Positions 1 through 64,000 of a DNA stretch of 64,000 nt are shown in pieces. Location of the stretch: contig JBDTQH010000028.1 in the NCBI GenBank assembly GCA_039932335.1, positions 3,728-67,727 of the forward strand. The letters are read 5' to 3'. The stretch comes from Chloroflexota bacterium (GTDB taxonomy: Bacteria > Chloroflexota > Chloroflexia > QHBQ01 > JADMIH01). The notes under the pieces were generated by a model. The model did no database searches. It had not been told where the DNA came from and saw nothing but the letters and a program-made list of their open reading frames with translations. The position numbers and the translations under genes were made by a program. Numbering within the stretch: the first letter of the stretch is position 1; the number at the start of each line of letters is the position of its first letter.

Positions 1-869
1 AGGCTGGCGGTAGGGTGGTCGGCCAGCACACGCCTGAGCACTTCCAGCGGCCACCTGTAAGGGAACTCAGCGAATCGGGTGTAGAGCAGGATTACAGGGC
101 CTTCCGAGAGGCCGTGCTGCTGACGTACCAGGGAGAGCAGGCCGTGGCGCTCGGTGGAGAGTGGGAGGGCGCTCCGCGAGTATGCCGACCAGGAGAGATA
201 GCGGTCGCGCCAGACGCCGTTGGGCATGTAGCCGACGCGCCTGCGCGGGATACCCATGTTCCATGCGCGAGCTTCGAGAGTACGGCTGGCGGCGGTGATG
301 GCTCTTGCCATGCGCGGCAGGAGCGACTCCATGAGGGTGACTGCGGCGCGCTCAGGTAGGGAGTATGGGTTGACGTCGGAGAAGCCGCCCGGACCCTCCC
401 AATCGTCCACGTCGAGCACCCACGGAACGCGCAGCGCGCTGAGAGCAAATCCCGCGAGGCCACTGTAGCCGATTGGCTTGAAGACGTGAACCACCTCGGC
501 GCGAAATGTGGTGAGAGTTCGAATAGCACGCCGCTCCATATCGTCCTCAAACGGGGCAGCCGCGCGGGTGGTTGGGCTGAGAGCCTGGCGCACAAGACCG
601 TAGGTGAGCGCGATGCTGTTGGGGAGGCGGCGCGGCAAGCGCAATGCGACAGTGTGCACGCCTGCCACATCCTCTGCGCTGCTTCCAGCCGACAAGACAG
701 CGGCGACACTTGTTTCCTGTGCGGAGCGGGCTGAAGGATCGTCCCACGGTGGGATTACGATGCGCACCATGTGTCCGCGCCGAGCCAGAGCCTCCGCCAT
801 CGGGACCATGCGCGCAGACACGGTGGCCTTTGGTTGCAATCCGAACGGCGCGAGCAGGGCAATACGCAT
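1..869 (-). CDS. Glycosyltransferase family 4 (GT-B) protein, runs off the left edge
   Basis: Not in the ORF track because there is no stop in the window. Manual translation from ATG 869: MRIALLAPFGLQPKATVSARMVPMAEALARRGHMVRIVIPPW...HVFKPIGYSG...WVLDVDDWEG...AITAASRTL...YMPNGV, typical of a GT4 N-terminal domain. TATAAT lies 5 nt upstream of the ATG. Confidence 0.85.
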   Translation of the reverse strand, partial: MRIALLAPFGLQPKATVSARMVPMAEALARRGHMVRIVIPPWDDPSARSAQETSVAAVLSAGSSAEDVAGVHTVALRLPRRLPNSIALTYGLVRQALSPTTRAAAPFEDDMERRAIRTLTTFRAEVVHVFKPIGYSGLAGFALSALRVPWVLDVDDWEGPGGFSDVNPYSLPERAAVTLMESLLPRMARAITAASRTLEARAWNMGIPRRRVGYMPNGVWRDRYLSWSAYSRSALPLSTERHGLLSLVRQQHGLSEGPVILLYTRFAEFPYRWPLEVLRRVLADHPTAS

Positions 870-985
870 GAGGTATTATACCTTGAACGGAGTAGTCAGG
901 GGTCAGTTGTCAGTTGTCAGTAGACGGCGGTGTGGAGTCGGCGGTCAACTGACAACTACGGAGTACGCAGTACGCACCCCGGTCC

Positions 986-1164
986 GTAAGTGTTCAGATT
1001 AGGGTAGTGGGGGTGCAGGGGCAAAGCCCATGACGGGGTATTAGGGGTGTCCCCTAACCCTTCTCTCTTCTTTTTCGACTCCCCTCCCACGCTTGGGAGG
1101 GGCCGGGGGAGGGCCTTGGCTTACCCGAATGTAAGGTTGCTCCACCCCAAGTGTGAACAGTTAC
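986..1164. mobile_element. IS66-like MITE copy A
   Basis: Ends GTAAGTGTTCAGA...TGTGAACAGTTAC; perfect 8-bp direct repeat CCCGGTCC at 978-985 and 1165-1172. Confidence 0.85.
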
Positions 1165-1178
1165 CCCGGTCCTAAGAC

Positions 1179-1208
1179 TTGCGCTCGGAGCGTTATGGCT
1201 GCTACACT
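1179..1208 (+). promoter_or_regulatory. Putative sigma70 promoter of the PQQ-dehydrogenase-SLH gene
   Basis: TTGCGC-N18-TACACT with an extended -10 TG. Confidence 0.45.
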
Positions 1209-1304
1209 GGGCGGAGACTTTTTGCAGCTTCATGTTCTAAAGGGAAACGCTCGCTTCTGCTCGGTATGAGATATGAGGCGGTTACACACCAAGGAGTTTA
1301 GTTG

Positions 1305-3677
1305 ATGACACATAGCCCCAGGTCTTTGGCAACACGTTTGTTCGCGGCGTTCGGTATCTTTTCGTTTGCAGCACTGATATTGCTGGCGATCAGTGCGGTG
1401 CAGGTTTCCGGTGCAACACCGTCTGCTTCTGCGATGCTTGTAGTGCCCACTACTACCGAGAGTCTGCCGCCAGGCGCGGTAATCACCACTGTATTGCCTA
1501 ATATGAACAACCCTATCGCGATGGTGTTCGACCAGAGCGGCAGGCTCTTTTATACGGAGAAGGTAACGGGCAATGTGCGCCTCTTCGCGAACGGCGTGCT
1601 GCAAGCAGTCCCGGTCATCAATTTCAGCGTAAGCTCGTCGAGCGAACGAGGGTTGCTGGGTATCACCCTTGATCCCGACTTTGCCAGTAGCCACTATATT
1701 TATGTCTACTACACGGCATCTTCATCTTCAGAGCCAACGTGCAGCGGCGGTACGGAAAACCGCGTTGTGCGCTTTGTGGAGAATAATGGTGTGGGCAGCA
1801 ATCCCACCAGGATATTCTTCTCATGCCAGAGCGCCGGTAACCACAACGGCGGCAATATTCACTTTGGCCAGGACGGCAAGCTCTACATTTCCGTAGGGGA
1901 TAACGCCAACGCCGCCAACTCGCAGAACGTAGCTGTGACGAACGGCAAGATACACCGCATCAACAGCGATGGCAGCATGCCTGCCGACAATCCGGTCTTT
2001 ACGGGGACGGCTCCTCTCCCTTCTTTATTCGCTAAGGGCGTTCGTAACACGTTTGACTTCGCTATCGACCCACTGACGGCTCCCGCCCCATGGCCACGAA
2101 TATTCGCCAGTGAAAATGGGCCAAATTGTGATGATGAGATGAACCGCATCCAGGGCGGCAATAACTACGGCTGGCGGGCCGGTTACCCGTGTGATGATGC
2201 TAACCCGGACCCACTTTACAATACAATCCCACCGCTCTGGTATCTGCCGAGCAGCCAGTGTTGCCAGGCTCCTACGGGCGTCGAGGTCTATACGGGCACT
2301 CTTGTGCCGACGTGGCAGAACGACCTGTTCATGTGTACCTATAGCAACGGCGCGCTCCGGCACTTCTATCTGAGCGCCGACCGGACTGTGGCTACCAACG
2401 TAGCGACCGTTAGCGGTGTCACCTGCAATATGGATATCGTTACAGGACCGGACGGCGCGTTTTACTACATGGAGGGCGGCGGTTATACGACAGGAATACT
2501 GAAGAAAATAACGGTGCCCGGCGGTGCCACGGCTACGGCCACGACTACGGCTACGGCTACAAATACGCTAATGCCAATGCCTTCGGCCACTAATACAACA
2601 GTGCCTCCGTCGCCGACCGACACAGCCACTACGGCACCTACACAGACGCCGGGAGGCAATACCGCTACGCCCGTACCGACCCAAACAAACACGGTGCAGC
2701 CAACCGACACGGCCGCGCCTGCTACTTCTACGGTTATACCAACCGCTACGGCGTGCACGCTGGAGTTCCAGGATGTGCTGCCCGGCAACACGTTCTACCC
2801 CTTCGTGAAGTGTCTCGCCTGCCAGGGCATCCTGAATGGCTACCCTTGCGGTGGTCCCGGTGAGCCTTGCGTCGGCGGTGGAACGGGCGAGCCTTACTTC
2901 AGGCCGGGTAATAACGTCACGCGCGGGCAGATAGCCAAGATTGTGTCCAATGCGGGCGGCTATGATTTCATGCCGATGGAAGGCACACAGACCTTTGAGG
3001 ATGTTGTGCCAGGCTCAACTTTCTATCTTTATATCGAGCGTCTGGCGTTCTACAACATCATGGCGGGGTATCCTTGCGGCAGTCCGGAGCCGTGTATCGC
3101 ACCTGGCGACAGGCCTTACTTCCGACCCAGCGAAAACGCCACACGCGGGCAGATTGCCAAGATTGTGTCGAATGCAGCGGGCTTCGATGACGATGTGATG
3201 ACACCTGTGCAGACCTTCGAGGATGTGCCGCCGGGAAGCACATTCTATCTCTTTGTAGAGCGGCTGATACTCAACAGGCCGGGCGTTATGTCGGGCTACC
3301 CGTGCGGTGGGGCTACCGAGCCGTGTGTCGGCCCGAATAACAGGCCGTACTTCCGGCCGAACAGCAGCGCCACAAGGGGACAATTGAGCAAGATTGTCAG
3401 CAATACGTTCTTCCCTGACTGTGTCGTGCCTGTGCAGGTGAAGATAGAGGAGTTCGCCTACCACCCCGCGGATATCACTATCCATGTAGGCACAACGGTA
3501 CGCTTTGTCAATCGCGACCTGGACTATCACACGGCAACGGCTGTTGATGCCAGCTTCAATACGGGGCACATCCAGCGGAATCAGTTCGTTGACGTCACAT
3601 TCAACGCGGTAGGCGACCACGAATACTTCTGCGAGCCTCACCCGTATATGCGCGGGTTCGTGCATGTGATTCCGTAA
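1305..3677 (+). CDS. Secreted PQQ-dependent sugar dehydrogenase (GSDH propeller) + Thr/Pro linker + SLH repeats + C-terminal cupredoxin
   Basis: Signal peptide; ERGLLGITLDPDF, NHNGGNIHFGQDGKLYISVGD, GVRNTF, ENGPNCDDEMN, GGNNYGW (GSDH); FRPGNNVTRGQIAKIV-type repeat x3 (SLH); H...YFCEPHPYM type-1 Cu motif. RBS AAGGAG at 1291. Confidence 0.9.
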   Translation: MTHSPRSLATRLFAAFGIFSFAALILLAISAVQVSGATPSASAMLVVPTTTESLPPGAVITTVLPNMNNPIAMVFDQSGRLFYTEKVTGNVRLFANGVLQAVPVINFSVSSSSERGLLGITLDPDFASSHYIYVYYTASSSSEPTCSGGTENRVVRFVENNGVGSNPTRIFFSCQSAGNHNGGNIHFGQDGKLYISVGDNANAANSQNVAVTNGKIHRINSDGSMPADNPVFTGTAPLPSLFAKGVRNTFDFAIDPLTAPAPWPRIFASENGPNCDDEMNRIQGGNNYGWRAGYPCDDANPDPLYNTIPPLWYLPSSQCCQAPTGVEVYTGTLVPTWQNDLFMCTYSNGALRHFYLSADRTVATNVATVSGVTCNMDIVTGPDGAFYYMEGGGYTTGILKKITVPGGATATATTTATATNTLMPMPSATNTTVPPSPTDTATTAPTQTPGGNTATPVPTQTNTVQPTDTAAPATSTVIPTATACTLEFQDVLPGNTFYPFVKCLACQGILNGYPCGGPGEPCVGGGTGEPYFRPGNNVTRGQIAKIVSNAGGYDFMPMEGTQTFEDVVPGSTFYLYIERLAFYNIMAGYPCGSPEPCIAPGDRPYFRPSENATRGQIAKIVSNAAGFDDDVMTPVQTFEDVPPGSTFYLFVERLILNRPGVMSGYPCGGATEPCVGPNNRPYFRPNSSATRGQLSKIVSNTFFPDCVVPVQVKIEEFAYHPADITIHVGTTVRFVNRDLDYHTATAVDASFNTGHIQRNQFVDVTFNAVGDHEYFCEPHPYMRGFVHVIP

Positions 3678-3745
3678 GTAGTTGCCAGTTGTCAGTTGTC
3701 AGTTGTCAGTTGCTAGCGGCGCTTGCTGAGGAGTTGCCACTGTGT

Positions 3746-3787
3746 AAGAATATCTCAATCTTCGTAAGGAGGTTGGGATATTCTTTT
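3746..3787 (+). terminator. Intrinsic terminator
   Basis: AAGAATATCTCAATC...GGTTGGGATATTCTTTT hairpin after the CDS. Confidence 0.7.
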
Positions 3788-3871
3788 CGGTGCTGAAGAG
3801 GAACGGGTGAAGTAGCAACATCCCTTGCACACTGTTACGGCGCAAGCGTCCACTTTCCTCCATGCCATTCT

Positions 3872-4079
3872 GAATACTTCGCTAACAAAGAAGTGTCATA
3901 TACGAGCGCCCCACCGGGCAGTGTCATTCTGAGCGTAGCGAAGAATCTCGCAAAGCAAGATGATGTTCCCTTTATATCAATCCAAGAGAAAAGAATGGGA
4001 CGAGATTCTTCCCTCTGTTCAGAATGACAAAGGGGAGGGGAGGCGGCGGCACTGACATTATTTTGTTAGCGATGCACTC
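3872..4079. mobile_element. MITE family 2 carrying a GTCATTCTGA REP-like palindrome pair
   Basis: Imperfect TIR GAATACTTCGCTAACAAAGAAGTGTCA / TGACATTATTTTGTTAGCGATGCACTC; internal GTCATTCTGAGCGTAGCGAAGAATCT...AGATTCTTCCCTCTGTTCAGAATGAC. Confidence 0.7.
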
Positions 4080-4271
4080 AGAATGACACCACCGTGAGGG
4101 CGCAGGAGACGCAAGCTTGCCGGATACGCAGTGGACTGCATATGGCCGCAGAGCGCAGATCGCGGGGTCAGTTGTCCGTTGTCAGATGCCGCTGGCAGCC
4201 GTGACCGATCTGCCGTCTGCTGCCGTCAACTGACAACTGACAACCACGCAGTACGGAGTACGCACTACGCA

Positions 4272-6143
4272 CTAATCATCGAAGTCGAGGCCAACGATCT
4301 CCATTAGCTTGAGGGCGTTGGTGGAGGTTGCGAGGCCGGGACGCAGCTTGTAATCGAAGGTCATTTGAGGGCCGGTTGCCGAGTCGTGGATGGTTTCCGT
4401 GAAGTGCACCAGGCGGGCGGCCTCGGCTATCTGGGGTATCTCGGCCAACGTGAGGTCGTGGGTAGATACCGCTCCGAGGGCACCCTGCTTGACCAGGTAC
4501 ATTATGACTTGCCTCGCCGCGATTTGCCGTTCAGATGTGTTAGTGCCCTGTAGGATTTCGTCCAGCAGATAGAAGAGGCGCATATCGCCTTTAGAGTGTA
4601 CCGTCCGCGCCGCATCTACCACCTGCTTCAGCCGCTGCAATTCTGCCATAAAGTAGGAGACGCCGCGCGCCAGCGAGTCTTCCACCCTCATGCTCGACCA
4701 GAGGGCAAGAGGCGGCATTTGCATGGTACCGGCACAAACAGGGCCGCCCGCCTGCGCCAGCACTACATTGACGCCCATGGCCCGCAGCAGCGTGCTCTTG
4801 CCCGACATATTGGAGCCTGTAACCAGCAGGAATGTGCCGGGCGGGCCGACTTCTACGCTATTAGTGACGCGCTCATCGCCAAGCAGGGGATGGCCCAGAT
4901 CTACCGCTTGCAAGCGGTCGGCTTCGTGCTCGACCGACGGGAAGGCCCAGTCGGGATTGGCATGGGATAGTCCGCCCAGGGCTGCCAGGGCTTCGGCTTC
5001 GCCCAGAGTTTCCAGCCAGCGGCGGGCATACTTGCCGTTCTCGCGCTGCCAGCGCTCGACCGCGCCCAAAAGGTGGACATCCCAGAGGGTCAGTGCCTGG
5101 ATAGGAAAATATAACTGCGATCCCATAGGGATGCTGAACGTGGTAATGCGGTGCAGCCGCCTGAGCGCGCCATGGGCGGGTACGCCTTCGACCGTGAGGG
5201 CAGATTGCAACCGCGCCATCTCGTGCGATTGAAACTTTGCGTCCGAGAGCAGCTCGAACGAATTGGCATAGTGCTTGAAGCCCTGTTCACCCGCGCTAGC
5301 TTTGGATATGGTTCCGTAGATCTGGCGGCCTGTGGTCATTGCAAAGATGAAGTTGACCGCTGCTACAAGGAACCAGAAGGGATAGTTGATAAGGCCGAAG
5401 AGTTGGGCAAAGGCCAGCGCCCAGAGCAGGAAGACGCTTGCCACTGATGTCCAGGGCAGCCACTTGCGCTGCGCCAGCCAGGGCTTGGATTCGGCCCAGG
5501 AGAGGAAGGGCGCGGGGTCGGGCTTCTCGTCGCCCATAAGCCTGCCGCGCAGAGTTAGCTCATCGCGCAGGTCAATGAGGGGGGCAAGCTCCGTCACGGC
5601 GGATTGGCGGTCGCGCACTCTTTCGGGCGGGGCTGGGGTTTGGAGCCACCTCGCAAGGGTGGACTCGCCCATAAACGTGCCGACGGTCTCCAGAAGGTGC
5701 ATCAGGGATGCCTTGCCGAAGATGTCGAGGTCGCCCGCGTAGGGGTCGCCGGGTTCGGCGCGCACTTTATGGCGAAGGGGCAGGTCGTCCCAGCGCCGCT
5801 CCACACGCATTAGGGCTTCATCGTTCATCTTGAAGAGTTCTTCATCGCGTCTTCGGACACGTCCAACCTGGTTGTGATACCAGACGAGTACGAAGAAGCC
5901 TATGAGGAGAGCGATGCCTGCTACCCAGAGCAGCGTAATCGCTTGCACTAAGCCCCAGATGAGCGCCACCACCGCCGCAAGGAACGTCACGAGGCGGATG
6001 TTGCCGATGCGGTTCCAGCGCTCGGTCTGAAGGTCGAAGTCGCGTTTAAAGCGGGCAGCACGCTCGCGGTAAATCTCGATAGGAGTGGTTCCCGTTGGTC
6101 GGGAAGCCTGCGCTCTCTCGCCGGTTGGTTTTTCAGCAATCAT
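4272..6143 (-). CDS. Membrane-anchored MutS-like ATPase (MutS domain V, no mismatch-binding domain)
   Basis: TM helices; GHPLL, Walker A TGSNMSGKST, DSLARGVSYFMAEL, LLDEILQGTN, STHD. Confidence 0.9.
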   Translation of the reverse strand: MIAEKPTGERAQASRPTGTTPIEIYRERAARFKRDFDLQTERWNRIGNIRLVTFLAAVVALIWGLVQAITLLWVAGIALLIGFFVLVWYHNQVGRVRRRDEELFKMNDEALMRVERRWDDLPLRHKVRAEPGDPYAGDLDIFGKASLMHLLETVGTFMGESTLARWLQTPAPPERVRDRQSAVTELAPLIDLRDELTLRGRLMGDEKPDPAPFLSWAESKPWLAQRKWLPWTSVASVFLLWALAFAQLFGLINYPFWFLVAAVNFIFAMTTGRQIYGTISKASAGEQGFKHYANSFELLSDAKFQSHEMARLQSALTVEGVPAHGALRRLHRITTFSIPMGSQLYFPIQALTLWDVHLLGAVERWQRENGKYARRWLETLGEAEALAALGGLSHANPDWAFPSVEHEADRLQAVDLGHPLLGDERVTNSVEVGPPGTFLLVTGSNMSGKSTLLRAMGVNVVLAQAGGPVCAGTMQMPPLALWSSMRVEDSLARGVSYFMAELQRLKQVVDAARTVHSKGDMRLFYLLDEILQGTNTSERQIAARQVIMYLVKQGALGAVSTHDLTLAEIPQIAEAARLVHFTETIHDSATGPQMTFDYKLRPGLATSTNALKLMEIVGLDFDD

Positions 6144-6202
6144 ACTACCAGTATATCATCCGGGGCGGCGGATGGCAGACGGCAGACGGCGTTGTCAGTT
6201 AT

Positions 6203-6330
6203 ATTACGGATTCACCGCAGAGGCGCAGAGGGCGCTGAGTTACGCAGAGGTCTTTAAGGTTTGACGGGTGCTGTGGCAAGCGAGTATGCGACACATGCCG
6301 TCAGCTAACAACTGACAATGCGGTCGGCGG
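6203..6330 (+). repeat. ~120-bp dispersed repeat R, copy 1
   Basis: ATTACGGATTCACCGCAGAGGCGCAGAG...TAAGGTTTG...GTGCTGTGGC...GAGTATGCG; six copies in the window. Confidence 0.8.
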
Positions 6331-6398
6331 TCTCGGCCAACTGACAACTGACAACTGACAACGGTCGTACGCAGTACGGAGTACGCAATACCACCGCC

Positions 6399-7715
6399 CT
6401 ATGCTTGCTTGACGCGGCGGATGTTGGGCGTGGTGAGGTGGATTGCCAGGCCGACTATGACCATTAGCAGGAGGGTGGCGATGCCTACCTGATAGGAGAA
6501 GTAGCCGTGGACTTTGGGATCGAGCACGAAGAGGATGGTGCCCCAGAGGGCGGGGCCAAGCACCGCCGAGAACTTGCCGGTGAGGTTATAGATGCCCATG
6601 AATTCGCCCAGCTTGGCAGGCGGGCTTAGCTCGACCATCATTGTGCGGGCGGCGGTCCAGGTGCTGCCGAGAGCCACACCTGCCAGGGTGGCGATTACCC
6701 ACTGGAAGATGAACTTATCGGTGGTGAAGATGGCCGCGATGAGCACGATAATCCAGAGGCAGAGGCTGATGACAAGGCTTTGCTTGGAGGTAATGCGGTC
6801 TGTTATGAGACCGAAGAGCCATGATCCTATAACGGCGGTTACGATAGCGGGCGCGAGCACTGTAAACGCGCTGCCAAAGCCGATAACCTGCGTGGCATAT
6901 ACACCCATGGCGATAATTACGGTGTTGAGAGCATCGGAGTAGAAGAAGTTGGCAACGAGAAAGCGCATGAGACCGGGAACCTGCCGGGCATCCTGTATTG
7001 TGCGCCATATCTGGGTGACAGCGTTGCGCCATGATAGCTTTTCGGTGGGTGCTGCGGAGGATGGCTGGGGTTTGCCGCGCTCGCGTACGAAGAAGAAGAT
7101 AGGAAGCGCGAACACCAGGAAGAGGAGAGCAGTTGGGATAAAGGCTGCCTGGCTGTCGGGATTGTCGCTGCCTATCCAGAAGGCAACGACAGCGCCGCCA
7201 AACAGCGCGCCGACGTAACCCAGGCCAACGCCGATGCCGGAGACCTTGCCCCAGTTGAGGGTAGTGCTTACGGTAGGTAGAAGAGCATCGTAGAAGACGA
7301 GGGCGGTCTGGTAGCCTATGCTGGCGAGAATATAGGCGGCTATCACAACCCAAAGTTCGCCTGTGAAGCCCATGACAACGGTCATCGCGATGCAGAGGAA
7401 GGTAAAACCGGCAAGCCAGGGCAGGCGGCGTCCCGCACGGTCGGAGAGCGCACCAAGAAGTGGCATGATGAGAGCGACCAGGAGAAGTGCAAAGGACTGG
7501 GGATAGGCGTAGACAGCGTCGTTTAGCCCTCTGTCCCGAACGATGTACTGCGGGAAATATGTGCTGATTATGTTCAGCGAGAAGATCGTGTTGGCGAAGT
7601 CGTACAAAGCCCACGACCACATGGCGACGGGTGAAACGCGCTCCTCAAGGGCGGGCGCTTCGAGGATGATTGACTGCGGGTTTGCCGGTGACGGGACGGC
7701 AGGAGATGTAGCCAT
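6399..7715 (-). CDS. MFS transporter (UMF1/Atg22-like)
   Basis: WALYDFANT, GALSDRAGRR, FYDALLP, GKVSGIGVGLGYVG, multiple TM helices. Confidence 0.9.
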   Translation of the reverse strand: MATSPAVPSPANPQSIILEAPALEERVSPVAMWSWALYDFANTIFSLNIISTYFPQYIVRDRGLNDAVYAYPQSFALLLVALIMPLLGALSDRAGRRLPWLAGFTFLCIAMTVVMGFTGELWVVIAAYILASIGYQTALVFYDALLPTVSTTLNWGKVSGIGVGLGYVGALFGGAVVAFWIGSDNPDSQAAFIPTALLFLVFALPIFFFVRERGKPQPSSAAPTEKLSWRNAVTQIWRTIQDARQVPGLMRFLVANFFYSDALNTVIIAMGVYATQVIGFGSAFTVLAPAIVTAVIGSWLFGLITDRITSKQSLVISLCLWIIVLIAAIFTTDKFIFQWVIATLAGVALGSTWTAARTMMVELSPPAKLGEFMGIYNLTGKFSAVLGPALWGTILFVLDPKVHGYFSYQVGIATLLLMVIVGLAIHLTTPNIRRVKQA

Positions 7716-7813
7716 TCATAGTCCTCCAGGTGGATTATGTGGGGCGGTATGGAAGGATTATAGCATAGTCGGGGTAGTGCGTACTGCGTAGGGGTTAGGG
7801 ATCAGGGGGCAGG

Positions 7814-7935
7814 ATTACGGATTCACCGCAGAGGCGCGGAGAGCGCTGAGGTTCTTAAGTATGCATTGTGCTGCGGGAAGTGAGTAAGTGGCACAAGCCG
7901 TCTACTGACAACTGACAACTGACAACGCGGTCCGC
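7814..7935 (+). repeat. Dispersed repeat R, copy 2
   Basis: ATTACGGATTCACCGCAGAGGCGCGGAGAGCGCTGAGG...GGGAAGTGAGTAAGTGGCACAAGCCGTC followed by (ACTGACA)n. Confidence 0.8.
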
Positions 7936-7946
7936 GACCATTCAGC

Positions 7947-7986
7947 GAAAGAAGAGCCACCTCCCAAATGAGATGGCCCTTCTTTC
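7947..7986 (-). terminator. Intrinsic terminator after the FAD oxidoreductase
   Basis: GAAAGAAGAGCCACCTC...GAGATGGCCCTTCTTTC inverted repeat. Confidence 0.6.
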
Positions 7987-8011
7987 ATGTTGCCGGGGGT
8001 CGGTGTTGTGA

Positions 8012-9430
8012 TTACTGGCCGGGGAGCATAGGCTCTATGTTGTAGTTTATGTGGAACAGGTTGGTTGGGTCGTATTGCTGCTTTACGGTGGCCAGCCAAT
8101 CATAGTTCGGACCGTAGGCGGCTCGCACGCGCTCGGGGCCTTCGTCGCCCAGAAAGTTCACGTAGACGCCACCGTGTGTGAACGGCTGCAACCTATCGTC
8201 AAAAGCGTTCATCCAGCTTCGCGAAGCGTCTGCTTGGGAGGCATCTTGCCAGATGGGGAGTATGTTGTACAGGAAGCGAGCATCACGGGCGGGGAACGCG
8301 GTTGCATCGGGCGCGACCCGCGACATAGCACCACCCAGGTGCATGATGTGGGTTGCGGAGAAAGGTCGGGGCATCTCGAAGACCGAGTCGACAATGGTGT
8401 CGATAGCCTCATCGCTCAACTCCTGCAAATAACCGGAGCGGATATCGTGCCTCAGGCCTAGCTCACCGCCTGCCTCGCCCATTCCTTGCAGAACGCCGAA
8501 CGGCATGGGAGCGATCATATCCACAAGCGGAGTGCCAAACGCACGGAGCGGAGCAAGCACCTTCTGGCCTTCCTCGATGTCTCCCGCATAGCATACGCCT
8601 GTCATTACAGCGGGTTGACCATGAAGGTGCGCGGGTATCACGGGTATGGGGGGAATGGACACGAACATAAGCGTTGTGGCAAGCTCGTCGGGGGCGTTTG
8701 CCGCAAAATCGCGGTAGAAGCGGAGGAAGTCGGCGGCCTGTGTCATCGGGTGAATTATCATCCCGCCGAGTATCATGCCTGCGGGCTGCAACTTGACTTC
8801 CATGCTCGTGACGATGCCAAAGTTGCCGCCGCCGCCGCGCAGCGCCCAGAACAGGTCGGGGTGCTCGGACGCACTTGCGGTGATGATTTGTCCGTCAGCG
8901 GTGACAACTTCGGCAGACAGCAGGTGGTCGCAGGAGAGGCCGTACATGCGGGTCAGCCAGCCGATGCCGCCGCCAAGCAACACTCCCGCCACGCCTGTCG
9001 CGGGAACCTGGCCGAGCGGCAGCGCAAGCCCGTGAGGGAGAGTGGCCTTGCCAAGTTCTCTGCCGAGCACACCACCCTGCACACGCGCCACGCGAGCAGC
9101 AGGGTCGACCTCGATACCTTTGAGTGCGCTCAGATCGAGCAGCACCCCACCGTCACACGCGCCGTAGCCGGGCAGACTATGCCCGCCCCCACGAACGGCG
9201 AGGGGCAGTTCGTTTTCTCTGGCGAATGTAACGGCTGCTGCTACACCGGTAGCGTCAGCGGGACGAACAATAAGGGCGGGATGCCTGTTTATGTCGGCGT
9301 TCCAAACCAGCCGGGCGGCTTCGTATTCGGCATCACCGGGAGTGTAGACGGCACCATGCAGCTTCTCGCTGAGGGCGCGGATTTCTACAAGAGTTAGTTC
9401 AAACTTCTCTATGGTAATTTGCTCAATCAT
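8012..9430 (-). CDS. FAD-binding oxidoreductase (VAO/berberine-bridge-enzyme family)
   Basis: RGGGHS covalent-FAD motif, DLFWALRGGGGNFGIVT, YVNF, KQQYDPTNLF. Start at ATG 9430 chosen for the AAGGAAG RBS. Confidence 0.92.
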   Translation of the reverse strand: MIEQITIEKFELTLVEIRALSEKLHGAVYTPGDAEYEAARLVWNADINRHPALIVRPADATGVAAAVTFARENELPLAVRGGGHSLPGYGACDGGVLLDLSALKGIEVDPAARVARVQGGVLGRELGKATLPHGLALPLGQVPATGVAGVLLGGGIGWLTRMYGLSCDHLLSAEVVTADGQIITASASEHPDLFWALRGGGGNFGIVTSMEVKLQPAGMILGGMIIHPMTQAADFLRFYRDFAANAPDELATTLMFVSIPPIPVIPAHLHGQPAVMTGVCYAGDIEEGQKVLAPLRAFGTPLVDMIAPMPFGVLQGMGEAGGELGLRHDIRSGYLQELSDEAIDTIVDSVFEMPRPFSATHIMHLGGAMSRVAPDATAFPARDARFLYNILPIWQDASQADASRSWMNAFDDRLQPFTHGGVYVNFLGDEGPERVRAAYGPNYDWLATVKQQYDPTNLFHINYNIEPMLPGQ

Positions 9431-9585
9431 TTGTTTGCTTCCTTTTTGTGAAGGCGTACGCGCGTTGAATATTCCAGGGAAAACGCGCTTAGACGGGGCG
9501 GACACGCTACGGTCTTACAGTGGGATAACACCTTGCGGTGTTTAGTTCAGTCCCGATTATAGCGCCGGGGCAGTGCTGAGCCATG

Positions 9586-9620
9586 CGTCTTTTGGCCCAT
9601 TTGGGTATGGGCCGGATGTC
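9586..9620 (-). promoter_or_regulatory. Putative NarL-type operator upstream of the FAD oxidoreductase promoter
   Basis: CGTCTTTTGGCCCAT-N6-ATGGGCCGGATGTC resembles the 13441-13477 palindrome; minus-strand TATAAT at 9556-9561. Confidence 0.45.
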
Positions 9621-9726
9621 TGAATTCGCAGCACTGACGCAGGATTGGGGCAAACGGATATATGGCCGGAGAACGAGAGAACTCGGTGGGGTGGATCGTT
9701 ATGTTGTCCGGAGATGCGAGTAGGGA

Positions 9727-12669
9727 CTACTTCGATAGCTGCAGGCCGGAGAGGGGCACACACGCTGTGATAGTTGTGCCTCCACCGGGGGTACTTTCTA
9801 TGCTGTATTCGCCGCCAAACTGCTCTACGCGCTGATGCATTGTGCCGAGGCCCATGTGGCCGGCAGGGACGGAAGCGCGGTCGAAGCCGATGCCGTTATC
9901 CTTGATACAAAGGGTAAGAGAATCTTCGTCGGTTGATATACGGACCACGGCTCTTGTCGCCTTAGCGTGCTTCACGACGTTGTGCAGCGCTTCCTGGGTG
10001 ATCCTGTAGAGGGCTTCCTCGGCAGCAGGCTTGAGCCGAGGCATCTCGTGTCTCAGGTCAGCGACCACCTCGACGGGCAGCATCTCACGACCCTGGACAG
10101 CCGCGGCGTGCTTGCGGATGGCCTCTAAGAGACCTTCTTCCTCCAGAGCGCCGGGGCGCAGCTCAAATATTAGTGCTCGCATTTCGGCGAGCGCGCCCTG
10201 GGTAAGCTGGCGCAGGTCGGCCAATTTCTCCAGGGTTTGCGGCGAGTGCGTTCCTTCGCGCTGCAGGACCATTTCGGCGCTGCGTGCAATGAGGTTGATA
10301 CTGAACAGCGCCTGGGTGACTGAGTCATGCAACTCACGGGCAAGCCGCTGTCGTTCCTCGAGGCGGGCCTTGTCGTGCTCCTGTGAGAGCAGGCGGGCGT
10401 TCTCTACGGCGACGGCTGCCTGGTCGGCAATTACGCTGTGGAACGTTAGCTCTGCATCACCGATATCGCTGCTGGAGGTATGGTAGCTGAGCAATACGCC
10501 GACCACAGTGTCCCGGTAGACCATCGGCACGCCCACAGCGGCATCCCACGGGAGGTCTTTGACTATGTTGTGGAGGGGGTTATATTCCGGTGTATCAAGC
10601 ACCTTCCGGCGCAGGTCGCGCATGACTATGGTCTGCCGCCCCTCAAAGGCCTCCTGCATCAACAGATCTACCCCTGAAGCGAGTATCGCATTGAGCGCGG
10701 TGGGATATTCTTCGGGCAGACCGTATGAGCCTACCATGCGGGCCTGCTCTTCGTCGGTATCGCGGAGGACCACGGCTGAAGCGACCGCTCCCGTCACGTC
10801 AACCACTTGCCTGCAAAGGATATCGAGCGTGGGGTAGAGCGACCCACCATAGGCTACCTGTGAGGCGATCTGGGCGAGTGCGGCTGTTTTGCGCGTGGTT
10901 TCCTGGGCCTGCTCGTAAAGGCGGGCGTTCTCCACGGCTATGGCGGCCTGGTTGGCGATTGCCATGGCCAGTTCAGCGTGACGCTCGGTGTAGTAGCCGG
11001 GATCGCTGTGGCGAATCGTGAGGCCGCCAATCAGATTGTCTTTGAGCATGAGCGGCACATACATGATAGAGCGTTCTGCAAGAAGACGGCTTTCTACTGT
11101 TTCAGAGGGGTCGACGTCTTCACCTTCCAGCGCCCAGGCGACCGCTCTGCGCACGATATCAGCATATTGATCGTCGGCCAGCACGTCCGGCACGATAACC
11201 GTTTCGCCGCGCAGGAGCCTTTCGCTTATAGGGCCGAAAATCTCGAACGGCACGGAGCGCCCTGGTGGCGGCGAGTCGTTGGTCATATCGCCCCACGAGT
11301 TCAACAGCCTGGGGCTAAGACCTTCACCCTGCTCAATTGCGATCGTAGCGCGCCTGTAGCTGGCGACGAGCTTGAGCTGTTCAAGAATACTGTGTACCAG
11401 AGTATTCAGATCGAGGGTGGAGGCAACCTTGTTGGAAACATCAAGCAGCGTGGTTAGCTCGCGGGTGCGCTCCTCTACGCGCTGCTCAAGTAGCTCGAAT
11501 GCCTTTACTCTCTCGGTGATGTCGCGCAGGATGGTGAGGGTATGCAACTTCCCGTTGTACATGATGGGATTTTCGGTAATTTCCACATGGAACAGGCTGC
11601 CGTCTTTTCGGATATCTACCGCCTCGCACTGGAAACGTTCGCCCGCCCTGACCTTCTCGTAGTATTGTGCGAGGAGCGGGTAGCTATCCGGGTGAACATA
11701 TTCCGTGGGCGGCAGGGCCATCATCTCTTCGCGGGTGTAGCCGTGCATATTACACCAGGCGGGATTAAGCTCAACAGGGTTGGCGTCGAGATCGGAGATA
11801 GCCAAACCGTCGCTGGTCGACTCGAAGACGGCGCGGTACTGCTCTTCCTTCATGCGAATGTGCGCGGCTGCTTCTACCCTGTCGGTAATATCGCGAACAA
11901 GCCCCAGGACATGCGGCTCACCCTTGTACGTGAAGCCAATGCCGTGCACCTCGACATGGAATGAAGAGCCGTCCTTGCGAACATCCATCGCCTCGCAGTG
12001 GAACCGCTTGCCTGCGCGCACCGTTTCGAAGAACTCTGCCATGAGAAGATGGCTGTTAGGGTGGATGAACTCCGCCGGGCTAAGAGCAATCATCTCTTCG
12101 CGAGTGTAGCCGTGCATACTGCAAAAGGCAGGATTTACTTCAACTACGTTGCCGTCGAGGTCGTTTATAACAAGGCCGTCGGTGGTGGCCGCGAACACAG
12201 CGCGATATTGTTCTTCTGTGTATCTGAGCGGATTTTCGACACGCGTGCGCTCGATAGAAAAGAGGATGGAGCGCTCCAGAGAGTTAGGGTTTAGGTCGCC
12301 AATGGTCAGGAAGTCTTGCGCACCCGCCTGTAATGCCTGGATAGAGAGGTCTTCGTCTGCTACGTTTGAAAGCACAATGACGGCGACGCCAGGAGCGTGC
12401 AGTTGGAGGAGGGTAAGGTCGGTCAGATGCGGAGATGTGACGACAAGCAATATCGCATGGAAAACGCCTTTAGAGAGATATCCAACTGCTTCTGTGATGT
12501 CTTTCGCCTGCGTGAGAGTGGCTTCAATGCGAGCAGACCCGGTAAGTTGGTCTTGCAGGAAGGGGTGTTCCAGGTTCTCATCGATAAGCAAGAGGCTGAC
12601 AGGTCTACGCTGCGATGAGGCATCGCCAGGCAAGACAGGTGTGGTCTCTTCATTCAGAACGCGGCGCAT
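9727..12669 (-). CDS. Cytoplasmic sensor histidine kinase: degenerate REC + 2 PAS + 2 GAF + HisKA_3/HATPase
   Basis: EERQRLARELHDSVTQ, QEALHNVVKHA, DNGIGF, GHMGLGTM; tandem PAS repeats (VNPAFCSMHGY, LNPAWCNMHGY); ANQAAIAVENARL GAF ends; no TM helix. Confidence 0.93.
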   Translation of the reverse strand: MRRVLNEETTPVLPGDASSQRRPVSLLLIDENLEHPFLQDQLTGSARIEATLTQAKDITEAVGYLSKGVFHAILLVVTSPHLTDLTLLQLHAPGVAVIVLSNVADEDLSIQALQAGAQDFLTIGDLNPNSLERSILFSIERTRVENPLRYTEEQYRAVFAATTDGLVINDLDGNVVEVNPAFCSMHGYTREEMIALSPAEFIHPNSHLLMAEFFETVRAGKRFHCEAMDVRKDGSSFHVEVHGIGFTYKGEPHVLGLVRDITDRVEAAAHIRMKEEQYRAVFESTSDGLAISDLDANPVELNPAWCNMHGYTREEMMALPPTEYVHPDSYPLLAQYYEKVRAGERFQCEAVDIRKDGSLFHVEITENPIMYNGKLHTLTILRDITERVKAFELLEQRVEERTRELTTLLDVSNKVASTLDLNTLVHSILEQLKLVASYRRATIAIEQGEGLSPRLLNSWGDMTNDSPPPGRSVPFEIFGPISERLLRGETVIVPDVLADDQYADIVRRAVAWALEGEDVDPSETVESRLLAERSIMYVPLMLKDNLIGGLTIRHSDPGYYTERHAELAMAIANQAAIAVENARLYEQAQETTRKTAALAQIASQVAYGGSLYPTLDILCRQVVDVTGAVASAVVLRDTDEEQARMVGSYGLPEEYPTALNAILASGVDLLMQEAFEGRQTIVMRDLRRKVLDTPEYNPLHNIVKDLPWDAAVGVPMVYRDTVVGVLLSYHTSSSDIGDAELTFHSVIADQAAVAVENARLLSQEHDKARLEERQRLARELHDSVTQALFSINLIARSAEMVLQREGTHSPQTLEKLADLRQLTQGALAEMRALIFELRPGALEEEGLLEAIRKHAAAVQGREMLPVEVVADLRHEMPRLKPAAEEALYRITQEALHNVVKHAKATRAVVRISTDEDSLTLCIKDNGIGFDRASVPAGHMGLGTMHQRVEQFGGEYSIESTPGGGTTITACVPLSGLQLSK

Positions 12670-12775
12670 TTATGCTATCTCCCCGATACATGACAAAGCT
12701 CCCACAAAGACAGAGAGCAATTGTGGATAATGCTAACTTAACAAATCCAGGGGAGATTCGCAACTGTGGGAGCGT

Positions 12776-12906
12776 AAGTACCGAGTACCGAGTACCGAGT
12801 TGTTAGTTGACCGGCAACTTGACCAACTAAAACCATGAAACCTTGGTGTCTTCGCGTCTTGGCGTTTCAATTCCGTTCTTTACGTTTTACGTTTTACGTT
12901 TTACGC
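12776..12906. repeat. Heptamer tandem repeats (GTACCGA)n and (ACGTTTT)n
   Basis: Visible directly in the sequence. Confidence 0.8.
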
Positions 12907-12911
12907 TCGCT

Positions 12912-13280
12912 TCACCCTGCCGTGACCACGCCGCGGATGGCGGCCAGGAGTACGTCCGCATCGTCGTGCTTGGCGACGAAGGCGTCTGCGCCTGCTGCCA
13001 GGGCCTGGGCGCGGGTGGCTGGGTTATCGTAGACGGTGAGGATTACCACTTTTATCTCGGGGGCTACCGCACGGAGGGCCACCGTGGCGGCTATGCCGTT
13101 CATGTTAGGCATCTTTATATCGGTCAGTACGATGTCGGGGTGCAATTGCTGGGCTAAAGCCAGGGCTTCGTTGCCGTCTGCCGCGTAGCCTACGATGCTG
13201 AGGTCAGGCTCCAGCGCGAAGCATTGCTCGAGGGCGGCGAGCACAGAAGGTTGGTCGTCTACTATGAGGATTGTAAGCAT
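12912..13280 (-). CDS. Stand-alone receiver-domain response regulator
   Basis: ILIVDD, DIVLTDIKMP, ILTV, FVAK; no output domain. Confidence 0.88.
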   Translation of the reverse strand: MLTILIVDDQPSVLAALEQCFALEPDLSIVGYAADGNEALALAQQLHPDIVLTDIKMPNMNGIAATVALRAVAPEIKVVILTVYDNPATRAQALAAGADAFVAKHDDADVLLAAIRGVVTAG

Positions 13281-13440
13281 ATTAATTGGTCTTCCTGAGA
13301 AATATAGATTCAGGTGCCCCAGCATAATTGCACCGGGTGGGAAGATATGCTAGTATGAAACGGTGAATATTGCGTATGAATGAGCAGAGTCTAACCTGTG
13401 GGCACCTTATACGCACGATGCATAACAAGTATATCTAGCG

Positions 13441-13477
13441 CATCTTTCGGCCTAAACATTATGTAGGCCGAAAGATG
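13441..13477. promoter_or_regulatory. Perfect 14-bp inverted repeat upstream of the NarL-family regulator (putative operator)
   Basis: CATCTTTCGGCCTA-N9-TAGGCCGAAAGATG, 19 nt before ATG 13497. Confidence 0.6.
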
Positions 13478-13496
13478 TAGTGCCGTGGAGTTATGA

Positions 13497-14156
13497 ATGT
13501 CTATCCGTGTTCTGGTTGCCGATGATCACAGTGTGGTGCGCAAAGGACTTCGCAGTTTCCTGGGCTTGCACGCAGAGCTTGAGATAGTGGGAGAGGCCGC
13601 AGACGGGCAGGAAGCAGTGCGGATGGCGCACGAATTACTGCCAGATGTGGTGCTGATGGACCTGAAGATGCCGAAGATGGACGGCATTACTGCTATCGGC
13701 ATTATTCGCAAAGAACTGCCTGATGTTGAGGTGATCGCGCTCACGAGCGTGCTGGAAGACGCTGCTGTAATTGGGGCGATCCGGGCGGGGGCAATCGGCT
13801 ACATGCTGAAGGACACGGAAGCCGACGAGTTGTGCACGGCTATCGTTGCGGCGGCTGCCGGACAGGTGCAGCTTTCGCCGGCAGCCGCCGCCCGGCTGAT
13901 GCGCGAGGTGCGCGCTCCTGAAAGTCCTGAAAGCCTGACAGAGCGCGAAACAGACGTACTGCGGCTGCTGGCACAGGGCTCTTCTAACAAGGAGATCGCG
14001 CAGGGATTGACGCTGAGCGAGAAGACCGTGAAGACGCATGTCAGCAATATTCTGAGCAAGCTGGGTGTGCCGAGCCGAACGCAGGCTGCGTTGTATGCTG
14101 TGCGGGCAGGGCTGGTTGCACCGGACGTGCAGAGCCGCGTGCCCTGGGGCGGCTGA
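13497..14156 (+). CDS. NarL/LiaR-family response regulator (REC + LuxR HTH)
   Basis: VADDH, DVVLMDLKMP, LTERETDVL, SNKEIA, TVKTHVSNILSKL. Confidence 0.95.
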   Translation: MSIRVLVADDHSVVRKGLRSFLGLHAELEIVGEAADGQEAVRMAHELLPDVVLMDLKMPKMDGITAIGIIRKELPDVEVIALTSVLEDAAVIGAIRAGAIGYMLKDTEADELCTAIVAAAAGQVQLSPAAAARLMREVRAPESPESLTERETDVLRLLAQGSSNKEIAQGLTLSEKTVKTHVSNILSKLGVPSRTQAALYAVRAGLVAPDVQSRVPWGG

Positions 14157-14225
14157 GGCGCGTAGACGGGCGTTGCCGCTGGGCATTCCGTAGCGACCAC
14201 TTCTGCTTGGGGAGGATACCAACGC

Positions 14226-14345
14226 CCCTCACCCCCAACCCCCTCTCCCCGCTTCGCGGTGAAAGGGGGCTTCTTATTGATAAGTGGTTGGGGGACACCC
14301 CCAAACCCCCGGACAGGGAGCGCCCTGTCAACCCCTTTTGGTTGT
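14226..14345 (+). repeat. REP-like CCCTCACCCC/GGGGACACCCC composite repeat
   Basis: CCCTCACCCCCAACCCCCTCTCCCCGCTTCGCGG...GGGGACACCCC...GGACAGGGAGCGCCCTGTC; very similar copy at 30030-30140. Confidence 0.75.
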
Positions 14346-14776
14346 CGAGAATGCGAGCACACCCCATACCCCTGACAGAGAGTGTTCTGGAGTGCGCGCC
14401 AGCTTTAAGGTGACTATATACAGCCCACTTCGTGGGCTTGGATGGGTGGCTATCGGGGAGTTGCTCTCCAAGCTTGCCTAACAGATTCGCCTAACTCGTG
14501 GCGCGAACGCGTGTCCTGGCGATCTTTCTCTGCACTGAACCAGGGAACGAAGTAGGAGGTTTGCGTCTAGTTGTTTATAATGGCAATTGGTCTGTGCTGC
14601 GCTCGCGGCAGCGGGGTCGGCTTGATTGGTGGCAAGGTGATTGCTGAATGAAGCCAATACAGCCATAAGAGTCAAGCAGTTAGACAGGCCGGTTGATTCT
14701 CTTTTCATGCGCTGAAGCAGGCTGTGCAAAGCTGCACACAGGGGCATAAGCCCCGCAGGTAAGAATTATCGCTAAG

Positions 14777-17251
14777 TTGAGGAGTAAATCTATGTACGTG
14801 TTTGACACAGCTATTTCCAGTGCAGTAGTTGGTGATGGAACCGGCAGAGAAAACGGCAAATCAGCGGCTACAGAAGAGAAGCCTGTGCAGGGGCCGCTCT
14901 CTCCCGAATTGCTGGACAAGATGCAGCGCTACTGGCAGGCGGCCAACTACCTCACTATCGGGCAGATATATTTGCAGGACAACCCGCTTATGCGGTATCC
15001 CCTGCGTGCTGACCAGATTAAGCCGCGCCTGCTCGGACACTGGGGCACATCACCCGGACTAAGCTTTATCTATGTGCATCTGAACAGGCTCATAAAGGAG
15101 CGAGATGCAAACATGATTTACCTGGCGGGACCGGGACATGGCGGTCCTGCACTCATTGCGAACGTCTACCTGGAGGGCACGTACACAGAGATTTACCCTG
15201 ACATCACACAGGACGTTGAAGGCATAAGGCGGTTGTTCCGGCAGTTCTCTACGCCGGGCGGCGTGCCGAGCCATGTCAGTGTGCCGACACCCGGCTCTAT
15301 ACATGAGGGCGGGGAGCTTGGCTATGTGCTTACTCATGCGTTTGGGGCAGCATTTGATAATCCGGATTTGATCGCGGTGGCAGTAGTGGGCGATGGTGAG
15401 GCCGAGACGGGACCGCTCAGCGGCTCATGGCAAGGGGTCAGCTTCCTCAATCCGGCTCGCGATGGGGCTGTGCTGCCAATTCTGCACCTGAACGGATATA
15501 AGATCGCCAACCCTACTGTGCTGGCGAGAGCGAGCGACGAAGATGTGCGCGCGTTGTTCCAGGGTCATGGATACGATATGCACTTCGTGGAAGGCGATGA
15601 CCCGGCGGAGGTGCACCAGAAGTTCGCGGCCACTCTGGATAGCTGTTACGACAAGATCCGGGCGATCCAGGAAGATGCTCGCGCTAACGGTGTTCATGAT
15701 CGACCGCGCTGGCCCATGATCGTGCTGCGTACACCCAAAGGCTGGACAGGACCGGACGTAGTAGACGGCCTGCCGGTGGAGGGCACATTCCGCTCGCACC
15801 AGGTGCCGCTCGACAATGTCCGGAAGAATAAAGAGCATCTTGCCGAGCTTGAAAAATGGCTTACCAGCTATGGACCGGACGAGCTGTTTGACCGCGAAGG
15901 CAGGCTAAAGCCGGAGTTGGCCGAGCTGGCTCCAGAGGGCGACCGGCGCATGGGAGCCAATCCACACGCCAACGGCGGGAAGCTGCTCGTTGATCTCGCC
16001 ATACCGAACTTTGAGGACTATGCGTTCGCGGTGGAAAATCCGGCTACCGAGCGCGTTGAGTCGACGCGCCAACTGGGCAAGATGTTGCGCGATATTTATG
16101 TGGCGAACCGCGAGGAGGCCAATTTCCGCCTCTTCTGCCCGGACGAGACCAATTCCAACAGGCTGGGTAATGTGTTCGAGGTAGAGAATCGCTGCTTCGT
16201 GGGCAAGACGATCTCCATCGACGACCATGTATCACCTGACGGGCGCGTGATGGAGATATTGAGCGAGCATAACTGCGAAGGCTGGCTTGAAGGCTATCTG
16301 CTCACCGGACGTCACGGCATGTTCGCTACGTATGAGGCGTTCGCTATGGTGGCAGCATCGATGATAGTGCAGCACACCAAGTGGATGCAGGAGGCGAGGA
16401 GCCTGGCCTGGCGCGACTCGATTGCCTCGCTCAACATACTGCTGACGTCCACATCGTGGCGCAACGACCACAACGGGTTCAGTCACCAGGGGCCGGGCCT
16501 TATCGATGTGATGATTTCAAAGAGGGGCACGGTAACACGTATCTATCTACCGCCGGATGCCAACTGCCTGCTGTCGGTAGCCGACCACTGCCTGCGCAGC
16601 CGTAATTATGTCAATCTGATCGTGCAGGACAAGCAGCCACAGTTGCAATACCTGTCGATGGATGAAGCCATAGAGCATTGCGCAAAGGGCGCTTCGAGAT
16701 GGAACTGGGCATCTAACGACCAGGGCTTCGAGCCGGATGTTGTGCTGGCGTGCGCGGGCGATATCCCCACGATGGAGACAATTGCGGCGGCATGGTGGCT
16801 GCGCAATAACATCCCTGAAATAAAAGTGCGCGTAGTCAACATCGTGGACCTCATGACGCTCTTCCCACCGTCTATACACCCTCACGGCATGAGCGAAACG
16901 GCGTTTGTGAACCTGTTTACCGCCGACAGACCGGTGGTCTTTGCGTTCCACGGCTACCAGCGCGCCATACACCAGCTTGTGCATGGACGTGCCAATCCTG
17001 AGCGGTTCCATGTCAGAGGGTTCAACGAGCAGGGCACAACCACAACGCCGTTCGACATGGTGGTGCTGAATGACATGAGCCGATATCACCTCGCGATAGA
17101 CGCCATGAACTGCGCTACCCGACTGCGCGCCAGCACAGCACCCCTTATAGACGAATGCCGCACGCTGATTCAACGCGCCGTGGCATATTCCCGCGAGCAC
17201 TTCGAGGATATGCCTGAAATAAGCAACTGGGTTTGGACGCGGGATAAGTAA
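14777..17251 (+). CDS. xfp: Phosphoketolase (XFP family); start uncertain (14777, 14792 or later)
   Basis: [40 protein letters not shown] motif, [25 protein letters not shown]. Confidence 0.96.
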
Positions 17252-17289
17252 GTAGATAATGCTTACGGCCTCATGGCCGGGATATTACG

Positions 17290-17329
17290 GCAAGAAGGCT
17301 ATGCGTTTCACACTGCATAGCTTTCTTGC
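17290..17329 (+). terminator. Hairpin terminator after xfp
   Basis: GCAAGAAGGCTATGC...GCATAGCTTTCTTGC. Confidence 0.6.
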
Positions 17330-17381
17330 CGTTTGTTACAATGATGCATAGAAAACAGAGCTGATGAGAGTAATTGAAATA

Positions 17382-17559
17382 GTAAATGTTCAGATTCAGG
17401 GCGGAGCAACTTGACATGTCGCTAACGGAAGACCCACCGCCCCCCGCTTCGCTCATACCCCTCCCACATGTGGGAGGGGAGCCTAAAAAGGGAAGAATGG
17501 GGGACACCCCCATACCCAGTCATGGGCTGCGCCCCTGCACCCCTAGTCTGAGCTCTTAC
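17382..17559. mobile_element. IS66-like MITE copy B
   Basis: GTAAATGTTCAGA...TCTGAGCTCTTAC; flanks TTGAAATA/CTGAAGCA (5/8 match, transitions only). Confidence 0.75.
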
Positions 17560-17574
17560 CTGAAGCAAAGGGAT

Positions 17575-18429
17575 ATGTTCATGGAGTCGTTGACGCACAA
17601 TCCGGTTCTGGCGGCTGATGCTGCCGTTGATTTGCAATTGCACACTACTTACAGCGACGGTGTGTGGACGCCTGAGGGGCTGCTCGATTACCTCTTGGGA
17701 GAGCAATTCGGCCTGGTGGCAGTAACCGACCATGACAGCGTGGAAAGCGCGGCAGCTTTGCAAATCCTGGGTGCTCAGAAGGGATTACCGGTGCTGGCTG
17801 CTGTGGAAATGAGCACGTCCTGGAAGGGCGGGGCTACTGATGTACTCTGCTATGGGTTCAAGCCAGGACCAAGCGAACTACAGAAGCTTGCACAGGTAGT
17901 GGTGCGCCGCCAACCGGAGATCACATGGGGTGTGTATCTGGAGCTGAAGAAGAGGGGCTATGAATTTCCGGCTGATTACGACGAGTCGGGAGAAAAGCCG
18001 CTCCAGCCGCAGGAGCTTGGTCTGATGTTGCAACAGCAGGGCTATAGCACGGGGCCGGGTTCCATAGGGAAGATTATGACCGATGCGGGCTTCTACTTCG
18101 CGACCAACGATATTGCTGCCGTGGTGGATGCAGCCCACCGCAACGGGGCTGTGTGCATCATCGCGCATCCGGGCCGGGGCGGAGACTTTACCCGCTATGA
18201 TGGGGATTTGCTGGACGAGCTACGCAGCGAAGTGCCCATTGACGGCATCGAGGCATACTATCCACTGCACACTCCCGAACAGGTCGCCATGTATGTAGAG
18301 TACGCCGGGCGGTACGGTCTACTGGTTAGCTCCGGGTCAGACTCGCATGGTCCCGACAAGAAACCGATCAAGTATCGTGCTGAACTCAGCCGCGAGCTAC
18401 TTGAGCGGGTTGGCATACGGGTCCGGTAG
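17575..18429 (+). CDS. PHP-domain phosphoesterase
   Basis: DLQLHTTYSDG, AVTDHD, AVEMST, AHPGR, DGIEAYY, SSGSDSHG. The ORF-track N-terminal extension is MITE sequence. Confidence 0.9.
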   Translation: MFMESLTHNPVLAADAAVDLQLHTTYSDGVWTPEGLLDYLLGEQFGLVAVTDHDSVESAAALQILGAQKGLPVLAAVEMSTSWKGGATDVLCYGFKPGPSELQKLAQVVVRRQPEITWGVYLELKKRGYEFPADYDESGEKPLQPQELGLMLQQQGYSTGPGSIGKIMTDAGFYFATNDIAAVVDAAHRNGAVCIIAHPGRGGDFTRYDGDLLDELRSEVPIDGIEAYYPLHTPEQVAMYVEYAGRYGLLVSSGSDSHGPDKKPIKYRAELSRELLERVGIRVR

Positions 18430-18455
18430 GCGGCACGGTCTATTCATTCTCAGAG

Positions 18456-18564
18456 AGGGGTGCAGGGGTACTCCCTGCCGGGGTTTGGGGTGTCCTCAAC
18501 TCTTCTTTTCTTCTCTTCCCTCTCCACAAAGTGGGATCAGAGGAGCGGGGTCGAGGGTGAGAGG
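18456..18564 (-). repeat. Degenerate REP-like GGGGTGCAGGGG/CCCTCACCC repeat
   Basis: GAGGGGTGCAGGGGTACTCCCTGCCGGGGTTTGGGGTGTCC...GGGGTCGAGGGTGAGAGG, related to the MITE core. Confidence 0.6.
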
Positions 18565-18661
18565 TCTTTCCGCTCTATTTAATGAAAATGAATAGACCCT
18601 GCGGTAGGCGGGTTGCTGTGGTAAACTGCAAATGAAGTGAAATAATGCAGGGGGAAGCAAA

Positions 18662-19216
18662 ATGCGGCTAATAGACAAAGCGATTGAAGTGGCGGCACGG
18701 GCACACAGAAACCAGGTTCGCAAAGGGACAGACATACCCTATATCGCGCACCCTTGTGGGGTCGCGATGATGCTGGCGCAATCGGGCTGTCGTGATGAAG
18801 TGGTGGCGGCGGGCGTACTCCATGATACGGTAGAGGATACCGACCTTACGCTTGAATACTTACTGGAGGAGTTCGGGGAGGAAGTAGCGGCTATCGTGGA
18901 AGGGTGCTCGGAGCCGTCGAAATCAATGAGTTGGGAAGAACGAAAGAAGCACACTATCGAGCACATGGCGACGGCTTCATGGGAGGTACGCGCTGTGTCG
19001 TGCGCTGATAAGCTGTATAACCTCCGAAGCATCGCGTACGGCGAGGAGACACTGGGAGAGGAAGTGTGGACGCGCTTCAAGAGGGGCCGCACAGAGCAGG
19101 AGTGGTATTACAGGAGCATGGCAGACGTGCTCAGCATAACGCACCCCGGCGAGCCTGGAGTGCCGCTCAGTAGAGAGTTCCGCGAAGAGGTCGAGAAGGT
19201 GTTCCCACGGTCCTAG
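18662..19216 (+). CDS. Small HD-domain hydrolase (SpoT/Mesh1-like, putative small alarmone hydrolase)
   Basis: AH-xxQ-RKGTDIPYIAHP, LHDTVEDT, ADKLYNL. Confidence 0.88.
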   Translation: MRLIDKAIEVAARAHRNQVRKGTDIPYIAHPCGVAMMLAQSGCRDEVVAAGVLHDTVEDTDLTLEYLLEEFGEEVAAIVEGCSEPSKSMSWEERKKHTIEHMATASWEVRAVSCADKLYNLRSIAYGEETLGEEVWTRFKRGRTEQEWYYRSMADVLSITHPGEPGVPLSREFREEVEKVFPRS

Positions 19217-19268
19217 CCTCAATCGCCGGGAATTGATTTCAAACCTGCCGGATAAGGAGGTAGCCATC

Positions 19269-19775
19269 ATGACACAGCCCCTAAACAACGGCAGGAGCAC
19301 GCAGGCTTCACAGATCATCAACGGGCCGCGCGAGGCGGTCTATGGGGCGTTCCTTGAGCCGAACGCGGTGGCCCGGTGGCTACCACCCGACGGCATGATA
19401 GGTCAGATCCATGCCTTCAATCCGCGAGAAGGCGGCAAGTTTCGAATGTCGCTTACGTATGTGGATGGGCAAGATAGACCACCCGGCAAAACATCTGAAG
19501 ACACAGATACGTTCGAGGGGAGCTTTGTCGAAATGCGCCCATACGAGAAGATTGTCTGGGCCGTTGATTTCGAATCGGATCAACAGGACATTGCGGGCCG
19601 GATGACAATCACCTGGAGCTTCGCGGACAGCGACGGAGAGACTGAGGTCACTGCACTCTGCGAGAACATTCCACCGGGCATAAGCCTGGAAGACAACGAA
19701 CTGGGTTCAAGATTATCCCTGCGAAAGCTGGCTGCCTTCATCGAGCAGGGTATCACAGATGGCTCTCTGCCCTGA
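19269..19775 (+). CDS. SRPBCC/AHSA1-like protein
   Basis: PREAVYGAF, WLPPDGM, REGGKFRMSL, GSFVEMRPYEKIV; RBS AAGGAGG. Confidence 0.88.
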   Translation: MTQPLNNGRSTQASQIINGPREAVYGAFLEPNAVARWLPPDGMIGQIHAFNPREGGKFRMSLTYVDGQDRPPGKTSEDTDTFEGSFVEMRPYEKIVWAVDFESDQQDIAGRMTITWSFADSDGETEVTALCENIPPGISLEDNELGSRLSLRKLAAFIEQGITDGSLP

Positions 19776-19785
19776 TAGATACCCT

Positions 19786-20113
19786 GAATACCGGGCTAAC
19801 AAAATAATGTCAGTGCCGCCGCCTCCCCTGGCCATTGTCATTCTGAACAGAGTGAAGAATCTCGTCCCCTTCTCTTCTCTTGGGATTGCTCATAAAGGGA
19901 ACATAGTCCTGTTTTGCGAGATTCTTCACTTCGCTCTGTACCGTACTAACAAGGAATTGGCAGGAAAGCGCACACCACCAAGCAGTGTTATTGTGAGCGT
20001 AGCGAAGAATCCGTTCGGGTAGAAATTAGTATGGAGGTTGATTCTTCACTGCGTTCAGAATGACAAGGTAAACAGACACGCTTACCTGCCACTTCTTTGT
20101 TAGCGACGTACTG
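19786..20113. mobile_element. Nested MITE family 2: truncated copy (19786-19935) abutting a complete copy (19936-20113)
   Basis: 19786-19935 is the reverse complement of ~3925-4079. The inner element has TIR CTGTACCGTACTAACAAGGAATTGGCAGG / CCTGCCACTTCTTTGTTAGCGACGTACTG. Confidence 0.7.
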
Positions 20114-20131
20114 AATATGACACAACTTAAT

Positions 20132-20166
20132 AAAGAAAGCCCGCCGGAATATGGCGGGCTTTCTTT
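20132..20166. terminator. Bidirectional intrinsic terminator
   Basis: AAAGAAAGCCCGCC...GGCGGGCTTTCTTT between convergent genes. Confidence 0.8.
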
Positions 20167-20181
20167 GTTTGCAGTGAGCGA

Positions 20182-22977
20182 TTACCTGCTTTGCAGATCG
20201 CAATCGGTCATGAAGGTGTTGGCAACGATCTTCGAGGTCTGACCTCGTGTAGCGTTGTTGTCGGGGCGGAAGTAGGGCAGGTTGCCTGCACTGCACGGCT
20301 CACCCACGCTGCCGCAGGGATAGCCGCTCATGATGGAGCGGGAGGCAAGCCTCTGCACAAAGTCGTAGAAGGCATGTCCGACCGGCACATCCTCGAATAT
20401 CTGGGCACCTGCAGGGTCATTGAAGCCCGCGGTGTTCGCGACAATCTTGGATAGCTGTCCCCTGGTAGCGTCGGCGTAAGGCCGGAAGTAGGGCAGGTTG
20501 CCTGCACCACACGGCTCACCTACGCTGCCGCAGGGATAGCCGCTCATGATGTTGCGGGAAGCCAACCTCTGGATGAAGTCGTAGAAGGTAGAGCCTGGCG
20601 CAACATCCTCAAAGGCCTGTGAGACTGGCGGCTCGTTGAAGCCTGCCGAGTTGGAAACGATCTTCGCAAGCTGACCGCGTGTGACGTTGTTGCCTGGCCT
20701 GAAGGTGTTGTCAGGGTAGCCATTGATGATGCCTTTGCAGGCGAGGCACTGTATGTAGCTGTGGAAGGTGCTGCCCGCCGGTACGTCGGAGAACTCAATC
20801 GCGCATACGGTTGGCGTCGATGTGGGCGATCCGGCAGTAGCGGTCGCGGGAACAGGGGTGTCTGTGGCACCAGGGACAGAGGTGCTGGTTGGGACAACAG
20901 GGGTGTCGGTGGCCAGCGGGTTCTGCGTATTGGTGGGAACCGGCGGCACTGTATTGGTTGGCGGAACGGACGTGTTCGTTGAAGTGGCGACAACCGTGTT
21001 AGTAGGCGATACGGATGTGCTTGTGGGCACAGGGCTACCGCAGGCAGGTAAGGTGAACGACAATTGCTTGCCGCTGATATTGGGTACGACAGTGTTGCAG
21101 GAGTACTGCTTGTAGGTCGTTGCGTCTTTCTGTGCGCCTATGGTCGCGCTGCTGCCGTTCTTCGCGGTAGCCATCGTGCCGTAGATGATGTCGAACTGGC
21201 CTGTCGTTTCATACAAGCGTAGCTCGTAGTTGGCGTCTGAGTTGGCAGCACAGGTGGTGGGACCGCTGTACGCGCATGTGCGCCACTCGATATTGAAGAT
21301 ACGGTTTGGTGCCGTTCCGCTTATCGAGGTAAAGATACCCTTACCTGCCGGTGCTGTGATCTGATCGTCCCAGTATGGCATGATCACATTGGTTGGGATA
21401 GTGGTAGAAGGCAAGCAGTCGTTGGTCCAGTCAATGTTAGCGCTGGAGAACTGAGCATTGCCGTTCGGTCCAAGATCCACACTTGTAAACGACTGGCCGT
21501 ACAGGTTGAAGGCAAAGGGCAGAGCGATATTGGTTGTATTATCGTCTGTGTGGTTGCCGATGTCTGTCGTGCCAGGTACAATTGTGCCCGTGCTTTCTAC
21601 GATATTGTAGTTTGAACAAATCGTAGGAACGAGCGTGGGCGTGTTTGTGTTGGTGGGAGTATTGGTTGCGAGCGGGGTGTTCGTTACAGTGCGTGTGGGA
21701 GTACTGGTTGGTGGCGTGCCTGTAACGGTGCGCGTGGCTGTGTTGGTAGGTAAGGGCGTACCACCCTGAGAGGCATCATACTGCATGCTGGTGTTGGAGC
21801 CGTCGTATGTCACAGGACTGCCACCCACGTTGTAGCCTCCCCATGCATACAGGATACCGTTTAGCTGGCTGCTTGCGTAGTTCCTCCTCGCTCGCAGCAT
21901 CGGTGCAAAGCTGCTCCACGCATTCGCTTGCGGGTCGTAGATGTATGCGCTCGTGTCGGGCGTTGTGTACCCACCACCTGCTACCACTATCTTCCCTGAT
22001 ATCTCGTAGCTGGTGCTGCTGTCGTATGCCCATGCTCCCATGTCCCCACGTGCGGTTGGCAGGCTGGCTACCGTGCTCCACACAGGACTGCCCGCACTGG
22101 GGTCCAGTCGCTCTACCACGCTCACCGAGCTTACCGTCGGTGATACACCACCCGCTATGATGTCTCCACCTATCGCGTAGATGTACCCGTCCAGGGCTGC
22201 TCCTGCTATGTATCCCCTCGCTACGCTCAGGTTAGCTCCCGCGAGCTGGGTCCACTTGGAGCCGGTGGGGGCTGCGGGGTCGAAGCGCCAGGTGTCTGCG
22301 TACATTGCAGAGCTTGGTTTAGAGGAGTATCCTCCAAAAATGTACAGCTTGTTGTTCAGTACAGCATACCCACCCGGTACTCTCGGTGGGTTGGCAGGCC
22401 ACCCGTCTGCTGGGGGGAGACTCACTATTGTGTCGGATGCGGGGTTGTACACCCGCACTGTTGTGATGACTGTGCTGTCGGTGCTCGAGCCGCCAATGGC
22501 ATAGATGTTATCTGACATACCGTTGTTGAGGGTAGCCACCGCCATGTTAGCCACATAGCGAGAGCCGTACGGCCCGGAGTCTACCTGCGCGTTCTTGCGA
22601 GTGAAAGAGGTTGGATTTGCGGGATCGTACTCCCATATCCAGCTTGATCCCATGTCATCGCCGTCTGCTCGGTGACGTCCCCCCAGTATGTAGATCTTGC
22701 CGTTGGCAGGGTAGGCGGCAGCACCCGCTCGCTTGAGCTTGAGTGGTGCATTGGGAGCCTGCTGGTTGCCGAAGCCGAGGCTGACGGTGGGCAGGAGAGG
22801 CAGGTCGGACCATGCACCGCTTGGCACATAGCCCGGGTCTGATACCACTTTGCTCTCTTTCTGTGCTCCGTTGTTACCGCCAGGGGAACTGCTGGAAGTA
22901 ACGACGATAAGGAGGGTAACGAGCATAACGGGAATGAGCACGGAGATAACCAGGGAATATAGAAAGCGCCTTGTCAT
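20182..22977 (-). CDS. Surface protein: Kelch beta-propeller + Thr/Pro linker + conserved beta module + SLH x3
   Basis: N-terminal TM/signal; Kelch repeats (KIYILGG, IYAIGG, KLYIFGG, YIYAIGG, VVAGG, LYAWGG); VPGTTDIGNHTDD module; FRPGNNVTRGQLAKIV SLH repeats. Confidence 0.9.
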   Translation of the reverse strand: MTRRFLYSLVISVLIPVMLVTLLIVVTSSSSPGGNNGAQKESKVVSDPGYVPSGAWSDLPLLPTVSLGFGNQQAPNAPLKLKRAGAAAYPANGKIYILGGRHRADGDDMGSSWIWEYDPANPTSFTRKNAQVDSGPYGSRYVANMAVATLNNGMSDNIYAIGGSSTDSTVITTVRVYNPASDTIVSLPPADGWPANPPRVPGGYAVLNNKLYIFGGYSSKPSSAMYADTWRFDPAAPTGSKWTQLAGANLSVARGYIAGAALDGYIYAIGGDIIAGGVSPTVSSVSVVERLDPSAGSPVWSTVASLPTARGDMGAWAYDSSTSYEISGKIVVAGGGYTTPDTSAYIYDPQANAWSSFAPMLRARRNYASSQLNGILYAWGGYNVGGSPVTYDGSNTSMQYDASQGGTPLPTNTATRTVTGTPPTSTPTRTVTNTPLATNTPTNTNTPTLVPTICSNYNIVESTGTIVPGTTDIGNHTDDNTTNIALPFAFNLYGQSFTSVDLGPNGNAQFSSANIDWTNDCLPSTTIPTNVIMPYWDDQITAPAGKGIFTSISGTAPNRIFNIEWRTCAYSGPTTCAANSDANYELRLYETTGQFDIIYGTMATAKNGSSATIGAQKDATTYKQYSCNTVVPNISGKQLSFTLPACGSPVPTSTSVSPTNTVVATSTNTSVPPTNTVPPVPTNTQNPLATDTPVVPTSTSVPGATDTPVPATATAGSPTSTPTVCAIEFSDVPAGSTFHSYIQCLACKGIINGYPDNTFRPGNNVTRGQLAKIVSNSAGFNEPPVSQAFEDVAPGSTFYDFIQRLASRNIMSGYPCGSVGEPCGAGNLPYFRPYADATRGQLSKIVANTAGFNDPAGAQIFEDVPVGHAFYDFVQRLASRSIMSGYPCGSVGEPCSAGNLPYFRPDNNATRGQTSKIVANTFMTDCDLQSR

Positions 22978-23004
22978 TGTTTTTGTTTCTCCTCACCACT
23001 ACAG

Positions 23005-23442
23005 TTAGAGTGGGTTCACCTGGCTCCCAGGGTTGTAAGATGCACAGCCGCAGTAGCCGCCGCCGCCACAGTTGCAATCGCAGCAGGTCCAGTAGCCGCC
23101 GCCTTGAGCAGACGTCCAGCAACCTGTTGTATACCAGTTGTAGACGACCACGCACTGGTACACGGTTCCGCCCGATTTGTGCTCGAAGCAGCCGCCGCCG
23201 CGGCAGCCGGAGGGCAGGTTGACACCGTCAGTATTGCAATAAGGGCCGGGAGGTGAACACTGAGGTGCTGCGGGTACAAGCGGTCCGGCAGAGGCGGTAT
23301 CTGAACGGTTAGCGAGGGCAGGACCGAGCATGAGAGCGGCGATACCCGAAGCCACAGCGCCGCCTGCCCGCTGGACAAACGCACGCCTGTTCATGCCACG
23401 CGCCAATGCCTCGCTCCATACCCGTATCTTCTGGTCTATCAT
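23005..23442 (-). CDS. Tat-signal, 12-Cys small protein resembling a shortened methylamine dehydrogenase light chain (MauA-like)
   Basis: RBS AAGGAG; NRRAFV twin-Arg leader; mature part YCNTDG, CRGG, GCWTS, WTCCDC, YCGC; 27 nt upstream of the Kelch-SLH gene. The CDS is solid; MauA relatedness is by eye. Confidence 0.75.
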   Translation of the reverse strand: MIDQKIRVWSEALARGMNRRAFVQRAGGAVASGIAALMLGPALANRSDTASAGPLVPAAPQCSPPGPYCNTDGVNLPSGCRGGGCFEHKSGGTVYQCVVVYNWYTTGCWTSAQGGGYWTCCDCNCGGGGYCGCASYNPGSQVNPL

Positions 23443-23722
23443 TTATCACTCCTTGCATAGAACATGAATTGCGATTTACGAAGAGGCCACAGCGAAATAG
23501 GGTCTGCAGGTAGATTGGCATGCAGACACCAGGCTCGCACTTATGAGCTATAAACCACGCACTATGGGAAGATGCGCCTTTCGGCTCGGCTGGAGAGGCA
23601 GAGCTAATGGGGACCTGACTGTGGCCTTGTCAGATCAGCTACACAGAATCGGTACGTACTTGCGTGACGCAACTATATCATTACTGCCGGTCTGAGTCAA
23701 TAGTATTGTGAGACATATATCA

Positions 23723-23769
23723 AATAAAGTAAAAAGCAGCCCCTTGCGGAACTGCCGTTTACTTTATTT
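23723..23769 (-). terminator. Terminator after the DEAD-box helicase
   Basis: AAATAAAGTAAAAAGCAG...CTGCCGTTTACTTTATTT. Confidence 0.55.
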
Positions 23770-23798
23770 TGTGCTTGTATGTGCGGTCTAAGCGTGAC

Positions 23799-25160
23799 CT
23801 AAGCTGACGCCCTGCTCGCGTTGCGGGAGCGGCCATCATTGCGCGAGGGAGCACTGGAGGAGCGGCGCGAGTCACTTTGTGGGCGGCTGCCAGGACGCGC
23901 TGAACTAAATCGCGATGACGGAGCGTACTGCTCGCGCGGAGCAGACTGGTGAGTAGCCGGTTCTGCTACAGGACGCGGGCGGCGGCGCTGAGGCTCTCGC
24001 GGCGGGCGGGCGAACTCGGTGTTGCGGGTGGGTCCAGACTTGTTATAGTCGAAGCCCTCTACCGTGCGGCGCTCTACCCTCGCGCCAAGTACACGCTCGA
24101 TGGAACGAACCATGTCGGCATCCTCGTTCGTGATGAGGGTAAATGCATCACCAGTTTTGGCGGCGCGGCCTGTGCGGCCTATGCGGTGGGTGTAGGCGTC
24201 GGCGGTATCAGGTACATCATAGTTGATGACGTGTGAGATACGTGTCACATCTATGCCTCTGGCCGCGATGTCGGTGGCAACCAGGATCTGGTATTTGCCG
24301 TCACGGAAGCCGTCCATCGCGGCCTGACGCCTGTTCTGCGAAAGGTTGCCCTGCAAGGAGGTAACGCTGTAGCCTTCTTTTTCGAGGTTTTCGCCCAGGC
24401 GCTTGGCGCGGTGCTTGGTGCGAGCGAAGATAAGCACCGATTCGGTGTCGGTATGCTTCAGCAACTCCAACAGAAGTGCGGTCTTCAAATGCTGCGCGAC
24501 AGGATAGAGGGCGTGCGAGACTGTACCCACAGGCTCAGTTGTGCCGACCTGGACGGTGACGGGATTGCGGAGAATCTCGTGGGCAAGGTGACGAATATCA
24601 GCGGGCATAGTCGCCGAGAAGAGCAGCGTCTGACGCTCAGCAGGTATGCTTCGCATAATCCTGCGGACGTCAGGCAAGAAGCCCATATCGAACATGTTGT
24701 CGGCCTCATCAAGCACGAGCACTTCGAGATCTGCCATGCTGATATTGCCCCTTGAGATGAGGTCTAGCAGGCGGCCGGGACAGGCCACGACGATATCAAC
24801 GCCTCTGCGTATCCTGGCGATCTGGGGCTGGATGCCCACGCCGCCGTAAATGGTCACGCTGCGGAGACCTGTCTGCTTGCCGAGCGCGCTTATGGCCTCA
24901 TGTGTCTGCTCTGCCAGCTCGCGCGTGGGCGAGAGGATGAGGGCACGCACGCGGCCGCGTGGACCGCTTATCAAGCGCTGAAGAATAGGTAGAACAAAGG
25001 CAGCGGTCTTGCCGGTGCCTGTCTGGGCAAGGCCCATCACATCACGCCCCTGTAAAACAGGCGGGATGGCCTGAGCCTGGATCGGCGTGGGCACGGTATA
25101 GCCGTATGCCTGCACGCCTGCCGCGATGCGCGGATCTAAATTGAACGAGTTAAAAGTCAC
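23799..25160 (-). CDS. DEAD-box RNA helicase (RhlE-like)
   Basis: Q motif PTPIQ, AQTGTGKT, PTRELA, DEAD, SAT, ARGID, HRIGRTGR; basic C-terminal tail. Confidence 0.95.
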   Translation of the reverse strand: MTFNSFNLDPRIAAGVQAYGYTVPTPIQAQAIPPVLQGRDVMGLAQTGTGKTAAFVLPILQRLISGPRGRVRALILSPTRELAEQTHEAISALGKQTGLRSVTIYGGVGIQPQIARIRRGVDIVVACPGRLLDLISRGNISMADLEVLVLDEADNMFDMGFLPDVRRIMRSIPAERQTLLFSATMPADIRHLAHEILRNPVTVQVGTTEPVGTVSHALYPVAQHLKTALLLELLKHTDTESVLIFARTKHRAKRLGENLEKEGYSVTSLQGNLSQNRRQAAMDGFRDGKYQILVATDIAARGIDVTRISHVINYDVPDTADAYTHRIGRTGRAAKTGDAFTLITNEDADMVRSIERVLGARVERRTVEGFDYNKSGPTRNTEFARPPREPQRRRPRPVAEPATHQSAPREQYAPSSRFSSARPGSRPQSDSRRSSSAPSRNDGRSRNASRASA

Positions 25161-25211
25161 TGTAAAGTAATTCCTTATGATTAGCGATTTGCCAGGGGAT
25201 GTAACGCCCGC

Positions 25212-25316
25212 AAAAAAAGAGCCTGCGGAAGTCCGGGCTCAAATAAAAGTATATTCCACTGGGCCTGATTATAGTATCGACGGGTTAAGTATAGCCGCTG
25301 GAAGGCGGAAAGTCAA
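25212..25316 (-). promoter_or_regulatory. Helicase promoter and leader containing a terminator-like hairpin
   Basis: TTGACT(25316-25311)-N17-TATACT(25293-25288); leader GAGCCCGGACTTCCGCAGGCTCTTTTTTT. Confidence 0.6.
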
Positions 25317-25330
25317 GCAGCGAGCATATG

Positions 25331-25508
25331 GTAAATGTTCAGACTTAGGGTGGAACAACCCGGCATCTCGGTCAGGGAAGACCCTCCCCCAACCCCTCCC
25401 ACGCGTGGGAGGGGAGTAATTAAGTAGAAGAGGAGAATGGGGGACACCCCCACACCCCCGTCATGGGCTTCTCCCCTGCACCCCGCTACCCCTATTCTGG
25501 ACACTTAC
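25331..25508. mobile_element. IS66-like MITE copy C
   Basis: GTAAATGTTCAGA...TCTGGACACTTAC; flanks AGCATATG/AGCATACG (7/8 match). Confidence 0.85.
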
Positions 25509-25585
25509 AGCATACGATACAGTAAGCACCGTGATACAAACAACCATAATGGGAAGCTCCAAGAGGTACTATCAATGGTACAATC

Positions 25586-26515
25586 ATGGTAGATGAGCCT
25601 ACCGTGGGTGATGGTATGGTTGATAACGTAGAGCCTACAATATGGAAAGTGCCTGAGCGCCCGTCCAGAGCTACGGTGCCGCTCTGGAGCGTGTTTGTGC
25701 CTGTGGTAGTTGCGCTGGCTATCATTATGGCGGCGATGCAGCGCCCTGACGAACGGCTGCATTTGTGGGTGCTCGATGTAGGCGAGGGCAACGCGCTGCT
25801 TGTGAGAACGCCGGCCGGACACACGATACTGGTGGATGGGGGACCGGGCGTGACGCCACTGGCCGAGGGGATAGGCAGCCGCCTTCCCGCCTGGCAGCAC
25901 AGCATAGATGTGGTGGTGCTGACAGCGCCCCAGCAGGAGAATATGATGGGGCTGGTCGATCTCATGTCGCGGTATAAGGTCGGGCAGGTTGTACAGACGA
26001 CGTTTACGCCGACAACGACCCTGCAGCAGGTGTGGAGCAGGACGGTGCAAGCACAACAAGTGCCGGTGCACTATGCCAGGCGGGGCGACCTGATCGGATT
26101 CGAGGGAGAACCCGAAGTTATTATCAAGGTGCTGTACGCAGGCAATGGTACAAGCAGCAGGGGCGCGGGGATGGTGCTGAGCATAGAGTATGGCAGTACC
26201 AACATTCTGCTGGCCGCAGACATCGGGCCGCAAGCCGAGGACGCCGTCGTGCGGGACGAAGGCGACGCGCTGGCAAGCGATGTGCTTATAGTTGCGAATC
26301 ACGGCAGCGCAACCACGTCGAAGGCAAATTTCCTGGAGAAGGTCAGGCCGGAGGTATCGATCATCTCAGTCGGGGCAGGCAACAGGTTCGGTTATCCTAA
26401 CATAGACACGCTGGGAAGGCTGCAGGCTACAGGATCGCAGGTCTACCGCACAGACCTGATGGGCACGGTAGAGATCGTCGCGGAGAAGAGCAGATTCTGG
26501 ATGGCCGAGCGGTAG
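25586..26515 (+). CDS. ComEC/Rec2-like metallo-beta-lactamase-fold protein with a single TM (degenerate metal motif)
   Basis: LDVGEGNA, ILVDGG, LLAADI, NHGS, ISVGAGNRFGYP, VYRTDLMGTV. Confidence 0.85.
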   Translation: MVDEPTVGDGMVDNVEPTIWKVPERPSRATVPLWSVFVPVVVALAIIMAAMQRPDERLHLWVLDVGEGNALLVRTPAGHTILVDGGPGVTPLAEGIGSRLPAWQHSIDVVVLTAPQQENMMGLVDLMSRYKVGQVVQTTFTPTTTLQQVWSRTVQAQQVPVHYARRGDLIGFEGEPEVIIKVLYAGNGTSSRGAGMVLSIEYGSTNILLAADIGPQAEDAVVRDEGDALASDVLIVANHGSATTSKANFLEKVRPEVSIISVGAGNRFGYPNIDTLGRLQATGSQVYRTDLMGTVEIVAEKSRFWMAER

Positions 26516-26547
26516 GTATCAGGGGTCCGGGGTCAGGGGTCAGTTAT

Positions 26548-26680
26548 ATTACGGATTCACCGCAGAGGCGCAGAGAGCGCAGAATTTCGCAGAGCTTATT
26601 GAGGTTCGCTGAGTGCTATGGGAAGTGAGTACGCGGCACAAACCGTCAATTGACAACTGACAACTGACAACGCGGTCTGC
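26548..26680 (+). repeat. Dispersed repeat R, copy 3
   Basis: ATTACGGATTCACCGCAGAGGCGCAGAGAGCGCAGAA...GGGAAGTGAGTACGCGGCACAAACCGTC. Confidence 0.8.
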
Positions 26681-26759
26681 CGTCGGTGGTCGGCGGTCGT
26701 CACCCGACCCGTTACGCAATACGCAGTACGCAGTACGCAGTACGCACCGAGGTCTTACA

Positions 26760-27632
26760 ATGCACGATGGTATGGTGACGACGGCCAACACGGGTGTTGA
26801 GCTACATTATCGGGACTGGGGTGGGTATGGGCCGCCGCTGGTGTTGGTACATGGTCTGGCATCTACTTTGCGGATATGGGATTTTGTAGCCCCTGTTCTG
26901 GCGGAGAAGTACCGGGTGGTGGCTTATGACCAGCGTGGTCACGCGCTGAGCGGCAAGCCGGGCGATGGGTACGATCTGACTACGATGCTGGCCGACCTTG
27001 TGGGGCTGTTGGAGGCTCTACATATAGAGAAGCCCGTTGTGGTGGGTCACTCATGGGGCGCGAACCTCGCGCTTGCTTATGCCGCTGCCTACCCTTATGC
27101 GTGTTCGGCACTCGTGCTTGTAGATGGCGGCGTGTATGATTTTCAAGATACGCCCGGCACGACATGGGAGGGCGTTCGGCGTGACCTTGCGCCGCCCGAC
27201 CTGAGCGCGTTCAAGCTGACCGATATGGTGAGCAGGATGCACAGGGGCGCTCTATCGCACCTGCCGGTTAGCTTCTTGGAGGAGTATGCGCGCTCTATGA
27301 TGGATGTGCAGCCTGACGGCACTATCAGGGCGCGCCTGACACGTGACAGGCATCTTGACATCCTTCATATCATCTACAGCATGCGAAGTGCAGACCTGTT
27401 GAGCAAAGTGAAATGCCCTATACTCGCTATTCAAGCTGTTGATGGTGAGCCTGCCGACAGTAGAGGGGCCGACTTTTTACGCCGGAAGAAGCAGGGAGTC
27501 GAGCGTGTAGAAAGGCTGGTGCATGGAGCAGGCATAATATGGATGGAGGACACAATCCATGACATACCGCTGCAGAGGCCGGAGCGGTTGGCTAATGAGA
27601 TAACGGCTTTCCTGGCGGTGAAAGGACTGTGA
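26760..27632 (+). CDS. Alpha/beta hydrolase
   Basis: LVHGL, YDQRGH, GHSWG nucleophile elbow, C-terminal HDIP. Confidence 0.92.
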   Translation: MHDGMVTTANTGVELHYRDWGGYGPPLVLVHGLASTLRIWDFVAPVLAEKYRVVAYDQRGHALSGKPGDGYDLTTMLADLVGLLEALHIEKPVVVGHSWGANLALAYAAAYPYACSALVLVDGGVYDFQDTPGTTWEGVRRDLAPPDLSAFKLTDMVSRMHRGALSHLPVSFLEEYARSMMDVQPDGTIRARLTRDRHLDILHIIYSMRSADLLSKVKCPILAIQAVDGEPADSRGADFLRRKKQGVERVERLVHGAGIIWMEDTIHDIPLQRPERLANEITAFLAVKGL

Positions 27633-27647
27633 GCAGCGGCGTGGGAG

Positions 27648-28478
27648 CTAGGCTGCTATGAAGCCTCTAAGCAGGTGCAAAGGGAAAGTACCGCCTGAGG
27701 GTACGACGGTGGTTGTGCTGCCGTTGATGATGGTGATACTCCCCGCGCCCATGACCCGGAAGGTGTCGCTGTTGGGTTCGAGTATGCAGGCTGTGTGTTC
27801 GTCTATGCCGAGGATAGGAGCACTATTCGGCAGCATTCCCAGCAGGAGGTCGAAACGCTCCTGGCCGACGTAGCAATGGGTAGTATCGAGGCCCGCGCCG
27901 CCCTCACTGTTGTTCCAATGTGTGACAATCACTGGATCGATGTCGAGGCCCAGCAGGCGGAGAAGATGCAGGCCATTGTCCCAACCCAGATCGGCCCCGG
28001 CCTTGAACACTTCATACACACGCATGACAGAACTACCCGCAGCAATAGCGGCCGCACTTGAGAGCGCAATAGTCGCACCATCGTGGAAAGCAGTCGTGAT
28101 GCAGTCAAGAGCGAGAGTGGATTGCAGATTGCGAGCCGCGTAGGTAGGGCTGCCCGGCCCGGAGAATATATAGTCAGCACCTGTAAGGACAGCGGCAATT
28201 TCCGGGTTGTCGGGGTCGAAGGCGCTGCCCTTTTTGTGAGCCTGGACATACTCTACTTGAGGGTGGAAGTTTTGCAGGCTCTTTTCCATGAACTCGCCGA
28301 TCTTGCGGTAGACAGCGTCGGCATTGGGTTGGAAGCCGGCCGGGGTTTCCAGCATAGCAACATGCACAGGCGAAACGCCCAGGCGCGACATGAGATAGTC
28401 GTGGATCTTGCGGCCCTGTGAGGAAGTTTCGCCGGAGCCAAATAAGGCCAGTGTGCCGGTAGACAAAATCTGCTCCAA
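27648..28478 (-). CDS. Peptidase S51/cyanophycinase-like protein (class I GATase-like fold)
   Basis: LFGSGE, ETPAGF, FSGPGSP, LSSAAA nucleophile, THWN, GIDEHTA. Confidence 0.8.
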   Translation of the reverse strand: MEQILSTGTLALFGSGETSSQGRKIHDYLMSRLGVSPVHVAMLETPAGFQPNADAVYRKIGEFMEKSLQNFHPQVEYVQAHKKGSAFDPDNPEIAAVLTGADYIFSGPGSPTYAARNLQSTLALDCITTAFHDGATIALSSAAAIAAGSSVMRVYEVFKAGADLGWDNGLHLLRLLGLDIDPVIVTHWNNSEGGAGLDTTHCYVGQERFDLLLGMLPNSAPILGIDEHTACILEPNSDTFRVMGAGSITIINGSTTTVVPSGGTFPLHLLRGFIAA

Positions 28479-28639
28479 TAACTGAAACTAAAGAACCCGT
28501 CGGGAAGTTATGCAGAGCTTGCTGTCGAACTACTTTCATTATACGCCAGAAGGTGGTTGTTGGTTCAACGGGATCAGGGGAGGTATCGGGGGTCAGGGTT
28601 CAGGGGCCAGGGGTCAGTAACGACGGCCGAAGGCAGACC

Positions 28640-28768
28640 GCTGACCGCGTTGTCAGTTGTCAGCAAGTGCCGTTTACTCTCTATGCACAGCACCATGCAA
28701 ACTTTAAGAACCTCTGCGTAGCTCTGCGTAGCTCTGCGCACTCTGCGCCTCTGCGGTGAATCCGTAAA
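28640..28768 (-). repeat. Dispersed repeat R, copy 4, inside mirrored GGGGTCA/CACCTGA heptamer arrays (28571-28829)
   Basis: Reverse complement of repeat R: CTCTGCGCCTCTGCGGTGAATCCGTAA. Confidence 0.8.
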
Positions 28769-28931
28769 CCCCTGACCCCTAACACCTGACACCTGACACC
28801 TGACACCTGACACCTGACACCTGACCCCTTACTCAGTACCCCAATGTGCTATAATACACCGTCCGTAATGTGTGCTCGGAATATGCTACAATGCCGTAGC
28901 TTTTAGCTCATTGAAGAGGAGATTCATTCCC

Positions 28932-29972
28932 ATGCCGGAGACTATGCGCGCCCTTTGCAAGACCCGTCCCGAGGCCGGCGCAGAACTTATCGAAGCCCCA
29001 ATCCCGGAAGTTGGACCCGACGATGTGCTCGTCAAGATACGCGCCTGCACAATCTGCGGCACCGACCTGCATGTCTATAACTGGGATCCGTGGGCGCAGG
29101 AGCGGATTAAGACGCCGCTGATCTTCGGGCACGAATGCTCAGGAGATATAGTGGAGCGCGGGCGCAATGTGCGCGATATACAGATAGGCGATTTTGTGTC
29201 GCTTGAAACGCATATCACCACACAAGACTCGTACCAAACAAAGATTTGCCAGGCGAACGTCGATCCTGGCGTGAAGATACTGGGCATTGACCGCCAGGGG
29301 TCGTATGCGGAATACGTGTCGGTCCCGGCTAAAGTTGCCTGGAAGAACCCTTCGGATATGGCCCCCGATATCGCCTCGATACAGGAGCCGTTCGGCAACG
29401 CGGTATACACTGTATTGAGCGCGCCTGTGACGGCAAAGACGGTGCTCGTGACAGGGTGCGGGCCGATAGGGCTGTGGGCAGTGGGCATAGCGAAGGCAGC
29501 AGGCGCGAAGGCTGTGTATGCCACTGATATAAACCCGCTGCGGCTGGAGATTGCTATGCAGATGGGCGCGACGCTTGCGATCAATAGCGCGGAAATGGAC
29601 CCTGTTGAGGTTATCAAGCGCGAGACAGGCGGTATCGGTGTGGACGTGCTTTGCGAGATGTCGGGCAACTGGCGTGCCATTAAGCAAGGTTTTGCCGCGC
29701 TCAGGAACGGCGGGCGCGTTTCGATGCTAGGCATCCCGCCACGCCCCATTGAGCTGGATTTGGCGAACGATGTGGTGTTCAAAGGTGCGACCATTTATGG
29801 CATATCAGGCCGCCTTATCTGGGAGACATGGTACCAGACCCAGGCCCTGATCACGACAGGCATGGTGGACCCCGCACCTGTGATTACGCACAGGTTCAAG
29901 CTGGAAGAGTTCGCGGAGGCGTTTCGCCTTATGAACGAGGGGGCGGCGGCTAAGGTCGCGCTCTTCCCTTGA
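28932..29972 (+). CDS. tdh: L-threonine 3-dehydrogenase
   Basis: ICGTDLHVYNWDPWA, GHE, QEPFGNAV, GCGPIG, EMSG, ISGRLIWETW; RBS GAGGAG. Confidence 0.9.
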   Translation: MPETMRALCKTRPEAGAELIEAPIPEVGPDDVLVKIRACTICGTDLHVYNWDPWAQERIKTPLIFGHECSGDIVERGRNVRDIQIGDFVSLETHITTQDSYQTKICQANVDPGVKILGIDRQGSYAEYVSVPAKVAWKNPSDMAPDIASIQEPFGNAVYTVLSAPVTAKTVLVTGCGPIGLWAVGIAKAAGAKAVYATDINPLRLEIAMQMGATLAINSAEMDPVEVIKRETGGIGVDVLCEMSGNWRAIKQGFAALRNGGRVSMLGIPPRPIELDLANDVVFKGATIYGISGRLIWETWYQTQALITTGMVDPAPVITHRFKLEEFAEAFRLMNEGAAAKVALFP

Positions 29973-30029
29973 TGGAAATGAGCAGCCATCACGCTGGGTG
30001 ATCCTTCGTGTTTGGGTGGATTGCGAACA

Positions 30030-30140
30030 CCCCTCACCCCCAACCCCCTCTCCCCGCTTCGCGGAGAAAGGGGGCTTTTTATTTGAGAAGGAGATGGGGA
30101 CACCCCATACCCCGGACAGGGAGCGCCCTGTCAACCCCTT
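30030..30140 (+). repeat. REP-like CCCTCACCCC composite repeat
   Basis: Very similar to 14226-14345. Confidence 0.75.
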
Positions 30141-30269
30141 GTGTCAGTCTGAGACTAAACCGATGATCGCGGACAGGGCGCTCCCTGTTATGCGCTGCTA
30201 ACTGGATAGGGGAAAGCGACCGAGGCCGGGGCTGAAGCAAAGTCGGTATGGTGAGTGCCCTCTGGGCGG

Positions 30270-30351
30270 TGTCATTCTGAACGAAGTGAAGAATCAACCT
30301 CCATAGCAATCTGCCAGGCGTAGTGATTCTTCGCTGCGGCTCAGAATGACA
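30270..30351. repeat. GTCATTCTGA REP-like palindrome pair without TIRs
   Basis: TGTCATTCTGAACGAAGTGAAGAATC...GATTCTTCGCTGCGGCTCAGAATGACA; GAATCAACCTCCATA is the reverse complement of 20030-20044. Confidence 0.75.
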
Positions 30352-30642
30352 AAGTCTAGTTGGTAGTCGGTTCAACAGAATTTCCGACTTTGTATCAGAT
30401 CTGCAACCGAAGTGGGGTCCTAACTCGGTGGGCGGTTATCCACTATATAATAGGTGGTGTATAGCGGAATCTACGTAAATCTACGTAACCTACAGTGGAA
30501 CCTGAGGAGGCAAGAGACGTTATAATAGAGACAATTGCTCAATTACGGCCACTTTGTTACCTTGTGCCGCCTGTTTCATAGGGCGCGCAATATACATTTA
30601 TGAGTTGGACATTATACTTTTAGCGTCACAGGAGGACCAAAC

Positions 30643-32658
30643 TTGAATAAACAGAAAGCCATTTCGTTGGGCGGAGCCTTTATGCTCATAGCTACGGCGG
30701 TACCTTCCAGCCTGCCTGGGCCTTTAGCATCGGCGGCTCCCGCGGCCCCTGTTAGCCAGTTCCAGAACACACCTCCCGACACAACATCCTTCAACAATGT
30801 GTGGGATCGTACCGACTCGCTCGTGGCGACCGGACGCGTGACAAGGTCGTGGTACTGGGGACCGCAGGCGGCATGGACGACCCGCGAACTATATGTGGAC
30901 GATCCCACGGGCACGCAAACTCGCCTTGTGCAGTACTGGGATAAGAGCCGCATGGAGATCAACAATCCCAACGGTGACAAGAGTGATCCTTTCTTCGTGA
31001 CCAACGGCCTGCTGACAGTAGAGCTTATTTCCGGCCAGATGCAGACAGGCAACAACACATTCGAGTCGCGACAGCCCGCAAGAATCGTGATCGCAGGCGA
31101 CACGGACGATCCGACTGCCGTAACCTATGCGTCGTTCGCCGGCAAAGCTAACGCGGGCGGCGACCATCCCGACCCGAACAAAAGCGGACAGAAGGCTACA
31201 TCCACCCTTACCCGCGATGGAACGGTGGGAACGGATGCCGGCAAAGCTAATATCCCCGGCACCGATTACGCCTACTTCGACGATGTAACCAAGCACAACG
31301 TACCTAAAGCGATGTGGGACTTCCTCAACGCCCAGGGCCAGGTGAAGGAAGGCGGACAGGTGGTCAACAAGCCGATCAACAACCCCTGGTTCTATGCGAC
31401 CGGACGCCCGATCTCTGACCCATACTGGGTGAAGATCAAGATCGGCGGCAAGCCTGCCGAGACACTTGTGCAGGCGTTTGAGCGCCGAGTGCTCACCTAC
31501 ACGCCCAGCAATCCCGCAGGCTTCCAGGTCGAGATGGGCAATATTGGCCTCCACTATCGCGACTGGCGCTATGTGAGCAACGGCCGCATGAACGCCAACT
31601 TCCCGCTGAAAGGCCCCCGAGCAGGCGCAGCCTTCAACGTGCAGATGTTCTACACCGACAAAGACAGGGTAATCCAGAAGGCGAAGGAAGCGGGCTTCCA
31701 GTATATTCGCCAGCAGGTAGCCTGGACCGACCAGCAGGGGCCGAACCTCTACTTCGCCTGGGGCGAGCTAGACAACGTGATCGAGGCAACCAACCGCAAC
31801 AACATGAAGGTGATACTGTCGGTGGCAAAAGCGCCTGCATGGGCTTCACCCAAGACAAATGGCGGTATGCCTGATAACCCGATCGACTATGGCAACTTCA
31901 TGTATATGCTGGCACGCCACTATAAAGGAAAGGTGGCAGCATACGAAATCTGGAACGAACAGAACCTGAAGGGCGAGAGCGGCGGCGCGGTAAACGCGGG
32001 CCAATACGTCGAGCTGTTGAAGTATGGTTATAGTGGCGTGAAGTTCGCTGACCCTGATGCTGTGGTAATCTTCGGCGCGCCCACTCCTACCGAAGTGAAC
32101 GACCCCAACGTGGCCGTGGACGACGTGAAGTACCTTGAGCAGGTGTACGCCTACGCAGGCGGAGTGGTGAAGAACTACTACGACGTCCTGGGCTCGCACC
32201 CCGGTTCTAACAGCAACACGCCCGACCAACTATACCCCGATAACCCTGGCACAGGGCATTGCCCGCCCAAGTATGCATCGCAGGAAGGCACATGCTGGCG
32301 CAACAAAGCATCCTTCTACTTCCGCCGCATCGAGCAGCAATATGCAACGATGCAGGCCAACGGCGAAGGCAACAAGCAGATGTGGCTTACCGAGTTCGGT
32401 TGGTCTACTTATAACACTGCTAATGGCTACGAATACGGCCAGTTAATCAGCCCTCAGCAGCAGGCTGACTATCTTGTGCGGGCCTTCGAGAAAGGACGCA
32501 CCGAGTATCCGTGGATGGGCGTGATGGCTGTGTGGAACCTCAACTTCTCTACGCTTCCGGAACTATCGCCGGAAGACGAGAAAGTGCCTTGGTCGGTATT
32601 GAACCGCGATTACAGCCCCAGACCAGCCTATACCGCACTGAAGAATATGCCCAAGTAA
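30643..32658 (+). CDS. Secreted protein: Chloroflexota-type N-terminal domain + clan GH-A glycoside hydrolase (GH5/GH39-like)
   Basis: Signal peptide; VWDRTD..RSWYWGP, VQYWDKSRME, VQAFERRVLTYTP; EIWNEQN acid/base and WLTEFG nucleophile. Confidence 0.85.
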   Translation: MNKQKAISLGGAFMLIATAVPSSLPGPLASAAPAAPVSQFQNTPPDTTSFNNVWDRTDSLVATGRVTRSWYWGPQAAWTTRELYVDDPTGTQTRLVQYWDKSRMEINNPNGDKSDPFFVTNGLLTVELISGQMQTGNNTFESRQPARIVIAGDTDDPTAVTYASFAGKANAGGDHPDPNKSGQKATSTLTRDGTVGTDAGKANIPGTDYAYFDDVTKHNVPKAMWDFLNAQGQVKEGGQVVNKPINNPWFYATGRPISDPYWVKIKIGGKPAETLVQAFERRVLTYTPSNPAGFQVEMGNIGLHYRDWRYVSNGRMNANFPLKGPRAGAAFNVQMFYTDKDRVIQKAKEAGFQYIRQQVAWTDQQGPNLYFAWGELDNVIEATNRNNMKVILSVAKAPAWASPKTNGGMPDNPIDYGNFMYMLARHYKGKVAAYEIWNEQNLKGESGGAVNAGQYVELLKYGYSGVKFADPDAVVIFGAPTPTEVNDPNVAVDDVKYLEQVYAYAGGVVKNYYDVLGSHPGSNSNTPDQLYPDNPGTGHCPPKYASQEGTCWRNKASFYFRRIEQQYATMQANGEGNKQMWLTEFGWSTYNTANGYEYGQLISPQQQADYLVRAFEKGRTEYPWMGVMAVWNLNFSTLPELSPEDEKVPWSVLNRDYSPRPAYTALKNMPK

Positions 32659-32680
32659 CACTGCTCCGCGCAGCGAATAC

Positions 32681-32723
32681 AAGCCAAAGGCCCAGGGTAA
32701 TTGCTACCCTGGGCCTTTGGCTT
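32681..32723 (+). terminator. Intrinsic terminator
   Basis: AAGCCAAAGGCCCAGGGTA...TACCCTGGGCCTTTGGCTT. Confidence 0.8.
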
Positions 32724-33008
32724 GTGCATAACCGTGTACCCAGGATTCGTTGAGTCTTTTAGCAAGAATAGTAATGCAAAATGTACTTACATCGGTAAGA
32801 TATTTATGTTATAATGGCCGGGGAATAGCCCTAGCTGTGCCTTTACCGCACACATATTCGCTTTTACCCTGAGCCCCATTCCCTACTGTTCTATGTTGTT
32901 CTACGACATAGCGTACACGGAAAAATTTGACCTTATGGTAAACCGTACATAGAGGGTAGCTGCCCTTACTCTAAGAATGTGTACGGCAACAGGAGAGGTG
33001 AGGACCCA

Positions 33009-34526
33009 ATGGTTACTACTCTTAGTGCACGAGTTCTTGGACAACGCATCAGGCAGATGCGCACAAGGCGTGGCCTTACCCAGCAGGACCTTGCCGGTGA
33101 AGATTACTCCAAGAGCTACATCAGCGCCATTGAGCAAGGCAAGACCAGGCCTTCTCTTGAGGCGCTACAGCGAATCGCGTCACGTCTGGAGATGCCTGCG
33201 GGTACTTTACTCGATCCCGATGCTCCAGGTTTTGCCCCCTTTGACCCTGAGGCTATGCCTCGGCGGGTGCGCAGACGCAGAGGCGTGAGGGCCGGGCAGG
33301 GTCCATCCATGAACGACCCGGCATATATCGATCTCAAGTTATCAGAAGCCGAACAGTTGATTTATACCGGCAATCCGGGTAGTGCACTGGTGATCCTGCG
33401 CACGCTGGTACCCGATGAGCACGGCAATTCAAGCGCTCCCAGGCCGCTCGATGCGGGCCAGCTACAGCGTGGCTACTACCTGGCTGCGATGGCTGCTGTG
33501 CGGCACGGCTCATCGAGCGAGGCGATCGGTTATCTCAATAAGGGGACCCAGTCGGCACTACGCCAGGGCGACCGCGAGATGCAGGAGAGGATGCGTAATG
33601 CGCTCGGTGTCGCCTACTACCAGGCAGACCAACCCCTCTCGGCACTCGAGCAGCACAAGCTTTGCCTGGACAGCATTCAGAGCGGTGTGATTACCGACCC
33701 CAACTTCAAGCTGCAAGTCCATAACAATATAGCCAATGACTACTGGGCGCTGCACGATAACGACCGTGCGATTGCCACCTACAAGACCGCACTCGGACTA
33801 ATGGGTGAGGTGAACAGCATCGAGCGGCAGGCGGCTATCTTCTGGGAGATGGCGTCAAGGCAGGGCGAGCGGGGCACATACCACGTAGCCAACGAGAGCG
33901 CCACCAAAGCACTCAGCCTGTACGAGGCGCTGGACAACATCCGGCTTGTTACCCGCATGGAGAACAAGTACGGAGATATCTTGCTCGATATGGGAGATTA
34001 TGAGGCGGCGGAAGGCTACCTGACGCGCAGCCTCGATCTTGCGGACAGCCTGAACTCGGAAGTGGAGAAGGCGACCGTGCTGACCAACCTTGCCAGAGTA
34101 AGCCTAAAGCGTGACAACACGCAGGAAGCAGGCGAGCGGATAGAGCAGGCAATCGCGCTTGCCCGTGAGGTGTCCAAATCGGATACTAATAGCGGTAGCG
34201 GTGCCAGGACGGGTAAGGGCAAGGACAACGACAAGGGAGATGGCGACGGTAGCGAGAAGAGCCATGCCCAGCGAAAAGTAAAGGCGAACATGGTGCTGGC
34301 CAAGGCGTTGGCGCTGGCGGGAGAAGTGGTAACACGAGGTGGCGACGCCAGGAAAGCCGACGAGCACTTCAACGAAGCGATCAAGATAATCGAGATGAGC
34401 GAAGGTGGCGAAGCATCAAGCGATATCTACCAGCGATACGCACAGGTGCTAGCAGGCCGGGGACAGCACGAGCAGGCCTCTCAGTATTATGAGAGGGCCT
34501 ACAAGGCTGTTACAAAGCGCTTTTAG
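33009..34526 (+). CDS. XRE-family HTH + TPR-repeat transcriptional regulator (RRNPP-like architecture)
   Basis: GQRIRQMRTRRGLTQQDLA...SYISAIEQGKTRPS followed by multiple TPRs; RBS before ATG 33009. Confidence 0.88.
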   Translation: MVTTLSARVLGQRIRQMRTRRGLTQQDLAGEDYSKSYISAIEQGKTRPSLEALQRIASRLEMPAGTLLDPDAPGFAPFDPEAMPRRVRRRRGVRAGQGPSMNDPAYIDLKLSEAEQLIYTGNPGSALVILRTLVPDEHGNSSAPRPLDAGQLQRGYYLAAMAAVRHGSSSEAIGYLNKGTQSALRQGDREMQERMRNALGVAYYQADQPLSALEQHKLCLDSIQSGVITDPNFKLQVHNNIANDYWALHDNDRAIATYKTALGLMGEVNSIERQAAIFWEMASRQGERGTYHVANESATKALSLYEALDNIRLVTRMENKYGDILLDMGDYEAAEGYLTRSLDLADSLNSEVEKATVLTNLARVSLKRDNTQEAGERIEQAIALAREVSKSDTNSGSGARTGKGKDNDKGDGDGSEKSHAQRKVKANMVLAKALALAGEVVTRGGDARKADEHFNEAIKIIEMSEGGEASSDIYQRYAQVLAGRGQHEQASQYYERAYKAVTKRF

Positions 34527-34594
34527 TCAGTTCCTCCTGACAACATGAACGCTCGCAATTCCTCCTGCTCGCAATTGGAGAGAAGATCATAGAT

Positions 34595-34640
34595 AGCAAA
34601 AAGAAGACCTTCCTAATTAAGGGTAGGTCTTCTTTTTGCT
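34595..34640 (+). terminator. Intrinsic terminator
   Basis: AGCAAAAAGAAGACC...GGTCTTCTTTTTGCT. Confidence 0.8.
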
Positions 34641-34737
34641 TAAGAGAAGCGAGAATTTGTACTATTTTACGAAGAAGGTTCTTGCTACCTAACCGAGACA
34701 TGGTGGACGTGGGAACCTCTGGAAACCTGGAGGAACA

Positions 34738-35601
34738 ATGAGAAGGTCACTTTACGCACTGACAATTGCCGTTGTATTGCTGACTATCGGGTTTGTGGTC
34801 TTCAACTCTGCGAGAAGTAGAACAATACCAGCTACGGATAGCGAGTCTGGTGTTTCTCAGGATATGCCATTGGCTATCCCAACTGCGCTGTCTGATCTCC
34901 CAGATATTGAGTTTATTCCCATCTATCCTAAGGCATCAGTAATAAAGACCACGAATAAATCAGTCAGTTTCAGGCAAGTAGTATATGAGGCCGGGGATTC
35001 GTTCTACAAGATAGACGAGTTCTATCGAGATAAACTCGCAAAGAGAGGCTGGAGGTTCCTTAACTCTGACGATACGCTGAGAAGATATGATTGGTCGGAT
35101 CCCTCCGGAAAGTCGCCGTGGCACTTGTACTTGGACGTAGTTCTCGGGTTAACGTCAAACGACTTCAAGACGTTCGTCAATCTCAATTACGGTCGTTACC
35201 CCGATATAGGAGATGGCATGCCTGTCTATCCTGACGCTCAACAAGTAGCTATCAGTCGCTCAGAAAAAGAAGAAGGCACAGGATCAGAGAGAATTCAAGT
35301 GCATATAACTGATAAGACTTATCTCAGTAACGCCAGCCCGCAAGATATTACAAAGTATTATGACGGCTCGCTGCTCGAAGGTGGGTGGTACTTTTTCGAG
35401 CCGGGAACAGGACCATCCGATACTCAAACGGGCGACATAACGTCACAAGACGGTCTCTATTATGTGTCTCAACATAAAGGTGCAAACCCGGGAACGACAT
35501 TAATTTCTGACCTAACTATCACAGCCACATCTAGGAAAGATGGGCTAACGCTCATCACTATGCATGTAGAAGAGGTTGAAAGCCCCAATATGCGGCCTTA
35601 G
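34738..35601 (+). CDS. Hypothetical membrane-anchored or secreted protein with two PxYP...Y-x-x-x-L-x-x-x-GW repeats
   Basis: RBS GGAGG; N-terminal TM; PIYPKA...FYRDKLAKRGW and PVYPDA...YYDGSLLEGGW; visibly AT-richer codons than neighbours. Confidence 0.7.
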   Translation: MRRSLYALTIAVVLLTIGFVVFNSARSRTIPATDSESGVSQDMPLAIPTALSDLPDIEFIPIYPKASVIKTTNKSVSFRQVVYEAGDSFYKIDEFYRDKLAKRGWRFLNSDDTLRRYDWSDPSGKSPWHLYLDVVLGLTSNDFKTFVNLNYGRYPDIGDGMPVYPDAQQVAISRSEKEEGTGSERIQVHITDKTYLSNASPQDITKYYDGSLLEGGWYFFEPGTGPSDTQTGDITSQDGLYYVSQHKGANPGTTLISDLTITATSRKDGLTLITMHVEEVESPNMRP

Positions 35602-35795
35602 TTCCGCAAAGCGTTAATCAGGAGCCGGGTCGAATGGGCTTGATCTGCCCCAGAAACTGAAGGTCCGTCACTTTTGGTGAAGGGTAGCGAGGTCTGAACT
35701 GACCAACGGCCAAAGATTATCCATGCGCCTTTATGGAACAATAACCGAGTAGTGGCAGCATCTGTCTATACTGCCATATCGCTGTTGCTTGTCGT

Positions 35796-36140
35796 CTACG
35801 TGAATAACGTCTCGATTTTTGCCAGTACATCTGCTAATTCAGCGTCAGGCAACCGGTCAATATATTCTGCCCTGCGGACCGCCCAATCCAGGTTCTTTAT
35901 GTGGTCCGACAGTACGACGCCTGTAGCGCGCAAACCGGCAGGCAGATGAACCTCATATGGATAGCCTTTACTCTGGTTGGTAATAGGACATACAAGGGCA
36001 AGCGACGTAAGGCGATTGTACTTTCCCGGTGACAGAACAAGAGCAGGCCATCTACCAGCCTGCTCTCGCCCTGCCTGGGGATCGAAATCTAACCAGATAA
36101 TATCTCCCCTATCGGGTACATAGGCAGCGCTCATGGTCAC
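35796..36140 (-). CDS. mazF: MazF/PemK endoribonuclease toxin
   Basis: PDRGDIIWLDFDPQAGREQAG, ALVLSP, CPIT, DHIKNLDW. Confidence 0.93.
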   Translation of the reverse strand: MTMSAAYVPDRGDIIWLDFDPQAGREQAGRWPALVLSPGKYNRLTSLALVCPITNQSKGYPYEVHLPAGLRATGVVLSDHIKNLDWAVRRAEYIDRLPDAELADVLAKIETLFT

Positions 36141-36379
36141 TATGCTTCGTTACCTACTGCCGGGCCTGTGCCGGTTTCGCCGTGGATGTTTTCAGGCTTT
36201 ATGCCCGCCAGCAGTTCGTCCAGGGTATATTCCGGCCCGACTACTGCCTCGATCAGCAGGTGACCGTCAACTACACGCGCCGTAACTGCGGTGTCCTCTG
36301 TCCAGCCCAATTCATCAGCGAAAGGCTTTGGAATACGATATGCTAAACTATTGCCCCACTTGCTTATTGTCTGGCTCAT
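36140..36379 (-). CDS. mazE: MazE/AbrB-type antitoxin
   Basis: KWGNSLAYRIP, YTLDELLAGI, GPAVGNE; overlaps the toxin start. Confidence 0.92.
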   Translation of the reverse strand: MSQTISKWGNSLAYRIPKPFADELGWTEDTAVTARVVDGHLLIEAVVGPEYTLDELLAGIKPENIHGETGTGPAVGNEA

Positions 36380-36438
36380 TGCGTCCTGCTTTCCAACCCC
36401 ATATACCTGATATTTCGTATATACAATGTTTCTACGCA

Positions 36439-36467
36439 ATAATAGCATCGCCTTGTATGCTTGTCAA
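36439..36467 (-). promoter_or_regulatory. sigma70 promoter of mazEF
   Basis: TTGACA-N17-TATTAT with extended TG; a GTATATAC palindrome downstream is a candidate operator. Confidence 0.7.
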
Positions 36468-36481
36468 GATGTAACGAGCAA

Positions 36482-36658
36482 GTAAGTGTTCAGACTTAGG
36501 GTGGAGCAATCTTACATCCAGGTAAGCCAAGACCCACCCCCAACCCCTCCCACACGTGGGAGGGGAGTCTAAAGAAGGAGGGAAGAGTGGGGGACACCCC
36601 CACGCCCCCGTCATGGGCTTCGCCCCTGCACCCCGCTACCCCTATTCTGGACACTTAC
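36482..36658. mobile_element. IS66-like MITE copy D
   Basis: GTAAGTGTTCAGA...TCTGGACACTTAC; perfect 8-bp direct repeat ACGAGCAA at 36474-36481 and 36659-36666. Confidence 0.9.
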
Positions 36659-36763
36659 ACGAGCAAGAGTAAATGATTTCTACCGCCAGCAACGCACGAC
36701 AACCAGCAAGAAGCGCCCTGGCTTTGGGTGCCAGGGCGCCGTTACCGTCAAGAGAAGCAAGAA

Positions 36764-38182
36764 TTACTTGTGTGTTACGACCATTGTGCCTACGGGGGCC
36801 CATTCGTAGACCCACTTGGCTACATCTACGGGGAGGTTGACGCAGCCGTGGCTCATTGGTTCACCGAAGTTGTTGTGCCAGAACGCGCCGTGGAGTGCAT
36901 AGCCTGAGTAGAAGTAGAGGGTGTAGGGGACATTGGGTATGTTGTAGTAATCCACGCCTTTTGTGCCGCCTTGCATCCTTGTTGTGACGTACTTGGCGTA
37001 CACCCGGTATGTGCCTATCACGGTAGGGTGAAGGGACGTGCCGCTACTAACCCTGGAAGAATAGACGGGGGTTTGCCCTTCGTAGGCAACCATGGTTTGC
37101 GTGGTCAGGTTGACGTCCACCCACTTGGGGCCAAACTTGCCCATGGGCGGTGTCGGCGTGGAAACAGGAGTGGCAGGTGTGCCCGGGTTGTTATTCTGGT
37201 CGTCGCCCTTCACTATTGTGAGCACCTGGCCGACATAAACGAAGTTCGGATCTGTTAGGCCATTCAACTGCATGAGCGCGGCCACCGTCGTGCTGAACGT
37301 CGATGCTATGGAGCTAAGGCTGTCGCCCGGCTTCACCGTATATTTTACCGGCTTGCCAAGCTCAGCCGAGCCGGGCGATTCGACAGCTATCGGCGTAGTT
37401 GTAGTGCCTGCGGTGGGCACAGAGGTGGCGGGAACTTCCGTGGGAACGGGTGTAACCGCGGCGGGTGTGGGAGGCGTGGTGGGTGGAACATCGGTTGGGG
37501 CGGGCTGCTGTCCCTGGTCGGGAACGGTCAGCACCTGGCCCGCATAGATGAAGCTGGCGAGGGTCAGGCCGTTAGCTGCGGCGAGTGCCTGTGCGGTTAT
37601 GCCAAACTTCGCGGCGATGCGACTGAAACTGTCGCCGGGCTGCACGACATATGTACCGGGGTTGGCCTGCTGGGGCGGAGAGGTCGGCTGAGGCTGCGGC
37701 TTCGGGGTGGCGGGAACGCTGTTGCCCGAAGTGCCGATGTTCAGCACCTGCCCGGAATATATAGTGCTGCTGGTGAGGCCGTTGGCCTGCATGATCGCGG
37801 CCACTGTTGTGCCGAAGCGTACTGCAATGGTGCTCAGGTTATCCCCCGGCTGCACGACATAAGTTCCGGATGGTGAGCTGGACGAGCCGCTGTTGCCTGT
37901 GGGCGGCTTCGAGCCGGGCGTGGGGATGGTAAGGCTCTGGCCTACATAGATAACGGAGCGGTTGGGCAGGCCGTTGGCAGATACGAGTTCATCAACCGAA
38001 ACACCATAGCGGGCTGCGATGCTGGTGAGCGTGTCACCGGGCTGCACGTTGTAGCTGGTATCAGCGAAGGCTACACCGGCGCCCACCAGAGGCCCAAGCA
38101 CCAGCAAGGCCACCAGCATCCCTACTATGAAGAACCTGCCTGATATTCCGGCAATTCCTTGCCTCGCAGGTCTATAATTCAT
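36764..38182 (-). CDS. LysM x4 + YkuD L,D-transpeptidase
   Basis: Four YxVQ/KPGDxL/F LysM repeats; ALHGAFW...SHGCVN catalytic motif; signal peptide. Confidence 0.93.
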   Translation of the reverse strand: MNYRPARQGIAGISGRFFIVGMLVALLVLGPLVGAGVAFADTSYNVQPGDTLTSIAARYGVSVDELVSANGLPNRSVIYVGQSLTIPTPGSKPPTGNSGSSSSPSGTYVVQPGDNLSTIAVRFGTTVAAIMQANGLTSSTIYSGQVLNIGTSGNSVPATPKPQPQPTSPPQQANPGTYVVQPGDSFSRIAAKFGITAQALAAANGLTLASFIYAGQVLTVPDQGQQPAPTDVPPTTPPTPAAVTPVPTEVPATSVPTAGTTTTPIAVESPGSAELGKPVKYTVKPGDSLSSIASTFSTTVAALMQLNGLTDPNFVYVGQVLTIVKGDDQNNNPGTPATPVSTPTPPMGKFGPKWVDVNLTTQTMVAYEGQTPVYSSRVSSGTSLHPTVIGTYRVYAKYVTTRMQGGTKGVDYYNIPNVPYTLYFYSGYALHGAFWHNNFGEPMSHGCVNLPVDVAKWVYEWAPVGTMVVTHK

Positions 38183-38451
38183 CAATGTCCTCCATATTAT
38201 GTCAGAAAGGGCAGGAACTATTCCTACTACCTGATCTATATATTAGCCCAATATGAGTGTGAGACGGTTATTATCCACATACCAACGGTAGGCATCTTGA
38301 CATAATCCATGATAGCACCATGGGATGTGCGGTGTCAATGGGATATTATGTCTAGCCTGGGGAGGACTGGGACTGGGGACGGCGTTGTCAGTTGTCAGTT
38401 GTCAGTTACGACGGCAGACCGCCGACCGCCGACCGCTGGCGGTTGGGTTGG

Positions 38452-38550
38452 CGGACTCATCGCAGAGGCGCAGAGTCACGCAGAGGTTATTTAGGTTTGC
38501 ATATTGCTATGGGAAAATAAACATGCGGCACCGTGCAGTTGCGGTCGGCG
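38452..38550 (+). repeat. Dispersed repeat R, copy 5 (divergent)
   Basis: CGGACTCATCGCAGAGGCGCAGAGTCACGCAGAGG...TAGGTTTGC...TGCTATGGGAAAA. Confidence 0.7.
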
Positions 38551-38570
38551 GTCGTCAACCGACTACGCCG

Positions 38571-39674
38571 TCAGCCTACCACTACGCCCAGGCCGGGCTC
38601 TACCTCGCCTACTTCCCAGGATGGGACGCTTTGATCTTCGAGGGCGGCGCGGACCGCTTCTAGTCTGTCGGGTGGGATAGCGGCGAAGAGACCGCCTGAA
38701 GTTTGGGGATCGAAGAGGAGGGTCATAAGGTCGGGGCGGATTGTGCCCTCGGTGCGAACGCGTAGTGTGGTTTGCGCGCCGGTTGGGTGCGCTGCTTCCT
38801 GCTCGTCTTCGTATGCGCTGAGGAGGTATTCGCGATTGCGACCTGTGCCGCCGGGCACCTGCTTGCTCTTGACATACTGGAGTGCGCCGTCGAGGAGAGG
38901 CACCGAGGAGGCGTCAATGCGGAGTTGCACACCGCTTGCCTGGGCCATCTCGGATGCATGGCCCAGCAGACCGAAGCCTGTTATGTCGGTGCACGCACGC
39001 ACGCCCGCCCAGCGCAGTACACGTGCAGCAGGACCGTTCAGGTGCAGCATCGAGTCGACCGCGTCCTGGAGGTGGGCGGGTTCGGCGCGGTCGTTCTTGG
39101 CTGCGGTGGTGATTACGCCTGTGCCGACCGGCTTGGTGAGAAGCAGACGATCGCCGGGACGCGCACCCGCCTTCGACATCACCTGTGCGGGGTCGACAAA
39201 GCCAGTGACACAAAGGCCGTACTTCGGCTCGGGATCGGTGACGGTGTGGCCGCCCGCGATGATTCCGCCCGCCTCCAGCACTTTGTCAGCGCCACCCTGG
39301 AGGATAGCGGTGAGGATTGCTTTGTCGAGATCGGTGGGGAAGGCAACTATGTTCAAGGCAAAGCGAACTTCGCCGCCCATGGCATAAACATCGCTCATGG
39401 AATTGGCGGCGGCAATGGCCCCAAAGGTGTAGGGATCGTCAACGATGGGCGGGAAGAAATCGAGCGTCTGGACAAGAGCCAGGCCCTCGTTGATGAGGTA
39501 GACAGCCGCGTCGTCGCCGGGCGCGAGACCGATTATGAGGTTGGGGTGCGTGTGAGGCACTAATGGACGCAAAACTTGCGCCAGGTCGCCAGGACCCATC
39601 TTAGAAGCTCAACCCGCGCAAGCGGCAAGGCTTGTAAGGCGCACAACTGCGCGTGTATCATTCTCGCTCGACAT
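38571..39674 (-). CDS. selD: Selenide, water dikinase (selenophosphate synthetase); selenoprotein with in-frame UGA at 39611-39609
   Basis: MSSENDTRAVVRLTSLAACAG-UGA-ASKMGPGDL is in frame with the 342-aa ORF; DDAAVY, TLDFFPPIVDDP, GGHT, TDITGFGLLGH, DPQTSGGL; RBS GGGGTGA before ATG 39674. Confidence 0.93.
39583..39597 (-). promoter_or_regulatory. Candidate bacterial SECIS apical hairpin
   Basis: GGGUC-CUGGC-GACCU stem-loop starting about 11 nt 3' of the UGA. Confidence 0.5.
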
Positions 39675-39792
39675 GGCTATCACCCCCTCTCACCGTTCTC
39701 CCTTTATTGTACACATGGCGTGTGTAGATAACAAAGGCTGTCGCGAGGGGTCGGGGATCAGGGGTCGGGGTCGGGGGTCGGGGGTCAGGGGT

Positions 39793-39910
39793 TTTACGGA
39801 CTCACCGCAGAGGCGCAGAGTTACGCAGAGGTTTCTAAGGTTGGATGGTGCTGAGGGAAAAGCGTAAGCGGCACGTAGCAATAGCGAAGAACTGACAACT
39901 GACAACGGTC
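39793..39910 (+). repeat. Dispersed repeat R, copy 6, inside mirrored GGGGTCG/TGACCCC arrays
   Basis: TTTACGGACTCACCGCAGAGGCGCAGAGTTACGCAGAGG...AAGGTTGG...GTGCTGAGGGAAAAGCGTAAGCGGCAC. Confidence 0.8.
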
Positions 39911-39948
39911 CACCCGACCCCTGGCCCCTGACCCCTGACACCCGACCC

Positions 39949-42276
39949 CTACTTCTGCGTGAACGTTACGCTATCCAGGCCAACGCCGAGGTTGCGGGTG
40001 TCGTTGGAGGTTGGGTTGAATTGGACGGGGCTGCGGGTGGGGCTTGTGATAGTGATTGTTACGGTTTTGCCGGATTGGAGTGTGGCCGGGAGATCGACTG
40101 TATAGTCGGCCCAACCCGACGGAACTTCGAGATTAGTGGGCTTTGCACCGTCTATGGATACGGTTACTTGCATGGGGGCGGGAGGGCCGATACCGGGCGC
40201 GGACATTCGCAGGGTGACGGCGTTATAGGTCTGGCCGGCTGGAACGGGTATGCGAACAGTCGAGCGGCCGCGGCTCCAGCGGTAGTCGAAGCTGGGGGTG
40301 CCTGCGCGGTCGGGGAGATGGAAGCCGAGTATATATCCAATATCGCGGCCCGTGCCCACGTCCACCGTAGAGGTGGCGGTTGGTTGGAAGCTGTTCCAGG
40401 GGTTGCCGCGCCAATCTGCTTCGTCGCGCTTTAGCCACGTGCTCTCGTCGGGCGTAAGCTCCCAATCAGGGTTACGGGCGGCAAGGTCAGCGAAGCCGAG
40501 GATGCCGTAGGGGTCGTCGGGGTTGTAGCCCCAACTCTCTGTGTAAAGGGCGCGGGCGTCCTCATCGCGGCCCGCTGCGCGCAGTGCATCGGCGTGGTGG
40601 CGATAGGGCCAGTAGAAGGTGGGGAAAGCCTGTTCAGCAAGCATGTAGCGGCCAAACGAGTCCACCGAAGGGGCAACCAGATCGCCGCGCCATGATTGGT
40701 AAAGGCTCCGGAGGAGAGGCGGTATGTTGGGCGTATAGGCTCCGATTAGCACCCAGAGGAGTAGCACAGCAGTAACAGCCGCGACTTTCGCATGGCTGCG
40801 CAGAATGGCCCAGGCGCGGCGCGGCGAGAAAACGGAGCGCCAATCTGTAAGCACCAGCAGGCCCGCAGCCATGACGATAAGGGCCGGGGCAGAGGGCAGA
40901 CGATAGCGGGCGTCATAAGGCACCACAATGCCCAGCAGCAGCATCACAAGCAGCCAGAGGGTTATCACTAATAGTGTGCGCCCGGCAAGCCCCACAGGCC
41001 GCCTGAGACCCACCCCGGCAAGCCCTGCCATACCTGTGAGACTTAGCAGCAGAAAAGCAACATCGCTGTGGAGCAGGTCGGGCACATCGGGGTCGCGCTG
41101 GCTCATGTCCCAGGGGTTCATCAGCACAGCCGAATTGCTTTCAAGGTGCCAGGCATAAAAGAAGGCGAAGATCGACGCGCCGATAGCCTGGTCGGGATAT
41201 TCGAGAATGTTGGATGTGCCTTCTCGCACAATCACGGCGAGGCGATCAGCGGGGTCCGAATATTGGCGCAGTATGGCGTCCTCGTCTTCGTGCCGGAAGT
41301 TGTGGTAATGCCAGTACGCGGTGGTGTTGGCGGTCTCCAGCAGGAGGAAGCTGCCGTACTGGCGGTAGTTGTAGTAGGTCCAGGGGGCAATCGCAAGCAG
41401 GCAGGCCAGCGTGACAACAGCGGAGCAGACGAGCGGGCGAATGTTGGAGCGCGCCCATTGCAGGGGTGCAAAGCGCAGCCTCGGAAAAGTGCCCGTTTCA
41501 GCATGAGTAGCATTCTGCCGCCTGGCCGCGATATAGACGATGACGAACCAGAGCCATGTGAAGGGGAGCATGGCGATGCCCACGGAGCGCGCCAGGGACG
41601 CGATACCAAGCAATAGACCTGTGAGTGCTGCCACACCAAGCATAGAGCGCCAGGAGCCTTGTGGCTTCCACCACGAGAGAGCATAGAGCGCGGCAAAGAT
41701 TAGCATTATGGAGAGCGGCTCGCTCAGGGCACGCTGGGCAGGGCTACTGGCGAGCGGCGGGTATAACGCGGATATGTAGCCTGCGGCCAGGGCTGCCCCG
41801 GCGGCCTTTCGAAGGAAGCAGCGTGCCGCCAGCAGCATAGTGAGCGCGATTGTTACCAGGCTCGCGATTATTTGCGCGATATTAAGCGCGTCGTAGCGCG
41901 GCTCCATCAGCGCGGCGTCATCACCCTCTGCGTTAGCTGCCGCCGGGTCGCTCACGAAAGGAAAGGACATTGCGAAGAAAATTGAGGTAAGAGGAACGCG
42001 AGTCCAGACGCGGTTGTGCGATATATAGGTGTCTACGTAGCGGCCTTCACGCGCCAGGGTCTGGGCCGGGATGACATAATCGGGTTCGTCGGCACCGACA
42101 GCATAGGCACGAGCATCCTGCCAGTATGCAAGACGAAGAGACATGGCAAGCACGAAGATAACGAGTATATTGGCCGCGAAAAGCAAAGAGGAACGACGAA
42201 AGATGGAGGGAGCTGGCCTACGCCGTTCGTCGTTTGTATGCTGTTCTGTAGCTAGCGAACTATTGTCTGGTTCCAA
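39949..42276 (-). CDS. GT-C (PMT/ArnT, GT39/GT83-like) polytopic glycosyltransferase with TPR and C-terminal beta domain
   Basis: GADEPDY acidic motif after TM1, LSEPL, LAR, PWTYYNY, DARYRLP, many TMs; C-terminal YRWS...DTRNLGVG. Confidence 0.8.
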   Translation of the reverse strand: MEPDNSSLATEQHTNDERRRPAPSIFRRSSLLFAANILVIFVLAMSLRLAYWQDARAYAVGADEPDYVIPAQTLAREGRYVDTYISHNRVWTRVPLTSIFFAMSFPFVSDPAAANAEGDDAALMEPRYDALNIAQIIASLVTIALTMLLAARCFLRKAAGAALAAGYISALYPPLASSPAQRALSEPLSIMLIFAALYALSWWKPQGSWRSMLGVAALTGLLLGIASLARSVGIAMLPFTWLWFVIVYIAARRQNATHAETGTFPRLRFAPLQWARSNIRPLVCSAVVTLACLLAIAPWTYYNYRQYGSFLLLETANTTAYWHYHNFRHEDEDAILRQYSDPADRLAVIVREGTSNILEYPDQAIGASIFAFFYAWHLESNSAVLMNPWDMSQRDPDVPDLLHSDVAFLLLSLTGMAGLAGVGLRRPVGLAGRTLLVITLWLLVMLLLGIVVPYDARYRLPSAPALIVMAAGLLVLTDWRSVFSPRRAWAILRSHAKVAAVTAVLLLWVLIGAYTPNIPPLLRSLYQSWRGDLVAPSVDSFGRYMLAEQAFPTFYWPYRHHADALRAAGRDEDARALYTESWGYNPDDPYGILGFADLAARNPDWELTPDESTWLKRDEADWRGNPWNSFQPTATSTVDVGTGRDIGYILGFHLPDRAGTPSFDYRWSRGRSTVRIPVPAGQTYNAVTLRMSAPGIGPPAPMQVTVSIDGAKPTNLEVPSGWADYTVDLPATLQSGKTVTITITSPTRSPVQFNPTSNDTRNLGVGLDSVTFTQK

Positions 42277-43462
42277 GCTTTACCTGTAGCTCGCGCGCTG
42301 TACCGTTGTTCAACACGCGGAGGGTGACAGTTTGATTGGGCTGGAAATTGGTAAGAACGTTAGCGAGCGGGTGCGTTTCGTCCAGCACGATACCGTCAAT
42401 GCTCAGTATGACTTCGCCTGCCTGCAAGCCGCTCTGTTCGGCCACGCTTGGGCTGACAACGCCCTCGATGAGTGCGCCTGTCTCAAGCAGGTTGCCCTTT
42501 TCGTCCCTGAGGTCGTAATAGGAGGCTAGCACACGATTGACGGGCCGGGTACGCACACCAAGGAAGGGGCGGGTAACTTTGCCGTTACCTATCAACTGGG
42601 CTGAAACGGTCTTCACGGTGTCCACCGGAATTGCAAAACCAAGCCCTTCGGCCACATCGCCGCTGGTGCCGTCACCTGTGCCGCGCACCACCGCTGTATT
42701 AATGCCTATGACCTCTCCCGACAGGTTGAGCAAAGGACCGCCCGAATTACCGTGATTAATGGCAGCATCAGTCTGGATCATGTTCTCCATATTGGTGCCG
42801 TCTGTGCGCTGCAGCGTCCTGTTGAGGCCGCTGACCACGCCGACCGTAACGGTGTTCTCGAAGTCGCCCAGGGCCGAGCCAATGGCGATTACTGTTTCGC
42901 CTACCTTTAGCTTGCTTGAGTCGCCAAGCTGGGCAACCGCGGCTACAGGGTGGTCCACCTTGAGCACAGCAAGGTCGCTGAGGGCGTCGGAGCCAAGGAT
43001 GGTTGCGGTAGAGGTTTCGCCATCAAAGAAGATGACCTGTAAGCCGCCCGCCGAGCTACCCGCCACCACATGATAATTGGTGATAATGCGGCCTTCAGTG
43101 TCGATAATGATGCCGGAGCCGCGCGCTTCACCCTCGAAGCCCTGGGTGCCGTCGAGCCTGTTCACGACCGTCACGACCGCAGGTGCTAGCTGTTCGACCA
43201 CCATAACGGCGGCCTGCTTCTCGGCGGGCACCTGCCAACCGCCACCGGAGTTCGGATCAGACGCAACCGGGGCAGACGTCGGCACTACCTGTGCACCTGT
43301 GGCGGTGCCGGAAGGGGCCGGGGTTGAGAGAGGCTGCGTGGTTGTGCCGGGATTACCTTTGGGCAGCTCGGTGAGACTGCAGCCCGAGATGGCTAACGAA
43401 AATGTGAGCGCCACTACTGTTCCCAGAAGAGCATGCCGCGTTTTCGAGAAACGATATGACAT
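42260..43462 (-). CDS. HtrA/DegP-family serine protease with PDZ, lipoprotein
   Basis: Lipobox ISGC; triad TNYHV, SDLAVL, GNSGGPL; QTDAAIN; PFLGV PDZ. Confidence 0.93.
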   Translation of the reverse strand: MSYRFSKTRHALLGTVVALTFSLAISGCSLTELPKGNPGTTTQPLSTPAPSGTATGAQVVPTSAPVASDPNSGGGWQVPAEKQAAVMVVEQLAPAVVTVVNRLDGTQGFEGEARGSGIIIDTEGRIITNYHVVAGSSAGGLQVIFFDGETSTATILGSDALSDLAVLKVDHPVAAVAQLGDSSKLKVGETVIAIGSALGDFENTVTVGVVSGLNRTLQRTDGTNMENMIQTDAAINHGNSGGPLLNLSGEVIGINTAVVRGTGDGTSGDVAEGLGFAIPVDTVKTVSAQLIGNGKVTRPFLGVRTRPVNRVLASYYDLRDEKGNLLETGALIEGVVSPSVAEQSGLQAGEVILSIDGIVLDETHPLANVLTNFQPNQTVTLRVLNNGTARELQVKLGTRQ

Positions 43463-43468
43463 AAGAAG

Positions 43469-43517
43469 AACCCCGCTAAATCATCGTATAGACATTATAC
43501 GATGATTTAGCGGGGTT
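43469..43517 (-). terminator. Long hairpin terminator
   Basis: AACCCCGCTAAATCATCGTATA...TATACGATGATTTAGCGGGGTT. Confidence 0.75.
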
Positions 43518-43565
43518 CGGGTACTTGCATGATAGATATAGTGTTGAACAGCAGGGGTTACTTGC

Positions 43566-44243
43566 TCAATGGGGGAAGCGCGGCTCATACTCGCGGAGAA
43601 AACGCCCAACCCTACGGAACGGCACTACCAGCAACATTGCGAGCACGACAAGTGCTGTTATACCGCCAACTATCAGGTCAATCCCGCTCGTCGATCCCAG
43701 TATTTCGGCAATAAGCGCGGCTAGCACTCCGGCGAGTACCGCATCGATGACACCGATGATATTGGGTGTGCTGGAGAAGATAGCGACGATACCGAAGCTC
43801 CACCTGCGTCCGCCGTATGTCAGCCAGATACTATCCAGGTCATCGTGGTGGCTGGTAATGAAGTAGGGCTCAAGCTCGGGGGCAAGCTCAATATATGCGT
43901 GGCGAAGGCGGTTCATGCCTATCACGAGCCACGCGTCTTCCTCATTGACAGTGCCTAAACGGCTGTACGTTCCAAGTCCGAGCAGTAACACGATTGGGAG
44001 CACGAGGAGCGCGAAGAGGCGAAACCCTTCGCCGAAAGCCGTTGCCTGCGCCACCAGGGCCAATGCCACCACGGCTGCCGATAGGACGGTCAGGAATATG
44101 GAGGTTCTGCTGAACGCCTCATTCCAGGTCATACTGCGGGTGGCAAGTAGGTTCCAATGCTCGGTGGCGAGGATCTGAACGCGCACCGAATCGGTGACCC
44201 CACTCCGGTCGGAAATGAGAGGAGGCGTAGACGGATCTACCAT
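43566..44243 (-). CDS. Hypothetical 4-TM membrane protein
   Basis: RBS CAGGAG; QILATEHWNLLATRS, GMNRLRHAY, four hydrophobic helices. The ORF-track extension overlaps the next gene. Confidence 0.75.
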   Translation of the reverse strand: MVDPSTPPLISDRSGVTDSVRVQILATEHWNLLATRSMTWNEAFSRTSIFLTVLSAAVVALALVAQATAFGEGFRLFALLVLPIVLLLGLGTYSRLGTVNEEDAWLVIGMNRLRHAYIELAPELEPYFITSHHDDLDSIWLTYGGRRWSFGIVAIFSSTPNIIGVIDAVLAGVLAALIAEILGSTSGIDLIVGGITALVVLAMLLVVPFRRVGRFLREYEPRFPH

Positions 44244-44350
44244 GCAGGTCTCCTGTTGCGCTATCCGAACACCATATGACGATCTATCGCGCGGAGTGCC
44301 GGGGAGACCGGCGTAGTGCGACGTTACACGTTGTGAAGGTTGAAACCAGG

Positions 44351-45823
44351 CTAGAGGTTGAACCACCCGGCAGGGTCGGTTTTGCCTTCGGTGGGGCGGT
44401 ATTCTCCGCTCTTGGCGTTCTGCTTGTAGGTGCCTTTCCACTTGCCGTTCTGGATGTCCCACAGGGCGTCAATCACGGCATCTACTTCTTCGCGGCGGCT
44501 GTAGAAACCGAACGAGATGCGCACCGCGCCCGGCATACCACTCCTGTCACCCTGTCCAACTTCGTCGCGCAATTCGTGGACGCGATCATGCGAGAGACCG
44601 AAGAGGCTCATCAGGTAGGGGTGAGCGCAGAAGCCGCCCGTGCGCGTGCCGATAGCGTACTCATGGCTCAGCACAGCAGCGGTAAGCTGGTGGTCCACCT
44701 TTTCAAGGTTGAAGGCGATAACGCCCAGCCTGTCTTCCTTAAGCTCAGGGTCACTTGGTCCGTAGATGATGATGCCGGGGATTTCGTTCATCTTTTTCAG
44801 GGCGTAGGAGGTGAGATCACGCTCGTGCTGAATAAGCCAATCCCAGCCAAGATCCTGCGAGATGAAGCGGCAGGCGGCGGCCATGGCAATCGCGCCGGGA
44901 ACGTTGGGGCTGCCCGCTTCTTCGCTGTCGGGAGGGCCACTCCACATCTCTTCCTCTTCAGAGACGAAGAGCACGGTGCCCCCACCAACGAGATCGGGCT
45001 GGTCGCCTCGGAACGCATCGGTCGGGCCGATCAGCACGCCGCAGCCGAGAGGAGCATACATCTTGTGGGCTGACAAGGCCAGGAAATCTATCGATTCAGG
45101 GTCGCTAAGACGGCCCATGCGGATAGGGCGGTGCGGGGCAAGTTGGGCGGCGTCTACCAGGAGCAGCGCGCCCGCAGCGTGTACAATGCGAGCAATGGCG
45201 TGGACATCCGGGATCACGCCTGTGACGTTAGAGCCGCCAGAGATGGCAACCAGTTTGACATGCCCCTCGTTGGCGGCCAGCCGTGCGCTTAGATCGGAGA
45301 GAATAGGAGCGCCAAAACGGTCTACGGCGACGTTCTCGACATGACCGCAGCGCTTTCGCCACGCAAGGATGTTGGAGTGATGCTCCATGAGGGAGGTGAG
45401 CACCACATCGCCGGGGCGCAAATGGAGCCTTCCGGCGCAGCGGTTGATAGCCTCGGTGGCGTTGCGAACGAATATGCAGGCGCGCTCTGAGAGGTCAGCG
45501 CCCACGAACTCGGCCACACGATCACGCGACTGCTCGTAGGCCAGCGAGGAAACTTGCGATTTGAAACCGCTGCCGCGATGCACTGCCGCGTACCATTCGA
45601 GGGACTCGTCTACCTTGTCTTTTACCGGGCGTGCTATGGGGGTGGAGGCGGCGTTATCGAGATTAATGTAGGGACGGAGTGTGCCGTCGAGGGTGGGGAC
45701 AAGAGTGTGACCGCCGACTATAAGATCGCGCAGATCGACGCCCACGAGATCGGGCGATACCGGGTGAAGAGGAGCCGCGTGGGTGGTCGCAGCGGGGGTA
45801 CAGTCAATCTCCTCAGCTTTCAT
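44351..45823 (-). CDS. Class V PLP aminotransferase, SufS/CsdA-type cysteine desulfurase or selenocysteine lyase
   Basis: NLDNAAST, MEHHSN, SNVTG, DAAQ, SAHK (PLP Lys), EAGSPN, RTGGFCAHP, VRISFG. Confidence 0.88.
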   Translation of the reverse strand: MKAEEIDCTPAATTHAAPLHPVSPDLVGVDLRDLIVGGHTLVPTLDGTLRPYINLDNAASTPIARPVKDKVDESLEWYAAVHRGSGFKSQVSSLAYEQSRDRVAEFVGADLSERACIFVRNATEAINRCAGRLHLRPGDVVLTSLMEHHSNILAWRKRCGHVENVAVDRFGAPILSDLSARLAANEGHVKLVAISGGSNVTGVIPDVHAIARIVHAAGALLLVDAAQLAPHRPIRMGRLSDPESIDFLALSAHKMYAPLGCGVLIGPTDAFRGDQPDLVGGGTVLFVSEEEEMWSGPPDSEEAGSPNVPGAIAMAAACRFISQDLGWDWLIQHERDLTSYALKKMNEIPGIIIYGPSDPELKEDRLGVIAFNLEKVDHQLTAAVLSHEYAIGTRTGGFCAHPYLMSLFGLSHDRVHELRDEVGQGDRSGMPGAVRISFGFYSRREEVDAVIDALWDIQNGKWKGTYKQNAKSGEYRPTEGKTDPAGWFNL

Positions 45824-45914
45824 TGGGTGTTCCTCCTATGCACATCTCCGTTGACGGGCACACTGTTCGCAGCGCTTACCAAGGGGGTAGCCGTCTGCAG
45901 CGACTTGGTGATAC

Positions 45915-45943
45915 TATACCGCGCTGTAAGCACATTTGCAAGC
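45915..45943 (-). promoter_or_regulatory. Putative sigma70 promoter (coordinates approximate)
   Basis: TTGCAA-N17-TATAGT on the minus strand. Confidence 0.5.
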
Positions 45944-45955
45944 ATAGCAGACTGC

Positions 45956-46139
45956 GTAAGCGTTCAGATTTGGGGTGGAGCAATCTTCAAGTCTCGTCTC
46001 TATGGAAGCACCCTCACCCCCAACCCCCTCTCCCATGCGTGGAAGAGGGGGCTTTATATTGTGTATACCAGGGGACACCCCTGGTACCCCGTCATGGGCT
46101 TCGCCCCTGCACCTCGCTACCCCTATTCTGGACACTTGC
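45956..46139. mobile_element. IS66-like MITE copy E
   Basis: GTAAGCGTTCAGA...TCTGGACACTTGC; flanks CAGACTGC/TAGACCGT (5/8 match, transitions only). Confidence 0.78.
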
Positions 46140-46263
46140 TAGACCGTATGTAGGCTATAGAGACGGATTGGAGTTAGCAGTCACTGTCGTGCCGGCAGCC
46201 TGAGCCGAAAATGAAAAGAGCCACCGTAAGCGGGTGGCTCTTTGTTCGGTTTGGGATAATAGA

Positions 46264-46833
46264 TTACTTTGTTATGACTGTTGTAGCCGTGAGCGACGGC
46301 GAGGCGATAGTAGCTGTGCCTGTGACGGCGGCTGACGCGCTGATCGCGGTGGCGGTGGCTTGTGCCTGGGGCTGGTACTGAGAGATGAGTGCGAATGCCT
46401 CTGCTGCCCAGGCGGCGCTTCCGTTGATTGTCACTGCCCTCTGCAGGTAATCGACACCGGAGAGGTAGTCGGGCGTGGGATTCTGAGGGGATACATATGC
46501 CTTGCCGAGCTTGAATAGCACATCGGCATCGGTCGCGTTTTGCGACAGATAGGCATTGTACAGACCAATCGCGTTCTCATACTTGCCTGAGGCCAGTTCC
46601 GTATCAGCCTGTGTAACGAGACCGAGGAAACTGCTCGGGTTCGTTGTGGGCGTCGCATCAGACGCCGGAGTGCTTGCGGGCGTGCTGGCGATGAACACGG
46701 TGGAGACCGTGCCTATTATAAGGACGGCAACGAAGAAGTAAGCGAAAATGTTTCTGCCCAAGTCACGTATTCGTTTGCGATTAGCAGCGCGACGTTTGGC
46801 AGAATACCGGGTATCTTGTTTTGAGCTAGACAT
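46264..46833 (-). CDS. Single-TM TPR protein
   Basis: Basic N-terminus, TM helix, TPR (GKYENAIGLY, VLFKLGKAY); TAAAAT lies 7 nt before the ATG. Confidence 0.75.
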   Translation of the reverse strand: MSSSKQDTRYSAKRRAANRKRIRDLGRNIFAYFFVAVLIIGTVSTVFIASTPASTPASDATPTTNPSSFLGLVTQADTELASGKYENAIGLYNAYLSQNATDADVLFKLGKAYVSPQNPTPDYLSGVDYLQRAVTINGSAAWAAEAFALISQYQPQAQATATAISASAAVTGTATIASPSLTATTVITK

Positions 46834-46869
46834 GATAGAGATTTTACCAAAACCAACGAAATTGGACAA

Positions 46870-46990
46870 GTGAGACGTGAGGCGTGAGGCGTGAGGGGCG
46901 TAAAACGTAAAGCGTAAAACGTAAGACCGAGATTCCATGGCGACTCGGCGTTCCAAAACCGTACTTACGTTTTACGCTTTACGTTTTACG
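46870..46990. repeat. Mirrored heptamer arrays (CGTGAGG)n(CGTAAAA)n ... (TTTTACG)n
   Basis: Visible directly in the sequence. Confidence 0.8.
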
Positions 46991-47891
46991 GTATGTAAAG
47001 GCCACTGGAGGTTTGTTTGCCTCTTGGTGGGTTAGTTGGGTTGGTGGGGGGCGGTGGTGTGGGCGTGTGCGTGTCGAGGGTTATGCCGCTATCCTGGCCA
47101 GGCTGCTGGCTGCCGTCGGCTGTTGGCCCTGCTCCTTGCGGGTGTGCGCCGTTGTCGAGGCTGGCGAGGTTCTGGATGGCTGCGGCTATGGCTTCCTCGG
47201 CCTCCGCGCTTAGCTGCTTCTCGTACTGGCGTACAGCGGTAAGGGTCTGGTAGAGCCAGGCCTGGAACTGGGCCGCGGGGAGAGCGCCTTCAGCCGCGTT
47301 CACAAGCTGACCCTTGTAGAACATGAGCGTGGTGGGGAGTGATTGCACGCCTAATCCCTGGGCGAGCGCAGGCTCGGCATCTGTGTCGAGCTTGGCAAAT
47401 TTCACCACGCCCACATACTGCTTGGCGGTTGCCTCGAAGATGGGAGAGAACTGCTTGCAGGGGCCGCACCAATCGGCCCAGCAGTCTACCACCACAGGGT
47501 ATTGTGAGCGAAGCACTTCGCGCTCGAAGTTGGCGCGTGTAAGAGCTATAACGCCTTCCGCGCTGGCCTTCTTGGCGGCCTCGGCTTGCAGCCGTATAGC
47601 CTCAGCAAGCTCTCGCTTGTGCTTGGCGCGGGCCTCCAGCACCTCTTCGGGCTTCATCGTGCCGTCTACCTGTGCTTTTACCAGCTTGAGATCAACCAGG
47701 TCATCGCCCCAGTGTACGGCGTCTTTGTCACAGAAGTTGAGGCATGGGCCGGGACAGTCGCCACAGATGGTGGCATCGACTTCCCAGCTTTTCTTCAGGG
47801 GGTTATGAAAATAGGCATCATATGGGCACCCGCCCGCGGCAAAGCAGTGTTCGCGGTCAACGCAGGCTTTCGGGTCTACAAATACTGGCAT
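46986..47891 (-). CDS. Ferredoxin-thioredoxin fusion protein
   Basis: N-terminal Cx5Cx5CP and Cx2Cx3Cx3C; WADWCGPCK thioredoxin with SLPT cis-Pro. Confidence 0.85.
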   Translation of the reverse strand: MPVFVDPKACVDREHCFAAGGCPYDAYFHNPLKKSWEVDATICGDCPGPCLNFCDKDAVHWGDDLVDLKLVKAQVDGTMKPEEVLEARAKHKRELAEAIRLQAEAAKKASAEGVIALTRANFEREVLRSQYPVVVDCWADWCGPCKQFSPIFEATAKQYVGVVKFAKLDTDAEPALAQGLGVQSLPTTLMFYKGQLVNAAEGALPAAQFQAWLYQTLTAVRQYEKQLSAEAEEAIAAAIQNLASLDNGAHPQGAGPTADGSQQPGQDSGITLDTHTPTPPPPTNPTNPPRGKQTSSGLYIP

Positions 47892-48035
47892 CTGATATTC
47901 TCCTCCAACGGGATATTATACCAAAGAAGGAAATTAGTGGTTAGCGGAATTGTGCGCATGCAGAATGACAAAGAGCCGGGCGCTTTCTTCTGCGTCCGGC
48001 TCTTTGTTACTATCTCGTAGTTGAAGGATGGATAG

Positions 48036-48716
48036 CTACGATAGCTCGAAGACCAACTCCATTTTGCCGAGGCTGATGCGGTCGCCTGAGCGAAGGGGGT
48101 GGAGCGTGTAAGGAGGTATGCGCTGGCCGTTCACGATGCTGCCGTTCATGGCCTGTAGGTCTTCGAGGTAGAAGTGCTCGCCGTTGCGGGTTATGCGGAA
48201 GTGGCGGCGTGATACGCCCAAATCGAGGCCGCCGTAGGGGCCAAGATCGACATCGGGGTAGCTGTTGCTCTGAGGATCGGAACGGCCCACAATTAGCTCT
48301 GCGCGATTAGGTATCTGGATCGTAGCGGGGGGAGGCGGCGATGTTACAACCAGCGATGCCGTAACCTGGCGTGCAGGAGCGGACGAATAGCTGCTGCCCA
48401 TGGGAGCCGACGAATAAGAAGGGGGCGCACCCACCTGCCGCGAACTCGACGCGGGCTGAGAGGATGACTGGGCCTGTTGAGGTGAAACGTAGCTTGTTGG
48501 CGCAAGAAGTGCGGCCCCGCAATTGTCGCAGAAAGCCTCGCCGGGCAGGGCGGCCGAGCCGCAGACGGGGCAAGCAGTAGCGCCGATGCCGTTGTTCGAC
48601 TCGACGGCTGCTTTTGGTGAGGCAGCGCCCTGCCCACGCACGGGCGTGCCGCATGCATCGCAGAAAGCGACACCATCAGGCAACTCAACCCCACAATTCG
48701 CGCAATAAATAACCAT
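48036..48716 (-). CDS. Double zinc-ribbon + FHA domain protein
   Basis: CANCG..FCDACG, CPVCG..FCDNCG; VGR, VSRRH, NGS FHA motifs. Confidence 0.9.
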   Translation of the reverse strand: MVIYCANCGVELPDGVAFCDACGTPVRGQGAASPKAAVESNNGIGATACPVCGSAALPGEAFCDNCGAALLAPTSYVSPQQAQSSSQPASSSRQVGAPPSYSSAPMGSSYSSAPARQVTASLVVTSPPPPATIQIPNRAELIVGRSDPQSNSYPDVDLGPYGGLDLGVSRRHFRITRNGEHFYLEDLQAMNGSIVNGQRIPPYTLHPLRSGDRISLGKMELVFELS

Positions 48717-48802
48717 ACTTCTCCTCTGTTTACATGTCAGCGTTTAGGCCCGAGAGGTGGCAAGGCTGTAATGCCTTGCGCCTCACCGCCGATACATGGC
48801 AC

Positions 48803-50089
48803 CTAACTCTTGTCTAATTTTACCGTTTTGCCGCTCTCAAAGCGAATTGTCTTGCGGCCTTCGGGCGACATCATGCGGCCTTTTTCCAGGTTAGCAAGCT
48901 CTGTCTCCACTGTGGCGGCTAGCTCGGTGTCTCCCTGGTTCAACAGGTGCGTGAGCGCGCCTCGCAGCTTCTGAGTGGCAGACTGCACATTGCCCTTTTC
49001 AAGATCTTCGAGGGCGCGGGTTTGCAGTTTGAATGCGCTCACCTTCTCTACAAGGTTCATTATGCTTGCGTTGGAGGGAGGAACCACCGCCGGATTGTGC
49101 GAGTAGCTCAGGAGGACGTCAACGGAAGCGCGCTGCTGGGTAAGGCCCGATTGCGGCACGTCATACTCAACGTCCACCTGGGCGATACGGTAGCTTCCTT
49201 CAGGGCGTGCGGGCACCACAAACTCTACAAGCAAGGTCTGGCCGTGGCCGCGCTCAAGCTCGCCCAGGTAAATGTTCTGGGCGCGGTCGGCGACTTGCCC
49301 CGGTTCGAGGCGGGCGATAAGCGGGTAAACGCGGAAGACGTTGCGGATGTCGATGCCGAGGGCCGGGCGTAAGTTCACCGACACGCGCTGTAGGGCCACA
49401 GCTTGCATCTGCTGGACGGTGCGGGCGAAATGGGTACGGATCTGCTCAGGGGTGGAGATATAGTCGGATTCGCCGCCGCTCCTGCCGCCGATGTCCTGCA
49501 TCAGCTTGTCGTTCCAGTCCTTGCCGATACCAAGGGCCGTTATGGGCACACCAATACGGGCAGCCTGCTCGGCCTGCTCAAGGCAGCGCTTCTCCTTCTC
49601 AGTGATGCCGTCGGTGAGCAGCACCATGCGGTTCACCTGGGCGGTTCCTCCATGAGAATTGCCTGTAATGGACATTTGCTTGCGCAATTCGATAAGCCCG
49701 GCCTCCATAGCGGGAGCCATGCTTGTGCCGCCGTCAGCCTTTAGCTGGGCCACGCGGGATTTCAGCTCGGAGCGGCGCGACTCGCTGGTGATGCGCTGTG
49801 AGGGGAACGCCACATCGGTGCGGCTGTTGAAGAAGATGACGGATATATAATCTTGAGGCTGGAGCATATCCAGCACCAGCGTAGTGGCTTCGCGAAGGTT
49901 CTCTATCTTGGAGCCGTGCATGGAACCGCTGCGGTCGAGCACGAGGCAGAGATTGAGGGGCAGCGACGATGAAGCAGCGGCGGTTTCGGCGGGCCGAAGC
50001 TCAAGTAGACAATAAACAAGCTGCTCCACGTTCATAACGGGCACGGTGGCCCTGGACAGCATCGACTGAATATTTAGCTCGCCTGCCAT
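48803..50089 (-). CDS. von Willebrand factor A domain protein
   Basis: LVLDRSGSM MIDAS, GGT, LLTDG; RBS GGAGGA. Confidence 0.9.
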   Translation of the reverse strand: MAGELNIQSMLSRATVPVMNVEQLVYCLLELRPAETAAASSSLPLNLCLVLDRSGSMHGSKIENLREATTLVLDMLQPQDYISVIFFNSRTDVAFPSQRITSESRRSELKSRVAQLKADGGTSMAPAMEAGLIELRKQMSITGNSHGGTAQVNRMVLLTDGITEKEKRCLEQAEQAARIGVPITALGIGKDWNDKLMQDIGGRSGGESDYISTPEQIRTHFARTVQQMQAVALQRVSVNLRPALGIDIRNVFRVYPLIARLEPGQVADRAQNIYLGELERGHGQTLLVEFVVPARPEGSYRIAQVDVEYDVPQSGLTQQRASVDVLLSYSHNPAVVPPSNASIMNLVEKVSAFKLQTRALEDLEKGNVQSATQKLRGALTHLLNQGDTELAATVETELANLEKGRMMSPEGRKTIRFESGKTVKLDKS

Positions 50090-50195
50090 GACTCTAACTC
50101 CTCCGCTACCTGTTGAGGCCACTCTCTTTAGGTTTTACCATTATAGAGATACGGATTGAGGGCGTCAAAGTTTCAGCGCAACCCTAACACTCTAC

Positions 50196-51542
50196 CTAAG
50201 CTTCTTCCTGTAGGGCGGCGCTGCTTGAGCGGGAGCGGCGCATTATGCGGCCGTAGGCGTTCATGAGGGGCGTTACCGAGATACCGTGCACCACTATTGA
50301 GACGGCGACGATAGCCAGGGTAAGCGAGGCGAACTGCTGCGCTAAACCGGCAGGTATACCGTGCTGAATCGCGTACATGAGGTAATAGATAGAGCCGATG
50401 CCGCGGATGCCGAACCACGACATGTAACGGCGTTTCACGGACGAGTTAGTTGCGCCAAGCAGACCGAGGGCAACCGAGATAGGGCGGATTACGAAGAAGA
50501 GCAGCGGAATGAACCACCAGGAAGCAGCGGGCAAGAAACTGAATGAGAGCATCGCGCCCACCACGACTACTACTGTTACCTCGCCTATGCGCTCCAGTTG
50601 CTCGTTGAAGAGGAGCACGGCGGAAACCAGGTAGGCAGGTGCCTTCTTCGGATCGGTGGCCGCCTGTTCGAGGTCGGACACAGGTGTGCTGGAGAGGACT
50701 TTCTCGGGCTCATCTTCGCCCGTGGTCTGGCGCTCTATGCGCCTTAGCGCGAAACCGGCCGCAAAGACCGCTAGGAAGCCGGAGGTATGGAGCAACAGTG
50801 CCGACCCGTAAGCGAAGGCGATCAGGCCGAGAGCAAGGAAATCGTCAAGGCCGAGCGCTTCTTTGTGGCGGCTGCGCAAGTAAAGCACAAGCTTGCCTAC
50901 GAGCGTGCCAAGCAAGCCCCCGATGGCGAGGCCGCCCAGGGTGGACCAGACTACATCAAGGGCAATCCAGCGCAAGCCGAAATCGCCAAGCTCGTGAAGG
51001 CCCATCAGGCCAAGGCCGAGCATAACAAAGGGGAACGCTGTGCCGTCGTTCAAGCTTGCTTCGCCTGTGAGGCTGAAGCGGAGGCGGTCGCGATCAAAGG
51101 CATTTTCCACCTGCACATCGGAGGCAAGCACGGGGTCGGTGGGGGCAAGCATACCACCCAGCAGAATCGCAGCACCGAGAGATAGGCCCAGCAGCGTGAC
51201 GCCGGTGAGCGCGATCAGGCCAACCGTAATCGTCATGGATACAAAGGCAAGGCGGACGGGTATTCGCCACTGCCGGTCGTTGAGGGGTATGCGTAGCTTG
51301 AGGCCGGCTGTGAAGAGGGAGATAATGACGGCCACCTCGGTAAAGTGCTCAAGTAGACCTGAATGCTCAACAGGGTCGAGACTGATCAGGCCGAAACCGG
51401 CAGGACCGAGAACGAAGCCAACCGCCAGGTAGACTATAGAGGTGGTTAGAGGCAGACGCTTCAGCAGAGTAGCGCTCAGCGCCATCATGACGAACAGGCC
51501 GCCTACTATCAAGAACCAGAATGTGGGTGTCGAAATATCCAT
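50196..51542 (-). CDS. CPA1-family cation/proton antiporter (NhaP-like)
   Basis: LAPTDPVLA, GEASLNDG, SGFLAVF, WFGIRGIGS. Confidence 0.92.
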   Translation of the reverse strand: MDISTPTFWFLIVGGLFVMMALSATLLKRLPLTTSIVYLAVGFVLGPAGFGLISLDPVEHSGLLEHFTEVAVIISLFTAGLKLRIPLNDRQWRIPVRLAFVSMTITVGLIALTGVTLLGLSLGAAILLGGMLAPTDPVLASDVQVENAFDRDRLRFSLTGEASLNDGTAFPFVMLGLGLMGLHELGDFGLRWIALDVVWSTLGGLAIGGLLGTLVGKLVLYLRSRHKEALGLDDFLALGLIAFAYGSALLLHTSGFLAVFAAGFALRRIERQTTGEDEPEKVLSSTPVSDLEQAATDPKKAPAYLVSAVLLFNEQLERIGEVTVVVVVGAMLSFSFLPAASWWFIPLLFFVIRPISVALGLLGATNSSVKRRYMSWFGIRGIGSIYYLMYAIQHGIPAGLAQQFASLTLAIVAVSIVVHGISVTPLMNAYGRIMRRSRSSSAALQEEA

Positions 51543-51689
51543 AGGTGTGTTACGGTTGTCAGTTGCCCGGTGCCACTGGAGGTCGGCGGTCACAACTGAT
51601 ATATGACGATTAAGATGTGGAACAAAAACGCCGCTGATTACGTATAAATGTCAACTGGTGTCCCAACCAATTTTAAGGAGTAACTCTAC

Positions 51690-51989
51690 ATGGAAACTAC
51701 TGAGAATAGCGATCAGGTTCGCAACGAGCAAATCGGCGGTATGGCCGGTATGGGTGCAGGTATGATGGCGGGGGCGCGCATCGGTAGTGCGCTCCTTCCT
51801 ATTCCGCTGGTCGGTACATTTGTGGGGGCTATGCTCGGCGGGGTGTTCGGCACCGAAGTTGGCAAAAGGGTCGGGCCGGCCATTATCAATGCCGGTACAG
51901 CGTTTGTCCAAACTATGACCACCGCACCGGCACCACAGCAGGAGACCATGGCAAGCGCTGAAGATGCGCCTTCCGAGGGAACAGCCTGA
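51690..51989 (+). CDS. Small glycine-zipper protein
   Basis: RBS AAGGAG; GGMAGMGAGMMAGARIGSALLPIPLVGTFVGAMLGGVFG. Confidence 0.75.
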   Translation: METTENSDQVRNEQIGGMAGMGAGMMAGARIGSALLPIPLVGTFVGAMLGGVFGTEVGKRVGPAIINAGTAFVQTMTTAPAPQQETMASAEDAPSEGTA

Positions 51990-52072
51990 TACCACGCGTG
52001 TCCAGGAAGCAAAGTCGGGCATCAGTCGATTGCGGCACAGCAGGGCGGTACGTGACACGCCGAGAGGGTTCG

Positions 52073-53056
52073 CTACCTCATAAGCGTTGGCTCCGGATCG
52101 CCCTGGCGCGTGTCGAGTAAGCTGATGCCGTGCTCGCGCAGGTAATCTTTCACGCACACAACGGCAAGCTCTTTTGCTTTGGCCTCGAACATCACATCGA
52201 AATCGGGTAGATCGCGCATTCGCTCCACATAGGCCGCGAATGCCGCGGGATCAATATAATCGGCGTGCGCACCCACAGAAGCCTGCTGGGTGCGGGTGCC
52301 TTTGCCTTTCATGCGTACCTTCACCTCACCCTCACGCTGGTCGGAATAGTGTGTCTTGGGGGTCTGCCCTTCCGGCCACGTTGCCAGGCTGCGTGCAAGG
52401 GCTTCGTGCTCATCGAGGGTTGTACCCTCTTCCTCCATGCTGGGGTTCACGCGATGATGCAGATTATCGAACACAACTGGAACGCCAGTGTGCGTGCTTA
52501 CGTAGAGAGCATCGGCCACATTGAAGATCGTGTCGTCGTTCTCAATTACGAGGCGGGCGCGCACATTATCAGGCAACAGCGGGTAACGCTCGATCCAGCG
52601 GTCGAGGGCGGACGGTTTGTCGCCATACGCGCCGCCGATATGGACGATAACCTTGTTGTCGGGCGGCTGGCCCATGTAGTCGAAGAGATCGGCGGCGTAC
52701 TGCAACTCTCGCACAGCCGATGCGTAGGTAACGTCGCTGGGCGAATTGAGCACTGTATACTGGCCGGGGTGCATACTCAGCCGTATGTTGAGGCTGCGAG
52801 CCAGCGAGCCTAAATCCGCAAGCTGGGAGCGGGCTTCGTTTAGCTGGTTGCCGAATTGCGGCCTGGTGAGGTCAGTGTAGTAGGGCGCGACATTGGAGCT
52901 GAGCCTGTACATGTTTATTCCCAGGCTCGCGGCGTATTCCAGTATTTGCGAGACATAGTCAAGGCTCACGCAGAGATGTGGGTTGTTCTGCCACTTGCGC
53001 GTATCGTGTGCCCTAACGTCTATTCCCATGACTGTGCAGGCAAAGCCTAAGCGCAT
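52073..53056 (-). CDS. uvsE: UV DNA damage endonuclease
   Basis: MRLGFAC, YRLSS, RLSMHPGQY, HIGG, LVIENDD, FDNLHH, HYS, HADY, MFEAKAKE. Confidence 0.93.
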   Translation of the reverse strand: MRLGFACTVMGIDVRAHDTRKWQNNPHLCVSLDYVSQILEYAASLGINMYRLSSNVAPYYTDLTRPQFGNQLNEARSQLADLGSLARSLNIRLSMHPGQYTVLNSPSDVTYASAVRELQYAADLFDYMGQPPDNKVIVHIGGAYGDKPSALDRWIERYPLLPDNVRARLVIENDDTIFNVADALYVSTHTGVPVVFDNLHHRVNPSMEEEGTTLDEHEALARSLATWPEGQTPKTHYSDQREGEVKVRMKGKGTRTQQASVGAHADYIDPAAFAAYVERMRDLPDFDVMFEAKAKELAVVCVKDYLREHGISLLDTRQGDPEPTLMR

Positions 53057-53075
53057 CTCTAATACTCCTGTTCAG

Positions 53076-53266
53076 GTAAATGTTCAGATTTAGGGTGGAG
53101 CAACCTGACATGTCGATAAGCCAAGGCCCACCGCCCCCCGCTTCGCTCATACCCCTCCCACGTGTGGGAGGGGAGTCCAAGAAAGAGGGAAGAGTGGGGG
53201 ACACCCCAACCCCCCGTCATGGGCTTCGCCCCTGCACCCCTTTGCATCTCAAGTCTGAACACTTAT
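53076..53266. mobile_element. IS66-like MITE copy F
   Basis: GTAAATGTTCAGA...TCTGAACACTTAT; flanks CTGTTCAG/TTGTTCGG (6/8 match); the left flank overlaps the uvsE RBS. Confidence 0.82.
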
Positions 53267-53399
53267 TTGTTCGGTTCCTGTCAGGTATCCGGGGTGGAAA
53301 AGCTATCATTGCACGATAAGACATAGCAGCATCCGGACCCCCCGTTACCCATGTTCTACGCAGCGGGCCGGGGACGTGGTTCTATAGCAGACTAAATAG

Positions 53400-53439
53400 A
53401 CAAAGGAAAACTCCCCAGGTTGGGGAGTCTTCCTTTGTC
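53400..53439 (-). terminator. Intrinsic terminator after the pseudogene
   Basis: GACAAAGGAAAACTCCCC...GGGGAGTCTTCCTTTGTC. Confidence 0.75.
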
Positions 53440-53460
53440 ATGCTGGATGAGGTTGCCGAA

Positions 53461-53746
53461 CTATTTCTGAGGAGGCTGGCAGTCCGGGAAGAATGTGTTG
53501 CTCACGATCTTCGAGGTCTGCCCCCTGGTGGCGTTAGCGTTGGGTTGGTGTGACGCAGGTGAGCAGTGGTGCCACGTTCACCCATGTGGGGCTTGCCTGG
53601 GTAAGATCGAGCATTTCTACGTTGTTGACGGGGGTTAGCTGGCGAGTGGATGCGCTCCACACATCTCCGCCTATAGCCTAGAGCTTGCCGTCTACTACAG
53701 CACCCCTCGCAGAGGCGCGGCCCAGGTTGAGGTCGGCAAGCTGAGT
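53461..53746 (-). pseudogene. Remnant of a Kelch-SLH surface protein gene
   Basis: 53746-53558 reads TQLADLNLGRASARGAVVDGKL*AIGGDVWS...VEMLDLTQASPTWVNVAPLLT (Kelch; stop at 53680-53678). In another frame, 53544-53461 reads PNANATRGQTSKIVSNTFFPDCQPPQK* (SLH tail). Confidence 0.85.
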
Positions 53747-53783
53747 CTTGCACCGCTCAGCCCGGTTGGGGCTGAAGGGATAC

Positions 53784-54401
53784 CTAGCGGCGGACTGCCT
53801 CCTGGACTACGACATTTTCCACCCCTTCTTCGCCCGCTGCGGGCGGATCGAACTTACCGGTCTTCAACTCGCGATAATAAAGATCCAGGCCGCCTTTGTT
53901 ATTGACGAGGCCCTTCGCCCTCACCAGGCCTTTCTCATCAAGCATGAAGAGGAAGGGGGTGACGCGAACCTTGTACTTATCGAGCAGGTTGTCATCGGGC
54001 GTATATGGCACTACAGGGAGGGTTGCGCCGGTCTCAGAGACGAAGCGGTTGCTCTCTTCTTCAGAAGCGGCGTTGAGCCAGAGTACGGAAACGTCGCTAT
54101 GCTGCCTGGCCCAATCATGAAGCTGAGGCAGCAAGAGGCGGCAAGGGCTGCAATGCGGAGAGCCAAACAGGAGTGCTACGGGTTTACCTTTGTAGCTGCT
54201 CAACTGCTGCACCTGACCAAACTGGTCTGTGAGCTTGAAATCGGGGGCACGAACCCCACGCTCTAATCCATCGCGCGATACACCTTCCGCGGTTCCGAGG
54301 TACATGATGCCGAGCTGACGATAAAGTAGTAATACCAGTACGCCAAGACCAATCACCAATAGCCATAACACTATATAGCTTACAAGCCAGATACCTTCCA
54401 T
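53784..54401 (-). CDS. MauD-like membrane-anchored thioredoxin (methylamine dehydrogenase accessory family)
   Basis: SYIVLWLLV...LLLYRQLGIMY...GL..G..APDF, FGSPHCSPCRLLLP, YKVRVTPF, VRAKGLVN; RBS AGGAG before ATG 54401. Confidence 0.82.
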   Translation of the reverse strand: MEGIWLVSYIVLWLLVIGLGVLVLLLYRQLGIMYLGTAEGVSRDGLERGVRAPDFKLTDQFGQVQQLSSYKGKPVALLFGSPHCSPCRLLLPQLHDWARQHSDVSVLWLNAASEEESNRFVSETGATLPVVPYTPDDNLLDKYKVRVTPFLFMLDEKGLVRAKGLVNNKGGLDLYYRELKTGKFDPPAAGEEGVENVVVQEAVRR

Positions 54402-54609
54402 GGGACTCCTATGATATGACGGTAGACCGTGGGCGGTGGAACGCTGCGTGAAATCCAATGGGATTACCGGCCAGGGTCAAGCGCCGTTTAGATAATTGTA
54501 TGTTTCTCTTATACCCGATTATGCCCGCGTTGGACAAGGACGACCAATTATGCGTCGGGCTTGAATTGCCGGTAGTATCTTGTTTATTTGTTCCAGTACT
54601 GTGGTTGAT

Positions 54610-54643
54610 GAACAAGAGCCTCCGTTGAGGGAGGCTCTTGTTC
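54610..54643 (-). terminator. Intrinsic terminator
   Basis: GAACAAGAGCCTCC...GGAGGCTCTTGTTC. Confidence 0.75.
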
Positions 54644-54669
54644 GTTGTGGCCTTGCGGCCATCTACACT

Positions 54670-57600
54670 CTAGTTGTTGGGTACAGAAGCCTTTACAGGC
54701 TGCTGTGGGGTGTCGCAGTTAGGGAAGAATGTGTTAGCCACTATCTTCGATGTCTGCCCCCTCGATAGCGTTGCGTTAGGTCGGAAGTAAGGCCTGCTCT
54801 GGCTGTCGCACGGCTCGGTCGGATCTACTCCGCACGGATAGCCGCTCATGACGTTAGGCCTGTTCATCAGCAAGCGCTCCACATAGACGTGGAATGTTGA
54901 GCCAGGAGGCACGTCGGTGAAGGTGAATGTGGCAGGATCAGGATCATTGAAGCCTGCTGCATTCGATACGATCTTGGTTAGCTGTCCGCGTGTAGCGGTG
55001 GCACTCGGCCTGAAGTAAGGCTTGTTGCCTGGCAATACGCACGGCTCGTTGGGATCAACACCGCACGGGTAGCCACCCATTACACCACGGCTGGCCAACC
55101 GCTCAATGTAGTCGTAGAAGGTAGAACCAGGGACAACGTCCTCAAAGGTCTGGCCGCTGACAGGGTCAGAGAAGCCAGCCGACTGGGAGACGATCTTCGA
55201 CAACTGCCCACGCGTCACAGAGTTGGACGGTCGGAAGTAAGGATCGCTGTTAGGGTTACAAGGCTCGCCTGTACCACCACACGGATAACCGTTGATGATG
55301 TTGCGGCAAGCAAGGCACTTGATGAAGGGGTAGAACGTGTTGCCGGGCAGCACGTCAGCGAACTCAATTGCGCAATGTGTCGGTGTAGCTGTAGGCGATC
55401 CTGGTGTAGATGTAGCGCCTGTTGTAACCGTAGCGCCGACTGTGTTAGTGGCACCAGGTGTACCAGGCGTGTTTGTAGCGCCAACCGTGTTAGTGGCAGC
55501 AGGCGCTGTACTGGTGGCAGTTGTGCCGACAGTGTTGGTTGCACCCGGTGTTGGTGTGTTGCAAGTAGCACCTGGGGAGTAGATTTCCATGGAGGGATCA
55601 GGGGCTGTTGGCGCATAGCCGCCTGCCATGTAGATCTTGGTGCCGTCCGTGTCCGCCGGGAAGTTACGCCTCGCCAGCGTGAACGAAGGGCCTGTGCTCC
55701 ATGAGTTGGTTGCCGGGTCGTATATATCCACCTCTGTGCTAGGGTTAGGCGCATCTCGCCCGCCTCCCAGCACCCACATCTTGCCACCATAAGCTACCGC
55801 CCTTGTTTCTGCTGTTGCTCTCGGTATGTTGGTGATGGCCGTGATCGTGTTGGTGGCCGGATCGTACTTGTACGAGTTGTCGCTGTCCAACAGCGTGGTG
55901 CCGTCCCATATAGAGCCGCCACCGGTGTAGATCATGCCGCCGATCGCTGCGGTCGGGATATAGCCAAGCTGCACAGGCAGTACGGTCGACTTGAGCGTCC
56001 AGCGCGAGCCTGCCGCTGCTGCCGGGTCGAACTCCCATATCTGGTCGGACATGCCGACGTTGATCTCGAAGCCGCCAAGCACATAGAGCTTGTTGTTCAC
56101 GACCGCTACTCCACCAGGGAGTGTTGTTGTGCCCGGGGTCCACGGATCGGAGGAGAGAGTGGTCATTGTGTCGGTAGCAGGGTTGTACGTCTTGACCTCT
56201 GATGTGCCGCTTGTACCGCCACCGGCAGAGCCGCCCACCATAACGATAACGGGAGTGCCGCTCATAGTGAGGACAGCGCCCTGCATGTTGGAGGTCTGGT
56301 TATCGGAGAAGGAGGCGGTTTTCTGCACCCAGGTATCGGTGCCGGGAGTGTACTCAAGAGGCTGCATCTGAGCGAGGTTAGGATCACCGTCGCCTGTGCG
56401 GCCGCCCATCGAGTAGAACTTACCGTTGGCGGGGAAGTAGACACCCCATGCCCGCACGATACCGGCAGTGAGGGGAGCGCCTGCTGTCCAGCCACCTGCT
56501 GATGGTGCGCATGTTGGGGAAGCAGCGGGAGTGTTGGTCGGCCCAGGTGTGTTGGTAGGTCCGGCAGTACCGCAAGCAGGCTGAGTGAATGTCAGTTGCT
56601 TGCCGGATAGGCCGGCTACTGCCGTGTCGCAGGAGAACGACGTGTAGTTGGTTCCGTCTTTCTGCACACCTATGGTAGCGCCGCTGCCGGTTTGTGCGGA
56701 AGCCATAGTGCCATAGATGATGTCGAACTGCCTGGTCGCTGAATTCTCATACAGACGCAACTCGTAGTTGGCGTCAGAGTTGGCAGCACAGGTGGTGGCT
56801 CCGGCATACGCGCATGTGCGCCACTCGATATTGAAGATACGGTTTGGTGCCGTTCCGCTTATCGAGGTAAAGATACCCTTACCTGCCGGTGCTGTAATCT
56901 GGTCGTCCCAGTAAGGCATGATCGCATAGGTGCTGAGAGTTGCCGAGGGCAAGCACTCATTGGTATAGGCGCTGCTGTTGGTGACGAACTGAGCGTTGCC
57001 GTTAGGCCCGAGGTTTACACTGTTGTATGTCTGGTCGTACAGGTTGAAGGCGAACGGCAGAGCGATATTAGTTGTAAGATCGTCTGTGTGGTTGCCGATG
57101 TCTGTCGTGCCGGGCACGATTGTGCCTGTCGACTGGGCAATGCTATATGGGGCACTTGCACCGCAAGCCGTTGCCGTGGGTGATGGTGTGTTTGTTGGTG
57201 TGCGTGTTTGTGTAGCTGTGGGAGGTGTGCCTGTGACTGTGGGTGTAGGTGTGCCACCACCGCCGGCGAACGTTCCCATCCTGGCGTAGTGGCGTGTGCC
57301 CGAGCGGTTGTCTGTCCAGCTGGCGACGATAGCGGCGTTGCTGCCGTTATATCCGCCAACGTGTACAGCCTGGTAGTCGCCGTGGAAACCGGCCGCAGGG
57401 TAGGTTACGCTGCTTAGCTGGAAGGGCGCTGTCCAGGTCACACCACGGTCGGTGGACTGTACATAGTAGTGTGCCAGCGTGCTCGGGGCACCGGCCTGGC
57501 TGCTCGAATAGGTGACGTGAACGGTATGGTCACGCGAAACGGTGATCCACGGCATATACTGGGCTACAGCGGCGTTGGGGTCGTTGTAGACAAAGCTAGG

Positions 57601-58809
57601 TGTAGACCATGTCGCGCCGTTATCTGTGGATCGTGTGAAGGCTGTCGCAGCACCGGTGCCCTGCGGCGTGCCAGGTGTGCGGAACTTCAGCCATACAAAA
57701 TAGAGGCTGCCGTCAGCCGGATCGGCACCAAGCGTGCCTTGCGGGCTCCAGCGGAAGCCTGCTGGGCCGTTCGAGTTGAACGCAACCGACTCACCACGTG
57801 TATCGGTTGCTGCGGTCCCGGAGATGGGGAATGTTACACCACCGTCGGTGGAGCGTGCCCACTTATAGCGGTTGTTTGTGCCCGAGGTTGGATTGCCACC
57901 GCAGCAAATTGCTTCCATCCAGCCGTGTACAACAACGCCACCGGGCCCGAAGCCCATTGAACCGAACTGGCGGTTGCCCAGCGTGCTGAAAGCCGTGGGG
58001 TTGGAATGCACGAACGGAGGGCTCCAGGTAACGCCGGAGTCCGTTGTCCAGCGGGTTGCTGTGCTGTTGAAGCTGCCGGAACCTGCCGAGTCAAAGAGGG
58101 TCTGCGTCATGTACAGACGGCCGTAGAACGGGCTGGAAGGCTCCTGGTCGGCCCAGAAATACTGGCGGTCGTTGAAGAAGCCGTTAGAGCTGATGTTGCT
58201 GGACAGAGCTGTCCAGGTCACACCACGGTCGGTGGAGCGTCCTGCGCCGATAACTGCCGAGCCACCGGAAGGGTTCAAGCTGGAGCTCAAAGCCCAGTCC
58301 TGGTTAGGAGAGGTAGGCAGCCATGCATTGACGGTGTCGCCATAACCGGAAGGCTGTGCGGGGTTGCGGCTCTGCCATGTAGCGCCACCATCGGAGGTGT
58401 TGTCTATCGGCACGTTACCGCTGACCAGTGCAAAGTTCGGATCGGAGGGGTGCATCGAAGCTGCCGGTTCGTTGGCGCTGATGCTCACCGATGCATTGCG
58501 CTCAGGACCCCATGTAATAGTGGTGTTGGGGTTTTGAGGCTTTGCGCTAGGTACAAAATTATCGCGGGGGGGATCTTGCGGATGGACAAGGCCCATGTTG
58601 ACAAGGGTTCCCATGGATACAGCTTTGAGGCCCGCTGAAAGCTGGTCGTAGCCGTCAGTGGTTGTCTTAGCCTGTTCTTTACCCTGCTGGCCGGCCGCCT
58701 GTGAAGGTACGCCTGCGGGGTAGGAAGCGCTGGCGGCGTTGGTCATCCCAAGGATGGCCAGTGCAACCAGCATGGCTGTTGAAAGTATCAGCCAGGTGCG
58801 CCTATTCAT
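54670..58809 (-). CDS. Large surface protein: BNR/Asp-box propeller + conserved beta module + Kelch propeller + SLH x3
   Basis: Signal peptide; SxDxGxTW Asp boxes; VPGTTDIGNHTDD module; Kelch (FYSMGG, KLYVLGG, IYTGGG, MWVLGG, IYMAGG); SLH repeats with YPCG..EPC loops. Confidence 0.9.
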   Translation of the reverse strand: MNRRTWLILSTAMLVALAILGMTNAASASYPAGVPSQAAGQQGKEQAKTTTDGYDQLSAGLKAVSMGTLVNMGLVHPQDPPRDNFVPSAKPQNPNTTITWGPERNASVSISANEPAASMHPSDPNFALVSGNVPIDNTSDGGATWQSRNPAQPSGYGDTVNAWLPTSPNQDWALSSSLNPSGGSAVIGAGRSTDRGVTWTALSSNISSNGFFNDRQYFWADQEPSSPFYGRLYMTQTLFDSAGSGSFNSTATRWTTDSGVTWSPPFVHSNPTAFSTLGNRQFGSMGFGPGGVVVHGWMEAICCGGNPTSGTNNRYKWARSTDGGVTFPISGTAATDTRGESVAFNSNGPAGFRWSPQGTLGADPADGSLYFVWLKFRTPGTPQGTGAATAFTRSTDNGATWSTPSFVYNDPNAAVAQYMPWITVSRDHTVHVTYSSSQAGAPSTLAHYYVQSTDRGVTWTAPFQLSSVTYPAAGFHGDYQAVHVGGYNGSNAAIVASWTDNRSGTRHYARMGTFAGGGGTPTPTVTGTPPTATQTRTPTNTPSPTATACGASAPYSIAQSTGTIVPGTTDIGNHTDDLTTNIALPFAFNLYDQTYNSVNLGPNGNAQFVTNSSAYTNECLPSATLSTYAIMPYWDDQITAPAGKGIFTSISGTAPNRIFNIEWRTCAYAGATTCAANSDANYELRLYENSATRQFDIIYGTMASAQTGSGATIGVQKDGTNYTSFSCDTAVAGLSGKQLTFTQPACGTAGPTNTPGPTNTPAASPTCAPSAGGWTAGAPLTAGIVRAWGVYFPANGKFYSMGGRTGDGDPNLAQMQPLEYTPGTDTWVQKTASFSDNQTSNMQGAVLTMSGTPVIVMVGGSAGGGTSGTSEVKTYNPATDTMTTLSSDPWTPGTTTLPGGVAVVNNKLYVLGGFEINVGMSDQIWEFDPAAAAGSRWTLKSTVLPVQLGYIPTAAIGGMIYTGGGSIWDGTTLLDSDNSYKYDPATNTITAITNIPRATAETRAVAYGGKMWVLGGGRDAPNPSTEVDIYDPATNSWSTGPSFTLARRNFPADTDGTKIYMAGGYAPTAPDPSMEIYSPGATCNTPTPGATNTVGTTATSTAPAATNTVGATNTPGTPGATNTVGATVTTGATSTPGSPTATPTHCAIEFADVLPGNTFYPFIKCLACRNIINGYPCGGTGEPCNPNSDPYFRPSNSVTRGQLSKIVSQSAGFSDPVSGQTFEDVVPGSTFYDYIERLASRGVMGGYPCGVDPNEPCVLPGNKPYFRPSATATRGQLTKIVSNAAGFNDPDPATFTFTDVPPGSTFHVYVERLLMNRPNVMSGYPCGVDPTEPCDSQSRPYFRPNATLSRGQTSKIVANTFFPNCDTPQQPVKASVPNN

Positions 58810-59537
58810 GTTTCTCTCGTTCCTTTCTTGAAGCTCTTTACCCTATCAAGATTGCCGCCTCAAGGGTAGCAGTTGCTCTTCGGGCAGGGTGGGTCCGTGC
58901 ATCGGGAGCATAGATCGGGTGTCGAAATAATGGAGAGAAGAGGCAGGCCACGTAACGGGAATGCAGGCCGGCCATGCGTGGAGTAGGGCAATATCCTCCA
59001 GCGTTGCTCCTTTCATGAGTATCTATACATGCCAGTAGACACAATTAGGCGCGGTCTGCCAATCCGCCCGAACAAGGGGGACATGGGAAACTACGCCGGT
59101 GTGGGTATGATAAGCCTGCTCATTATAGTGCCGCTTAAAGCCGTTTGTCAATAGTATTCCCTTCCGGAATTAGGGGTAAATTAGATGTTAATTTGCAGGT
59201 GCAAGCCAGGCTTGTGCGTTGTTGGCAGCAGACAATATTCGGGTTGTGCTTCTGTTTAGGGTATGTTCCAGGCAAGAAGGAATTGACGCTTGTAGGGGAC
59301 GTGGAAGGCTCGTCTAAGTGGTTATGAGCCGCAAGGGCTTAGCGCGAATGCCAGACACGGCTTGAGAAGGGATTCCCTCCTCAGAAAGAACCAATGGCAC
59401 TGAACGTGCTACGGAAAATTACGTATTGATATAATGAAGCTAATAGAGTCCGATACGGGGGTGAAGCAGGCTACCTACTTCCCCACCTTGCACATTCCTG
59501 TAAATGCACCTCCGTAACAAGCATTGGGAGGTGCTGC

Positions 59538-62003
59538 GTGCAATCGAGTCTGCGAATAGGGCGTATCGGTCCGCTTACTATAAACCTGAACTACACATGG
59601 CTACTGGCAGCTACACTTATATTATGGTGGATAGGGCTTTTATGGCTTCCAGAGAACTTCCCCGATAGAAGCAGCCTATTCTACTGGTCGGTTGCCATCG
59701 CGGTACTGCTATTGTTCTTTGGCAGCGTGATATTGCACGAGCTAATACATAGCGCGGTAGGGCGCACAGGTAATCGGAGCGTTAACCTCTTTCCTTTTGG
59801 TTCGGGTATGCCGTTTGGTGTGCAGACCCTCGAACCTGCACAGGGACTCCTTACCGCGCTGGCGGCTCCGGTGGCTAATCTGTTGCTGGGCATACTTTTC
59901 CTGGTGATAGGCGAAGCAACGAGAAGCGGTGGAGCGCTGGATTTCGTGGCCGCCATCGCTATCCCTCTTGGCTGGCTCAACATCGCGCTGGGGGCGATCA
60001 ATTTTATTCCCGGCACGCCCTTTGACGGAGGCTGGGCGCTCAGATCATTCCTAACATTGTTCGCGGCAGACAGGGAAGCTGGTGGAACGGTTGCAGGCAC
60101 AATCGGCAGGATCGCCGCGCTCGCGCTTGTGTTGTGGGGTGCCTGGCTCGGGCTTACTTCGGATTCCTGGCTGCTGGCGCTGGGGTTGGTGCTGGTGGGG
60201 TGGGCTGCACGCGAAGCGGCGTCCACGGGTATACAGAGGCGAATGCTGCGTAATATGTTCGACCAGGTGTACGCGACGAGTTTTATGGCGCCCGTGCGAG
60301 AGCAGGATGTAGTTAGCGCCAGAGACACGGTAGCGGATATGGTCAGGAAACACCCTAACTACGGCCCTGATGTTCTGCTGCCTGTGAGAGATGACGACGG
60401 GCATCTGGTGGGTGTTACCAGCATAGGAAAGGCGGCCACGCTGCTGCAGGGAGCCTGGCCAAGTACGCCTGTGACCGCCCTTATGACCCGCACAAGCGAA
60501 CTCGACGCATTGCCGTCGTCGGCCACGCTTAACCAGGTGCTCAGCCATTCAGCGATGGTCGAGGCAAGAAACGCAAGCAATGAGGAAGAGGCATACATCC
60601 CGGTTGTAGATAATGGGCAGTTTGTCGGCAGCATTAACCCGGGGCGTTTGTTGCCTTATGAGGAGTTGGACAGCACCTTCGGCATAGAGGACACAGCGAG
60701 CAGCCAGGCAGACAGGGGCGGACTGCTCTCTATTCTGAGGATCGCAGTGCCCATCATAATGGTGATTGCGTTCGCGGCCATACTGGGCAACCTGGCTCTA
60801 CGTACCAATCCCGCCGAACCCGTCAATATCGCGCCAGGCAGCGCGAAAATCACGTTTAGCGACTTTACACCTGCAGAGGGGGCCATTGTAGGCACGGAAG
60901 CCGAGCAGGTGAGTGTGCGAGCCGTGGCGGCAAGGCCGATTGTTTCGGCTACGATCAAGCTTGATGGCGAGCCTCTGGACGCCCAACTTAGCGGCGCGTT
61001 GCCGATGACACAAACCATTACCGCCGGCCTGCCCGGTATGACACAGGGGATACATACGATTGAGGTGATAGCAGGTGCGGACAACGGCACGACAAAAAGC
61101 GCACAATGGCAGTTCCGAGTTAGCTTGCGAAGTGGTGGCGCAGAACCAACGCCAGGGCCCGCTCCGCTGGAGGAGGCGATTGAGGTGGTACGCTACAACC
61201 CGGCAGTGGGCGGGCGCGTGATGGCGGGTCGGGAGAATGTGCCGCTCATAGTGGTGATAACGGGAACGACCCCGCCTACAAAAGTGGATTTCTATATGGA
61301 CGGCCAGGTTTTGCCGGGAGCTATTGCCCCGGTGAGCGGCGATAAGAACAGGTACGGCTTGAGCGCGGAAGCGCCTGCAATCAATGTGGGCGACCATTAT
61401 GTGCGGGTCGTGATGGAGCAAGCCTCAGGGAGTCGATATGATTCGAGCTGGTTCTTCACGGCTCTTGAGCCTGACGAGAATAATGTCTATTTCGAGGAGA
61501 CAGGCTTCTTTGTGGTGCAGCCGTTCCTGCAGTACTGGCGAGACAATGGGGGCCTGGGGATTTTCGGCTACCCGATTTCGTACAGGTTACAGGAGACCGA
61601 CAAGGTGACCGGGGAGGTATACACCGTCCAGTATTTCGAGCGAGCACGTTTCGAGTTGCACCCGAGCCAGGGCAATAATGTGATCCTGGGCAGGCTTGGG
61701 GCGCTGACGCACGCACCCGAAGAGGCTGCTGCTCCCATTGAGGGCGCTCAGTTCTTTCCGGAGACCGGGCACAACCTGGCCGGACCGTTCCTGGAATACT
61801 GGAACTCAAACGGAGGTCTGGCTCTGTTCGGCTACCCCATCAGCGAGGAGAGGACAGAGAAGAACCCTGTGGATGGGAAGGAGTACACAGTCCAGTATTT
61901 CGAGCGCAACCGCTTCGAGCTACACCCCGAACAGGCAGGCACACCCTTTGAAGTGCAGATCGGTCTGCTGGGAAGGCAGGTGTTTGAGGAAGTGTACAGG
62001 TAG
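59538..62003 (+). CDS. Site-2 protease (M50) + CBS pair + TM + Ig-like domains + YF.ETG/VQYFER surface repeats
   Basis: HELIH and NFIPGTPFDGG motifs; CBS-like LPVRDDDGHLVG, IPVVDNGQFVG; YFEETG, FFPETGH, FGYPIS, VQYFER repeats. Confidence 0.85.
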   Translation: MQSSLRIGRIGPLTINLNYTWLLAATLILWWIGLLWLPENFPDRSSLFYWSVAIAVLLLFFGSVILHELIHSAVGRTGNRSVNLFPFGSGMPFGVQTLEPAQGLLTALAAPVANLLLGILFLVIGEATRSGGALDFVAAIAIPLGWLNIALGAINFIPGTPFDGGWALRSFLTLFAADREAGGTVAGTIGRIAALALVLWGAWLGLTSDSWLLALGLVLVGWAAREAASTGIQRRMLRNMFDQVYATSFMAPVREQDVVSARDTVADMVRKHPNYGPDVLLPVRDDDGHLVGVTSIGKAATLLQGAWPSTPVTALMTRTSELDALPSSATLNQVLSHSAMVEARNASNEEEAYIPVVDNGQFVGSINPGRLLPYEELDSTFGIEDTASSQADRGGLLSILRIAVPIIMVIAFAAILGNLALRTNPAEPVNIAPGSAKITFSDFTPAEGAIVGTEAEQVSVRAVAARPIVSATIKLDGEPLDAQLSGALPMTQTITAGLPGMTQGIHTIEVIAGADNGTTKSAQWQFRVSLRSGGAEPTPGPAPLEEAIEVVRYNPAVGGRVMAGRENVPLIVVITGTTPPTKVDFYMDGQVLPGAIAPVSGDKNRYGLSAEAPAINVGDHYVRVVMEQASGSRYDSSWFFTALEPDENNVYFEETGFFVVQPFLQYWRDNGGLGIFGYPISYRLQETDKVTGEVYTVQYFERARFELHPSQGNNVILGRLGALTHAPEEAAAPIEGAQFFPETGHNLAGPFLEYWNSNGGLALFGYPISEERTEKNPVDGKEYTVQYFERNRFELHPEQAGTPFEVQIGLLGRQVFEEVYR

Positions 62004-62004
62004 G

Positions 62005-62182
62005 CGGGGGACGTGGGGCGTGACGCGTGAAACGTAAGGACGAAAACGTAAAACGTAAGGACAGGGTTGGGACGTCAAGTTGTTATTGGTTTATCCCATT
62101 TCCGCAGCGGTCGGCGGTCATACGCAGTACGCAGTACCTCACGTTTCACGTTTCACGCCTCACGCCTCACGTCCCACGTCCC
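62005..62182. repeat. Mirrored, sequence-drifting heptamer arrays between convergent genes
   Basis: GGGACGT GGGGCGT GACGCGT GAAACGT ... TCACG TTTCACG TTTCACG CCTCACG CCTCACG TCCCACG TCCC. Confidence 0.8.
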
Positions 62183-62183
62183 G

Positions 62184-64000
62184 TTACGGCCCTCCGGTGA
62201 GGGCTACATAGAGCATTTTGGATAGCTGGCCTCGGGTGGCGTCGTTGTAGGGGCGGAAGCTGCCGTCGCTGTAGCCTGAGATTATGTTGTGGGCGCGGGC
62301 GGTCTCTATGTATGTGTAGAAGGTGCTGCCGGGCAATACGTCGGGGAAGGACGGCAGCGCGGGGTTGAGCAGAGGCCAGGCGCGACCAAGCACTATGATT
62401 TTGGATAGCTGGCCGCGCGTGATGCTGTTGCCGGGACGGAAAGTACCGTCCGGATAGCCCGATATGATGCCGTGATAGACGCCTGTCTCGATGAAGGCAT
62501 AGCTCCATGTGTCGGGGTCGACATCGAGGAAGGTGGGCGTTGCCGGGACGTAGAGGGGCCATGCCTCGCCCAGCACCACTATTTTGAGTAGCTGCGCGCG
62601 GGTAGCGTTATTATTTGGGCGAAATGTGTTGTCCGGGTAGCCCGATATGATGTTGTGGCAGTAAAGCCAATCCACAGGGCGATAGAAGTATTGGCTGGGA
62701 TATACATCCGTGAAGGTTATACACGGCAGCGGCGTTGGCGTGCTCGGAGGCGCGGGTGTGCGAGTAGGCGTAAGCGTGCGTGTGCCGGTGGGTGTGCGAG
62801 TAGGGGTGATGGTGCCCGTCTGCGTGGGCGTGTAGGTAGCGGTACGCGTAGATGTTGGCGTCCTTGTGTCGGTTGGCGTTCTCGTTTCTGTGGGAGTGCG
62901 GGTTGGGGTGGCTGTTTTTGTATAGGTAGCGGTGCGGGTTGCGGTTTCAGTGGGCGTAAGCGTGATAGTCGGCGTCTTAGTAATTGTTGGTGTGTGGGTG
63001 CTAGTAGCATCGATAGCCGTACGTGTAGGGGTTGGCGTTGATGTTCTTGTAGACGTGTTCGTTGAGACAATGGCTGTCGCTGTGCTTGTGCGGGTTATAG
63101 TGGAGGTTCGTGTGACTGAAGGCGTATAGGTTGAGGTGGGCGTCGGGGTAACCGAAGGCGTGAACGTTGCGGTCGCGGTAGCCGTTGTGCTGGGCGTGGA
63201 GGTTGGCGGGGCATCTGTTGGGCTGGGTCCGGATGTGGGCGTGCGGGTTATAGTTGGAGTGCGAGTGATGGTAGATGTGCGCGTGCTTGTGGGTGATGGC
63301 GTGGGTGTAGAAGTGGGCGGTGGTAGGGTAACTGTAAAGAACGCTGACGAGAAGACGCCCCACTGATCGCTGTTGTTCTTGCCCTGGATCAGCAGGAGAT
63401 GGCGGCCTAGCGGAAGCGTCGACACGTCGATAGTGGCGGACACGTTGGCAATACCGCCACCATAATTGCCCGCGACCGGAGTGCCCGACCCGTCAGCACC
63501 AGGATTGTCTATCGAGTAGACTGCACCTTCTACAGTGCCTATGTTCGAGGAGAGGACAGCTGTGAAGGTGATAGTAGTGGACGACTGCGGCGTGATGGTC
63601 AGGCCGGAAGAGTTGGGGCCGTATGCATGTGATAGAGTGATGGGAAGAGCGAGCGCGGCTGCTTTGGCGGCATACAGCAGGGCGGGACGCTGCGCATTCC
63701 ACAGCGGGTCGAGATTGGCACACGTGACGTTGGAGACGGAGCCGATGTTGAAGGTATAGGCAGGTATGCCGAATTGACCGTAAGCGGTGTCTGTGAGGGT
63801 ACCACTGATTGGAAGGCGGGAGTTTTCGGTGCGGACTTCGGTGATGGACGTGTTGTTGAGCCTGCCGAACGCCCAGCCTAGCGCGTATAAGCCCTCGGCA
63901 TCAGGCGGCGGCGCAGATGTGTATCCAAAGGGATAGAGGACGGCTGGACCGGGAGCCTGCAGGTTGATTACAACGTCCGCGCCGCTGGACTGCAACAGGC
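62184..64000 (-). CDS. M14 carboxypeptidase-like domain (partial, degenerate) + long Thr/Pro linker + SLH x3; 5' end outside the window
   Basis: [26 protein letters not shown]; [21 protein letters not shown] repeats. Confidence 0.82.

Follow-up and report, generated by a model that had tools for sequence, protein, structure and literature searches.

A twelve-cysteine protein with a MauA-like leader encoded beside a Kelch-SLH surface protein in Chloroflexia

The small gene and its Kelch-SLH neighbour

The window, a 64,000-nucleotide stretch of a Chloroflexota contig (JBDTQH010000028.1), carries two adjoining ORFs on the minus strand, at the positions claimed in an earlier reading made from the letters only: a small ORF of 145 aa (23005-23442) and a Kelch/SLH ORF of 931 aa (20182-22977). 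As that sequence-only reading had it, the small ORF possesses an RBS (AAGGAG, 7 nt before the ATG), and its stop codon is followed after 27 nt by the ATG of the Kelch gene. Signal inspection of this spacer, GGTGAGGAG (22978..23004, minus strand), places the RBS of the Kelch gene within it. Approximately 230 nt before the small ORF is a promoter-like site (23672..23700, minus strand) that reads TTGACT-17 nt-TATAGT and includes a TG extension; it is a consensus match only (10/12), the region having three sites of this kind where shuffles predict 2.1. A terminator-like hairpin detected by a hairpin scan (23735..23756, minus strand) 3′ of the upstream DEAD-box helicase ORF (23799-25160, named by eye) sets the helicase gene apart from the two genes. 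Directly 3′ of the Kelch stop codon, a GC-rich inverted repeat noticed by eye (20133..20167, minus strand) is a possible terminator, which was not called by the scan that gave the promoter-like site and the hairpin. The best explanation is that the small gene and the Kelch gene form a self-contained operon, as part of a whole reading of moderate confidence.

The Kelch and SLH assignments made by eye both agree with Pfam. The 931-aa protein begins with a hydrophobic anchor or signal (residues 1-30), followed by a Kelch β-propeller domain at about residues 55-410 (21748..22815, minus strand), which matches Kelch_1 (4.8e-26) and also Kelch_6, Kelch_2, Kelch_4 and Beta-prop_ATRN-LZTR1. Among PDB sequences, the best matches are to six-bladed Kelch propellers, namely KLHL20 (E 2e-19), KEAP1 (1e-14) and the designed SAKe6, with the KLHL/KEAP1-type match covering residues ~154-409. 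A middle domain (residues ~455-650; 21028..21615, minus strand) flanked on either side by Thr/Pro-rich linkers matches no Pfam family at E <= 10, and many copies of it were detected by tblastn elsewhere in the same genome. The protein ends in three SLH domains (residues ~725-931; 20185..20805, minus strand; Pfam SLH 3.4e-25 in three stretches), which, judging from this assignment, would anchor it to the cell wall. Identification of the propeller as MauB was rejected on account of its six-bladed KLHL/KEAP1-type Kelch character and the missing PF06433 match; no PF06433 match at E <= 1 was obtained in the source genome (94% complete).

Leader and mature domain of the small protein

Residues 1-52 of the small protein (23287..23442, minus strand) constitute a leader with an amphipathic n-region, an RR-x-F motif, a hydrophobic core and an A-x-A-type site. 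The twin-Arg motif noted earlier is present as N-R-R-A-F-V, and RR-x-F is invariant in all 28 aligned homologues; cleavage is likely to occur at A-S-A at residue 52, as judged by eye. TatC is encoded in the source genome, and export by Tat is the predicted route; however, the TIGR01409 score is 13.2 bits, below the cut-off of 16.7. Comparison with the leader of the methylamine dehydrogenase (MADH) light chain MauA gave an hhalign probability of 91.5-93.5% over 35-37 leader columns, and the n-region likeness has a column-shuffle p of 0.004. When the family leader HMM was run against 60,835 sequences (42 MauA and 60,793 ORFs of the source genome), MauA proteins took ranks 2-7 and made up 18 of the first 40; in the reverse search the small ORF ranked 24th of 60,793. 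These comparisons support a leader that appears specifically MauA-like, beyond a generic Tat signal. The long twin-Arg leader and the conserved n-region are thus features common to the small protein and to MauA of the mauF-B-E-D-A cluster (Paracoccus denitrificans plasmid 1).

The mature domain of 93 aa (23008..23286, minus strand) was assessed by a conservation count and an AF2 model. It holds the 12 cysteines (62, 69, 80, 85, 97, 108, 120, 121, 123, 125, 131 and 133) and three tryptophans (103, 109 and 118) counted earlier, and the motifs YCNTDG, CRGG, GCWTS, TCCDC and YCGC in the order then given. All 12 cysteines are retained by 128 or more of the 130 near-full-length rows, Trp109 by 129, Trp118 by 127 and Asp122 by all 130, with His88 near-invariant to invariant, although motif conservation is somewhat inflated because the homologues were gathered by shared words or motifs. 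The expected conservation of Trp and Asp residues thus held for Trp109, Trp118 and Asp122 and failed for D72, proposed as the equivalent of Asp32 and kept in only 32/130 rows. The segment homologous to Trp108 is absent from the small protein, as had been pointed out. Two invariant tryptophans and an invariant aspartate next to a Cys-Cys pair are what a quinone site would need, and residue equivalence to the TTQ Trp and Asp residues needs an alignment, none of which rises above composition for the mature domain.

The MauA-like character claimed for the whole protein accordingly stands for the leader and falls for the mature domain. The latter has no match in Pfam and PDB sequence searches. PF02975 matched neither the small protein at E <= 1 in Pfam nor a six-frame translation of the source genome (94% complete) at E <= 10, while P. 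denitrificans MauA, the positive control, scored 180 bits. The profile check of the mature part against MauA returned an hhalign probability of 0.1% (E 0.48); a custom profile alignment gave z = 1.3, a score reached by 11% of shuffles; HMM scores were no better than those of shuffles, and MauA sequences were placed last among decoys. Similarity of the mature domain to MauA above composition is therefore not supported by these sequence comparisons. A protein-language-model search gave PF02975 as the top named family (0.96 and 18/30 hits for the whole protein; 0.75 for the mature part alone). At low mact, the hhalign leader match extends collinearly with low confidence, so that GCW aligns with the quinone Trp, CC with Cys77/78 and C-x-C with Cys86/88. 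The AF2 model (pLDDT 84.5, pTM 0.74) predicts a beta-rich, compact fold without a cofactor, and in a structure comparison one of the tied best rows is an aromatic amine dehydrogenase light chain. The mature part may contain six disulfides and represent a new beta-rich domain held by them.

Family range and linkage to Kelch genes

Of 196 candidates from a homology search, 115 were homologues at E <= 0.01, none of them with a recorded Pfam family, and an exhaustive phmmer search gave 30 cluster representatives, among which no fused forms were found. In a 151-genome sample of the class Chloroflexia, the family is present in 21/24 genomes of the taxonomic family f1 and in the two sister families f2 (5/5) and f3 (9/9), and was found in 0/112 genomes of other families. 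These data support a real, unannotated protein family confined to one order of Chloroflexia. Tandem arrays of two to five diverged copies occur in 7/46 arrays, the copies being 61-98% identical in their mature parts.

In 32/42 arrays a Kelch gene follows downstream, and the small and Kelch genes duplicate as units, with 98% and 92% identity in one locus (L015) and 83% and 75% identity between two others (L005/L006). In f2 and f3 the small gene is accompanied by MauE/D/F genes, and no adjacent Kelch gene occurs in the fetched loci of this layout except in L030; therefore, Kelch is not a family-wide partner. The proposed partnership with a Kelch propeller is borne out as gene linkage and does not extend to the whole family. 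In the source genus the small protein is probably the partner of an SLH-anchored six-bladed Kelch propeller, and binding of the two proteins is suggested by gene order only. As a separate observation, up to five copies precede a single Kelch gene, which fits poorly with a simple 1:1 subunit.

MauD-, MauE- and MauF-type helper genes

A survey of gene neighbourhoods, which the sequence-only reading had called for, revealed that a MauD-like redoxin, MauE, a MauF homologue and/or a Kelch-SLH gene adjoin the small gene throughout the family. A MauD-like redoxin gene lies upstream in 27/43 evaluable arrays, MauE upstream in 5/22 arrays and a MauF homologue downstream in 7/42 arrays. Three cluster redoxins gave MauD (TIGR02661) as the top NCBIfam match in every case, at 64-75 bits over nearly the full profile and short of the equivalog cut-off of 188.6 bits. 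The window itself encodes such a membrane-anchored, cluster-type redoxin (53784..54458, minus strand) about 30 kb upstream of the operon and on the same strand; it shares 79% identity with the redoxin preceding the small gene in L009, has TIGR02661 as its top NCBIfam match (66.8 bits; cut-off 188.6), and is 28% identical to P. denitrificans MauD over 187 aa (E 3e-18). The housekeeping redoxin of the source genome matches ResA instead of MauD. Judged by these scores, the cluster redoxins and that at 53784-54458 are best described as MauD-like proteins, not MauD equivalogs; the redoxins also match SCO1/SenC weakly. Directly upstream of the redoxin gene in the window is a gene for a 1379-aa paralogue with Kelch and SLH matches (54670..58809, minus strand). 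The order of large SLH surface protein, redoxin, small gene and Kelch gene recurs in L004, L009, L031, L038 and L040, and the large SLH protein bears Kelch in L004 and L009.

MauE proteins score 82-95 bits against PF07291 in L035, L020 and L023, and that of the source genome scores 104.6 bits, all over the cut-off; their CXC motifs are C-H-C and C-G-C. The helper genes are dispersed in the source genome, with MauE and the MauF-like gene on contig C34. The MauF-like membrane protein of 200 aa is similar to P. denitrificans MauF (BLASTP E 3e-14) and matches DsbD_2 at 25.4 bits (cut-off 24.9). Its gene was found in 35/38 genomes of the order and 1/112 elsewhere, an order-restricted range like that of the small gene, and in 12/12 f2/f3 genomes that have it, it immediately follows the small gene. 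We know of no role for MauF. According to a preprint (bioRxiv 10.64898/2026.03.05.709764), MauE is a general DsbB-like oxidase with a CXC active site, MauD is read as its DsbA-like partner, and the six disulfide bonds of MADH require MauD. Because MauE is a generalist, MauE linkage alone says little.

Cofactor genes and the quinone question

The MauG family (PF03150) was found in only 6/40 genomes of the order, these genomes being 57-94% complete and including two unpublished ones (G013 and G037). The source genome has two PF03150 copies, both on other contigs, and the family is missing from the near-complete genomes G019, G006 and G025, each of which has four to five copies of the small gene. 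Across the 43 loci there is no recurrent gene for a flavoprotein, a haem protein, a cupredoxin or a radical-SAM enzyme. A canonical TTQ enzyme was rejected, the evidence on PF02975, the mature profile, D72, MauG and MauB being against it. A quinone formed in the small protein independently of MauG is possible but unlikely. The sequence-only reading was half right: the MauA-type leader and the helper linkage that it named as a test stand, and its Asp32 equivalent and MauA-like mature domain do not.

Proposed function and alternatives

The explanation preferred here, which has about an even chance of being correct, is that Tat exports the small protein, that MauE/D/F-type helpers mature it with six disulfides, and that it is bound to the Kelch propeller on the wall, where it would serve as a non-quinone binding or structural subunit. 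The precursor would be exported by Tat and cut at the A-x-A site. The MauD-like redoxin would put disulfides into the 12 cysteines, MauE, as a quinone-linked DsbB analogue, would re-oxidise the redoxin, and the MauF homologue may take part in maturation too; in the source genome the helpers would act from dispersed genes, the MauD-like one at 53784-54458 and the other two on contig C34. The SLH domains would display the folded protein on the wall once it has bound the Kelch propeller.

It is unlikely, if still worth weighing, that the product is instead a disulfide-knot effector, secreted and free, that has an antimicrobial, signalling or adhesive role, for instance, and uses the Mau-type export and folding module. 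The Kelch-SLH protein would then be co-regulated with it, or be its receptor or anchor, and not an obligate subunit. The diverged tandem copies are consistent with such a role, as are loci with only MauE, MauD, the small gene and MauF and without Kelch (such as L019, L020, L023, L025 and L035), the ECF sigma and anti-sigma pair directly upstream in L035, and the lack of fused forms among the exhaustive-search representatives. However, the 27-nt coupling in the window, the Kelch gene downstream of most arrays and the duplication of the pair as a unit speak against it, and no toxin, bacteriocin or lectin family similarity was found in Pfam, NCBIfam or PDB.

Rather improbable is a shortened MauA descendant with a Trp-derived quinone (Cys-Trp or Trp109-Trp118) made without MauG, which would be the catalytic part of a dehydrogenase at the surface, the Kelch propeller being its heavy chain; a closely related form, a truncated MauA-lineage protein that makes such a quinone without MauG and works docked to Kelch on the cell surface, is a little less probable again. 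The MauA-specific leader, the MauD/E/F-like helper set, the 12 cysteines, the near-invariant Trp109, Trp118 and Asp122, the language-model hits to PF02975 and the low-confidence placement of GCW on the quinone Trp all point this way. They are set against a mature domain not above composition relative to MauA, the scarcity of MauG, the lack of recurring cofactor genes, the unconserved D72, a Kelch propeller of the protein-binding type, and a wall-anchored location with no evident electron acceptor.

Binding of a metal (Cu or an Fe-S cluster) by the cysteines, with Tat exporting the loaded protein and the MauD-like redoxin and DsbD_2-like MauF keeping thiols reduced, is highly improbable: Tat export is typical of cofactor-bearing proteins, and the CC-D-C-x-C and C-G-C clusters, the invariant His88 and Asp122, the weak SCO1/SenC match and the marginal DsbD_2 match would suit it, but MauA is itself a Tat-leader protein with the same helpers, the AF2 fold is confident without a cofactor, and no known metal-cluster motif family is matched. 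The preprint cited above also describes MauE as an oxidase and MADH as having six disulfides that need MauD.

Relation to known systems

On the preferred explanation, the MauA-type leader and MauD/MauE/MauF are apparently a portable kit for export and oxidative folding that is not bound to methylamine dehydrogenase, the leader type and three helpers serving another 12-Cys domain in a distant phylum. The conserved leader n-region may be recognised by one of the helpers, and the small-protein family offers a second substrate family for the study of MauF. This unannotated family may also supply a small partner to the Kelch-SLH surface proteins that abound in soil Chloroflexia. Were the quinone alternative true, it would represent a new quinoprotein class, the first in Chloroflexia, and a new MauG-independent cofactor route.

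Like the small-gene loci, the mau cluster has adjoining genes for a MauD-type redoxin, MauE and a MauF-type membrane protein, and a beta-propeller gene in the same cluster; MauA and the small protein have 12 cysteines each. In contrast to MauA, with a mature domain of 131 residues, the small protein matches neither PF02975 nor the MauA profile; most genomes here are without MauG, amicyanin is absent, the place of MauB is taken by a six-bladed Kelch propeller that bears SLH anchors, tandem arrays are unlike mauA, and the host order belongs to Chloroflexia, whereas the MADH system is from Pseudomonadota. The aromatic amine dehydrogenase light chain (PDB 2agl chain D) is listed among the closest known systems. 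The gamma subunit of quinohaemoprotein amine dehydrogenase is small and Cys-rich, carries a Cys-Trp quinone and is seated on a beta-propeller subunit, which gives a precedent for short subunits with a quinone. Its leader is not known to be a Tat signal, and it depends on a flavoprotein and a radical-SAM enzyme with genes close by, genes that do not recur in the 43 loci here. KLHL/KEAP1 propellers are protein- or peptide-binding modules, whereas the propeller described here is extracytoplasmic, shares its chain with three SLH domains and a middle domain of no named family, and is paired with a 12-Cys protein that is secreted.

A narrow family of cysteine-rich proteins

The ORF pair described in the sequence-only reading is present on the minus strand, where a 145-aa ORF (23005-23442, the small gene) lies 27 nt upstream of a 931-aa Kelch/SLH ORF (20182-22977, the Kelch gene), each with its own Shine-Dalgarno sequence. 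The small protein contains a leader with an N-R-R-A-F-V motif, a hydrophobic core and an A-S-A site, followed by a mature part of 93 residues with 12 Cys and 3 Trp; every motif string previously named by eye occurs in it. Searches revealed 115 homologues of 110-173 aa at E <= 0.01 among 196 candidates, none with a Pfam family on record, and no family in Pfam or NCBIfam covers the small protein. Across 1.84 billion representatives, exhaustive searching with phmmer returned 30 matches, with no credible fused form among them. A query with the distant member P0141 recovered only P0141 itself, a PDB sequence search with the single small protein gave no match, and a PDB search with the family profile gave only Tat-leader matches (FdhA, a sulfide dehydrogenase) plus noise.

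Apart from one weak Actinomycetota locus, the 43 loci found in genome contigs all come from MAGs of Chloroflexia or Chloroflexota. In a 151-genome sample of the class, whose counts take in the unpublished genomes G013, G037 and G097, the family occurs in 21/24, 5/5 and 9/9 genomes of three families, all of the same order, and in 0/112 genomes of other families. The window's genome carries one copy, and other genomes carry up to six, with up to five per array. The small-protein family is real, narrow and new. In the passages retrieved from the full-text literature, neither the family nor the arrangement is described; the sole relevant item is a preprint on MauE, whose phylum-distribution figures may bear on Chloroflexota.

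Among 130 near-full-length rows, each of the 12 Cys is kept in at least 128, a count that is somewhat circular for the core motifs because the rows were collected via shared words or motifs. The earlier expectation of conserved Trp and Asp residues was borne out for Trp109 (129/130), Trp118 (127/130) and Asp122 (130/130) and not for D72 (32/130). His88 is kept in 120 and Trp103 in 20 of these rows. A reading of the small protein as an anti-sigma factor was rejected, since only ~20 residues precede the hydrophobic stretch and the upstream 200-aa gene encodes a redoxin, not a sigma factor.

Leader and mature domain compared with MauA

When the family was aligned by hhalign with 42 proteins of MauA, the light chain of methylamine dehydrogenase, only the leaders aligned (35-37 columns, probability 91.5%/93.5%, E 8e-7/2e-7). 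As Tat leaders resemble one another, two controls were applied to this match. An ungapped comparison of the 16 columns before RR with column shuffles gave z = 2.9 and p = 0.004. For the other control, an HMM built from residues 1-45 of the family was run on the 42 MauA proteins pooled with all 60,793 stop-to-stop ORFs of the window's own genome, its other Tat substrates among them; the self match came first, ranks 2-7 were all MauA, and MauA made up 18 of the top 40. The reverse search was weaker, with the small ORF 24th of 60,793 (E 4.2) for the MauA-leader HMM and 2,311th for an n-region-only HMM. On these comparisons, the leader is MauA-like, in line with the sequence-only reading.

The similarity to MauA that the same reading drew through the mature part did not hold up. 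The small protein has no match to PF02975, hhalign of the mature family against mature MauA gave a probability of 0.1%, profile Smith-Waterman gave z = 1.3, HMM scores of real sequences were no better than those of shuffles, and MauA sequences took bottom ranks among genome decoys. When hhalign was run permissively with four distant members, the leader match extended collinearly as had been drawn, so that GCW met the quinone Trp, CC met Cys77/78 and C-x-C met Cys86/88; confidence in this extension is low. A protein-language-model search with the whole protein returned PF02975 for 18 of the 30 nearest clusters (best 0.96), and the mature part only gave PF02975 at 0.75, which is a lead only. For the whole precursor, AF2 gave a poor model (pLDDT 54), which was set aside. 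Its model of the mature domain is confident (pLDDT 84.5, pTM 0.74) and has five strands and no clear structural match, and Foldseek found nothing with this model. The appearance of the TTQ light-chain family, named beforehand, among 80 of 48,161 chains may be taken as suggestive, not as proof. The mature domain is not demonstrably MauA-like.

Gene neighborhood and helper genes

At the 43 loci, ORFs were called and labelled by BLASTP against Pfam-checked examples, giving 61 copies in 46 arrays. The proposed linkage to mauD, mauE and Kelch-SLH genes was recovered to differing extents: a ~200-aa redoxin lies directly upstream in 27/43 evaluable arrays, MauE (PF07291) precedes the redoxin in 5/22, and a Kelch homologue lies directly downstream in 32/42. 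A 200-aa membrane protein takes the downstream place in 7/42, so that one or the other is found in 39/42. No other gene family occurs in more than 7 of the 43 loci, save one 11-locus cluster that we took to be opposite-strand ORFs.

The best NCBIfam model for the three cluster redoxins tested is MauD TIGR02661, matched over nearly the full length at 64-75 bits, which falls short of the 188.6-bit cut-off for equivalogs. The 200-aa membrane protein matches MauF of Paracoccus denitrificans (E 3e-14, 29% over 150 aa), whose canonical cluster mauF-B-E-D-A-amicyanin-J-G served for comparison. This MauF-like gene occurs as a single copy and, with 35/38 in the order vs 1/112 outside, is order-restricted like the small family. 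In 12/12 sister-family genomes that have it, the gene immediately follows a small gene; in 22/22 genomes of the window's genus in which both were located, the two are on different contigs. A tblastn search of plasmids with a MauE protein gave no match. At locus L035 (4552-6221), a MauE-MauD-like-small-MauF-like cluster is closely preceded by genes for an ECF sigma factor and a zf-HC2 anti-sigma factor, which may regulate the cluster.

The window's genome retains the whole helper set, namely a MauD-like redoxin, MauE and the MauF-like protein, plus TatC. One of its two MauE genes (contig C34, L044) is followed by the MauF-like gene. The other (contig C8, L045) follows a redoxin that matches ResA, not MauD, between pgk-like and tpiA-like genes; by its context, this pair looks like a housekeeping disulfide system. 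The MauD-like redoxin (53784-54458) shares 79% identity with the cluster redoxin of locus L009 and, as there, follows a 1379-aa Kelch/SLH paralogue. The usual order of large Kelch/SLH protein, MauD-like redoxin, small gene and Kelch-SLH gene is retained on the same strand (53784-58809 vs 20182-23442), and the redoxin is separated from the small gene by ~30 kb with genes of ordinary appearance (UvdE, Na/H exchanger, VWA, LysM/YkuD, GH5, HTH-TPR), which points to a rearrangement within the cluster or an insertion into it.

Possible function of the small protein

In the Kelch/SLH protein, a hydrophobic N-terminus is followed by Kelch repeats, a middle domain of no named family and three SLH domains; among solved structures, those nearest to it in sequence are six-bladed propellers of the KLHL/KEAP1 type. 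The middle domain (21028-21615, residues ~455-650) matches no Pfam family at E <= 10; with 17 tblastn matches of 30-100% identity on 11 contigs, the Kelch gene's own copy counted, it apparently recurs as a module among the surface proteins of this organism.

According to a 2026 preprint, MauE acts generally as a DsbB-like oxidase, has a CXC site and is present in many species without MauA, and MauD is interpreted as its DsbA-like partner (bioRxiv 10.64898/2026.03.05.709764). On that description, the helper genes argue for a many-disulfide protein, not a quinone. We see an even chance that the small protein is a Tat-leader, six-disulfide member of a new family that would be matured by MauE/D/F and bind the Kelch propeller at the cell surface. 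It would share the leader type, or MauA-type precursor, and the MauDEF maturation module with the MauA system, whereas cargo domain, propeller and phylum differ. In the window's genus, the small gene sits in front of Kelch-SLH surface genes and both duplicate as a unit; co-divergence of the paralogues is weak (Spearman 0.60, p 0.065, within one genome and 0.18 in another). Complex prediction for the mature small protein and residues 45-412 of the Kelch protein, both supplied as alignments, scored 0.00 in two runs without controls and speaks neither for nor against binding. The tandem diverged copies and the Kelch-less clusters of the sister families count against a simple subunit model. It is unlikely that the small protein is a free secreted effector.

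The quinoprotein of the sequence-only reading is rated lower still, and a canonical TTQ enzyme is probably not what the small gene encodes. Unlike the MauA system, the order has genes of the family of MauG, the TTQ-making di-haem enzyme, in only 6/40 genomes; near-complete genomes with 4-5 small genes (G019, G006 and G025) yielded none. The window's genome has no MauB (the heavy chain), and its two MauG-family copies lie on contigs other than the window's. One of the two CCP_MauG-family matches (contig C21:43817-44347) has an in-frame TAA inside it and may be a broken copy. Near the small gene, the 43 loci show no recurrent amicyanin or other electron acceptor and no recurrent haem, flavin, cupredoxin or radical-SAM protein, and Pfam revealed no propeller, haem or flavin enzyme in the genes flanking MauE-D-small-F clusters. 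That the 12-Cys protein binds metal is very improbable.

Apparent operon organization in the window

A promoter-like site, TTGACT-17-TATAGT (23700-23672, minus strand), lies downstream of a terminator-like hairpin closing the upstream helicase gene, and an inverted repeat is seen by eye just after the Kelch stop codon. Judged from these signals, the small and Kelch genes look like an autonomous bicistronic operon. Rfam gave no family at E <= 1 for the 5' region (23400-23800), and the public sequencing runs listed as containing this DNA are 10 DNA runs of rhizosphere or soil metagenomes and no RNA runs. The 356 bp 5' of the small gene are unique in the genome. The operon is flanked by short intergenic elements of ~70-310 bp (~19795-20065, 17380-17520 and 25330-25510), highly repeated in the genome (268, 189 and 258 blastn matches, respectively, at E <= 1e-5), which look like MITE/REP-type dispersed repeats. 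Nearby, an 824-aa ORF (14777-17251) is phosphoketolase-like by eye.
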